DNA from: Lepidodermella squamata | Lineage: Eukaryota > Animalia > Gastrotricha | Direction: 5' to 3' | NCBI GenBank assembly: GCA_047495785.1 | Contig: JBLDXI010000017.1 | Coordinates: 248,001 to 312,000 of the forward strand | DNA length: 64,000 nucleotides | Part shown: positions 1 through 64,000 of the stretch, one piece after another | How positions within the stretch are numbered: the stretch's first letter is position 1 | Layout: each line of letters opens with the position of its first letter | Position numbers and translations under genes: made by a program | The notes under the pieces: model-generated | Seen by the model: the letters and a program-made list of their open reading frames with translations, nothing else | Databases searched by the model: none | Told to the model about the DNA's origin: nothing

Positions 1-1891
1 GTATTGTAGTTTCGGCCCCGCAAGGAGCCCTCCCGGTCGCGGTGCAAACCTTACCACCTCTTGCCAAATTAATCAACAATCCAAAGTTTGTTGACATGGC
101 CTCGCAAGTTGGGACCTTCGAGGTTGCTGTGAACACTGACATCGAGCAGAGAAATGTTGGAATTTCTACTAGAGATGACGTAGTTTTCATCTATCAGCCC
201 GGTGAAGAACCAGTCAATGACGTTGACCCACCGAAAGCTCCTCGTCGCGAAAAGAAACAGGAGAAGCGGAAACCAAGAAAGCGGTCACCGACACCATCTA
301 CCGAGAGTGAGACAAGTGATTCTGAATCATCTCGTTCAAGTTCAGAGGATCGTCATAAGCATAGGAGGACGCATAAACATTCCCATCATAAACTTTCCAA
401 GCATCATCATCAGCATCATCATCATCACCGAAAATCGAAAGATCACCACACTAAAAAGCATAGAGATCATCAAAGAAGATCATCCTCAGAAAGCTCAAGC
501 TCGACATCAAGTCAATCTGCCTCGTCGTCGAGATCTTCATCTCGATCAAGCTCTAATGACAGGCGAAAACGCAAACATCGATCGAAAGACAAGAAGCATT
601 CAAAGAAGGTCGAAAAATATAAACTTAAAGGCAAAGATTTGAAGGAAAAGCGTGATTTGGAGGCGTCATCTGAGTCATTAGTAGCAAGTCCCAACAAATC
701 CCGATCAACAAAGAGACCGAGTGAATCGGATCAAGCATCTCCAAAGCCACCTGCTGTTATCGTGAACCCTGAGGTACTTAAACAAAAGATTTTAGGTGCT
801 CTAAATGCGAATCAAGCGGAATCGAATCGGACAGCCGAGTCGAGTAGTAGCCATACCGCCAAGGAACCTTTATCCCGAGTTCCTTCTAACCAAACTGCGC
901 CGAGATTGCCATCTGCAGTACCAAAAGCACCCCTCTCCAGGAACCCTTCGCTTAACAACGTGCCTGACAAACATTCTTCAGAACACAAGGCTCTTTCAAG
1001 AAAAGACTCTCAATCACCCCCGCCATCGATTTCAAGATCAAATTCAAGCTTGCAACCCAGCAGTCGTAAAGGCAGATTACAATCTCAGCTATCAAATGTT
1101 GGTTCTAAAGGCAATAATGGTGGTCATCTGAAAGTATCTCAGCAAAGGAGTCACGCTGCTTTAGGAAGAACGAATTCTAATTCTTCAACAGCAGGAAAGT
1201 CTCAGTCTAGGCAATCAAGCCCAGACTCAGTCCAAAGCAAACCTTCACCTCGAGGTCATGTCCCTATTCAAAGGCAGCAATCTATCAAAAGGATGAACAG
1301 CGGCGTAGTTGGCAGAGATCGAAAACTTTCGATTGTACCCGAAAGAGATACCCCTCATTTATACGGTTCTGACGAAGTTGGCGATAATACGCCTTATGTC
1401 GGTGGATCTGAGCCGTTAGTAGAGTGCAACGTATGTCACAGGAGATTCGCGGCTAATCGGCTGGCTATCCACGAGAAGACGCACGCCACTAAACCTAGGA
1501 AAGTCTTCGACATGCGTCAGAGGCGTTTGTCCACGTTCCAGGGCAACGATCTAATGATTGTCCAAGAAAGTGTTAAAAATACCGCGAAGAAGAGCAAGAG
1601 TCAAAAGGAAAACGCTAAATGGCGCGAGAAACACGAGGCGTTCATTGAGGTATGACATTTGAACCTAACCCTGATTAATTATTTACTAAGTCTGTGCTTT
1701 AGCAAATCCGTTATGCTAAAAAGGTGACAGAACTCGAAAAGACAGGCGGTGATATACGGACACTCGGACCTGCACCTAAGACTTTCACAGGCGATCTGGA
1801 GCCATGTCCGAAATGCGGTCGCAAGTTTAACAGTGAAGCTATAAAGCGACATGTTCCGATTTGTAAGGCAGAGCCTGCAAAGCGAAAGTGA
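1..1891 (+). CDS. ZC2HC1-like C2HC zinc-finger protein (paralog A), 5' truncated by the window; exons <1-1649, 1703-1891
   Basis: Frame open from the window edge; Ser/Arg/His-rich low-complexity body; CNVCHRRFAANRLAIHE finger, KWREKHEAFIE|QIRYAK across a GT-AG intron (1650-1702), second finger CPKCGRKFNSEAIKRHVPIC; stop 1889-1891. Confidence 0.8.
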
Positions 1892-2005
1892 CTTTTTAAT
1901 CAAATCGTCACAACATGTTGAACGTTTGTTTCGAGAAGTAAATTGAATTAAAAGGGAACACTGACACGCTGAATTTTGATCGCACATTCATCTCATAGCT
2001 ATACG

Positions 2006-2036
2006 CATAGACAATGATGTACCATCATTGTCTATG
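2006..2036 (-). mobile_element. 31-bp P-element-type excision footprint with 8-bp TSD (GCTATACG)
   Basis: CATAGACAATGATGTACCATCATTGTCTATG flanked by direct repeats at 1998-2005 and 2037-2044; matches the termini of the element at 41762-43575. Confidence 0.9.
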
Positions 2037-2214
2037 GCTATACGATTAATTACTATAAACATCAGTACAAATTATCCATTGCAAGCGAACATGACATCGT
2101 CTAGTTAGGACGAAGGCAATGACCCGAAGAAGGAATCGAGACGAATGTCGGTTTCATAAACCTGCGCTGCTTGCATGAATTGACGAGTTATGAGTATCAT
2201 TCCACCGTTCCTAC

Positions 2215-3130
2215 ATGAATAACAGTTCATTTTATGAGATATTAACACTTGACTGGACAGCAAGTGATGGTTGGCTAATCACTCTTATTGCTAAGGTAAC
2301 TCTATGCATACTGAGCCTTATCGCCAATGGGCTTTGTTGCGCCGACTTCTTCACCCGGAAAAAGCTATTAGCCCAATTTAGAATGTTGATCGCATGCTAC
2401 AGCGTTTCAAACGTTTCAATCGCTTTACTTGGCGTAGCAACCTGTTTCGTTGATCGAATTCAGTACCTACATTTGGAAATTATCATCAAAGGCTGGGCCT
2501 TTTTCAATGTCTTCTCCTTATGGACTCTGGCTATTGTTGCTCATGAACGAAAACGGCACGTTATTTCAGCCTTACCGAACAGGACTTCCAGAAAAGGGTT
2601 GCTTAAGGTTAGTGGGCATGTCTTGGTTATCTCCGGTTTGGATGCAACTATGAGTTTGACGGACTACATGGCAATACAATTGTCTAGTATCCTGTTTTTC
2701 ACGTCAGGATGCCTTATCCCTCTTCTCGCAATTATCTACAACTATTGGTGAGTCCATTGCATTTCAAGATAGATTGATATTAATTTTATTTTACAACAGG
2801 ATCTTGCTACGCTACGTAAGCGGAAAGCGCAGGAAAGCCTCGGCAAGTTTGGCGCCCATTGCTAAGCTGAAAGCTGAAAGAAGACTGAACAATTTACGAA
2901 GTGAAATTGTTGGAGCTCTTGTTGTGATCTGCGTTTGCTCACTACCCCTGAATTTAGCTATGATTTACGACTTTTCACGTTCATTAGATGACAGCGATGC
3001 AGTTGGTTGTGATTTCAAAATCGATTTATCTTTTTACCTTGCAACTGTACATACCATAGTTACTCCTGCAGTTATGTCTTTGAAACGCATCACTGCTCGC
3101 TACAATAAAACTACCCTTAATATGGGATAA
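2215..3130 (+). CDS. Divergent rhodopsin-like 7TM receptor (paralog A); exons 2215-2747, 2800-3130
   Basis: About seven hydrophobic segments; SLWTLAIVAHER at the DRY position, CSLP (CWxP-like) in TM6, TP in TM7; GT-AG intron joins the two ORFs in frame. Confidence 0.7.
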
Positions 3131-4326
3131 TTCAGAGATTCAGTCATGTCTTTTGTCTTTTTATCAACGGAGAGTTCAACTTGATTTGACCGAATACTCG
3201 ATTGCAATTCAGCTAATCAAACTGTCGTATCAAGGTTCCGGGACTATGATTTCAAAATCATAAATATTTGGAAATAATGTCATGTTACGTTGTAAGCTTA
3301 TTCATCATCCTTGTTACATTGGTCACGTTAGCTAAGCTCACGCTCCATAGGATTGAAGATTATTTTACAATTATTACGATATTATTATGACGATTATTAC
3401 GACCATCAACAGTTCTACGGTGCGTGAGCTTGCGAGACAAGTGTTTGTCGGTGTCCCGATGAGGGGACGTTTCTATATTTCATCGTCTAATTTTGTTGTA
3501 ATAATCGACCCTTCGTACTGCATGAGTTGCCATGATCCTAATTGCGGTTTGAGAGTTGGTCGTCGTTAATGGGTTCAATCAATTCGAATTTTTAAAGGGG
3601 TCATTGGGGTGCAACTTGACGATATTATACTTTATATCAATAAATCGCAATTATGCTTATTTTCTTTGGGGAGAAATATCACTTGAAAAGTTCGGAATGG
3701 CTTATACACCTCTTTTTTGTCCAAATTTGATTGCTGATTCACTTCAAACTTGCCTCTATTATCACACAGGTGTTAGTTCGAATTTTTATTTTTTTGCGTC
3801 AGTTTTCTACTCCCCTACTTAACGATGATTGCCCACCTCTCCGTCACACGGACTACCTTGATGGATTGACATTTTATGAAAGATCTAACTTGCATGGTTT
3901 TCCCCTCCCGCATCACTGAATGACAGGTAATTTAATACCATTGTGAGGCACATAGTTTATAAGGATAACTTGATCGTTAGTTTAAAATTTAAAGCAATTA
4001 TCTATTTTGAGAGATAGTGATTGAAAAAACTATGAACAACAAAGTTCGAAAAATCATGTTGCGAATCGGAGAGGTCTCGGTCGCAAAAGCTAGCTCGCGA
4101 CGAATCACGAACATCAAAGCCCTGTACACGTATATACATATAAATAATCAAATTAGGACATTTATTATCCAAAGTAACGCCATGTTTAGCTCTCATGTGG
4201 AATTTCGACCCAGTCAATCAACCTCACTGTCACTAATTGGGCTCGTCAATATCCTCACGTAAGTACATAAGGAAGCCCCGCAGTCGCAGGTGTAATCACT
4301 GCTCATAGTTTTCTAATGAGGTACAT

Positions 4327-5167
4327 ATGGAACTGAGTATTAAACTGCTAAGCTTGTTAGCAGCATCATTCCTGTTAAGTAGTTCAAGTTTGCTAGCCAA
4401 TGCCTTTTACTGCGCTAAATTTTACAAAAAACGTGTCCGTCCACAATTTCGACTACTCGCAACCTGCTACAGCATATCGAATGTCTCAATATCCCTCCTG
4501 GGAACTGCTTTAATTCCGATTCAAGAAGCGGGTGTGGACTTCGCACTAGAAGCAGCCATCAAAGCTTGGGCATTTTTCAATGTCCTTTCCTTATGGACTT
4601 TGGCCCTCTTAGCTCATGAGAGGCGTATTTACATGAAATCTTTAGCGAAAAAGGTCAGGACTGGTCAAGTTGGGTCGATGCTATTAATCGCATGCGCTTT
4701 GAATGCCTCCATGAGCTTGACGGACTACATGGCTATGAAACTGTCCAGCGTCCTTTTCTTCACAGCTGGCTGTTTGCTGCCTCTTTTAGGAATAATATGC
4801 AACTACTGGTACGTCTTATTGTTGCCTAATGCTAATTTGTTTTCTAACAATGCTTTATTTTAGGGTGATTCTCAAGTCTGTTGGAGTAGATCGAAAAGGC
4901 TCTGAATTTCTGGCAAGTTCAAGAGTGGGCAGGATAGCTGAAAAGCGTCGCAGAGCCTTGAAAAAGGATATTTTACGATCTCTGGTTGTGACTTGTGCCT
5001 GTTCATTTCCGCTCAACCTAGCTATTATTTACGATTTCTCTAATCCATCTTATCAAAACATGTCTATGATTGCGTCGATCTTTCTAGCGTCATTTCAAGC
5101 CATAGCCACTCCGGCTGTCATGTCTTATCGCCACTTCATGTCACGTCGCAATAAAAATCTCATTTAA
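4327..5167 (+). CDS. Divergent rhodopsin-like 7TM receptor (paralog B); exons 4327-4808, 4864-5167
   Basis: Shares WAFFNVxSLWTLAxxAHER, MSLTDYMA, PLNLAxIYDFS and TPAVMS with paralog A; same intron position. Confidence 0.7.
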
Positions 5168-5383
5168 TTATTGAAGAACGGATTTTCACGACACTTTTGA
5201 ATAAGCAGGCCGTGACTAGCATGAATGCATGCGTGAATGGTCAGGAGAGTTACCAATGACAGCTCGACTGTTTTCGCACCTTTCAATTCAACAACCGTGT
5301 AAAATGCGCGATAACTTTGCAAAATTTGTCATAAATATATCTTCGCGCATGAATGCGTTCTTCACAGAATCTAGTGCAATGAT

Positions 5384-8300
5384 ATGGCACTTGTCTCGCC
5401 ACTTAAGCCTGATGTGTCGCTGAGTGAGGAGGATCCTGTCTACTGGCGTCTTCACAGATTTCTACATTGGGAAGATGCGAGGCGGTCCATTCCTCGCAGA
5501 CGACCCCGCAAAGGTGACATCAGCGAAAGAAAGGTCAACCTAAGCAATAGAAACAGCCGCATCCCTGGAGTAACACAAAGAGCCAGTTTAGATGACCGGG
5601 TCGAGTACCCACCTCCAGAGGAACGACCTAATAGGGTTCGGGGCTACTACTACGCCCAACAATTCAACTTGGTCAGTTCCTATACCAAATACGCATTCTG
5701 TATCGAACATTTTCATTTTCAGCCATCCTGGATGGATGAGGACCTTGATAGAAGACCATCTCCGCCAAAAGGTGCGACTCATCCTTGGGACCTTGATCCA
5801 CGACCAGGTGATGTGAGCCCTGAAGTCGTAACTCAAAGTCAAGACAGGCCAGTAACCCCAGATTTGCCTCCAGCCCAACCTCCTCCTCCTCCTCCTATTA
5901 TTCAAATGATGCAAAATGAAGAAGAAAATGTGAAAAGTGAGCCGGCTCCTCAACAGAAAACAGTCACATTGTCAGTACCAGATGAAAGCCGCCCTTCTCG
6001 AGAATTGATTTCAAGTGAAATGAGAAACCGATCGAAATCGATAGCAGAGAAAAAGGGAGGACGATTAGACACTAGGAGGCCATCCAGTGCTCTGCATGCG
6101 TCTGATCCCAATATTAAGGAGGTCTTGGAGATGCTTAAGAAGCGTTATGCTGGATCGCCGGCGGAGAAAACTCGTGAGCCGAAGAAATCTGAGAGTAAGT
6201 CGGCGAAATCTGACGGCCGGCAAACTGCCAAGGCATCAGCTCTTTCACAACTCAATGAGAAAATCAAACAAAATGACGCTAGCTTGATTCAGGCTGATGC
6301 CCCGACCTCGGCGAAATCTACTGCTCGAAGCAAAAAAGAGAAACGTAAAGAATCCCCCAAACCAGAGCCGGAAAAACCGAAATTAACCCATCGGCAAAGA
6401 GTTATAGCAGAATTTAAAGCTAAGAAGAAGGGCAAGGAGAAGAAGAAGTACGTTCCTATGTCGAAGAGATACATCAAACCACCTGCTGTCAAAGAAAGCT
6501 GGGACAATGTAACCTCTGCGATTGGTGAAGAGTTCTCTGAAAATGTTAACTGGAAGCCCAAGTCAAGATCTACATCAAGAAGGAGAGAGTTTTCGAATGA
6601 CAGTGATACCGATGAAGGAACAGTCACTTCAAAGGTCTACTACAATGCTTCTCCAACAAATCGCTCCATAAGCAAAGCGTTAGCTAAACTTACCCTTTCT
6701 CGTTTAATCTACTACAGAAATATTTGTAGATCTCTGAAGAGCTCAATTTTGAAACCAGTTACAGTTCCTAAGCTGCAGTCAAAAGGCAAAGCAAGAAGTC
6801 GACTTGCTCTGAGTCAGCCAAATCTCGCTTCTCCGCAGCAAAACTTGAACCATCTAGCTGTTTTGCCTCCAATTGGGAAAGTTACACGAAGCATAAGCAC
6901 TGCCCCTTTGGAGGTCTCAGAAAAGAGAACGAACAACGTCGCATCGCAAGCTTCTCAATGGGAAACTGCAGTCAACACTGATAAAGAAACGCGGAGTGTT
7001 GCAGTTTCTACAAGAGAAGATGTTATCTACATCTATGAAACAGTCCCTGTTGCCAAAAAGAGTAGCAAAAAAGAAAAGAGATTTAGCTCAAGCTCATCTA
7101 GATCATCCAGCTCGTCTTCATACTCAAGTAGAAGAAGATCGAAAAGGAGGCATAGAAGGAGATCCAGGTCCTACTCATTTTCATCATCAAGTTCTTCTAG
7201 ATCTAGCACCTCTTTACAAGCTAGTCCGAAGAAGCATCGAAAATCCAAGTCCAGACGGCCGAAACATGGCCGGCATCGACACAGATCGAACGACGACAAG
7301 CCAGAGACAGCAAAGGCAGTTGAGGAGAATGAGAAACCTGAGAAGTTGGTTGCTTTCACCGTTCGAACGTGGAGTGGCAGAACTCGAAGAATGTCCTACA
7401 CTTCAGAAGATCTTGAAAACAACTCGGTCGAGAGTCTACGGAAGAAAATCATGAATGAGGTCGGTATCCCGAAAGAAACGCTTCAAATTACGACAAAAAC
7501 AAAAGGGGGCGATCAAAGAAGAGCGTCAAAGGCTAACTTGGCTGAAACTGGTTCTATTGAAGGCCTGAGAAGATTGAGAAGGTCTAACTCCCTTCACCCT
7601 GCTGCCTTCTCAGATCAAAGCTCGGGAAATTCCACCCCTCGAAAATCGATAATAAAAACTCAACCAACACCAGGGCCGAATCTCGATAGGAGAATGTCAT
7701 TACCTCTATCTAGAACTTCGTCCCTACCAGCCAGTACCCACCTAGCTGTTCCTACTTTGCTGAAAGATGTTCTGAAGTTTAACAGCAAGATTCCGAACTC
7801 TCCCAAAGTTAAAGTGAGCGAACAGCGCCGGTCTTCCCAGCCGAAAATTGCGGAAGAAAGTCGAGTGGGATCAGAAGAGGAAAGCGGAGCTGAATCACCT
7901 AGAATGTCTACTGCAGCCTCATCCAAACGCGGAGTTCCCCTTCCGAAAATTGTGGTCGAGCCTCCGCCTATCAATCTGCCGAAGCTTGATCTGGAGGAGT
8001 GTCGATACTGCAACAGGAAATTCTTACTAGACCGGCTTGAAATTCACGAGGCGACGTGTTTCAAGATGAAAAGGAATCAAGCTAATCGGAAGATTTTTGA
8101 CAGTAAAAAGGCGAGACTCGCTGCAGTGTTAGCTAATGCATCGGATCGAATGATTCTAGAGGGGCGATCAACTCCTACGCCTCCAAAGAAGCCATCATTA
8201 TGGCGGGAAAAGCACAAAGCTTTCATAGAGGTATAAAACCATTATTTCTCAAGATCAAAGTAAAAAATTTCTGTTTCCAGCAAATCCGTTATGCTAGGAA

Positions 8301-8469
8301 AGTCAGTGAAATTGAGAAAACTGGGGGCGATATCAGGTCGATTGGACCTGCCCCGACGAGTTTCACCGCCGATCTCTCCCAATGTCCGAAATGCGGTCGG
8401 AAATTCAACTCCGAGGCAATAAAGCGCCATGTACCGATATGCAAGGCAGATCCAGTTAACAAACATTGA
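5384..8469 (+). CDS. ZC2HC1-like C2HC zinc-finger protein (paralog B, ~1010 aa); exons 5384-8230, 8281-8469
   Basis: CRYCNRKFLLDRLEIHEATC and CPKCGRKFNSEAIKRHVPIC fingers; WREKHKAFIE|QIRYARK with intron at the same place as paralog A. Confidence 0.8.
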
Positions 8470-8503
8470 GATTTTATTTTTCAGTCCTAAAAATGGGGAG
8501 AAT

Positions 8504-10026
8504 TCACGATAATAAACAACACGCCGAGCTATTCTTATTCCGTTCAGATGAAGCTTCTGAGCGGATTGAAAGCGGGGGGATAACAATTGGTTCTTTCCCA
8601 GTTGGGCAGCCTAGAACCATGTCGAGTTTCGATCGAATGTCTTGAAAGACTTGATAGAAATTTCGCTTGCTGTTCGTTCGATAGTCGATCCAGGATTTAT
8701 GCTCGAGAAACGACGGCAGAGTTCCTCGACGAGGCTTTTTGTTGCTGTTTGGGTCAACTTCTGGGTCGAAGTCCATATTAACCAGTACCATAGATTTTTG
8801 GTGCCTTTCAGCAAAGAGGCATTCTTTCAAGCATTGAGCATTCGAGCTGTAGCTTTCCGAGAATAAAAGGACAAAAGCTTCGGCTGAGATAATTTCCTAC
8901 CAAGGAAAAGGGGTTTGAAATAAAACGCCAAAGAAATTTCACCACTCACTTGACTAATTTCATCTGGAGCTGTTGATGACTTGCCCCGATCCATGAAGAC
9001 ATTGTAGCCGTTATCCATCAACTTTTTCCGAATTTTGACAGCATCCTCCGCCCTGTGCTGTTTGCTGTAACTGACGAAAATCGGCCTTCCTCTAGCTGTC
9101 CTAGGGGTACTCTTCACGCTAGTATTTTTCTCTGCGATTCGTCTGTCTTTTTTGAGGTCTGGACTGGCATTCGGAGATTCCTTTACTGGTGCACCAGCCG
9201 GAGTTTCTGGGCTACTCTCCTCCTCGTCGGAACCGGTTCCTGACTCTTCTGAGCTATTGCCATCTGATTTTCCCCTGTTATTTCGCTTACTACTATCCCC
9301 GAGTAGCTTCAACTGACCATTCACGTATTTCACAACAGCCGATACGTACATCCCAACTTCACAGCCAATGTTCATAGCTACTAAACTGCCATCGAACGGG
9401 TCTAACATCGGAGCACCAATCAAGTCGATCGCCTGACTCGAATTATGGCAAAAAGTACTATTCAGAGACAAACTTTCCCCAATAAGGCCAGAAGCAAATT
9501 CAATCCCACCCTCCAGCGAAAATTTCGGCATTGAAAATTCACGACTTGTTGCGAGGTTTTGACTAGAAATCGAGATGGGCATGAATTCGAACAAGTGTTT
9601 AGACTCGATTGTTTCGAACATCTCGTCGCTTAGTTCGAGCAGGGTGAATCCATAATCTTCATCACCCAATGTCCCACTAAACCACCTTATGGTGTCCTTA
9701 TGGATAGTTACATCCAGAACTTGGGTCCGATCTAAGCCGCTTTTGATTCTTAAAGGGAATGGCTTGGACCGCTTCAGGACGTCCTTTGGTATTACAGTAT
9801 CTGAGGTGAGCAGTGCGAACATCGGTAGCCGAGATGGTAGGAAAACGATGCAAAAACATCCACTCCCAAAAGTTCGCGGAATCGCCTGAAACTCATCGCC
9901 TTCCAGTTCGATTTTGGCCGTGGCATGCGTTGATCTTGTCAAGCTTGGCGTGCTGCCAACAGGTGACGCCTGCTCGATGACTATCGTCGGCAGTCTGGCG
10001 AGTTGTTGAGGTACTTTTTCACGCAT
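8504..10026 (-). CDS. Trypsin-like pseudoprotease + TIR (TIR_2-like) domain protein with C-terminal CaaX; exons 10026-8950, 8896-8504
   Basis: 53-nt GT-AG intron 8949-8897 joins IFVSYSKQHR...YNVFMD to AFVLLFSESYSSNAQCLKE; N-half has GSGCF, LLTSDTVI, DYGFTLLEL and GAPMLD..GSLVAM motifs; ends CCLLS*. Confidence 0.75.
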
Positions 10027-10207
10027 GGTCGAATTACGCTTCTCAACTATGCGATGTGTAATAATATCTGTAGGCTGAGAACTGGAAGATGATTTTTTAT
10101 TGCGGCCGATCGATACAGCATTTTCTCATCGATGCGCCTAATCAACTTCCGGGCTGTTGTGCACATGTGTGTGTGTATGTGTGGATTGATAGCGATCGCC
10201 TCGTCGT

Positions 10208-10220
10208 GTTGCTAGGCAAC
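10208..10220. promoter_or_regulatory. RFX X-box-like palindrome
   Basis: GTTGCTAGGCAAC about 180 bp upstream of the ATG of the TIR gene. Confidence 0.55.
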
Positions 10221-10959
10221 GCGTGTGCGACGCTCTTTAGGTTCAGCTATAAATAGAGCAGATTAATTGTGCGAAAAATTGGGCTTTTCTATTCTTTATT
10301 CTTCGACAGAAAAATTGAGCGACACATCGGCCTTGATCTTCAAAATTAGCTGAGACCATACCGATATTCTGAGAAAAATGGTATTCATGAAAAAACGAAT
10401 TTCCAACAATATTGAAGGAAATAATTAAAGAGCTGAATGCTGAATGCTGAAAGGTTAATATAGAAAATGCTGAAAAGGAAATGAAATTCGGTGATAAAAA
10501 TTAGAAAAATGGAAAAATATAAAATGAATAATAAAAAATTCAAAATTTCAATTTTTCAATTTTTCAAATTCAAATTTGAACAATTTCTCCAAAATCTTCA
10601 AAAATCTCCAGCAAGATTTCAACAGTTCTTCCTTAATTCTTCCTTAATTTCTTGTTTTCAAATAGCATTTTTTTGTACTTTTATTTTTTATCGCACTTTT
10701 CGTCCTATTTTTGATACCATGTGTCCTAAGTGATGTTTTGCGCTCGAAATATGCTGCCACTTCGGAGTTGCGAAAAATAGCCAGTCCCAGAAGTTTTATG
10801 TTGTTATTCGAGGAGCAGCAGGTTTTGAAAATGTATCTTCGGTACTCACTTCGGCCTATATAACCAGCTATGATCATGGCTAAAGAACAGTTACAAATTT
10901 CATCAGCTTTTCTTTCAGCTAATTCTTCAAGTTTACTAACGACCGATTCCGGCTGGAAA

Positions 10960-11613
10960 ATGAACTCTTTCACTGCTTGCGTAATTTTTGCCATGATCGC
11001 GTATGCTAACGGTGAGTATTTTCCTGATAATTTTACGAAACTCGGATTGATAATTATTTCTGATTTATTAGCTTTGGGGTATAACGGCCTCGGCTATGGC
11101 TTCGGAGCTGGAAATTCAGGCGCCTCGGCGAACGGTTTCGGTGCAGCGGGATACAACAATAACCTCTTTGGTCTGAACCACGGCCTGGGATTCGGATTTG
11201 GTGGGCAGCATGCTGTTGCTAACCTCGGCGGAGCTCATGGTTTGAAATTATTATTTTTCAATATATCTCAAATATGAACATTACATCTTTTATAGCCGGA
11301 AATGGTTTCGGAGCTAACTATGGATTTGGCCACCTTGGAAACTTCGGATACGCACCGTTCTATGGCAACCAGTTTTACGGTCATGGTGCTCTGAATGGCC
11401 TGAATGGCCTGAACGGCTTCAACAGTAAGAGTCTTTAATTTTTTTTGCTGCTTAATTTTTTGAAATTTTCTGAAAATAGATGTGCATGGAGCTCGTTTTG
11501 CTGGACATGTCGGTCTTAACAACGGTGTCGCTGGACTTAGCCACGGCGTTGGATCGGTTGGTGCCCCGTACGGACGCTCGGGCCTTGGCTACTTGCGCTA
11601 TGGCTTCATTTGA
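10960..11613 (+). CDS. Secreted Gly/Asn/aromatic-rich protein; exons 10960-11011, 11072-11239, 11296-11424, 11480-11613
   Basis: Signal peptide MNSFTACVIFAMIAYANA; three phase-1 GT-AG introns keep the frame; ends GLGYLRYGFI*; TATA-like element near 10857 and AATAAA near 11759. Confidence 0.75.
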
Positions 11614-12786
11614 ACTTGTCATTCTTGAACCTTGAACCACAGTTTTTCTCAGGCTTCACCTAAAATAGCTCAACATCGCAAATTATTGCTATTTCTAGTC
11701 ATCTCTTTCCGAAAATGTGCAAAATTGCGTCATTGTGAGTTTGATGAAAATGTGGAACAATAAAAACCCCTAATATCTTATTTCCACGGAATGATTGTTG
11801 AAATGATTTATGCAACCAGAGAGGTTAGCCGATTCCTTTTTTCGGCGCATCTCGGCGTTCCAAGTTTGAAGCCGCAAATTTGTCCTGTTGGAAAAAAATT
11901 ATTAGGAAAACGGCCGAGGGATGCTACAGTAAAGGTCGTCCGCAAATATCCGAATGGTCTGACAAGGCGGTATATTCGTTCCGCAGAACCTAAGAAATTG
12001 GAATAAGTATAATAACTATTATAGCCACTGTGACTATGAATGTTATTGAAGAAATGAAAAATATAATAAAAATATGTTTCCATAACAAAATTATATAGAA
12101 AAATGTCGCGTACCTACTTGCTCAGCAAAAGTCCTGAAATAGAAGCCCCTATAGAAGCTAATTTTAGCGAAACCAGATTCAATTGAAAGCGAAACCCTCT
12201 ATTCTGAATACTTTTTTCGGGATTTTTTCCAAAATTTTCGGGAATTTAAAAAAATCGCACAATATCTAAAAATGACAATTTCTAACGGTTTGTATTCAGT
12301 TTCAAATTTAAAAAATTCGGTTCCGCACCCAGGCAAATTTGGCCCCGCTAAAAAGATATTCTATTGAAAACACCTACGGAATACTTCATAAATGCCAAGC
12401 TGTCTACCTCCCATAATAATCGCAATCCTTAAACAAGATCATTACGCAGTATAATATGAAATTTTCTAATGAGCGCTTGCCATAGCCGTGAATGCAAAAA
12501 CGAAATTTTATCAAAGTGAACATCGGTAGAGCTAATAATCAGCCGTTTGCTTTAGACTGCGAAATGAGCAGGTGTAAAAAAATAACGACCGAGGTTTCCA
12601 GTCATGCTGTACCCAGGTGATAGATTAACGCGTCTCGCCATCGAACATGATAGAAATTGGCAATACGCATGATGGCTGGCGGAGTTGGTATAAAAAGACG
12701 GAGCCAGCTACGAAATTTCAACAAGCAAATTTAGCGGAATCTTCGTGCTTTTTTGGTATACAAGAATATCTCTTCGAACAAGCAAT

Positions 12787-13092
12787 ATGTCTGCCAAGAT
12801 GATGATTTTGGTTGTTGCCGCTGTCGCTGCACTGCTGCAAGTTTCCAATGCGCAGAGACCCTGTCCTTCTCCGGCGTGTACCGCCTACCAACCGGAATGC
12901 CAACCGGGCGCAACTCCTTACAACTGCTGTAGCTACGCTAATTACTTACTGTATTGATTGTCCACTGAATTTGAATAATAATATTAATACTTCGTTTTTT
13001 CTAGCGCTCTCAACTATTACAACCCGGCGTGCACGAAATGCGAGACTAATCTTATGAATCCCGGAAGCGCCACTTTCCCCTGCAACCCCTGA
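12787..13092 (+). CDS. Small secreted 8-Cys peptide (family member A); exons 12787-12950, 13005-13092
   Basis: Signal peptide, then QRPCPSPACTAYQPECQPGATPYNCCSYANYLL|ALNYYNPACTKCETNLMNPGSATFPCNP*; TATAAAA near 12688; AATAAA near 13193. Confidence 0.8.
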
Positions 13093-13790
13093 TTTCGAGA
13101 AAATTGCAACACCTTATCGATCACTTTAAACTTGTCAAACTTTTAATGCCAAATTATATGTGGGATATTTCAGTTTCATAGCTTTTCAGTAGAATAAAAT
13201 GATAAGCTTCATTGCATGAAATGGTCTGGTCTTGTTTACGTGCCCTGCAGAGAAGAGCTAATTAAATAAAATTCATTTGCGAATCGAGAACGCTGGGGAA
13301 TCATGCGATTCTGCAAAAAATAGAAAACGACACGAATTTAATGGTCTAGTCCCAAATCTACGAGGATGTTACAAACTTGTTCGAATTAAAGTTTACGAGC
13401 AATTGTTGACCAATGAAGTTGACCATTTTGCATGTAGCCCACTCAATTTCAAATTGATTTGCTTAGGCATGTTTTCGTAATCACAATCGCGCGAACGAAA
13501 TATACGCCAGACGCCAGAGGTAAATCTGCTAGTTTATTTCACTGACGATACCAGAAACTAAATTATTTTCGGATCAATGTTCATGAAAATGAAATATTTC
13601 CTACTAATATTATTATTTGGCGAAAATTCAGCGTCCGACAATTCACGCCCGCTTAAACTTCATTTCACCGAGAAGCTATGAAACTGAAATAGCCTAACAC
13701 ATATAATTTGACATTAAATGTTCAACGGGTTTAAAATGGTCTAAATAACAGGTTTAAAATAGTTTAAAGATGTTGTCATTTTCTCGAAAT

Positions 13791-14264
13791 TCAGGGCTTG
13801 CAGGGGAAGATGGCGGACGATGGTGTCATTTTATTGGACTCGCATCTCTTACACGAAGAGTTGTAATGAGCGAGAGCGCTATGAAAAAAACCGGTTAAAA
13901 TTTCAATTTCAATTCAGTTGACTTATCATTACCGCGTGTAATTTTCGTAGTTACAGCAATTGAAAGGTGTTACGCCCCGTTGGCATTCCGGTTGGTAGCC
14001 AGAACAGACCGCAGAAGGACAATAATTCGCGCATCCGAAGTTTGATGGGTAGTATTGATCAAGTGTGCAGCGCGGGCAGCAAGCCGCGTAATTTTTATGC
14101 ATGGTCCTGAAAAGAGGTATTTAAGAAATCTTCAGGAATGGATTGAACATTCTTTTCATTATGGCTACCATAAATAATCATCATAAGTGCAGCATCCGTT
14201 TCGGCAAGGTGGTACTCCATCGCGAGAGCAGTAGTTCACTGGACAGAGCTGCCCGTTCGGACAC
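13791..14264 (-). CDS. Two-domain Cys-rich paralog (family member B), 5' end not found, possibly a pseudogene; exons 14264-14169, 14106-13933, 13878-13791
   Basis: Spliced translation CPNGQLCPVNYCSRDGVPPCRNGCCTYDDYLW|TMHKNYAACCPRC...CPSAVCSGYQPECQRGVTPFNCCNYENYTR|ALAHYNSSCKRCESNKMTPSSAIFPCKP*; last domain collinear with member A; absent from the ORF track. Confidence 0.7.
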
Positions 14265-17200
14265 CTGTTGTTAATGAAAAACATGTATCATTGGGTTTGA
14301 TTTCACGCGCATCATCGACTAGAATTATTCACGGGTGAGCTTAGGCTTGAGACGTATCACTAGAGAGTATTAGTCTGTAGAGCTTAGGCACGGACGTGGT
14401 ACATTTTAGTCGTAATGAATGCGTAGATATGAATAATAATATCTATTAGTATTTGCTAATAAGGTGCCCAAAATTCAAATTTCCCGAATTTAGGTACAAT
14501 TTGATAACTTTTAAATAGTCTTAGAGCCTGCACACGAATTGTCACAATTCTTATACCTAATTGTCCACACTCGAAAAACTTTGCGGATTTGCCCGAAAAA
14601 AGGCCAAAATCTCAGTCCAAAATCTCAGACCCGAGGACAACTCAGCTCGTGAGAGTAATAAAAATGTATCAGATTCGAAGCTTAAGATGTTATCGGCCGA
14701 ACCTTCAATTCTTGCCAACATGTTAATTCTTGAGGCAAAAATGGCATTTTTCACTTACGATGCAACTTTACTCAGTTGCCCAAAAGCCAAATAAGGCGTC
14801 GCGCATGCAATAAGTAGCTTGATAGCCAAAGACGATGCCATGATAGCTTGAAAAATTTAGCGATTTGTATAACTCCATCGCATAACAGATATGTATTTAA
14901 CAGATAGACATGTCTGCCGTTTCATCCATACTTATATCCTTAGTATCCATTTTAATGTCTATGGTAAAATCCTCTGTTAAATCACCATCATAGCGCAGCT
15001 GGGTAGTTTAAACCTCCAATTCAGATTATAGCTTCTGGAAATTAACCAACCCGATAGATACTTCGTCGGGTAAAATTCTGAATTTTGAGGCAAATTAACT
15101 CGCCGAGATCGGTATATATTGAGCGAATCTAACATCGAATACGGGCGAAGTCGGATCTGATGAACAAAAGAGCAATTCGCAGGGGAAATTCCAAGTTTTC
15201 GTGAAATTAGAAAATCTATTCGTTAAAAGTGTCGAATTTTGTATTTCGGACATCTCACATTATCGGGAACTAAATCTATACGTAATATACCCCAAAACAA
15301 AATTCTTTTATCTGCTAAACAATTATACTTCGACCTGCAAATTTAATCGTCGTTTGACCATAAAGGGAAACAATTGTTTGGCCTATTTCAATGCAACTTT
15401 CTCAAGGAAAGTTATAAAATAAAATTGGTAAATTCAGGTACCAAATATGACGACGCCGATAGGAAGCCCTTCATTTGAGCTTAGTCTATTAGATTTTATT
15501 TCTTTCAAAAAACCGCGCCATTAAAGGCCTGTTATAGAAAGGTTTGTAAAGGTACAAAATAGGGGGAAAATGTTATCGACTAGCTGGCATATTGCCCGTT
15601 TTTTTTAATGAGCGATCTGATTTGAACGAGGATAATTCATCGGTCTCATGTTTTTACTCCCTATTTCGTCATTTAATTTCAATTATTTTTACTTCATCCG
15701 GAACCATTTGAAGCTATTGTTATACAAACTTGCCGAAAATTAAAGTGAGGTGATAAAACTAAGGAGAAAATGTTATCTTCATCATCAGATTTGAGACCAG
15801 CTTTTATGCCAGCAGTCATGCGCCCAAATAAATTCAACGCGATAAAAGCGGCAATTCCATATAGGTGCGGACAAATTTGTACCTCAAAACACAGCGCACC
15901 CACTTTACCGTTAACCTACCTGGAATCTCGCCATTAGAAATGTTGCGTTCCACCTGTTAAATTCCTATAGCTTAACGTCATCTTCATTTTCATGTGAACA
16001 TTTTGCCTAGATTCCACCCAGGCCAGGAGGGTGATTTAGAGTAATCGAATCTTCTGAATCTAAAAATCAATAATCGAATCTAATTCGGGAAAATAAAATC
16101 GATAGCCTAGTGCCTTGAGCGGCCGGTGATTTTTTTCTTTAATTTTCCCCGAATTTGGGAAAATAAAATAATATAGGCCTATGGGTGAAAGAAATGGTGG
16201 CAAAATTGTACCTTCATTTCGGCTATCTATCAGCCAGTCTCATTTACGCCTATTGTAAATCATTGATGGTTGGAATATTGAATATGGCAGCTCTAGGCGC
16301 CTATTTTTTTATTTTATAGCAAAATAAAGGGTGAACCAATCTATTATTTCATCATTGCGAGTCTTGTAGCCTACTCGGAAAGAGCCAGTGAAGGCAGAGT
16401 TCGATCATCTGCTTATCAACGTGACAAAGATGGCAATAAAATACATCCTTAAATCGAGGAAAAATCGATGACAAAATACGACAAATCTGGTTTCCTATAC
16501 CCTTTCATTATTCATTCGAATTTTTTCAATATTTGTATATTTTTCAGCTTATTTTTAGTGGCATAAGGCGCAGACACAGAATTCTAACTGAAATATCGAT
16601 AAGTTGGTTACTTGGAGTCCAAGGTTGCCGAGGTTCGAGAAAAAATTATCGCTGTTTCTAATTCGCTTCCATTCGATTGAAAATGTGTCGACAGATCGAA
16701 TCCTTTGAGTTCTTATATATACCACAAACTGTTTGTTGATCGAGCCATAGGCGATCTTCGCCTATTACCACCAGGAGATGATAAGGTGCTATTAGTAAAC
16801 AAAAAACGGCTCCTCTTATTCTTTTTGAATCCGAATCATATTCTTTCCGCTTTCCGATACAAATATTTCATCTGCCTTGTCGGTATGAAAAAAACTTAGG
16901 GATATGGCTCCATCCTTTAACTTTGGCCGGCCATTTTCCTAAAATTCGATCGTATAGTTTAGCCTCTAAATAAACAATTTTTTGTTTTCTGTGTATTAAG
17001 TGGCGTTTATAATCGGAGCTGCCAGTAATTTTTGACCACCTTAAACTCGGCAACCAATTTTTCTATTTTTTCGCATTTTATATTTCAATATTCCACGAAT
17101 AAGTTGAATGTGCAAGCAATAGATTTTACATAAAAGCCGCGATATAACTAGCCAGAGTTTATTCAGAAATAGAGGCCTGAACTTTAATAATGCCGAAATT

Positions 17201-17489
17201 CCGTTACCTGTTTTATCTGCATGGCAATTCTGCCATGTTTTTTTACTTATTTAAAATGCCGAAAAAATCGCGATCATGTGATTCCTCGGAGCATATAATC
17301 GCGGAAACCTGTAAATGATCAGATCACTTTTGATGAGAAAACGCGTTTTATTATTGTCGATCCGAGATAAGATAAATCAGGCTGAAATTTGAGCTGCCAT
17401 CAGTAACAACCATCGACTATTAGCATCGGATAGATTTGGTTTTAAACTGGATCAATAATACAGAACGGCGGTCGCGGCTGAGCGAGTGA

Positions 17490-18884
17490 CAGCGTGTCCC
17501 ATATAAGAAACGCAAGCAAAAAGGAAATACACGCTAAAAAGTTCAGAAACTCTAAAACGACGAGAGACAAAGTCATATCCAGAAATGGCCAGAAAAAAGT
17601 GGAGAAAAATTCAAAAAATCACGAGAATATTAATCATAATTCCGGAGAAATTTGATCCAACCGGGTAAAATACCGAAAATTACCGAACCAGTTAATATCG
17701 GGGTTTTACAGGTTTTCTCCGGTAATTTTTTTTCTTCAGTTAAATCGGTAGGTTCAATTACTATAATTTAAATGACAAAAATGACCTAAATGAATCAGTT
17801 TTATTTTTCGTCCTCCATAGGCATGTGAGGTTAATATTAGTAGAATAAGTAGAAAAAGTCTTACCCGTGAGGGTTTAGGAAACGGCTGACGACAGGCGAT
17901 CGGCTTCGAGGGCCGACAGATGGGTCGCGAACAACCTGCTTTTGCCCAAAAATTCCTAATTTTCGATGCTATTACATTCTCTAATTGCCACTCATCCAGA
18001 TCCAGATCCGCTAATTCTAGATCCGCAGTTTTGTGAATTTCAGTACGTCGCATTAACAGGGTCGACTTACGAAGTCTCCCGCGTCTAACTGGCTCATTCG
18101 GGTTTTTAATATGTTTCACATGAATTTCGAACAAACCAATTTTTAAGAAGACTCATTCGGTCCAGCGGGTTGGCGGTTTACCGCGAGGCAAGCGCCAACT
18201 CGGGTCGGCCGCTTTCCGATAATATATATATTTATAGCATTCGTGAGACTTTCCGCGTCATACTCATCTTGGGGAAAAATGTGACCGAAATATTTCAAAC
18301 GATTCTTATTTTACTTAATTCCAAAACGTCACAGATCAATCTAATATCGATGTTAGGTATAATATAATCTGTTCTGAAAAATCGCATAATGGTTCTAAAC
18401 CAGCGCATGAAAGTAACATTTAACCTTTGTTATTGCGTAGTAGTTAGGTTCCAGGTTTTACAGGCGTAGGTGACGGTAGGAATTACCACTTCCAATTTTG
18501 TGGCTATGTTTTCTGTTACACATCAACTTGTTAAGAGCACCATAACAGCTGCCAGCTTTTGCTATAGACGAGCTTTGATTTCCTCGTCATTTTACCATCT
18601 GATGTGATGATACTACCTGAATATTTAAAAGATGTAACTTTCTCCGATAATTTTCCATCTAGTTCCAGTTGATTGCCGTCATCCGCAAATGCTATCAGAT
18701 TCAAAAATGCTTACCAGGGATGTGAACTTATAATTAAAAAAAACATTTTAATTTAAAAAAATTAGTTCAATTTAAAAAATAGCTCAAATTTGAAAAATTA
18801 CTTTGTTTTAAAAAAAATTAGTTTAATTCCCTGCAAAAAGTTGCCGAACTAAAGAAATAGTTGGGCAACTTCTGTGACACGCTG
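17490..18884. mobile_element. Non-autonomous Tc1/mariner-like element (long copy)
   Basis: Termini CAGCGTGTC...GACACGCTG followed by TA; its first ~270 bp and last ~50 bp resemble the copy at 22258-22726. Confidence 0.55.
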
Positions 18885-20158
18885 TAGAAACCGCAAACCG
18901 CCTATCTTATACCCTGAATGACGGTATTTCGAGCTGATTTATGGGTATTTTTCAACAGACCGCCTCCGATTTTTAAAATGGACGCCTAAATTATACCAAC
19001 TTTAATGTGAAATTCAGTTCAAAACAAAGAGTCGATCTTTCGCTCCGTTTTAATAAAAACATCGAAGCGAAATGTGATATTTTTTGGCATATTTCTGACC
19101 TTCGCCTGTTATTATACGGCGCTCTCGGCGCGATTACATAGCATCATAGACTTGAAAATTTATGATGCAATATCGAAATAAGCGATTTTACGCCAATTAT
19201 TTCTGTTTCGAAGAAGGGCAGATCGAACAAGGCTCGAAGGCAGTGGGCTTGAATTTCAAACACTTTCCCAACAGAATATTATAGGGCGCAAGGCAGCGAA
19301 AGGCAGGGCTCCATAGGCAACCAGTACTGCTTAATAAAAATAGGCACAAAAGTTTTTAGGCAAAACGCGACGCTTAACAATAAGGCGAGGCTACAGTTTT
19401 GAGGCAATTATTTCAAGATGGTAATTCCAACTTTGTTGTGAGGTAGATGCCGAGGTAGCGTTCGCGGTTGACCTGAGGCAAAGGCTGGCCTTATAGTTCG
19501 AAACGTACTGGATGAGGCGAGTTGCCATATCTATACCCAAGACAATCACTTCAAAGCCGGGCTTGAGCGAATAAGCCGCCATTTGTTGCACCTCAATTCG
19601 ATTGAGCGCAGGCGATTTCTTAGCCTCGCGACGCTGGCTGCAATTGAGTAGCCGAAGGGAGTCGTCGGCAAAGGTGCCTTTTGCGACAGATATAGCGGCG
19701 AGGAACATTTTGGCCTTTGGCCATTTTTCATAAAAAGTAAAGGTGATAAAGGCAACCCCTGCTGATTCTTTTCAGCCGTTCAACAGCCGTTTAACCATGG
19801 CGCCAAAAAACCGAGTAATTTTGCAAAATGATGATCGAAATAACTATCGGCCGAGGGTTATCGCGTGTACCATTCGTGTGGCGCCGGGGTAAATTTCGAT
19901 GTAACTACCAAAAAAATCGACCCCCAGATTATTAGATTTCCTTAAAGGTCCCGGAATTCTAAGATCATTGGCCGATGTCCCGGATTTTTCCTGCTCATCC
20001 TTATTACGTAGTAATAATAAAAAAACACTTCAAGTATACGGCGGTTTCCGGCAAATCTTATTTTCTCCCCTATTAGTATACAGCACAGATATAATTTAGG
20101 ACTCACGTGAAGAAAGGCGCTACGCCATGGGCGCCAGATGGCCAGCTGATTCATCTTA

Positions 20159-20902
20159 GAGGTAAATTAAAAAAAAAATTCTATTAGTTTTTAGCTGGTT
20201 CCGAGACGGGGCCGATATTTTCGCGGGTTTGGTTGACGGATTCAGAAAGAGGAAATCACGAGGTTATTTTTTTGAAATTTAAAAAAAAATTCAACTGGTG
20301 TTATCGACGAAAAATGGTTTCACAATTACTAATAAAGTTAATTTTCGTGATCAATCTAGTTGAAATTGAAGCAGCTTTTTAATAGTCCATGCTCGATACT
20401 TGGAGCGAGCTTGGACGATCTTTTACTGATTTTCTAGGAATTTTCAAAATATCGCCAAGCGGAATGAGAATTTCTATCGAAACAAAAACCCAACTTATGA
20501 TATTTTTCCAGCTATGCCATGAGGGTGTGGCGCAACAAAAATTATAAAATGAAACCTCCAGTTTTTGCATTGCTGGAGGTTGAGATTTCTTGTCTAAAAT
20601 TCCTGGAAAATCAGTAAAAAATCGCCCAAGTATCGAAATGTGGACCACGATGCGGGCTACATGGACTATAAAAAACTGCTTAATTTCAACTTTATTATCG
20701 GTTTTAATTACCTTTATTTGAGGAGCGATATCTTTTATTTCTTTGCCTCAACTCGTTTATATGGATCTGAAAATATTGAAAAAATAACCAAAGTGTTCGT
20801 CGTGACGCCCTCTTTCTGAATCTATCGACCGATTTTGAGAAGAAATCATAATTAGCCTCGGAACCAGCTGAAAACAATGGAATATTTTGTTTACTTTACC
20901 TC
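20159..20902. mobile_element. Degraded foldback/MITE-like long inverted repeat
   Basis: GAGGTAAA...TAGCTGGTTCCGAG vs CTCGGAACCAGCTG...TTTACCTC, plus inner inverted blocks (TAGTCCATG/CATGGACTA, CGATACTTGG/CCAAGTATCG, TTTTACTGATTTTC/GAAAATCAGTAAAA). Confidence 0.6.
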
Positions 20903-22257
20903 CTTGAAACAGCAGAATGAATATATGCTTGATTCACTTTTTCACAACAATTTTTCGAACATGTCTCATCGCCATATACAAGCAAGTTTTGGCAATACTT
21001 GATCGTAGTCCACCATCAGGAAGAAGTGATGATAAATAAAACGACCCCGATTTTTAACCAGCGCAAAATTCGAGGCGAGATTCGAGGCGGCCACATAGGC
21101 GCAGATCTGTTTCGTTCATCATTCGAGATTACTCTGCCGAGGCGGAGGAACTTGTCAATAGCGCGGCCGAAGATGGTTGGAAAGGCGCGCGAATTTCGCC
21201 CAGTCGGTAGAGCTGTTTCTTCTGAGGGTAAAACGACACTACCTCGATGAAGACGACCCGGAGAAACGGACAGATTGCATTTTGAGCAAGAAGCTGTCTA
21301 AAAAACGCTGACAGACTATAACATACTTTTGCGCAATGCTTGTCCTATGCCACTTTGTTTAAAGTGCTTTATCAAGCACCAACTTGCTGTTTCACTTTTT
21401 TTGTTGTTAAAAAGACATTACCTGGCACTTTACTGAATTTTTTCTCTTGAAAAGCGTGTTTTTTTTTAAATAAGCCAAGTCACTGAAAATATACTTTGAA
21501 ACATGGCGCATCTCATGGTGGTTAAATGAAAAAATTGGCTTGCTTCGATAATCGATAATCGATAATCAGTGATTTGTCACACAGCAAATTAGTTTGAGGT
21601 GATTTTGATGGCAGATTTGAGATCCACAGGTGTGACTTAGCCCCGGGAAGCCACGTACAGATTTTTTAGAAGAACAGGTCTCGCACAAAAAAATCGCAAA
21701 AAAGCAACACTTCTGCTGCATACTCATTTATTTATGAGTATTTGGCGTCGAATTTTCTGCAAATAATCCGGGAATACTCACATATGAGTATATGGACGAT
21801 AGAGTGTTAATCGTGAGTATTCAGTCTCTTCATTTTTCGATATCCTATTATCTTATTCGTCTGATTTGGTAAAGTCAGACTTGTTCAAAGGTGATTTTTA
21901 CGGCCTGTTCGATTTTCTAGATAATACATTCTCAAACTGTCTCCAAGATTCCATTTCAGACCGATCAAATCCTAACATATAGAACCATAGGCTCTTCCTG
22001 GTTGAATTTATCAAGAAAATACCTCCAACTCGCTGCTATACCTATCGCAGAATTTATATTTATTTAGAGTTTCGAAAAGCCGATATTATCATTTATCGCG
22101 ATTTTTCGGTCTCGGCTGAAGCGATTTTTGTATGAGTTCAATGCTGAAAGAGTGAGCAAGCCATCTAAAGCTCGACCTCGCCACATTTACCACCAGAAAT
22201 TCCTAAAAATTTCGTAAAATATACTAGTGAGTAATTGTTCATTATTTGCTACACTTA

Positions 22258-22726
22258 CAGCGTGTCCGTAAGTAACACAAAAGGAAAGAAAATACAAGGA
22301 AAATGGTTCAGAAGCTCTAAAATGAGAGATTACCGTAAATTCCGAAATACAAGCCCAGGCGGCGCCCTTTATCGGCACTTTGATGTTCTTTGTAGTGCCG
22401 CCTGGGCTGGTATTTGAATATTTACGGTAAGTCATATTCTCATGGCCAGAAATTTGTTAGAAAACTTCAAAAAATCACCTCACTTGTCCCTTGTTAATGG
22501 GATTAAAAAATTCCGGAGAAATTTGGTAATAAATACCGAAAATTACCAAAATTTTTACCATCGGGGTTATACTGGTTTTCTCGGGTAAATTTTATATTTC
22601 TTCGGTTAAATCGCGGATAAAAGATAGAATTTTCTCTCGGTAGGTTCAATTAAAAAAAAATTGGTTGAATTTTCTACAAAACTTCGCCAAACTTAAAAAT
22701 AATTGCGCAACTTATAGGACACGCTG
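22258..22726. mobile_element. Non-autonomous Tc1/mariner-like MITE (short copy)
   Basis: TA|CAGCGTGTCC...GGACACGCTG; internal similarity to 17490-17760. Confidence 0.6.
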
Positions 22727-23171
22727 TTTATTAATTTTAAAATATTTTTCGGAAGAAGTTGGTACAAATTCACTGCCGCGTCGATATTACTTTTTCGAGC
22801 ATTCGAGCAAGAAAAGTAGATTTTTGTATAGTTGAGTCATATGACCTAAAAAAGCTGTGCGAAATAATGGCCGGATGTCGGCTTTGAACTAGACAAGTCC
22901 GCTCAAAATGTGTGCATGAAAATCCCGAAAATATGAAAAGCAGGATCAGAACAGCGCACGAGAAACACCGCCATCAACTACTACAACTAGCAGCACAGTC
23001 GAAGAGCTAAGTTGATATAAGTTGACATACGGCGCCTTTCCGAAAAATGCTGGACATCGTCAACGCAAGGATCAATCTGCCCGCGACATTTTTCCCGATG
23101 CCGTTCGCATATTTAAAAGGACCAGATGCTGAACGTGGGTATTATATAGGGCCTCGATTATAATGCCAATA

Positions 23172-24289
23172 CACCTTTTCCACTTGCATTTTACCACCGT
23201 ACAATTGCATTTTTCCGATCTATTTATAGCCTGTTTTTGTTCACGTGAATAACAGCTATGATTTATTGTCGTCTTCTCCGTCGTCGTATTCCACTTCTAT
23301 GGCAATGATAGTAATGAATGAATTTTATTGCTCTTAGCACTGATCACTGGCAAATTATCTGGCACGCGCCGAATTTTCTATATAACTATTCCATTCAGGG
23401 CGATTTTCTACTTTCATCTGTGCAACAATGAGTTACCTATTCTACAGTTAAATTGTATGCAGCAGGAGACGATACATTAATGCGCACTTACGGCATTTCC
23501 CTTAAAATTTCTTGAAATGCCTATTTCTACTAAATCCGCAGAAATGGGACTCTTAAAAATACAAGGAATAAGCGCTGACTTCATTGGTGTGTTTAATATT
23601 CTGGAATGTATAGCAAAGATTATTCCAAAATCAGGAGAGCCTATCATTAGAAATTATGCTACATTAAAAATATAACACAATGCACGAGAAACTGAATTCT
23701 CATTCTTATTCCGCCGTGAACAATCCCAGAATAAGATGAAAAATTTGAAAAATAATGTCGACTGATTAACTCAGCCTGCCGTATTTTTACTTCAAGGCTT
23801 ACACTCACCGCTGAATTTGGATATTTTGGGACACTTTTAATAGGATATTGGAATCAACTCAAGGTATTCAGAACCGCTTCAAAGTTTTGATTTTGCCGCT
23901 TCAAAATCAATTGAAATTTTCTAGACAACTTTTCTTCAAAAATATTGCAATTTTTGGGAGGTATATGTAGAAAATATTTTTATCAACATTTTCTCGGGCT
24001 TACAGCAGTCTGACCCCAATAAGTTAACTTAAAGGCTCTAAATAATGCAGCGAAATATCCTTGTCAGAGATGACTATTTGCAAAAAATTCGGCGCGTGCC
24101 TGATAATTTGCCAGTGATCAGTGCCAAGAGCAATAAAAGTCATTCATTACTATCATTGCCATAGAAGTGGAATACGACGACGAAAAAGACGCCAATAAAT
24201 CATAGCTGTTATTCACGTGAACAGAAACAAGCTATAAATAGATCGGAAAAATGCAATTGGACGGTGGTAAAGTGCAAGTGGAAAAGGTG
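23172..24289. mobile_element. Non-autonomous DNA transposon with ~205-bp TIRs and TA TSD
   Basis: 23172-~23377 is a near-identical reverse complement of ~24084-24289; flanked by TA on both sides; no internal ORF. Confidence 0.85.
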
Positions 24290-27200
24290 TAATCATAAAA
24301 ATGCGTCAAAAAAATGTTTAGCGATAACGGTTAATCAAATTATCTATGTATTTTGAGAGTAATTTTTACTTAAATTCCTACGTCCAGGCCCAAGTTTTAA
24401 TCAACTCATATAGATTGCGGTGGATCCCGATGATCGCTGTCTTGTGATATTAAATTATCGGCTTATTCCTCTCTAATAACGGCGAATTTCACCGGGAATA
24501 ATGTGAAATGAAATTCGATAGCATGTGATTTGTTTGAAGAAATAGGGTGAAGACATGTTGAAATCCAGCTTCGATTTGATGGCCTCCGATCAGGCAAAGA
24601 TTTTATTCAATTATCTCTCATCAATTTGCCGAGCTAGCAGCACCTGCAAGCAGCTATACCTGTGAAACTGATTTTTTTCAAAAAATGAAATTAAACCGCC
24701 AGAATTATGTTGAGAAGTCCATCTCGGCTAATGCTCCGCGATGAATCTATTGGCTGTTTTCCGGAATCAAAGCGCCAATCAGCTGATAAAGCGCGTGTCC
24801 CATAGGCCGCGCAACCATTCTTCTAGTTTTGCACATTTATACAAGCAATCAATCTATTTTTCTAAAATCATCCTTCATCCGCGATTTCATCGGAGAAAAC
24901 CCGGAAAACCCGATGGGAACTGACTTGGTATTTCATAACGTGTTGGGTCGAATTCCTCTCGATTTTGTTTCATTCAAAATGAAAGGTTAAGTACTTTGAA
25001 GCTCCAAAGCAGCTGTTGAACTTGAAACGTAAAATTAGCTGAGATTGTCAAATTTTCAAATTCAATCCAGCCTGAACATATTGACAGCAAAACACGTGTC
25101 GTGGAATTTTCAGACATAGTAAAGCGGCGAAGAATACTCCGGTTAATTGAAATTCTCTCGCTTGGTTATTTTAAACCCACATGTACCTGTTTGAAATTTA
25201 AATCATGCATTGCAGCATCACTACCTGGGCTTGAACATAATAAAGCCGTCGATTAAAAGCGTATAATAAAGGACCGCCCGGGGATATGGGACATGGGAGT
25301 CAAATTTAAATCGCCTCAACATACTTATTTTCAACACGATTTATAATTTTGTGTAAAGAACAAGTAGATATTGGCCAATTCTTAGCTGATCATTTTCCAC
25401 TTGAAAATTCGATTGAAATTTATCCAATCATTGAAAGCAGACACGGAGAAGAGTAAAAAATGAGGATAATTTAACACCAAAACCAAAAAATTTTTGATTC
25501 CCACTATGGTGCGTTATTAAAAAATTCCTATGTATTCTAGATTTAGGTATTATTCTTATTTTCATTAAAAAATTCGTAATTTTTTTGTATTAGTATCGTA
25601 ATTTCTCATATAGGATCCAAAGGTTAGGATAATCTGAGTTTGATTGTCGAATTTCGGTTTTCGACAAGCAAACATAAATCAAGGTGTTGAATCTACAGAA
25701 TTTGCGGGATATTTCCGGTAAATTTTGATGGATTTCCAGACCATACCCAAATCGATAAATGAAAAAAAAACTGCCAGCAATAAATCTTGCGAGTAGCTTA
25801 TTTTTCGAAGAAGATATCGAATTTGATGATAATTGTCCCATGTGGCAAACGACAATTTCCAGCATTGCTGCCGGAGAGTTGTACAGATTTTGCGCTCGAA
25901 ATGAGCAATTTCAGAGGTGGAAAACCATTTCAAAAGAGGCTGCAAGTAAGGCGACTGTCCCTTCTATTGAACAGAGAAAATGTCAATTAAAAATTGCTCA
26001 AAGTCATAAAATAATGTATTTCCATTTCCGTTAACATTTTCTCAGTTCGAGCGACACGTCTGTTGATTTTCTATACTAATTTGGAGAATTAATTTATATT
26101 ATTATAGCGTGCCTGGCACTTATTTGCATGCAAAGGTGAGTAAAACAGGTGTGTAGAAAAAATAATCAAGCCTGCGCACAACCAAACTATTTAATTGGGC
26201 CACTGGTGAATTTTGATGCACATGTGCAGACGATCGCGCATTATCCATTCCCAAGATCAGTTGTTAACAATGTCAGGCAAAAAATCAGTTATTCCCGGCT
26301 ACATCTCACGGCCAGACACTTGTGACCAGCTCATTACATTCTGTTTTGTGCAATAAATTAAATAAGGTGTGATTTGTTGAAAAATGAGGGGAAGAGGCTT
26401 TGAAATGCGGCTTTTCAATTTGAGAATCTCTGACGGTGGACCTCAAGAAAAAATTGGAAGTAAGTCACCATCATTAAAAATGCAGTCATTTTTGTTAATC
26501 AGGACAGGCAAGTTATGATCCTGCGATCGTATGATCTTATTTGTACCAATTATCCCAGCAGATATTGATATTGGAAAGGTAAAATGAAAGATCCGAAATA
26601 AAACTTGGCCTTTTCTTCCAGGAAAAATCTTCAAAATAGCGCCAGCTGAAGCTCGCTATTACGCTCGTATCCCACTATACTCGACTAAAAACCGCCTGAA
26701 ATTCGGCTAAGAGCCCAAGTTTATGTAAAAATTGCAAGAAGCTATACGTTTATATACTTGAGTTATTATTTACAGGATATGCATTATTTAAAAAATGGAA
26801 AAAAATTGAGGGATATCTGATAATTTGAACACATTCTCCGTAATTCCCGACAACTTTTCTTACACTCAAAACGATAAAAATTGAAAATGTCGGTAGGGGT
26901 CGCAGCAGGGTAATTTTTTCGAATTTTGAACGGGCCACCAAGGGCGGTGAACCCAGTAGCAAGGCTTGAATTGAAAAAGTATGTAAAATGTACTTTCTTT
27001 AAAATTAAAATTAAAACTCAATTTAAAAATAAAGTAGACAAATCACCGATGGTTTCCTTTATTATTTCGTTAAAACGTGATAATGCAAGATTTGCGACAG
27101 TTCCCTGAAAAATTACGCGTGGAATTTGAAATGAACTTGAATTAATTGGATGAATTTGAATGCAGATAGACTAAAATCCGTGTGATATCCGCCCTGCGAT

Positions 27201-27404
27201 CAGTTGTTAAGCATGTCTGGTAGCAAATCAGATATTCCACGGCATGTCTCGCGCCCAGACTCTCGTGATCAGGTGTAACCAATTTGAGCTCATTAGAGCG
27301 GGTATAAATTGCGCGCAATTTTACCGCAAAACCAAAAGCATCCAACAGTTTCTCCTGATTTCGATTCGATCAACACCGTGAAGCTACAATCACCTGTTTT
27401 GAAA

Positions 27405-27683
27405 ATGTTCGGCAAGCTGTTTTTCGTCTGCGCCATTCTGGCTGTCGGCATCGTTGATTTGACCACAGCTCAAAATACCTGCGCCAATATCAGGCCTTCG
27501 ACCTGTCCCAATTTGAAATGCTGCACGTATTCCACCTATTTGGGGTAAATTTGATGTCTTGATTGTTGATTCCCTTGTAAATTTGCGATTCTTTAAAGCC
27601 TGGTGTCTGGTAATCCTTCCTCGGCAGATTTCCAGGCCTGCTGCATGTCATGGGGTTACTCATGCCCAAGTTGTACGGTCTAA
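27405..27683 (+). CDS. Small secreted 8-Cys peptide (family member C); exons 27405-27544, 27599-27683
   Basis: Signal peptide, then QNTCANIRPSTCPNLKCCTYSTYLG|LVSGNPSSADFQACCMSWGYSCPSCTV*; TATAAA at 27303; AATAAA near 27785. Confidence 0.8.
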
Positions 27684-28498
27684 TTGTTGAGCGACGATCG
27701 ACTGCTCCATCGGACTTACCAATTCAATATCATTCCTGAAAATCACAAATATATCCAATTATTAGTACCTATCATGCTATACCAAATAAACCTAATCTTT
27801 TTCGGGCTATTTCGCTTGACTTCTCCTTGACTTTTTCGTTATGGTATGGCGATAGAAAAAGCAAATCAGAACAGCCCGGAATTAAATATTGAGATCGACT
27901 GAGTTGAACCTGGATCCATTTTCAAAGAATTGCATAGAAAACTGCATTCTCAACGCGGCGGCGTTTATCATAGAACGAATAACATAATTCCGACCGGTTG
28001 CATTATTTCTTCGGTTAATAATTCGAAATAAGAACGTCGAAAACTTGGTGTCTTTCAAGACGTCCGCGAGACGAGGGTTGATTATATTATTGAGGAGCCC
28101 TAAAATTTCGCCGGGACAGGGTTTGGAATTTTTGTGAATTTTTGTTTGAATAAAGCGATGAAATTAAGTTCGAAACATTAACCCTAATCGATGTTAAATT
28201 TAAGCAGATTGAGGTATCAAATAATCTACAAATCAAATGTCTGGCCCCAATTTTTCCCAGCATGGACAATTCTAGAACATAACAGTTACAAGCATTCTCG
28301 GGAAGGGTACTATTTTGAACAACGAAGACTGGCGAGGAATTGATGTCTTACTAAATGAGAAAAATTGATGGCTTAATTTGTCTAGCCGCATGATAGGAAA
28401 TTAGCTTAATGTCATGAGATTAACTGAATTGTAGCCTATATTAAGATGAGCTGTTTCAAGGGAGAATAACACTTTTTACATCTAACCGAAAATTAGCC

Positions 28499-29216
28499 AT
28501 GTTAATTACCATAGCTCTGTTTGCCGGGTTGTTTGGAGCAGTTCAGCTTTCAGAAGTTTCAAACTGCTCTTATATGTTTGCTTTCGAAGAAAGGGACATT
28601 TGCAGGAACTATACAGTAGGCTCTACTGCGAGAGGTTTTTATAACTGCTGCAGCTACGAGGGATTCAATTTGTAAGTGAATTGTTAAAGCACTTGCTCAC
28701 ACTCTTAGATCTGGAGTTTTCATTACAACTACAACATCTTTCGCTAGTTTATAAAATTTGAATTCATGGTTTAGTTTACACCCTTATCTGACGAGTGCAA
28801 TTTTGGCGGATGCGAAAATGTTTAATTAATATTTCAGGGCTCTGCGTCGAGTGTATTACCGCCCGCCAGTAAAACCGGAAGACTTCCAGTCCTGCTGCCA
28901 AAACTTGAACCTCGGCTGTCCAGAATGCACAGTGCCTGTATCCGAATACGCGTCAACGACTACAACCGCAGCAACAACTCCCGCTCCAGAACCTGATGTA
29001 TACCAAGGGCTATGCCCTTTGCACATCAGGCCTTCCAGCTGCCCCAAAGGCTTTTGCTGCAAATATTCCACATATCTAGCGTAAAATACGGAAGTATATC
29101 TCTGCTGAATTCTCTTATTTTATTTTAAAAGGCTTATGTCTTCGGACCCTGGCAAGTCGCAATTTCAAGGGTGCTGCAAATCATGGCGTTACGGATGTAC
29201 TTCATGTACCGTTTAG
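28499..29216 (+). CDS. Secreted two-domain Cys-rich protein (family member D); exons 28499-28671, 28838-29080, 29132-29216
   Basis: Signal MLITIALFAGLFGAVQLS; domain 1 ...YNCCSYEGFNL|ALRR...FQSCCQNLNLGCPECTV; Thr/Pro linker; domain 2 CPLHIRPSSCPKGFCCKYSTYLA|LMSSDPGKSQFQGCCKSWRYGCTSCTV*. Confidence 0.8.
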
Positions 29217-30099
29217 TGACTTATCCAAGCTGGCTAACTCCGATGCACACAACTTCAAATAAAACTTCTGCATTCAGGTGATGATCATTTTCTGCTTGGA
29301 TATCAAAGGCATGAGTACTTAACGCCTTCTGGCTGTTAGCCCCGATAAAAGCAAGAATAAAGCAAGAACTTGGAGCTTGTTCTTCGGTTTTCCGGTTTAT
29401 TCTTGCGGTGAAATAAGACACAATTTCGTTGGTCATATCGTCAATAAGAGATTGAAGTTGTGAAAATAATGGCGCAACTGTTATCGATGCTCACCAAGGA
29501 ATCGATCAGGTAAAGAAGGACAGCCTGTTACCTGTTAACCCTTTCGCGGCGGGAAGGACGATTTCGGAATTTCGGCTTTGCTAGCTCCGAGGTCATGATC
29601 TGAGGTCAGTAAAATAGCCAATTATTCCGTCTCCGTTGGCAAAGCACTACTCGGATTTCGCCTACAAGAATGTCAATTTAACGACGATGAGCGATTTTTT
29701 AGAGCTTCACGTCCAACTTCGGCCTAATGCACTCTAACATGAAATTTCATGAATAATAATGCAATAGTCTAGTATATTTTGCCATCTTTATTGATAATTT
29801 CGTGGCATCTAAAGCGTTTGGTTATAAGTGAACGATTTCCTCGTTGTCAGACATCCCGGAGTGCTAACATGCACTACTTAGCAACATTGTCGGACAACAG
29901 TTTGCGAATCTAAATAAAGATGATAGCCTTTTTCTTAAACAAGATAGAAACTTGAATACATGTCACATAAGTTGTTTTCTCTGAAATTTTTGAAACGAAT
30001 CAAGTAAATCGACGCCCTCTGTCATTCCGCAAATATGACCCTTTTGAGCTAATATAACTTTTCATCAGCATTTATACAAGAGAAGCTAGCCCTTCAGCC

Positions 30100-30579
30100 A
30101 TGAATTCTTCTATATTGTTCGGAGTCATGTGCTCAATGATCATCATGCTATCAACTCTATTAGTCGCTGGAGCTGAATTCATTTCGCCGCCTAATTCAAA
30201 TAATGGGCGATCGAATCGAAAATCGAGGACTTCTTATACAGAACTTCGTTAGTTTCAATCCCAATATTGCCCTAATATTTTTGAAACAAAGGTTTCAGGT
30301 CAAGTATTCGAACAATCTAAGCTGGAAGAAAGACCAGGTGATTTCATTAATCTTGCAAACAAGTTCGCTCTGATAATGCGTAAAAAGCTGCAACAAAATC
30401 GCCGAAAAGCTCTCGAAAAATGCTTCGCCAGTTTCGGCGTTCAAGGTGCGAAAACCGTTGCCTTACTCGAGCGAATCTGCTTCGGAATGCTGGCAAAGAA
30501 AGTGGCTGCTGAAAGCCTCGATATGCCCAAAGTGTTGAGTCAGATCAAATCTTTGGCGAGAAGAAGGAGAAACAAGTAG
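30100..30579 (+). CDS. Secreted prohormone-like protein 1; exons 30100-30247, 30299-30579
   Basis: Signal peptide MNSSILFGVMCSMIIMLSTLLVAG; phase-1 intron; RRK-ALEKCFASFGVQGAKTVALLERICFGMLA-KK. Confidence 0.65.
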
Positions 30580-31064
30580 TAACCGAGCAGAAAACTGTGT
30601 TAGCTGACGAAGCCGCGTACTTATACTCTGTTCTCATGATACTTATCTTTTTCGATATACATATTCCTTTTATAGTATGGCATGGCCTATTGTCCCAAGT
30701 CTTGAATTGCAGCGGAAGAGTTTCAAGCAGCAAAGTTCGGCCCATAATTGTGTACTAACTATTCCCCAGGTGGCATTGTAAATCACACATAGGCCGATAA
30801 ATGAGAAAGGACCGTTGTGTTCACCCCGCAAGCCCAGATTAATTAAATCCAAACGCCTCCTTGCTTTAGCTGCTGATTCATCCTCTGATCTAGGCGCAGA
30901 AGCAATAACAAGTTTCAGGAAGGAAGTCGATTTTTTGACACTTAAAACACCTGATCTGCTAAAATTATGAGTCAGAAATTAATTTTAGGCCCGCTGGACG
31001 GTACCTGATAAGGAAGCTAGGTTTCGCTGAGTACTGAGTATAAACTTTGGAAATTACAATAATC

Positions 31065-31514
31065 ATGAAGGCAGAAACTGTTCGAAGACTTTCTATCTCA
31101 ACTCTGGTTATTTCGGCTTTCACCTTGGGTAGCACAGCCGCTGATCAGGATCCAAATACTATTGATTCTCGTATATTTCGAGTCAAATTTTTTACTGTTT
31201 TTTAGTTAATTTTGCTGTTTTTAGGGCTAAAGCTTGAGCAACTGGTTGCGAAAAGCCAAAAAGATGCAGCAGCTATCTCTCGAATGCTGACCAGAGTGCT
31301 TCAAGACTACTTGGTCGAGAAACAGCGACGCAGCTTGGAGCAGTGCTTCCAGCACTTCGGCGGTGAAATAGCGAAAACTATCAAAATTATCACCAGAATT
31401 TGCCAAACTTTGCACGCCAGAGACCCAAGGCGAATCAGCGTTGATCAGCAATTCATCGCTACGAAAGTTGCGTTGAACAGGGCGGCATCTAAAAAGTTCT
31501 TCGACCTCGGGTAA
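31065..31514 (+). CDS. Secreted prohormone-like protein 2 (paralog); exons 31065-31170, 31225-31514
   Basis: Signal-like N-terminus; phase-1 intron; RR-SLEQCFQHFGGEIAKTIKIITRICQTLHARDP-RR; ends KKFFDLG*; AATAAA near 31551. Confidence 0.65.
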
Positions 31515-31851
31515 ATCTTCTAACCAATTTTAGTGGCAACATTTTTCGGAAATAAAATAGAACATTTTCCCCCATATTTGATTATTTCCAATTTTCAAAA
31601 TTCACACGTTGTCTAAAACCAGCAATCAGCAAGACATGTTTACATCTAATTTTTTCCATATAACGGATGTTTCAATTTAATTTAGAAAAGTGCAGCTTTG
31701 TACGATCTAGAAGCAGGCGTTTTCATCTAAGCTAATGGTCCTGAGCTTCTGGGCGAAATCACAGTTCCATAGCGTCTGAAAAGACATATTCAATTAGTTC
31801 AATACCTTAACTTGAAGAGGTCGACACTTTTATTTCCCAATTATTCAAGAA

Positions 31852-33966
31852 ATGAGCAGCTTAATCCAAGTTGTGGCCTCGGTCCTGTGGAGCGTTGGTG
31901 GGACTATCGCCGTCAAGAAGTTTAGCTTGGAGATGCTAGCAATGATACCGTTCGATGATCTAACTTGCCTGGAGTCGATCACTCGAGTGGCAAATAAAAT
32001 AAACACTCAAACAGATGTCCTGCATGATTATCACATAACCCTTCGTATTCGAGATGAAGGTGCCAACAGCTATTATGGACCATCGAATTTGATTTCGTTC
32101 GTCAATGCATGTAAAAGCAACAGATCAGAGCCCAACTTCCCTAGTCCGGTGACTTTTGGTCCGCAATCGAATTGTCAAGCGATAATTCCCATTTTGAAGT
32201 CAGAAGGACTTACTAGTTACTCATCGGGGTGCGAAAATGTCCCATTTAATAAAATTGGTTCTCCAGTCCAAAGGATTATTTCTGCTGAGCAGATTTCGAT
32301 GTCAAGCTTGATTTTCGCGAAATACTTTGGGCGCTGGAATGAAATCGCCATTGTCTCCAGCTCCAATGATCGGAATAACTTCCATCAAGGCAAATTTATC
32401 TATGAAAAAGCTATGGAGAAAGGCTTCGGAGTTCCATTTTACTCCTCCAATGCGAATCTGGATTCGAATCAAATGCTGGATCTTCAAAACAGCGGAGCTC
32501 GTTTTGTCATATTAAGCTATGGAATCACAGTTGAAGAAACTATTCGATTCCTATGTTCGGCGTCCGATTTTGGTATCAAATCTCCTCGTTTCGTTTTTGG
32601 TATCTACATGGCACCGTTCGACCCTTACGATCTATCAATTCCGGTGCCGAAGGGTTGTAGCAGGAATGTCCTGAAAGAGCAAATCAACGTGTCGTACTGG
32701 TTCGATACTGGCTATCCAATCAATCTTGGCAATCAAAGATGTGAAGAGTCTTTCTTATCTGCTGTCAATGCTCTCGACTCAAGCGAATCTATTCTCTGGA
32801 AGATGTTTGGCTTATCCTTGAAGGATTGGAAGTTGTATCCAGAGATCATATCCCAAGTTGTGAGAAACGCGAGTTCATCCCGAAGCCGGAGAGAATACGT
32901 TTTCATCATGCAAAGGATAAACGGTACTGCAAAAGCTGTTTACAAGGTGAAAGTGCCATTTCAAGATATTGAAAATCCGGATAACTACAAACTCTTCGCG
33001 ATTTCAAAACCAATCTGGTTCACAAAATCTGGCTCACCCCCAAAAGATCGCAAAGCTGTATCTCACCGAGAAGACCGATTTGCTCTCGCAATCTATGTCG
33101 TAATTCTTTGCTTAGCTGGTTGCGTCGCGATGTGGCTGATAGTCCTAACCCCCTTAACCTTGTCAAAAGAGGGCAAAAACAGTTTTGAGAATTTTGCAAC
33201 TATCATCAGCTGTTCAATCGCTGCAGTTGCTAGCATTGTCCTAGCAACGGAGGCTGCCTATCCTAATTTGACCAGTCTATGTAAAATCCGCCCTGTTCTA
33301 GCTACAATCGCCGTCACATCAATGAATTTATCAACTGTCATTCGATGCGCTATTCCGAATAGAATGGCAAGGACTTTGGCAAAGTTTAAAGACTTGTTTC
33401 GATGGAGCTCGACGAAAAGGCGGCAGTTGATGCGACATTACAGACGGAAAGAGCTGATTTTGATGGGATTTTATGCCGGGTTAGTCCTATTAGTAGTTAC
33501 GGCTTGTCTAATAACCTGGTTGTTAACTCATCCATTCCGTGTGTCTAGTGTTGTATCTCCAATAACGTTTGATGAGGAAGAAGGGGTTTTCTTTGATACG
33601 AATCAGCTATTTTGCTCAAGTGAAAAGGAGTCCAGCTGGCTGATGGCTTTGGTTGTGCTGAACACACTTTTATTAGTCGCAGCTGGTGTAAATTCTTATA
33701 AGACTGTTGTTATCCCGGTTTCTTCGGATTTTGTCTTCGAAATTCGCCTCGCAAGGCTTTCCTATATCAGCTCGGCTGCAATTTGCGCTGCAGCTCTCTT
33801 GTTTTCACTTATACTTCAATTTTTCAGCAACCCTTCTCACGGCCAAATTGCGATAATCTGCATTGGACTAGTTGTTTTGTCTCTTGTAAACAGTTTGATC
33901 GTTTTAACGTCACTTTGGAAGCCCAAAGTCGAAAAAGAAAGTGCAAGACCGTCATTATCAGCGTGA
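31852..33966 (+). CDS. Intronless divergent class C (GABA-B-like) GPCR
   Basis: 704-aa ORF: flytrap-like ectodomain (VLHDYHITL, FGRWNEIAIV, GARFVIL), W...PPKDR linker, no Cys-rich domain, seven TMs with LCKIR and FEIRLA motifs. Confidence 0.75.
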   Translation: MSSLIQVVASVLWSVGGTIAVKKFSLEMLAMIPFDDLTCLESITRVANKINTQTDVLHDYHITLRIRDEGANSYYGPSNLISFVNACKSNRSEPNFPSPVTFGPQSNCQAIIPILKSEGLTSYSSGCENVPFNKIGSPVQRIISAEQISMSSLIFAKYFGRWNEIAIVSSSNDRNNFHQGKFIYEKAMEKGFGVPFYSSNANLDSNQMLDLQNSGARFVILSYGITVEETIRFLCSASDFGIKSPRFVFGIYMAPFDPYDLSIPVPKGCSRNVLKEQINVSYWFDTGYPINLGNQRCEESFLSAVNALDSSESILWKMFGLSLKDWKLYPEIISQVVRNASSSRSRREYVFIMQRINGTAKAVYKVKVPFQDIENPDNYKLFAISKPIWFTKSGSPPKDRKAVSHREDRFALAIYVVILCLAGCVAMWLIVLTPLTLSKEGKNSFENFATIISCSIAAVASIVLATEAAYPNLTSLCKIRPVLATIAVTSMNLSTVIRCAIPNRMARTLAKFKDLFRWSSTKRRQLMRHYRRKELILMGFYAGLVLLVVTACLITWLLTHPFRVSSVVSPITFDEEEGVFFDTNQLFCSSEKESSWLMALVVLNTLLLVAAGVNSYKTVVIPVSSDFVFEIRLARLSYISSAAICAAALLFSLILQFFSNPSHGQIAIICIGLVVLSLVNSLIVLTSLWKPKVEKESARPSLSA

Positions 33967-34446
33967 AAAACAGTCGCTCGTAGTCTTTATTAACTTCTTT
34001 CATCTCAATATACGGATGTAAATAGTAATATAAACAAATCTTTATACATAAGATGTTAAAATTTCATCATAAAAAAAGACAAATAAAATGGTTAGTATAA
34101 ATCATCGATTTTTTTCTTCTCTACACAACGAAAATTATAAAGTATCATCATTCATCTACTTTGTTTTGATTTTTTTGTTTAGAGGTTAATTTTTTTATTG
34201 GTTAATTTCTATAACCATCAATTTAGCACAAACAATTTCCGACGAGATGAGTGTTTCATATTATGTTACATGACAACCTTCCGCGCGAAGCGTCCTTAGT
34301 TACCGCGGAAACTCACGCCGTTGCTAAGGAGTTGAAGTGTATAAGTAATTATAAAATAAACAGGCTAGATTTTTCCGCCGTTACTTATAATAAGAGTAGA
34401 GAGTTTGGCACACTGATGATCAATTAGGGGATGATTAGACGCGTGG

Positions 34447-35615
34447 TTACCTGCTCCATAACAACAGACTTAGGACTAATGAGAATATCGGACTGATAGC
34501 CACTCGAGTAGGCGATCCGGAGTCAGCAACTTGCTCACTTTTCCGCGACTTCTTGTGATAAGTCTGCGAGGCCCAAACAGCTTGTTCCGCCTCAAGTTCT
34601 TGTTGAGCTTTTTGGTCTTTCTGGGTCAGAGAAATTTGTTGTTGGTTGCTCACATAGGAATTTGACGAACGTCCGGATGAAGACGACGGGGAATTGTGTT
34701 CACGACGTGATTTCGCGTCAACATTGCTTACTACAATAGTCGGAGCAGCCGCGTAAGTTACCGGCTGCTTCGCGGGTTTATGCCCGGTAGCAGCGAGTTG
34801 TTGCTGCTGCTCAGCGATTACGTAATACGGCGCATCTTTCACCCGCATTTCAATCTCAGCATCGCTCAGGTTTTTCACGGTCCGGAAACAGAACCGATGA
34901 CATGCTCGGTACGTAGCAAAGTCGTTAAGGAGGCTGCGTGCTTCTGAGGCGACATCAACGCTGTTCAGCTCTAGGTTGTAAGCCTCGCAGTTACGCATGG
35001 ATGCGTTGAAGAACCAACGCTCAACTGTGACTCGATCTTCGCGTGCGACAGGTGGTTTCAGGAAGCAAATATGTGATGACCGGCTTTGGCTACCTGTAAA
35101 TAGAAAATCACGAATTTTTAGAAATGTTTCAAATCCCGAGGAGCTAAATCCGCAGAATCTAGACTTTCTGAATCTAGGTCAAATTTTGATTGCAAATTCA
35201 AATCGTGGCTTGCTAAATGCTGAAAGCTGAATTTTTCCCCTGTGAGGCCCCTTTTAGAATTTTCCTTAAAGGGCTCATCAATAAGACCTTTAATAATGTC
35301 CTTACTTTTAGAGCCTAGATTCTATAGGAGCCTTAATTAAGTCTCTTAGCTATAAGCATTACCTGAGTAAGACGCGTCGGACGCTGAGGAAGATAGAGGA
35401 TTGACGATAAGGATGGTGAGTATAAAAGTGAGAGATAGTAAGGTGGGCCGAATCCGGCTTTCAAAATGCCGAGCCGTTGGTCGATTGTGGTGATTGCTGA
35501 CTTCCATATTGCAACTTTCAAAGCAGCTTGATTGAGAATTCCTCGCTGGCCTGCGACGGATGTAACCCATAGGCGACTCTTGGGCCTCGCGAGGCACAAG
35601 CAATACAGGTTTCAT
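34447..35615 (-). CDS. Kunitz/BPTI-like domain protein with putative GPI anchor; exons 35615 (or a downstream Met)-35363, 35093-34447
   Basis: Spliced: hydrophobic signal TLLSLTFILTILIV, then ICFLKP...ERWFFNASMRNCEAY...NDFATYRACHRFC, Ser/Gln stalk, hydrophobic tail ISPIFSLVLSLLLWSR*. Confidence 0.7.
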
Positions 35616-36970
35616 TATAAAAAAATATCAGAGAAATGAATCACGACGTCGGTAACATATTTTCCGATAACAGATGCTGTATAAATTCTAGAAAAAAATG
35701 GAAAAAATTGCACGTATGGAACATGATATCTCAGATGAAGTGGAGGATCACTTGAGGACGTTCTATTGTGATTGCAATTGATAGGATATGTTTACGTTCC
35801 AGTGAAGAGGCCTCATCACGGTAGCGATGTCTGATCACGAAGTTAGGTTTACATAACAAGGTAAACAAGGATCGCCTCCTATAAGACTCTTGGAAATTGA
35901 AGGCCTCTTGACAAGAAAAAATCTAGCAATTCCAAATACCGAAAAATTAAAACTAGCACTCAAGCTGGCAAGATGAAAATCCTATAATATTTCGAGCGTT
36001 AGGAAATAGTCTTTCAATTCATGACATGTCCTATGCAATAAAACTCCAAAAAAATGAAGAAATAATCCGATTAGGAGCTCATTGATATTCATTTTTCCTT
36101 TTTCCGAAGAGCTTACTGTAGTAAATTAGAAAATGGCGATTTGTGTAGCCTTAGGTTGGGAAAAAATGCTTTTTTTGTTATGAGTGATTCCTATACATCC
36201 TAACTATGTATATTTAAGAGTAAGGATAGGGAGGTTAAGCGATTATAAATTATACGTGAGCCCTTGAGCAGCCGATCGACCGAGCGGGCGAACGAACAAA
36301 ACGTGATGTGTATTAATCATTAACTTGAGTGTAATATAGATTTTATCACTCTCAAGCCGCGCGCTTACATCTTTTAGGGTGGAGATGGTGAGTGGCCGCG
36401 TGAATTAGCGCGCGGGCGGGTGTGCGCGCAAACGCCTTGTTTTTCGGTTGTAAAAGTTTACGTTTTGCATAGCCGACGCTGCAAAGCCGAAACCGGTGGT
36501 AGTTCACGGCTATTTACGTTTCCTAGATAGTAGTTGCATGATCACACAAAGGATGAGAAGAAGTTTACGTAAATGCGTTAAAAATGCGCCGATACAAATG
36601 ATGATTGCTGAATGCTGATTAATCCAGCACTAAGAGCACTAGTCATTGTTGTTGAATTGCAATATATGTATAAGGAATTATATAGGAAACAAAATCCTAC
36701 ATCTCACACCTCATCGCAGCGTGATTATGCATCGAAAAGAACGCAACAAGCAGGGCATTTGTAATGAATTTTTAACGCTAAAATCACAGGCCACTTGCTT
36801 AGGTTTTTCGTACCTGGTATTGACCTAGACCGGTAATCGGTACGGAATTCTAGGCATCTGGTGTGGATCAATTATAAAAGACCAACTTTACCGACGCCAG
36901 CGCGTCCTTAGCAACCAAAATCCGTTACCAAGGAGCGTTGAAATTAATTGACCTAATTGAAAATCGAAAA

Positions 36971-36999
36971 GAAAGGAAAGGAAAGGAAAGGAAAGGAAA
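36971..36999. repeat. (GAAAG)n microsatellite
   Basis: About six direct copies. Confidence 0.85.
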
Positions 37000-39962
37000 A
37001 TAGAAATTCCTAACCAATGAACAATTCTCTTTGCGGAAAAAACCATAATCCAAACATTGAAAAGACTAAAGATTACCAAGGACTAGGGTTATAAGTACTC
37101 CTGTAAAAAAATTAGGTTACACCACTCAGCATAAATCGCACCCAAAAATCGCAAGTTTTATCCAACTAAATCCTTAAGCCAATAAAGACTCGCACAAGTG
37201 CATGGGGATTTTAGCTACCACATTCTTGAGTAAAAAATAATTCCTCTGCTTTATCGCACGTCCAGCTGTATTCGCCCTAGGCGGGCGCAAATTGTCTATA
37301 AAAGAATCTACTATAAAAGAAAAGTGATATGCGCGTATAAAATAAATGTGGCGAAATCAATATATTGCATTTAGATTGGACACGCCCTAGAGGGCTATCG
37401 GATAAATATCAGCGGTCCGTTATTGTTGACAAGAGACATAAATCCAGCGGGCGTGTCGCGATACGCTCCAGTGAACTCTGTTTTTTCGTCACTTTTCTAG
37501 GGCGAAAATTGTAAATAAAAACAAAAAATAATATTTCCCATTTAGATGTTTCGGGAAAATACGCTCGGCTGCGATCAATGCGATACTTTATAAGTGTAAA
37601 TATCTCTAATAGGCGCAATGATACACCATCGATTAAGGCTGTACGTAAAAATCGATCGTTTGGTAAATATACACCTCGGGTTTTTGTTGAAGCGGGCGCG
37701 AAAAATAATAATCATAACAAAGTGGCCACCCTGTTTGGCGTAGTAATAAAATCACGCAGCGTGGCAAAAATGATGTTGTTAAAATATTTGTGTATAAAAA
37801 TATAATTCGATGCGCGCAAATGCGAATTTTAAGGCGGCGCGCGCAATAATGACCCGTGAGGCGTGCGCGCGATTTATATTATACATCATATTACAATGCA
37901 ATAACGCGCGGTGATAACGCCTTTTGAACACGAGTAACTGCGGCGTAATATATTTATTTATTATTATTATTATTATTATAGCTATATAACTGTTGTGTAG
38001 CAGTGATAATAAAAGCGAGGCGCGACCCGCCTGGTGGTATCTATCGTCACTTGGCCGGGCGCCCGCTACGCCTTGACTTGTTTCAGGCTACGCGCAGTGC
38101 TCGGATCTTGAGAAAATCTAATAAGTACGCGGCTGGGCGGTGATAGACAAGCGACTTGAAAAGTAGCGCGCCGCCATCGCCCAATCACTGCCTACTATTC
38201 GTTTTAATGAACTGAACCCGGCCCGGTCGCGCCACATGTGCACCGATTAAGAAGCGCTGATAACGCGCTTGTTAGACTCGCGGGCTATTTTATTACGGCC
38301 TAATAATAGCGCGAGGCGATAATCACATAGCTGGGCGCTAAATAAGTACCAACTAGTAGCGGGTGCGATCGACCAAAAATTTCCGCACTCAATTTAACAG
38401 GGCTAAATCGAGAAAATCTAGAAAATGCCCTAAATCTGAAAAAATTTCGAATTTTGGGAGAAATTTGGCTGAACATCAAAAATAAAAAAATTGCTCAAAA
38501 TGTCCTCAGTCGCCCGTAAAACACGAAAAATTGAAAAATTTACATTTCTAAAAATTAAGGCGGAAATTGAAAAAATTTCACAAGTGTGACGCGAAAATTC
38601 ATGCGGTCTGTAATTTGATCGAAGCTATGCGTGTTAATTAAGTCAGCTATAAATGTAATAAAAGCAATTACAACATGAGCTTAAAATTGTGTGTTTGTTT
38701 TCGGTTCGTAATATATTAATCTAAATAATACAGAAAAAATATTATTACGATTTTTCAATTTATTTTACTGGCGGCGGTGAGGCGGCCGAAATTTCACGCG
38801 CAGAACATGCCTCTTTGCGCGTGTGTAATAACATTAAGGCGTACTTTGAGCGCGTTAATTTTGCTAGTCGCGAAAAATAAAGAGTGTGTGTTTAAAAAGC
38901 GCGAAAATTATAACAAGAGCGCAACGCAAAACAAGATGCGCATTTTGCAGCCGCCGAGGCGTTTTATCAAGTCCTATAAATTTTTCATTTTAAAAGAACA
39001 ACTTGACACTTGTCGCGCATCAAGTTCATATAATCTCGCGGTCAAATAAATTAAGAATATAATAGCGCTATTGTGCGCGCAAAAAAGTTGAAAGAGTAAT
39101 AAAAATGAGAAAAAAATGCAATAATTTTCCTACTCGAGAATTTTTCGGAAATATAGTTCCATCGGAATATAAAATCCTACTCGGCTGAATGATGAAAGAT
39201 AATAAAATGCGGCGGGAAAATCGGCTAGGCGTGTAAATGCATGAGCAATTGTTGTTTTTATGAAAAATGCAAATTATCCTATCGCATCGCAGGTAAACAG
39301 AGATCCTATAATACGAGATTGTACACATGCCAGATGACACCAAGAGGACACGCGAGTCTTAGCTAGAGAAATTAACTATGCGCGCGATTAGCCGTTATAT
39401 GAACACCTGTTTTATTAGGGCACCTAGAGGCTGTTATTATTATAACTTATAAGTATATATAGGGACGAAAAGGCCAATTTACATACTATCAAAGACGAAA
39501 GGCACGCGCGCTTCAGGTTCCGCGCTCAGGCGGTTAATTCAGGACCCACGCGAGCCAATTTTCTTATTATAAGGATGGGTATATAAAAATATAGTATTTA
39601 CTTGTACCACCTTAACATATTAGCCAGCTCGCATAACTTGTAACATGTGTACACACTATACAGCCCGCGCATCTTTTATCAGTATACACATTTTCGCGTA
39701 CCAGGTATTTAGTTAAAACAAATACAACATATGGCCTTTTCAGATATACGTATATATATATATAGGGTTTTATATAGGATGATATCTGAGCCTAGGCTAT
39801 AATACCATGTATATAAAAATAGCAACAAACATTTTGCAGGTATTTCGTTATAATATGCTGCCGTTGTCTGCCAATTAACATTTTTACCATGACGTTTTTA
39901 TGCCTCGTTTCGCCTCGTCTAGGAAACGCCGGGCGCACACAAGTGTGTTTGTAAAACATAGC

Positions 39963-39993
39963 CATAGACAATGATGGTACATCATTGTCTATG
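39963..39993 (+). mobile_element. 31-bp P-element-type excision footprint with 8-bp TSD (AACATAGC)
   Basis: CATAGACAATGATGGTACATCATTGTCTATG flanked by repeats at 39955-39962 and 39994-40001; exact reverse complement of 2006-2036. Confidence 0.9.
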
Positions 39994-40920
39994 AACATAG
40001 CCAATGATTGTTATTACACCGAGCTGAGATGAGACTCGTCTCGTTTTCCGTCGCGCGGGCGCGCTCTCCGAAACCGGGCCATCCACCGCGCCTTTTAACG
40101 TCAAAATTGCGTATAATAGCCGGCTCTTCTTTCTACTTCGGTCTCGCTATCCATGACGGCTATTTTCGCGACTGCTCGCAATCAAGTGTGTTAAAATGCG
40201 CCGTTAATTACCCTGTAATTAATTAATATAGAGTGCGATTTTTTATAATCGCGCGCGCAATAAACAAAAATCAGCGAAGCGTGGAAAAATAATAAGGTGG
40301 ATGCGTAAATAATAAAAAAGAAATATAGGTGTAATACCTATTTTTTTATTTCCTTTCATATAAGCCGCGCACCGCACTTCTCTCACGCCGCCGCAATATT
40401 TGTCCATTTACACTTTACTTTATAAAAGCTAATGATGATTGTGTTTACAAACGCTTCCAAGGTGTCTGCTATGATGAGTCATCATTGTAATGGCGCTGAC
40501 GCAGCTGATGAACAAGTGGCGCGGATTTTTCTTCTTCCTTCTCACCATAACACTCGAGGTGAAAATTGGGCCAACGCTCTTTACGTACCTTACCCTCTTT
40601 ACCTGAGCACACATCCTTGTGATGAATGCCAAAATCCGGACCGTAAAGCTGTGACAACTCGTCTTGTGAGTTATTTTTTGTTGCTGGCGCAAACAGCCGC
40701 TAAAAATACTAAAGAAAAAGCAAAATCTGCAAGTGCACTGGTTAAAACTCCAGAATGATCTCAATAAAGGTTGCCGAGCTTTTTATCTCAATTGCTGCAC
40801 TATAATGTTTATATTCATCGGTAAAATCAAATCAAATTCAGGCCTTGAGACAATGAGTGGTGCTGAGATCACGTTGGAAATCTTACAGCCAGGCTACAAA
40901 AATCAAAGGCACTGTTGTGA

Positions 40921-41661
40921 TTATAGTTTGTCTTTCAGAGAGGTTCCTTTCTCTTTTTCTTTCCCTTCATCGTGTGCAGCACGAGGTGTCGGTTCGCATA
41001 AATATTGCTTGAAAGGCTTGAAGAACAAATTGCCCACGAGAAGACCGAAGGATACATAGGGCGTGCTCAATCGCCCTCTTTTGTATGCAACAGCGGAGCC
41101 AAGCTTCAGGAGTAACCAAAATGCCTCGCACCAGTACTCTCTGCCATAGTTCTTCCTGTGAATTCAAAAATAAAACCAATATGGCGTAAAACTTGAGCGC
41201 AGTTCAACTGACAAATTTCCGAGGTTCTGGATACTTGTGTACAAGTCTTTGAGGGTTAGCACATAAAGGCCGCCGTAAAGTGCATTGCCGAATAATTTTT
41301 GCCCACTAGGGATGCTTTCTATTAGACCATCACAGAATCCTTTCGGGACTTCTTTAGCTGCATCGTGAAAGTACTGCGCGCCAAACTGGTCCCTGATGTT
41401 GAAAGTTCAAAGCCAATATGCTAATGGTGGTGGCAAAACAAACTTGGCATGATCAATAATCCCAGTTGCAATCTTATCGGCCTCTCCAGGAGTTGTTTTC
41501 CAGAATGATGCGATCGTATCGCTGCAAAGGAAGTAAAATCTCAACACGAAGAAGGATTTCCCTTCATTGACTAACCTTAGGAATTTTTTGATATCGGCCC
41601 ATCTTTCAGTCAAAAGGTTATTCAAGTCTTTGACTGTGTTTTTCCCAGCGTCTTCAAGCAT
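40921..41661 (-). pseudogene. Unidentified coding-like sequence with an in-frame TGA
   Basis: Frame continues ~80 codons past the TGA at 41409-41407 (AYWL*TFNIRDQFGAQYFHDAAKE...); plausible short introns; no recognisable family. Confidence 0.35.
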
Positions 41662-41761
41662 GGTGGAATTTTGTATTGGAATGCAGCTGGCTGTAAAGCA
41701 ATATTCAGCTCTGAACTAATATACTATTCCTATACTATTGTATGGTCACATTGATTATGAG

Positions 41762-43575
41762 CATAGACAATGATGGTACAGATCGGACACTCACGCACTT
41801 CGCATTGAAACACTAATTATGCGTGGATCGGCCATTATAAATCCGGCCGAAAAGTCGTTGTTCTCCTAAATTCTTGAAAAAAATATCGAAAAATCGGGCA
41901 TTTTTTTACGGTAATAATGATCCAAGTCCCGTAGTGCGGTTCGATTTCGTTGCCGAGAAAATCAATATCGAAAAATCGATTACTCACACTCTGTATTGTT
42001 GTGTTGCGTCATCGCGTGCCATGCTCACTCGATAAAAATAAGCATTCGAAAAATGTAAAGTTGTTGTGTGCATGTGTCATTAAAGTCAGCACTTCAGAGG
42101 AAATTTTTAAGGAGGATTTCTTGAAATCTATTTCCTACCCATTTTTATTGAGTTTCATTTGTATAATGGCGACGATAGCAGCCAAAAGGTGAGTGATGAT
42201 CCTCCTTAAATTGTGCTCATTTTTATTTTTTTCCAAAATATTGAAACCGATAAAAATATTTAGTATAGGCTGCAAAATTGTGAAAGAAATTTTGTTGTAG
42301 GTTTTATTATAAATCTATGAAACAAAATCTCATTTATTGGAAAATAATTCGAAAATTGATTTAATTCAATTTAAAATTTAAAAATTGATTTTTCCATAAT
42401 TTTTTTGAATTTTTCGATATTTTTTTATTCAGACCAAGGTTGATTTTGCCTCGATAATTGAGACTTGAATTATATGGAGATTTGTTCTTAACAACTTTAT
42501 TTTATTCTAGGTTGCTGAGCTTCATGATTTAACTGAATGGGACGAAATTGAAGCTGAAGACGAGTTACTGCAAAGAGGAATGGAGTACGAAGCAACGCTC
42601 CCCCTAATTGGGGAAGAAATTATTGCCAACATTGGTGGATTTTGCGTCAAAAAACTTCTAACTGACAAGCTGAAATGCCCCGGCTGTATCGATTCCCTGA
42701 CACGCGATTTCCTTCTGACTCCATGCCGTGTGATAAAGGGCTTCAGTTTTCGAAAACAAGACGGAAAATTATGGTAATAAACATTTTGCTTGGAATTCGT
42801 TATCTAAAAGTTGTACGATTTCAGTCTCACTCGCCCGTCATTGACGGTATATCGAATCGTGAAATCCGTCCGGTCGATCATACGTGAAAATCTGGACTAT
42901 TACCTAAGGACTTCACTACCCATCGTTGCCGTGCAAAGAACGCTTTTTTACGCGGCTTGTGCCAGGCCGGTGCTTCTTGACGGCCTATGCCAAGAATTCG
43001 ACGCCGGTGCTGCGCCACACTCTCATCAACTCTTCAAATCGATTGTCGCTGTTGCGGCTGGAACTTTCCTTCGCCATGAGCTCAAAATGCGGCAGGTGGC
43101 TATGAAGCAACCGACGAAAAGCCGTAAAGCGGCTCAAAACCAAAACATGTGAATGAAAAATGAAAAACGCTTCAATTTTTTTCTATTTTGATATCTATCT
43201 ACTATTTTTCGATCGACTTAAATTAAAGCTGAAAAATTGCAATAAAAATGGAGTGTGCCACAGATGTTCGTTTTTCGTAACAATCAAATTTTGAGTGGCG
43301 CTAAAAAAAACTTGAAAATAGACTTAACAACTGACAAAAATCGCTACAATCTTTTTTCCTAATTTAAAAATCATAGGGAAGGAACCGCACCTCGAAGTTT
43401 GCATCACTAGCATCCTTGAAAGATGAGGAATTTTTAGGTCCAAGTTTCAAAAAATTCCGAGGCCTACGACTATTTTCACCTTTTAAATCAATGCATTTAA
43501 ATTAGTGTGCAAATTTATGGTTTAGCGTAAACAGGCAAGTGCGTGAGTGTCCGATCTGTTACATCATTGTCTATG
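41762..43575 (+). mobile_element. Internally deleted P-element/THAP9-family DNA transposon
   Basis: 39-bp TIRs (CATAGACAATGATG..ACAGATCGGACACTCACGCACTT, 2 mismatches), 8-bp TSD ATTATGAG; exons 42511-42773 and 42825-43152 encode IANIGGFCVKKL..KCPGC...LTRPSLTVYRIV, resembling P/THAP9 transposase C-termini; no THAP or catalytic region seen. Confidence 0.85.
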
Positions 43576-45609
43576 ATTATGAGGCTTTGCGTGGTGAAAA
43601 ACATGAATCATCAAGCCTTATCAATTAGCAAACCACGGCACTAATTTCCAATAGCAAGCAGACTTCTTGTCTGTTGACACTGTAACAGGCTCACCATTCT
43701 CAAAACTGCTTATCATGATAACAGAAGCGACGACCTATCTTTACGGTGGAAGCATTACTCATGACGCAATTTTTGGGAACTTGGTCGACGAAATGGCCTA
43801 GGATGATTTGGTTACAGTCGAGTTGGCATGAGATCGATAGGTATTGGGATATTGGCACATTGGCAACTGAATGGCGCTACTAGCACAGATGATGTTGTTT
43901 TTTGGGAAACAAAAATGGGAAACAAGTGACAAAACAGCAGCTTTTACGGATGAAACAATTGAGGCGTGGCGCAAACTTCAAAACTTAATGCGCTTCTTTG
44001 AAGCAAAACGGATGACAACATTCCTGCGCAATAAATATGAAGACAATAATGACATCGATAGGCGACAATGTTGACACGGTTTCGATTCTCAGTGAAAGCA
44101 CGTCTCGCCTAACATTGGCTTATTTCAGTCAAACGAAACCAAGCAGGAAAAGCTTTGATAAGTTTTCAGTGCACATTGCCTTAAAAAGCCGAGACACAAT
44201 GTAATTTCAATTGTGACTCATCGGACCATGAAATGCGTCCGCGTTTTCCTAAAAAGAATCGCTTCCGTCCGCTTTGTTTAATCAGGAAGCGACAACTTGA
44301 TTAAAAGTAAAACCATTTCCCGGCTTGAGGTGACACTTTGTCTCAAGAGGTCCCAGCTTTTTACGCTTCTATAGTAAAAACGCATAACCTGGACATCGAG
44401 CTTCAATCTGCGATCCGCATATTTAATATTGCGCAGTTTTTTCCCCAGTTGCGCGTTGGTCTTTTAACGGCGTTTTTTGTTAAACACCCCACGCACTTCC
44501 GCCACTCAACAATCGCTTTTTTACGGCGTAGTTTTTCCTCATTACAAAAAATGGCTGGTCTTTTTTTGCCAAATTTATTACCATTTTTTTTATGAGACTA
44601 TAGCCTATCTTCTGCGATGTCGTAGGTCCACGATATATAGCAGCTATATGTGCAATATATTGTCAACAATGTGAATGAAATGCCGGAGAGCAAACTTCCT
44701 ATGCACATGAGTTTACATCGTATATACGCGAGTATATAGCCAATAAAAATCCATAATGTTATCCTACTACGATATATGCGATTAGGCGCATTCAACAAGC
44801 GTTGTACGAAACACAACTGCGAAATTGAGTGATCGATATCTAAGCACATATTCTATGTGTGTGTGCGTGTTTCTACAGCAGTATATAGCCATTCGTAATA
44901 TTATATATTTTTATATATAAAAAGGCTAAAAACTATCCGCTAGTCTGATCGAGGTTTATTTTTTATGCACTCTGCCTCGTATCGCCTTGCTACATTAATT
45001 TTCGCTGCTACGGCTACAACGACTCTTCTACTGATAGAAAACATCACAAATCGTAACCAAAACATCCTTGTTTCTGCCAAAAAGCCCGCAGTTTCACGTT
45101 ATCAGGGCTCAATTTAGATGAATTCAGTATTGAGCCATATTCTTCAATGAATGGGCATTTTATCCCCTGGCAAACTTCATCCCTAATCAATGGCTATAAC
45201 GGCTCTTGATCGCCTATAATTTAAGCAGCAATCCTCCATTTTTTATGAATGCGTGAATCGTATTGCCGATGCAGAAAGCTTTTGCCTTTAATTAAAAGGA
45301 AACTGTAGGCGCGATACACGGCAGGGAGAAAAAAATCCCTCGCGATTGATTTTGCGTATATAGAGCAAACAATTTTTCTAGCATCATCAAAGTTCTTATT
45401 TTCGCATATATTATGACCATGAACCAAAAAATGCGTTATCTCCAGAGTTTTGAAGCTAGATTTGTCATTTTCTAGGTCCTTTTCTGATTTTATTTTAAAA
45501 ATTCATGGATGCGAATACAAGAGCTGATCCTCTCGGCTTTTAAAGGCCGAAAAAAGTAAGGAAATTGACCTCGAGATGTGCTTTATAAACTACTTGATTT
45601 CACAGGAAA

Positions 45610-47771
45610 ATGGGGAACAATGCCAGTCAGCGGCAACGCAAGATCTCCGCAGCTCCGCAGAGCAGCAGTTCCTCAAAAACCAACCTAGTACCATCTGCCT
45701 CATTCGAAAGCGTCGCCATTCCATCCGGACATCGGCCGCCCTTTGTAAAACAGTCCAGCAACATCAGTGGAAGTAGTGATGAGCAGAATAAGAAGCCGTC
45801 ACCAAAGCTGAATCAAAAGAAGGCTTTCAATCAAAATGGCAGTACAAACGGCACGCCTGATGAAGCTTCGATAACTAAGCAGCCGTTCGCGTTTCGAGCT
45901 GTGGCGATGAACCCCGGTGATCACGCTATGGTTGTCAATATGTTAGAATTACGGAGATTACTAACTCGGCCTGATGTTCGTGATAAACCTGTTGTGGTGC
46001 TTTCTATAGCCGGACTAGTCCGGCGAGGCAAGTCGTTTCTGTTAAATTTCCTGGTAAGATACCTCGAACTGCAGTCAAGTCCGAAATTCCTGATGAGGAA
46101 CAGCAATAAGTCCTGGCTTAACACCGAACCCCTTCAAAGCACATCCAGTCTCAATCCTATCAAGCATTTAGGCCAGCAACAGCAGAACTTGCAATGGCTC
46201 AGGGACACCTCGTCAGATGCTAATAACGCCCTGGCAACAAATAGCATCTACATGTGGAGCAAGCCGTACTTTCGCCAAATCCCAGGCGTTGGTGAAGTTG
46301 TGATTCTGTTAATTGATGCTCAGACTTCTTCGTTCGAGTGTGCGCAAACTGCGAAGGACTGTGCAACTATTGTAGCTATGTCGACCATGTTAAGCTCGGT
46401 GCAAATTTTCAACGTTCAGAGTTCCATTGAAGAGAACGATTTGCAGCATCTGCAAATGTTCCTTGAATATGGCAGAAATGTGCTACAAGAAAACCGCTAT
46501 TCCAAGCCTTTCCAGGTAAGCTCATCCTAACATTGAATGTCATTTGGTCACCTGTTTTTTAATAGAATCTTGTCTTTCTCGTTCGTGACTGGTCTCGCCC
46601 TTATGAGTTCTCTTACGGTTTCGAAGGAGGGGAGCGCTATCTTTCCTATCTTCGCAATGGCGGAAGCTCACAGAATATTATAAGCGGTGGGCCAGATCCT
46701 TTCAGCTTGCCAAAGAATCTTGAGAATGGATCGATAAATGGTATTCTAACACGTCGCCACGTTGACTTGGAACGCATCTGGCAGCGTATTGACGATTGTT
46801 TCGAAACAGTTTCTTGTTTCCTCATGCCTCACCCTGGCACGGCTGTTGCGACAAGCGAGAAGTATACTGGACCAATGAAGCATATCGATCATTCTTTCCT
46901 AGATGGAATGCGGCAATTTGTTCCGAAAATTTTGAATGACGACAGTTTAGCGCTGAAGACTATAAACTCAAACCCGGTTACTTGTGCGAATCTGTTCAAT
47001 TTTTTGAAAATTTACGCTGAAACGTTGCAATCGAATGGTTTGCCGGCAATTCCTGATTCCCTAGTCACATCTGCGGCTCATTTGCATTACTGGTCGATTT
47101 TTGATGCTGCTAAAACGAGTTACGAGGAGGAGATGGAGAAATTTGTTGATTCAGCTGGTGAAATTTCGATGGACCAATTGCGGAGCGAACACATCCGGTG
47201 CACTAACGAAGCTGCTAAATCTTTGACGAGGTGAGACATTTAGAAAGCCTATAAGAAATATGTTAAAGTTTACTCTCTGTGTAGTGATAAGTATTTGATT
47301 GATGATGAGGAGCTTCAAGAGCTTTACCGGAGGAGGCTGACTAAATTCACTCGAAAGCGTTTGGAGCACTACACAAAACTGGTAGAAACGAAGAATGAGA
47401 CGTTGAATAGGTAGTTCTTCCAAGTTATTTCCCCTGCCAGTGTATTAAGATGTTTCTTTATTTTTCAGCAGTGGCAGTCATCTTGTTGCATCAATCTTGG
47501 CTGAAATCGCTAATTACTTAAAATCGAGCTCGAACCAAATTAACGCATCCTTACCGTCTTTCGTACGCAATCGTCGTACATTGGCAAGATTGGCGAATTT
47601 CCTGACTTTCTGCGCCATGCTTTGCGTAGCTGTGGCGATAATTGCCATAATTGGTAATCACAAGATCATTTAAATAATTTGTGAATTTAACCACTGTATT
47701 CTTCAGGACTTCCTGTTCTGGTCAGCGTTTTACTCGGCGGGGCGCTATATTACTTCAGCAAACGATCGTGA
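45610..47771 (+). CDS. Atlastin-like (GB1/RHD3) GTPase; exons 45610-46515, 46566-47230, 47285-47410, 47469-47653, 47707-47771
   Basis: VVVLSIAGLVRRGKSFLLNF, STMLSSVQIFN, DLQHLQMFLEYGR, KPFQ|NLVFLVRDWSRPYEFSYG, CFLMPHPG; C-terminal TM hairpin. Confidence 0.88.
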
Positions 47772-48167
47772 AAGATCTGCGGGAAAATAATCGGTCATTT
47801 GCTTTTGCTACTACCTACAACCCATTCAATTTTTCAATAACACAAACGGTTCATTATTTCAACTTCTCATTATTTATAATCAATTTTTTATGAAATTTTC
47901 CGATAATGGTATATGAATTTATATTGTAATAACGCCACTTTTTGATCTCTGCAGCTTCATCAATAAAACACTGGAACTCAAGATGAGCTAAAAAAAGATT
48001 CATGAGGACCCTCATAGGGCTGTAAGATCGCAAGACTCATTTATTGCCGATCATTCTAAGGACCTTGAGATCATGTTCTGAAACTATTGAATACCGATAA
48101 GCTTTATCGATCATTTCATAATAGACATTTCAAGTGTATTGTTTATGTAACTAATTCGAGCTGCGAA

Positions 48168-48942
48168 TCAGTAGTAGCCATAGCGAAGAAACCCCAGGCC
48201 ATTTCCAAATCCTACAAAAAACAGTTATTCATATTCCTAATAGTCTTCATAGAGAAAATTACCGCCAAAACCATTGCCGTAGCCATAGCCGTTGCCATAG
48301 TTGTAGGGAGTGTAGCCGTAGATTCCGGGAAAGCCGAAGCGTTGTTGAAATCCATTTTGAGCAGCGTTGTGCTGGGCATGTTGAGCTCCGAAGTTAGCCC
48401 CGAACGCGTTCCCGCCGAAATGATTTCCCGCACCCTGAGAACCAGCGCCATGCGTTCCAGTCGCAAGTGAGGCCTGAGCTCCCTGAGCACCATTAGCGGC
48501 GCCATGACGCACGCCAGAATCAAATTTACCAGCAGCTGAAGATGCATCGTCTGAAGTTTTTGAAGAAACTGCTAAGACGTGAGCAGCGTGGTTGTAACGG
48601 CCTGCGCTTTGACTCGCGTCGGCATGTTGACGGCCTGCGCCATGTTCCTTCGCAAAATGTGAGCCTTGGGAGCCCTGGGCACCTGCAGAGCCAGCAGCTC
48701 CTTGGTGAGCTGCATGCCCTGATGCGCCTGCATTAGCCGCTTGGTGAGCAGCGCCCCCTTGCGATCCGTGAATTCCATGAGCAGCAGCTGTGTGTGCGCT
48801 CCCGCCTAACCCAAATAGACCACCCCAGGTCCATGCTGAAAGATATTCAAAGAAATAAACAAGTATTTCTTTCTCTTACGACTTCTTTACCATTTGAGCA
48901 GGCAATCAAAGCAAAGAGAATGCAAGCTGAGTACGAATGCAT
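48168..48942 (-). CDS. Secreted Gly/Ala/His-rich protein, paralog of 10960-11613; exons 48942-48891, 48835-~48263, ~48211-48168
   Basis: Signal MHSYSACILFALIACSNA with the same 52-nt first exon and phase-1 intron; ends GLGFLRYGYY*. Confidence 0.75.
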
Positions 48943-49327
48943 CGCTGGAACAAAATATTTAGACCAAAACTGAATTTAAAAAATGTGCCCCAGTGCTTCA
49001 TCTTAAATATTCACGCAGCGAGCCGTCCCAAAACATGTTTTCATGAGCTGTGTCCATTTTTCTCACGAATCGTTTGAACTGACCAGCTGACGTCAGATCG
49101 TGCATACCTACTTGTACCTTGCACTCAACTCAACAACATCCTTAATTTCCACTTCGGTCTGGTATTTATTAATCAGCAATCATCATTCAGCTGAAGCTAT
49201 GCTATGAGCTATGAGCTATAAATGAGGCAAGATTACTCAGAATTGATTCCACACATGCATCACGAAACTGGAAGAAATCGCAAGGTGAATGAAAGCTCTG
49301 TAAGCGGCCTCGGATTAGGGAGTAATA

Positions 49328-49945
49328 TTACTTCACCTCCCACGTGAGACCGCTCTGAAGTGCTGCTTTGAGATATCGCTGCCGCCGCGATTCCTTGTAA
49401 CGCTCCATTCCACCAGCGTTAATCAAGAGTTGCGTACCACTTTCTCCTCTGGAACTTCCTCCAAGAGGGACGGGTCTAAAACAGAAATTCATAAGTTTCA
49501 AATACAATTGAGGCAATTAATCTCACCTCAAGCTGTCAGGACTTGCAGGGAAAGGAATTTTCCAGCCATAACTCAAAGCTTGTCCGATGGGAATTTTCGG
49601 TGCCGGGGGCCATGGATTAGTAATTACAATGGGTTTCGGGGGTGGGGCTGCGGCTTCTCGAGTCTGCGGGGGCGTGCCAGCCGATCCAGAAGATCCGCCA
49701 GACGCATTCGGTCTCGCCGGAGTCGTCGACCGCATCTGAAGCAAATCTGAAGTCGAAGGAACAGGTTGGCTAGAGGAAGAAGATGCTTTAACTGTCTCCA
49801 CAGGAGCAATCGTTGTTTTCGACAGCTGTTGAATGAGATTCAGTTCTTGGTGCATGTTAATCCGTTGCAATCGTTCCTTCTCCTTCTTCCTCTGAGCCTT
49901 TGTCTTAGCCTTCGTCCCGCTGGACCCTGCAGCATTCGACGCCAT
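49328..49945 (-). CDS. Orphan basic, Pro/Ser-rich protein (~188 aa); exons 49945-49527, 49475-49328
   Basis: Good ATG context; a 51-nt GT-AG intron joins two ORFs in frame; no known family recognised. Confidence 0.55.
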
Positions 49946-51148
49946 GGCAAGTAAGGGTTAGGATTAAATAGCCCTCAGGCTTATTGATTCAATCGGTCAA
50001 AAAAATTAGATAGTACTTAGTACGAACATGCGGAAAAGGTAATAGCCATACAATACGAGTAGGACTGATACTGTTGTTACTATCGCGTATTCATTGAACA
50101 AATACTGCTGCTTGCCAGCCATTATAATATACCTTGCAGGTGGTGCTAAGGCTCGGTGCTTGTGTATTGGTTTTAGCGTTTATATATTGCGCAAAAAGCA
50201 CTATTTAAATGCGCGCAAAGCGTCGCCTTTGTCAATTGATCGCCCGCCACGGCGCCTGGCAACCGGCTCGCTGCGTGAAAAAGGAATTAAAACCCTTTAA
50301 ATACACACTGTTAACATCGCATGAAATGACCATTCTACTTCTACTATACGTATTTACTAAGGCGCATTCAAATTTTATGGAATTTTGACCTGTGAAAGGA
50401 GAATTTCAATGGAAATGCCTATATCTGGATCATGTTGTCGGTAATTAATTGAATGCCAACAAAACTTTTTGACGAAAACACAGACATTTTTGGTGTCAAT
50501 AATTTTTATTCCAGCAAAAACAGGTAACCACTCACAATTCACAATCGTGTCTTAAAAACGATATAATGAATTATATTCCGGTATTATTATTTATAGTATG
50601 AAAAAATTATTTTAGGGAGAATTCTTGTAAATACACGTAATTTCAAGGGCCAACTAATGAGAGGTAATACATTCAATTAATTAATGCTGATTGATTTAAA
50701 TAATGGTAAAAAATTGGTAATTAATCAAATAATATCCGCCTCAAAACGCAAGAGAAATTATTATTTTTTGCAACAAAATTGTGGAAGATTTGTCACCTTT
50801 TAAAAAATCGAAACATGTACAATTATTTTCTCACTTCAACGGTAAAAAGAATAAAGTATATTTGAGTTTTATCAAATTACTTTTTTGATCACCACGCCAG
50901 ATACAACATCAATTTTTTTCATCCACGAACAGATAGGTAGATCAAAAAATCACAGGCTCGTTGGGCCATTGAGAAGTGTGGCAAGATACTCACGAAAATG
51001 ATGCAATTTTTTTCGAATAATATCGCAGTTTTGAACTCGAATGTCTTTTTTCGATCACAATGTAAGAGATAGAGCTATATCGTAATGAGCCACAATTGAT
51101 TCGATTTTTGCAGGCAAGAATTAATCACGTAATATCATGTTGTTGTTG

Positions 51149-55914
<4,766 letters not shown>

Positions 55915-57013
55915 TAGCGACTAAATGCGCCTAAAAATAGAACATCAATTTATCTAAATAACCCTAAAATAACACCTATATACTAAAAGAGACAGCAGTA
56001 GCTGATAATGAGGTAAAAGGTGAGTAACAGTCATAAGAAAGAGAAATGAGCTACCTTCCCGCAGCATCAGCATTTGATTTAAAAATACGAGGTTCCTTCT
56101 AACGTTGCAAGGACAAATATTACGGTCATAGAGCTAACTAAAGTTCAAATAATTATTATGCTTATTAACGTTCCATAGAATAGTTCAACAGTTAAACAAT
56201 TTGTGTTCTAAAATGAAGAGTTACTAGTTTTCTTCGATTCTTGGAAGCTCTATCGGCTGCATAAATCCATATTACATAAAACAAACTAGCATCATGCCCG
56301 GAGCATGGAGAATATCTAAATCGAAATCGCTGGTATATCAATGCCCAGCGTAGCGGTTTCGAGCCCGGCTTTCATGGAAGCTTAAACTCGGAAAACTTGA
56401 AGGTTTAATGGCTGTCTGCTTGGCGTTCTTGGCAACGACAAAATATGCTGATTTCTGTTTTTCAACTTTTATTATTCTTCATCAAACAGATAAATATATG
56501 CAAAAGCTGCAATAAAATGAAATCTTACGACTGAGTGATGAGTCATTTCAGAAGCCGGAATCTTGGTTGTCCCAAGTCTGCGGTCAAAAAGCGCGGAGTC
56601 CAGGCTATCTGGAAACGATCGATCAACACCAAGTCTGTTTGTGTTTGCCGGTCTGTGAAGATAGCTTAGTGCATGGTAGAAAGGTATAGATAGAACGGAT
56701 ATGGTTATGGCTACTTGCATCGCACTGGAAAGAAAAATGATGTGTTCTCAAGATTGCATCCTTTTAGCGAATAGCGAATGAGCCTTATAGATTCCGGCTT
56801 TCGTTTATTCTTAAATAATACCTGACACCTGACTGACTTGTGCGATTGTATTCTCACCTGTCAAGTGTCACCTTGATTCGAAACTTGCACTTAGAGATTC
56901 AGCTATTCCCTTTTTGCACCATAATCTAATTTTCGTTGTAAATCCTTAGATTTCTTAGACAAATTTTAACCGTGGCGCTCATCACCCGAAGACTCACGCC
57001 GTTGTTGATTGGA

Positions 57014-57583
57014 ATGAACATTTTGAGGTGCACGATGGCATCAAAAAGTCACACCCCTGCCTATGAAAAGATTCTACAAAGCGCGTTTGATGAACGCGAT
57101 CGCTCCGCGCAAATAGCGAAGCTACCAGTTCAAGTAGACAAAGAAGAGCTGAAGAAGCGGCTTACTCCGCAACAGTATCACATCACTCAAGAACGAGGAA
57201 CCGAGCGGGCATTCTCCGGCGAGCTTCCAGCTCCTCATTGTACTATTGCAAATGGAGGTGGCTCCAAGTCGTCTGCGAAAAATGATGGTCCCAAAATGAT
57301 TTACTCTTGCGTTGTTTGCGGCAACGATTTGTTCACATCAGCTGATAAATTTGATTCAGGCTGTGGCTGGCCTGCGTTCAACCGGTCCATCACTGATCAA
57401 GCTATTGTATATTTTCGCGATACTTCGCACAATATGATTCGTGTTGAAACTGTTTGTGGTAAATGCGGAGCTCACTTAGGCCACGTTTTCGACGATGGTC
57501 CTTTGCCCTCTGGCATTAGATACTGCATCAATGCGGTGTGCCTTAACGCGAAAGGTGGCGATCAAGATTCCTCACCTAAGTAG
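57014..57583 (+). CDS. MSRB: Methionine-R-sulfoxide reductase (Cys-type, Zn-binding), single exon
   Basis: LTPQQYHITQERGTERAFSG, CVVC, KFDSGCGWPAF, CGKCGAHLGHVFDDGP, RYCIN; start may be 57014 or 57035. Confidence 0.93.
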   Translation: MNILRCTMASKSHTPAYEKILQSAFDERDRSAQIAKLPVQVDKEELKKRLTPQQYHITQERGTERAFSGELPAPHCTIANGGGSKSSAKNDGPKMIYSCVVCGNDLFTSADKFDSGCGWPAFNRSITDQAIVYFRDTSHNMIRVETVCGKCGAHLGHVFDDGPLPSGIRYCINAVCLNAKGGDQDSSPK

Positions 57584-57889
57584 ACTTTCGTAATGATCAT
57601 GATTAAACAATCCCCCATCGACACATCAAACTGCTTTGACGTGTAGATAACGCTAGCTCCACGGTGCCACCGTGTTACGTATCACGCTAATGATTTCTCT
57701 CGTTGAAGATTTTATATTAATTGCTTGTAATGCGGCAAAACTTAGTTTTTCATATCAGGCTACGTTAAACGACCGACCCAGCATTGTTTATTTATATCGA
57801 GTGTTGATCAAGTAAAGTAATGAAGAATGCATTTTACGTTTTTATTTATTTTAGAAATAATAATTTAATAACTGTATCGACTCGACCAA

Positions 57890-60800
57890 ATGGAATCTTT
57901 GCTGAAGTGCGGCGAGATAAAGTCGCACGGTCAGCTGGTGAATTTGGTACATGATATGCAGTTGAATCTTGTCGTGAGTATATGGGACGAAAAGGATGTA
58001 ACTGAGCACCACAGTACAACTGTTCGTATTATCGATATTAATTCAGGTAATTATTTCAATCATAGCTATGTTGTTTTATTGCTATTTTTCTGCTTTTATA
58101 GGAAATTTGGTTTCGCAAGCTACGTTCAAAAATTCGAATCGAAAGAGCGTTTCTTGTGCTTATCATCCTTTCCTCGATAAACTGGTCCTCACGGACGGTA
58201 ATGCTATAAGTGTTCGACGCGACACTAACGGCCGTTTCCTACTGGCGAGCGTTTTCACATGCCCAGTAGCTTCGTCTTCGGACGAAATCGCACTGGAATT
58301 GCTGCTTCCTCACGCTCTTCAGCTGAAAGATGTGATTGATTTTGCGTCGACCGTCTCGCATCAAGGTGCTGCTGCTGCTCCTATGGCTTCCATTTCGGCA
58401 AACAGTAACGAGCCGGGCGCATTTTCTTCGCGAAAATTAAATTTTAACCTTATTGGTTCTCAACTGCAAGAAGTATTATCTCAAGCTACCCCGGAAACAA
58501 GGTAAATTCCATTTTCTTTAACAAAATTCTCGAATTAATTGCCGATTTTTAAACCAGTTCGGTTGTGTTAAAATTGCGTCAATCGACATTCTGTTCGTTA
58601 TTGTACTGGCTGATGAACATTTTGGGCGATTCTATGCACTGCGGAAATCATATGCGAAATCGCGTTCTATCAAATGCACCCACCCCACCACTACAAGCCG
58701 TGCCAATTGGCGACTCCGGTCTCGGAAAATCGTCCGTTGGTTCAAACAAAACCGGCTCAACATGCATGCAACAGCCACACAGCCTTCTTCCAGTTGTTTC
58801 ATCGCTGTACCTCCAAGCTATTATGCAGCTATCAGACCCGTATAACGAAATTCCAAAAGAGCACATGTTTGCGGAAATTTTTCGTTACGAGACGTTTTTG
58901 GAGTGGCCACATATTGACTACGAATGGGCTGGCCCGACTTCAATGGCCGTAGCCGGGTTTTACTACCAGCCAGCTTCCAGAGCGGAAGATCGAGCTGTTT
59001 GTTTTCAATGCGGGGTTTCGTTAGTTTCCTGGGAGCCGACTGACGAACCCTGGTCAGAGCACGAAAGACACGCGCCATCCTGTCCAATGGTCACGGGTGA
59101 TATAACATCGAATGTCCCACTTGCTGAGTCTGAATCATTCGAACCAGCTCAGCCGATCTACGTCTCGCCGCGTTTTTCGCCGATTGGCGACGAAAATAAT
59201 GCCGAGACTAATGACGGTGCTTTGAAAACCAGAATTCTAACGTCAAATAGCGATGGTTTGATAATAAGCGCGAACAATGCGGGAAATGTCATTTTGTGGG
59301 ACGCAACTCGCCGTTTGAGGCGATGCGCTTGTTTCTATTTGATTTCCGATTTCAAACAAAGCCAATCTTCGGCGTTGAATTACAAGGAAAAAGTCAATTT
59401 TCAGGCATTTTGCTTGCCTGAGGTCAGCCACAGCGATGCGGCTGAGGTAGACCCCGAAAATCGGCGGAAAAGCTCGTTGGGTAACAAGAAACAGGCGAAT
59501 AATGACGATGAGTATGTCAGAATCGTCGCGGCTGGTTCGTTTGGCGAGCAGTCGGAGCTATACGTGCTGGAATATATCCTTGAACCGCCCCTTTGGGCCG
59601 ATTCTAGGTTGGTTTTTTGCGCTTTAAATCGAATTGAGACTCGAATAAATCGAATAGACAATCATTTTACTAGATCCGACAAAGTTTTGGGCTTGTAATA
59701 TAAAAATAAAATTGGTGAAAATCAATCTCAAAAATAGCATTAAAGAAAAAAATTATCCATTTGGTATTCCAAGGCGTTATCCGGCCTGCATATGGTAATT
59801 CTGTTAATTTTTCTTCTACGAGAATGAAAACGATACCGGGAAATTTAGGATGCAGAAAATTACGACAAATTTTTCTGGTTTTTTCTGGTTTTGTTTGAGT
59901 TCCTGTTGCTCATCAAATCTTAAATTAAAATGTGAAAAAAATCAAAAATTGCGAAATACCAGGGAAATTTTGAGACCTTGAGCGCTATGCTACTGGATTT
60001 CAATCACAAAAAAGGAAAAACAACCAAAAAACTCATGAGTTCCAATGGAAGCAACTTGCATCCCAGAGATATAAGAGATATAAGTAAATGGAAATTTGAG
60101 GATATTTTGAAATGCAAGACTCTGATTTCTTAGAAAATTTGATAAATTCGCGTTTTCAATTTTTAACGGTCAAGGTTCCATATTCCAAGGACTAGAGGTT
60201 GACAAAAGATATAAGAGAAACGGAATTGACGGACCTAGTTCATTTTGTCATTTTCAAATTTAATTGGAATTGGTTTTGACTGGTCTAAATTATTCTTCAT
60301 TGAATCTCTCTTTTGTTCGTATTTTTGTTGATTTTTTGCTATTTCACCGTTTTTAATTTTTCTAGGTGCCAAACTGAAGGTGCAAGATCAGGAGCTCAAC
60401 CGCCCTTCACGTCTAGCTCTTCCGCCCCGATAAATGACCAGTACAACCTGATGCAATACGACATGTGGGACGACGACTCGCCGCCCTACGAAGAGGACCA
60501 AATCAGCCAAGACGATCAGGAACCGACGTTTCAAACGACCCAGGATAATAATAATAACGAAAAATCCAGCGACGCCAAACCGACCGAGTCGAAGGAACCG
60601 TTATCGTCCTCAACCTCGACTACAAATGAAATTATCGCGGCTACTGTTGAGCCAACGACGAAATCAAGTGGAAGTCAAGAGTTGGAAATTCCACCGCCTA
60701 GTAACGATATGGACGTCCCTATAGCAGAGCCGCAACCTCCCGGAGCGATGCGGCAGGTTTTCATAACAAAACCAGTGCCAACTGGCGGGACTGAACCGGT

Positions 60801-63800
60801 TTCAGCGAAACGGGTGATTAAATTACCGGAAATTTTCCAGAAAAACGGCGCGGTCTCAATAAACAGCGTTCACCACGTTGACAAGCAGCAAAAACTCGTC
60901 GTAGTGCTGAATGACTCGAAAATCGAGCAATTCGACGCGGAAAGCGACTGCCGGGCTTGCGCGAAAACCGGCGAAGAAGATCTCGAATCAACAGGTGGTG
61001 TTGTGATTTACAAGCTAAGACCGACCGTTAGGCGAGGCGGGGCTCAAAGCTCGGCCGTTTTAAGCGCATCGGACCAAAATTTCGACCAACCCGTGGCAGT
61101 TCTGGCCATGCCGGCGTTTTTACAATCGCAATATTTGTCGAAATCGCCGAGTTTCTACGCGGTAGAGCCGGAGATTTTGAAAAATTCCGCCGGGTTTCTG
61201 CTCAATTTACTGCCTGGGTCGAATTCAATTGCGTTATATTGCCTTCAAATGGGTGAAACTACGAATTTGAACCCGCTGGTAACGCTGAGTTTAGCCTCGG
61301 ATGACCACGTGACGCGGTTTATCTACTGCCCGGATGTTGATACGATAACAGCCGGGTCGTGCCAGGGCCGGTTGTCATTCTGGAAAAAACTCCCCGGGTC
61401 GAGTTCGAGCGAAAAATCCGTGCTGAAATCGCCGATGAAGTCGCCGGAAAAGGTGTTATCCGAAGAAATTTCCCCGTTGCCTTACCAGTTCGACGTGCCA
61501 ACCGTGCGGCATTTACTCAAAATTTCACATGCGGTTAGGCTAGATCAGCGTTACACTGTTTCGTGCCCGAATGGGTGGTCGGAAATGGCGGGAGACCAGG
61601 CGTCCCGCATGCACCCGGGCGGGCCGGGTACGGATCTATCGCCGACCAGGGCTGGGGCGAGTGGTCCCAACCCGCCTACCCGGGCTTTTGTGAGACACGG
61701 GTCGTGCCTCCGGGACACCTGCGACATTCAAACGAGCGAAAGTTCGTTCTACGCCCATTTCGACCTCGCCTTCACTCATTCGCTTCATGTCAGCCATATC
61801 GTTGCCTTACTCGGTTTCGACCCGCTTGACTGCTCGCTGGAGGACTGTAAGGTGTACCTACTACGGCAAAAAGACACGTGGGGCGCGATTAAATTCGGAA
61901 ATTTACGAAATAACTCGCAAAATTCGTCGAATTCGAAATCAGGTCTTCACGCTTTATCGACAAATTTCGACTTCGGCTCCTACGAAATTTTGTGTGGGCC
62001 GGTTGAGGTTAGTCAGTACGTGTTGCGGAACGAGCAGCCCGGCTCGGTTAACTCACCCAGCGGGCCGTTGAAAGCTGTGGTTATGCTAACATCGCCCGAA
62101 TTGATGACAACCCCGAGTCGGAGTTTGACTGTTCTAGTCGAATACAGCGCGTCTAGTGTCGGTCTAGCGGCGGCCTACAGCCAACAACAGCATATTTTGA
62201 GCGAGGCGGGGTCTAGCGTGTTAGGCTCAACCACCCCACCGCCGCCTAATGTTGGCCCACCGGCGATTTCAGCGACATTATCCGTCACTCCGATGTATCT
62301 ACCGAAGTACAAGCAAATTCAATCGAGCCCTATGAAGCGCCATTTAATGGCGAGCTTGGTCGATTTGCCGGACTTTTTATTCCAGGAAGACGCTCAGAAC
62401 AACTTTTTCAACTATTTACTCTCGCTATCCGGGCAAAATTTGTCGAATTTTAACATGGAATCACAGGCTAATGTTGTTGATGCGCTGAGCCTTCTTTCAT
62501 GGCTGCTGAATGTCAGTCAAACTGAGATAAGCGGGTCGACTTTCTCGCGAATTTCGCAGAAGGTCGTCGAAAATTTCGATTCCCTCCTGCAAATCGCGTA
62601 CATTTTCCCGGCGACAAGTTCGCGAGAAGCCGCGACAATTTTGTCCGAGATAATTCTGCTGATTTCCGAACGAAAAGGCGGTAAATCGATTTCGTCCATT
62701 GTCGAGCGGTTTTTCGACGGAATTTTTCTCGATCAAATGACGACGCAAATTCAGTCGCCGACAATTTTGCATCTGTTCCTGAAACTCGCGTCACGCCTCG
62801 CTGAAATTCAACTGGTTTCGCCCGGTAATGCGTTACCTGTAGCTGGTTTCGCGAAACTCGCCGCCCTCGGTGAAATTTTGTCGTTGCAAACGAATTCCGA
62901 ACGGGTTCAAATGGTTTCAGGCGATTCGTTGACTGCGAGTTCGAAGCTTTTCGACCTACCCCTGCCGACTCATCTGCTCGATACGTTTGTAAGACCGTCG
63001 TACGCTGCTGTGGTAGCGGGTCTTTTCGGCAACCCGGGTTCGGGTAATAACGGGTTCTCCAGCGGCCCGCCTGGTTTAGCCGATTCGTCGAAACTGAACG
63101 ACGGCCCTTGGTCGAATTTCTCGCCCTATTCGTTTCAAATGCCAGGCTTCGGCCAGAAAGTAATACCGACCCAGCCGCAGAAAATCACGGCGGCAGATTT
63201 CCCAGAGTTACCCGCTCCGGGTGATGTCGCGTACTCGCCCGGGCCTCGTCACATTTTCGGCCTGATTGAGTACGAATGTCTTCATTTTCGATTTCATAAA
63301 TTCTGCCAGGGTGCTAGGGCCGGGTCGCCTAGGGCTGGGTTTAAGGTGGCTCCACCGCCCTCGATCCGCCTGCCGAGTTCGGTCGCGTCTCAGCTGGTAC
63401 CAGCTAACCCGGAACCAGCCTGGAACCTACCCCAGGGCGCGAATCAAGCGACCCAGCCGATTTTACCCCTGGTTCATTCGTACTTCCCGACACTATCCGA
63501 GGCAAATGCGGCGTTTAGCCACGCCCTCGACCCGATAGTCGCTAATGCCAACAAAAAATCGAGTGGGATGATGTTTACGGTCGATGAGGTTCCAACAGCC
63601 GATGAAGTCCCAGTCACGAGTTCCGTGCCAATTTCGGTGATTTACGTCGCGAATAACGTTCAATCATCCGTACCACCGACCCCGAAACCAACCCCATATA
63701 TCACGCCATCAGTCACGCCGCCAAATGAGCCGTCGAATCTGCCGGCGATTCTACCCGGCCCGGTTTCGGTACCGCCAAACCAGTTGTCAAGCAACGCGGC

Positions 63801-64000
63801 TAATTCGCAGGATGCGCAAAGTCTCGGCCATAATTTCGACTACCTAACAAATATGTTGGTGCTAGATTATTGCAATAACTGGGTCGCGTTCGATAGATCA
63901 AGCGCGAGCTCGCGGCGATTTGTCGATCTCGACTTTGGCCGGCCTGTTGTCCTAACCGGGTTCATAATCCCCGTCAACGCTGACGTGCTATCCGTCGCTG
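57890..64000 (+). CDS. BIRC6: BIRC6/BRUCE-like giant IAP, 5' part; exons 57890-58046, ~58102-58501, ~58557-59607, 60366->64000
   Basis: BIR domain RYETFLEWPHIDYEWAGPTSMAVAGFYYQP..EDRAVCFQC..LVSWEPTDEPWSEHERHAPSCP..G..TSNVPL; DGNAISVRRD; later EILCGPV...LTSPEL and SARRFVDLDFGRPVVLT; last exon is open to the window edge, so missing from the ORF track. Confidence 0.9.

Follow-up and report, generated by a model that had tools for sequence, protein, structure and literature searches.

What switches animal TIR enzymes on, and where in the cell does this occur? Outside the Toll pathway, the TIR domains of animals, including those of rotifers, have been shown in a preprint to be enzymes (10.64898/2026.04.20.719644). 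The locus analysed here, from the gastrotrich Lepidodermella squamata, encodes 489 residues and is a compact test case for both questions: it joins a sensor-like domain under purifying selection, a TIR domain with a glutamate at the catalytic position and a putative lipid anchor from which the site of action can be predicted. The gene lies within a window of 64,000 nucleotides (the whole stretch of DNA analysed). An earlier note, made from the letters of this window, had read at this place a spliced protein of ~490 residues, in which a dead protease, a linker, a TIR domain and a CaaX tail would form an innate-immune or cell-death module.

The open reading frames and their translation yield a protein of 489 amino acids, encoded by 359 + 130 codons in two exons of the minus strand (Table 1), in agreement with the length proposed in that note. 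Transcription and splicing are documented by the cDNA run X1. The loose ends in this run bear the SMART cDNA oligo, and its coverage is confined to positions 8501-10041, i.e., to the gene only. Within the intron the depth is zero, and position 8896 is joined to position 8950 within one cDNA contig; a second loose end at 8896 runs on into 13 letters of 8950-8962. The junction contig and the absence of intronic depth confirm that the sequence between 8897 and 8949, previously suspected to be an intron, is indeed spliced out. The locus is an intact animal gene, which is transcribed and spliced. At its 5' end, trans-splicing near position 10046 is possible; its 3' end overlaps with a convergent neighbouring gene.

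Table 1. Features of the L. squamata TIR gene. Positions are those of the window; aa, residues of the 489-aa protein.
Feature	Position	Strand	Description
Exon 1	10026-8950	minus	ATG at 10026, 359 codons; encodes the N-terminal domain, the linker and TIR residues 1-47
Intron	8949-8897	minus	53 nt, GTGAGT...TAG, phase 0; interrupts the TIR domain
Exon 2	8896-8504	minus	130 codons + TGA (8506-8504); encodes the remaining TIR, the tail and the CaaX
Orphan N-terminal domain	9295-9921	minus	aa 36-244, strand-rich; possibly degenerate trypsin-like (PA-clan)
LLTSDTVI	9790-9813	minus	aa 72-79, 'His motif' of the earlier note; Thr77 at the His position; by eye
DEDYGFTLLEL	9631-9663	minus	aa 122-132, candidate 'Asp motif' (D-x-A-L-L-K-L type); by eye
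IDLIGAPMLDPFDGSLVAMNIG	9364-9429	minus	aa 200-221, candidate 'GxSGxP ... G-x-v-v-G-i'; Ile202 at the position of the nucleophile Ser; by eye
Linker	9091-9294	minus	aa 245-312, Ser-rich; acidic first half, basic second half; probably disordered
TIR, part 1	8950-9090	minus	aa 313-359, IFVSYS ... NVFMD; Pfam TIR_2 and NCBIfam ThcB4 TIR
TIR, part 2	8594-8896	minus	aa 360-460; Pfam TIR_2 and NCBIfam FxsC TIR-like
Glu384 codon GAA	8822-8824	minus	candidate catalytic glutamate, context FSESYSSNAQCLKE
CCLLS	8507-8521	minus	CaaX box Cys486-Leu-Leu-Ser489 and adjacent Cys485, then stop
AATAAA	8473-8478	minus	26 nt 3' of the stop codon; likely poly(A) signal

The comparison of the two haplotypes bears on whether this gene is maintained. 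The reading frame is intact in both, and indels between them are restricted to the intron and the 3' flank. The listed differences comprise 28 synonymous versus 8 non-synonymous changes; relative to a neutral synonymous share of 22%, this synonymous excess has a binomial p of 2.6e-12, and the omega value obtained from the same listed differences is about 0.08. When the N-terminal domain is taken alone, the listed haplotype differences are 11 synonymous versus 2 non-synonymous. The gene is under purifying selection. One could argue, from the fact that a homologue was found nowhere, that the locus holds no functional gene but a chance ORF, a pseudogene or an assembly artefact. However, this explanation is barely credible in view of (i) the spliced cDNA, whose coverage is confined to the gene, (ii) the strong synonymous excess and the frame kept in both haplotypes and (iii) the presence of a recognisable TIR domain.

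The latter was identified with profiles. The TIR_2 scan (Pfam PF13676) was run per exon: profile positions 1-32 match residues 316-348 of exon 1 (20.1 bits, E 9e-4), and profile positions 49-115 match residues 3-77 of exon 2 (17.0 bits, E 8e-3). Either piece alone falls below the curated cut-off of 28 bits, but they follow one another collinearly over the verified splice and add up to 37 bits. In NCBIfam, the ThcB4 TIR profile matches the first part at 5e-4, and the FxsC TIR-like profile matches the second at 0.022. Pairwise searches were conducted with exon 2. In the plasmid collection, the best tblastn match is an annotated TIR protein, at the weak E value of 6; PDB sequences gave no match, and the word-index protein search returned no relative at E values up to 10. 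Taken at the level of profile matches, membership in the TIR family is confirmed.

Does this domain retain the residue on which TIR catalysis depends? In the translation, Glu384 is located within LLFSESYSSNAQCLKE, and its surroundings follow the plant/bacterial-type pattern S-x-x-Y-x5-C-x-x-E. The motif alignment showed that the Ser(+12)Glu spacing in FSESYSSNAQCLKE is identical to that in LLSNKYYESKSCQQE (LSNKYYESKSCQQE) of the Adineta steineri protein A0A814VN55, for which E440 is tabulated as catalytic, the domain as active and the product as cADPR (10.64898/2026.04.20.719644, Table S4). Glu-dependent cADPR synthesis is found in many non-TLR animal TIRs, rotifer ones included (10.64898/2026.04.20.719644). 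The assignment of a TIR domain with a glutamate at the catalytic position, as put forward in the earlier note, is thus borne out by the TIR_2 and NCBIfam matches and by a spacing equal to that of an active rotifer TIR. Judging from its sequence, the L. squamata TIR most likely processes NAD+ in a Glu384-dependent way.

A different role for the same domain has to be considered: without catalysis of its own, the TIR could serve as a scaffold, and the protein, a sorting adaptor with a lipid anchor, would gather further TIR proteins (Toll-like receptors, MyD88-like adaptors) at a membrane. Vertebrate sorting adaptors combine membrane tethering with a single TIR domain; among the membrane TIR adaptors of vertebrates, TRAM is myristoylated and TIRAP binds PIP2, and some membrane-tethered TIR adaptors have no known enzymatic role. 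The high divergence of the L. squamata TIR, which has no relative in pairwise searches, would also fit an adaptor. We nevertheless consider this role unlikely, as the glutamate is retained within the S-x-x-Y-x5-C-x-x-E motif found in a rotifer TIR of demonstrated activity, and as the Glu-dependent synthesis of cADPR extends, as described above, to many animal TIRs outside the TLRs (10.64898/2026.04.20.719644). The Glu-dependent enzyme remains our preferred reading of the TIR domain. The adaptor and enzyme roles can coexist, and a retained Glu alone is no proof of enzymatic activity.

Of the regions that flank the TIR domain, the one downstream bears on the second question, i.e., the place of action. 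The linker upstream comprises 68 residues, among which S (13), E (8), K (7), R (6) and P (6); it is Ser-rich, as had been stated, but the description of it as acidic applies to its first half only, the charge of the whole being mixed. Downstream, the CC-CaaX tail noticed earlier is read directly at the extreme C-terminus. Given the composition of the protein, a strict CaaX ending is expected by chance at about 3e-4, and a CC-aaX ending at about 6e-6. A CaaX box with an upstream Cys constitutes a signal for farnesylation and palmitoylation, and a Ser at the X position indicates farnesyltransferase. By sequence-based criteria, the protein is cytosolic and lacks both a signal peptide and a membrane helix: the maximal hydropathy over 19 residues is 1.65 and is reached in a strand region containing Pro and Arg, so that a membrane helix is not expected. 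Most likely, Cys486 is farnesylated and Cys485 palmitoylated, and these lipids would tether the protein to a membrane from its cytosolic side.

We then come to the N-terminal domain, which had been described as a trypsin-like pseudoprotease. The motif strings quoted in support of this description are present. In addition to those collected in Table 1, the domain contains GSGCF (aa 54-58); the tabulated stretch of aa 200-221 comprises IDLIGAP (aa 200-206) and GSLVAMNIG (aa 213-221). In Trypsin_2/3C-type proteases, the elements GSG...T-x-x-(H)-V, D-x-x-x-L-L-x-L, G-x-(S)-G-x-P and G-x-L-V-x-M-x-x-G follow one another in this collinear order. In the by-eye alignment the catalytic triad is not kept: Thr77 replaces the His and Ile202 the nucleophile, Asp being present at 122/124. 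Because this motif alignment is unverified, the term 'inactive' holds only if the trypsin-like fold is correct.

Language-model features point to the same clan. With the whole domain, ESM-Atlas features gave a score of 0.97, and at least 54 of the 60 matches fell in PA-clan peptidase clusters (Trypsin_2/Trypsin/S39/C3/C4). When the first half was used as query, the named matches were all Trypsin/Trypsin_2 (0.94, 0.92), 49 of the 60 matches being in unnamed clusters; the second half, the stronger of the two for Trypsin_2, matched this family at ranks 1-2 with a score of 0.96. The numbers of shared features (165, 152 and 161) are lower than the 170 that true family members typically share. In the calibration, which does not extend to protein parts such as the queries used here, a score of at least 0.95 was reached by about 1 in 100 shuffled proteins, and all-ten clan agreement occurred in one-third of the shuffles. 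On these features and on the order of the motifs, the head is possibly a degenerate trypsin-type two-barrel fold.

Sequence, profile and structure searches gave the pseudoprotease no support. An exhaustive phmmer search with exon 1 against 1.84 billion representative proteins identified no relative, and neither did word-index searches in which the query was exon 1 (at E values up to 1e-3) or the N-terminal domain (at E values up to 10). Back-translated patterns found nothing in the genomes of bacteria and archaea or in viral and metagenome contigs, tblastn within the window revealed no paralogue, and phmmer with the N-terminal domain found no match among PDB sequences. No peptidase family was found for the domain in Pfam (including Trypsin_2), NCBIfam, PADLOC or PHROGs at E values up to 10; Pfam likewise returned no peptidase for the domain and its halves. 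With a local HtrA profile, i.e., an HMM of 80 protease domains related to E. coli DegQ, the N-terminal domain scored -2.2 bits and did not exceed its 2000 shuffled versions; the P value from hhalign was 0.24. This negative result is weak because HtrA represents a single branch of the PA clan. Two runs of AlphaFold2 without an alignment ended at pLDDT values of 35.5 and 34.3, with no usable model, and for the first of these low-pLDDT models Foldseek returned nothing at a threshold of E 0.001.

A rival explanation keeps the same TIR-CaaX gene but takes its head to be specific to this lineage and to have a different or new fold, the motifs being coincidental. In its favour, the sequence and profile tests are all negative, the low-pLDDT structure runs gave nothing, ESM scores of at least 0.95 occur in about 1 in 100 shuffled proteins and the shared-feature counts are under 170. 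This explanation has to account for the agreement on one clan, by ESM features, of the whole domain and two non-overlapping halves, and for a motif order collinear with that of Trypsin_2/3C-type proteases, and we regard it as possible but doubtful. We continue with the degenerate trypsin-type fold as the tentative assignment.

How might these parts work together? The reading that we favour, and which we consider evenly poised between right and wrong, is that of a membrane-tethered, Glu-dependent NAD+-processing TIR protein with a trypsin-type N-terminal domain that regulates or senses. The head would have a degenerate two-barrel fold and, as the His and Ser of the triad are missing from it, we propose that it binds rather than cuts. 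It would control the self-association of the TIR domains, and the associated domains would cleave NAD+ via Glu384, giving a cADPR/ADPR signal or NAD+ depletion. The whole would be a sensor-effector of immune type on one chain.

The earlier note had gone further: it suggested that the dead protease is a decoy which, upon binding an inhibitor of a pathogen or another ligand, switches the TIR on. In a variant of this idea, the linker would act as a 'tripwire' for a protease of the pathogen, by which it is cut. The architecture is compatible with such a decoy, and genes with GBP and BIR domains are located in the same window. However, the listed haplotype differences reveal constraint and not positive selection, and the trypsin-like fold that the decoy presupposes is unproven; we hold this version to be quite improbable. 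The regulating or sensing head is the form of the proposal that we compare below with known systems.

The combination of an orphan head, a TIR domain and a CC-CaaX tail is undescribed. In the literature we found no paper that pairs a TIR domain with a pseudoprotease and none that describes a prenylated TIR protein, and the protein and contig searches were equally without any relative, consistent with the note's failure to recognise a described orthologue. Taken singly, the elements have counterparts. The predicted anchor at the C-terminus resembles that of RhoB and H-Ras (CC-CaaX or C-x-x-CaaX), with Cys-aliphatic-aliphatic-Ser preceded by an upstream Cys; in these proteins, however, the anchor is carried by a small GTPase and not by a TIR protein. 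SARM1 is composed of ARM and two SAM domains and is octameric. The L. squamata protein has no ARM or SAM match in Pfam and, by this measure, is not a SARM1 orthologue; the two also differ in their membrane-targeting device. They have in common an animal TIR with Glu-dependent NADase activity (catalytic residue E642 in SARM1; 10.64898/2026.04.20.719644, Table S4), restrained by an N-terminal regulatory domain, both the activity and the restraint being predicted for the L. squamata protein.

The enzymatic non-TLR TIRs of rotifers (TPR-TIR, A0A814VN55) share with it a cytosolic location and a layout in which the N-terminal module varies and the TIR behind it has the catalytic-position Glu in S-x-x-Y-x5-C-x-x-E. 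Rotifer TIRs make cADPR, and one depletes NAD+ (10.64898/2026.04.20.719644). However, the L. squamata TIR is paired with an orphan domain in place of TPR, ARM, Roc-COR or NB-ARC, and a CC-CaaX is added; there is no pairwise similarity. In the text analysed from the supplementary files of that study, its partner-domain table included, the word 'trypsin' does not occur (10.64898/2026.04.20.719644).

The bacterial NTP-dependent conflict systems provide the last comparison. The earlier note had cited fusions of trypsin and TIR in prokaryotic conflict systems; what the papers describe is not a direct fusion, but trypsin-like and TIR domains that are alternative modules at the same positions of these systems (Kaur et al. 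2020, PMC7159879; Kaur et al. 2021, PMC8195603). The trypsin domains in effector positions are mostly catalytically inactive and have been read as peptide binders (PMC7159879). An inactive trypsin-like module as binder or regulator, alongside a TIR effector that processes nucleotides, would be common to both, the L. squamata head being trypsin-like only if the fold is right. By contrast, the bacterial systems are multi-gene, prokaryotic and without a lipid anchor, and have no detectable sequence similarity to the gene, for which PADLOC and NCBIfam yielded no trypsin match. The fullest form of the proposal, in which an animal immune sensor would unite on one chain a dead trypsin-fold receptor, a farnesyl/palmitoyl anchor and a Glu-dependent TIR, as the eukaryotic counterpart of the bacterial inactive-trypsin and TIR modules, appears to us unlikely in its entirety. 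If the head is not a dead protease, it would be a new TIR partner domain; if it is, the theme of the pseudo-enzyme as receptor would extend from bacterial conflict systems to animals.

The TIR gene, a two-exon gene on the minus strand, is real and functional. Its product has 489 residues and, upon translation of the joined exons, ends in ...NSSACCLLS. No ATG is present upstream of the start codon as far as the nearest AG, and an in-frame stop lies 34 codons upstream of the start codon. An imperfect (GT)n tract, a repeat that was skipped in the read comparison, is located at 10158-10192, ~130-165 nt upstream of the start. Two public sequencing runs contain the locus. Run X1, the label of which is only a guess (RNA run), consists of cDNA, as its loose ends bear the SMART cDNA-synthesis oligo. 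Its contigs, which are blind to expression level and exact transcript ends, cover 8501-10041, with no coverage at 8300-8500 and at 10042-10300. In one of them 8896 is joined to 8950; the 53 letters skipped have CT..AC ends on the plus strand (i.e., GT..AG on the strand of the gene). Another record aligns up to 8896, after which its loose end reads TTGACTAATTTCA, matching 8950-8962, and the intron has zero depth. The junction contig and the zero depth therefore demonstrate that the 8897-8949 intron is removed, as predicted in the earlier note, and that the gene is transcribed. Run X1 also contains a 69-nt skip with GG..TT ends near 8574-8644 (one contig, depth 3) and several 'opposite strands' (strand-switch) joints at the locus. 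These were rejected as splicing because splice-site ends are absent on both strands; given the SMART oligos close by, they resemble artefacts of template switching or assembly.

Features of the TIR gene, its product and neighbouring genes (window positions, or residues where marked aa)
Feature	Position	Strand	Details or basis
TIR gene ORF start	ATG at 10026	-	ORF + translation
Exon 1	10026-8950	-	359 codons
Intron	8949-8897	-	53 nt, GTGAGT...TTGGTAG, phase 0
Exon 2	8896-8504	-	130 codons + TGA
Glu384 codon	8824-8822	-	motif alignment
GSGCF	aa 54-58		read directly
LLTSDTVI	aa 72-79		Thr at the His position
DEDYGFTLLEL	aa 122-132		read directly
IDLIGAP	aa 200-206		Ile at the Ser position
GSLVAMNIG	aa 213-221		read directly
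Convergent neighbour, zf-C2HC_2 gene	5384-8469	+	950-codon exon, intron ~51 nt at 8230-8280, last exon to TGA 8467-8469
GBP-type GTPase ORF	45610-46530	+	guanylate-binding-protein N-terminal GTPase domain, Pfam GBP 3e-28
BIR-domain ORF	58565-59698	+	BIR/IAP domain, 1.6e-21

Two versions of the locus (8403-10108) were found in run X2, a DNA run, one identical to the window and the other 4-9% different; both are also present in the cDNA run. This means that the genome is very heterozygous or that the locus exists as a pair of diverged copies. All five indels among the differences listed lie either within the intron or downstream of the stop codon. The listed coding-sequence substitutions (n=36; 50 further differences between the versions lie outside the listed set) comprise 28 synonymous and 8 non-synonymous changes; with a neutral synonymous share of 22% expected for this coding sequence, the binomial p is 2.6e-12 and omega is about 0.08 for these listed substitutions. 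Among the differences listed, the synonymous:non-synonymous counts are 11:2 in the N-terminal domain (aa 36-244) and 17:6 in the TIR region. Both halves of the product are under purifying selection.

The C-terminal half was assigned by profile searches. Positions 1-32 of the Pfam TIR_2 profile match exon 1 residues 316-348 (20.1 bits) and positions 49-115 match exon 2 residues 3-77 (17.0 bits); the two matches are collinear over the verified splice and their summed bits exceed the 28-bit cut-off. NCBIfam matched the first piece to the TIR of Thoeris type III ThcB4 (5e-4) and the second to TIR-like FxsC (0.022), and the best, non-significant, tblastn match in a plasmid collection is an annotated TIR protein. 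The motif spacing of LLFSESYSSNAQCLKE (aa 369-384) equals that of LLSNKYYESKSCQQE in Adineta steineri A0A814VN55, the last letter of which is listed as the catalytic residue E440 (Table S4, 10.64898/2026.04.20.719644). Because of this match, Glu384 is placed by motif alignment at the predicted catalytic position. The TIR domain of A0A814VN55 is marked as active and producing cADPR (Table S4, 10.64898/2026.04.20.719644). In the same preprint, TIRs from diverse animals including rotifers are reported to synthesize cADPR in a Glu-dependent manner, and a Rotaria sordida TIR to deplete NAD+ (10.64898/2026.04.20.719644).

The last five residues of the product, C485-C486-L-L-S489, form a CaaX box with Ser as X and a second Cys ahead; the chance of a strict CaaX ending is ~3e-4, given the composition of the product. 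Ser at the X position directs farnesylation, and a Cys adjoining the CaaX box is often palmitoylated, as in RhoB and H-Ras. Nothing resembling a signal peptide is found at the start of the product. The most hydrophobic 19-residue stretch (1.65) was rejected as a membrane helix because it holds Pro, Ser and Arg. The product should be cytosolic and lipid-anchored. Within the limits of sequence evidence, the TIR domain with Glu at the catalytic position and the terminal CCLLS described in the earlier note are confirmed.

The identity of the N-terminal domain, proposed in that note to be a pseudoprotease acting as a decoy sensor, is the crux of the case. Homology and structure tests were all empty or uninformative, the ESM Atlas feature search being the sole positive line for a trypsin-like fold. 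No relative was retrieved by word-index protein searches (E thresholds of 1e-3 and of 10) or by an exhaustive search of 1.84 billion representatives (E up to 1e-3); three contig collections and the PDB sequences gave no match, and no peptidase family emerged from Pfam, NCBIfam, PADLOC or PHROGs, even at E values as high as 10. A local profile from 80 DegQ/DegP-type protease domains scored -2.2 bits, inside the bulk of 2000 shuffled versions, and hhalign gave P = 0.24. Single-sequence AlphaFold2 models were strand-rich and were given no weight (mean pLDDT 35.5 for aa 1-255 and 34.3 for aa 36-244); Foldseek with the low-confidence aa 1-255 model found no match.

In the ESM Atlas, aa 1-260 scored 0.97 (a first match of at least 0.95 occurs for ~1/100 shuffled proteins, a calibration made on whole proteins), and at least 54 of the 60 matches belong to Trypsin_2, Trypsin, Peptidase_S39, C3 or C4 clusters. 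For aa 36-140, 49/60 matches are to unnamed clusters and the named clusters are all Trypsin or Trypsin_2 (0.94, 0.92, 0.88), and for aa 141-250 Trypsin_2 clusters occupy ranks 1 and 2 (0.96) and recur down the whole list. The five motif strings follow the order of Trypsin_2/3C-type enzymes. The strings named in the pseudoprotease proposal are present and the ESM features point to trypsin-like peptidases, but profile, sequence and structure searches did not bear the proposal out, and it is plausible but unproven. On balance, a trypsin-like fold is somewhat favoured for the N-terminal domain; if it holds, only one of the three catalytic residues would remain and the domain would be a pseudoprotease.

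The stops of the TIR gene and of its convergent zf-C2HC_2 neighbour (8467-8469) are 35 nt apart and the AATAAA of each lies in or beside the last codons of the other (8473-8516), so that the 3' ends of the two genes overlap. A second zf-C2HC_2 ORF (42-1655, plus strand, 537 aa) is probably a paralogue of the neighbour at 5384-8469. The GBP and BIR ORFs are immune or cell-death type genes that share the window with the TIR gene. Two long ORFs, at 31852-33966 (plus strand, 704 aa) and 52387-54342 (minus strand, 651 aa), match no Pfam family at E <=0.001.

In the most likely working model, the product would be a membrane-tethered TIR that processes NAD+, and the N-terminal domain would regulate this tethered enzyme. 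Literature searches returned no paper pairing 'TIR domain' with 'pseudoprotease' and no description of a prenylated TIR protein. Partner domains have been predicted for 16,011 eukaryotic TIR proteins, and the word 'trypsin' is absent from the text of the seven supplementary files of that preprint, one of which was covered in part (10.64898/2026.04.20.719644). Prokaryotic trypsin-TIR fusions, taken as established in the earlier note, are only loosely supported because the two papers on bacterial conflict systems (Kaur et al. 2020, PMC7159879; Kaur et al. 2021, PMC8195603) state no direct fusion. They describe, however, systems in which a trypsin-like module and a TIR module can take each other's place (PMC7159879, PMC8195603), and in which trypsin domains at the effector position are nearly all inactive and are probably peptide binders (PMC7159879).
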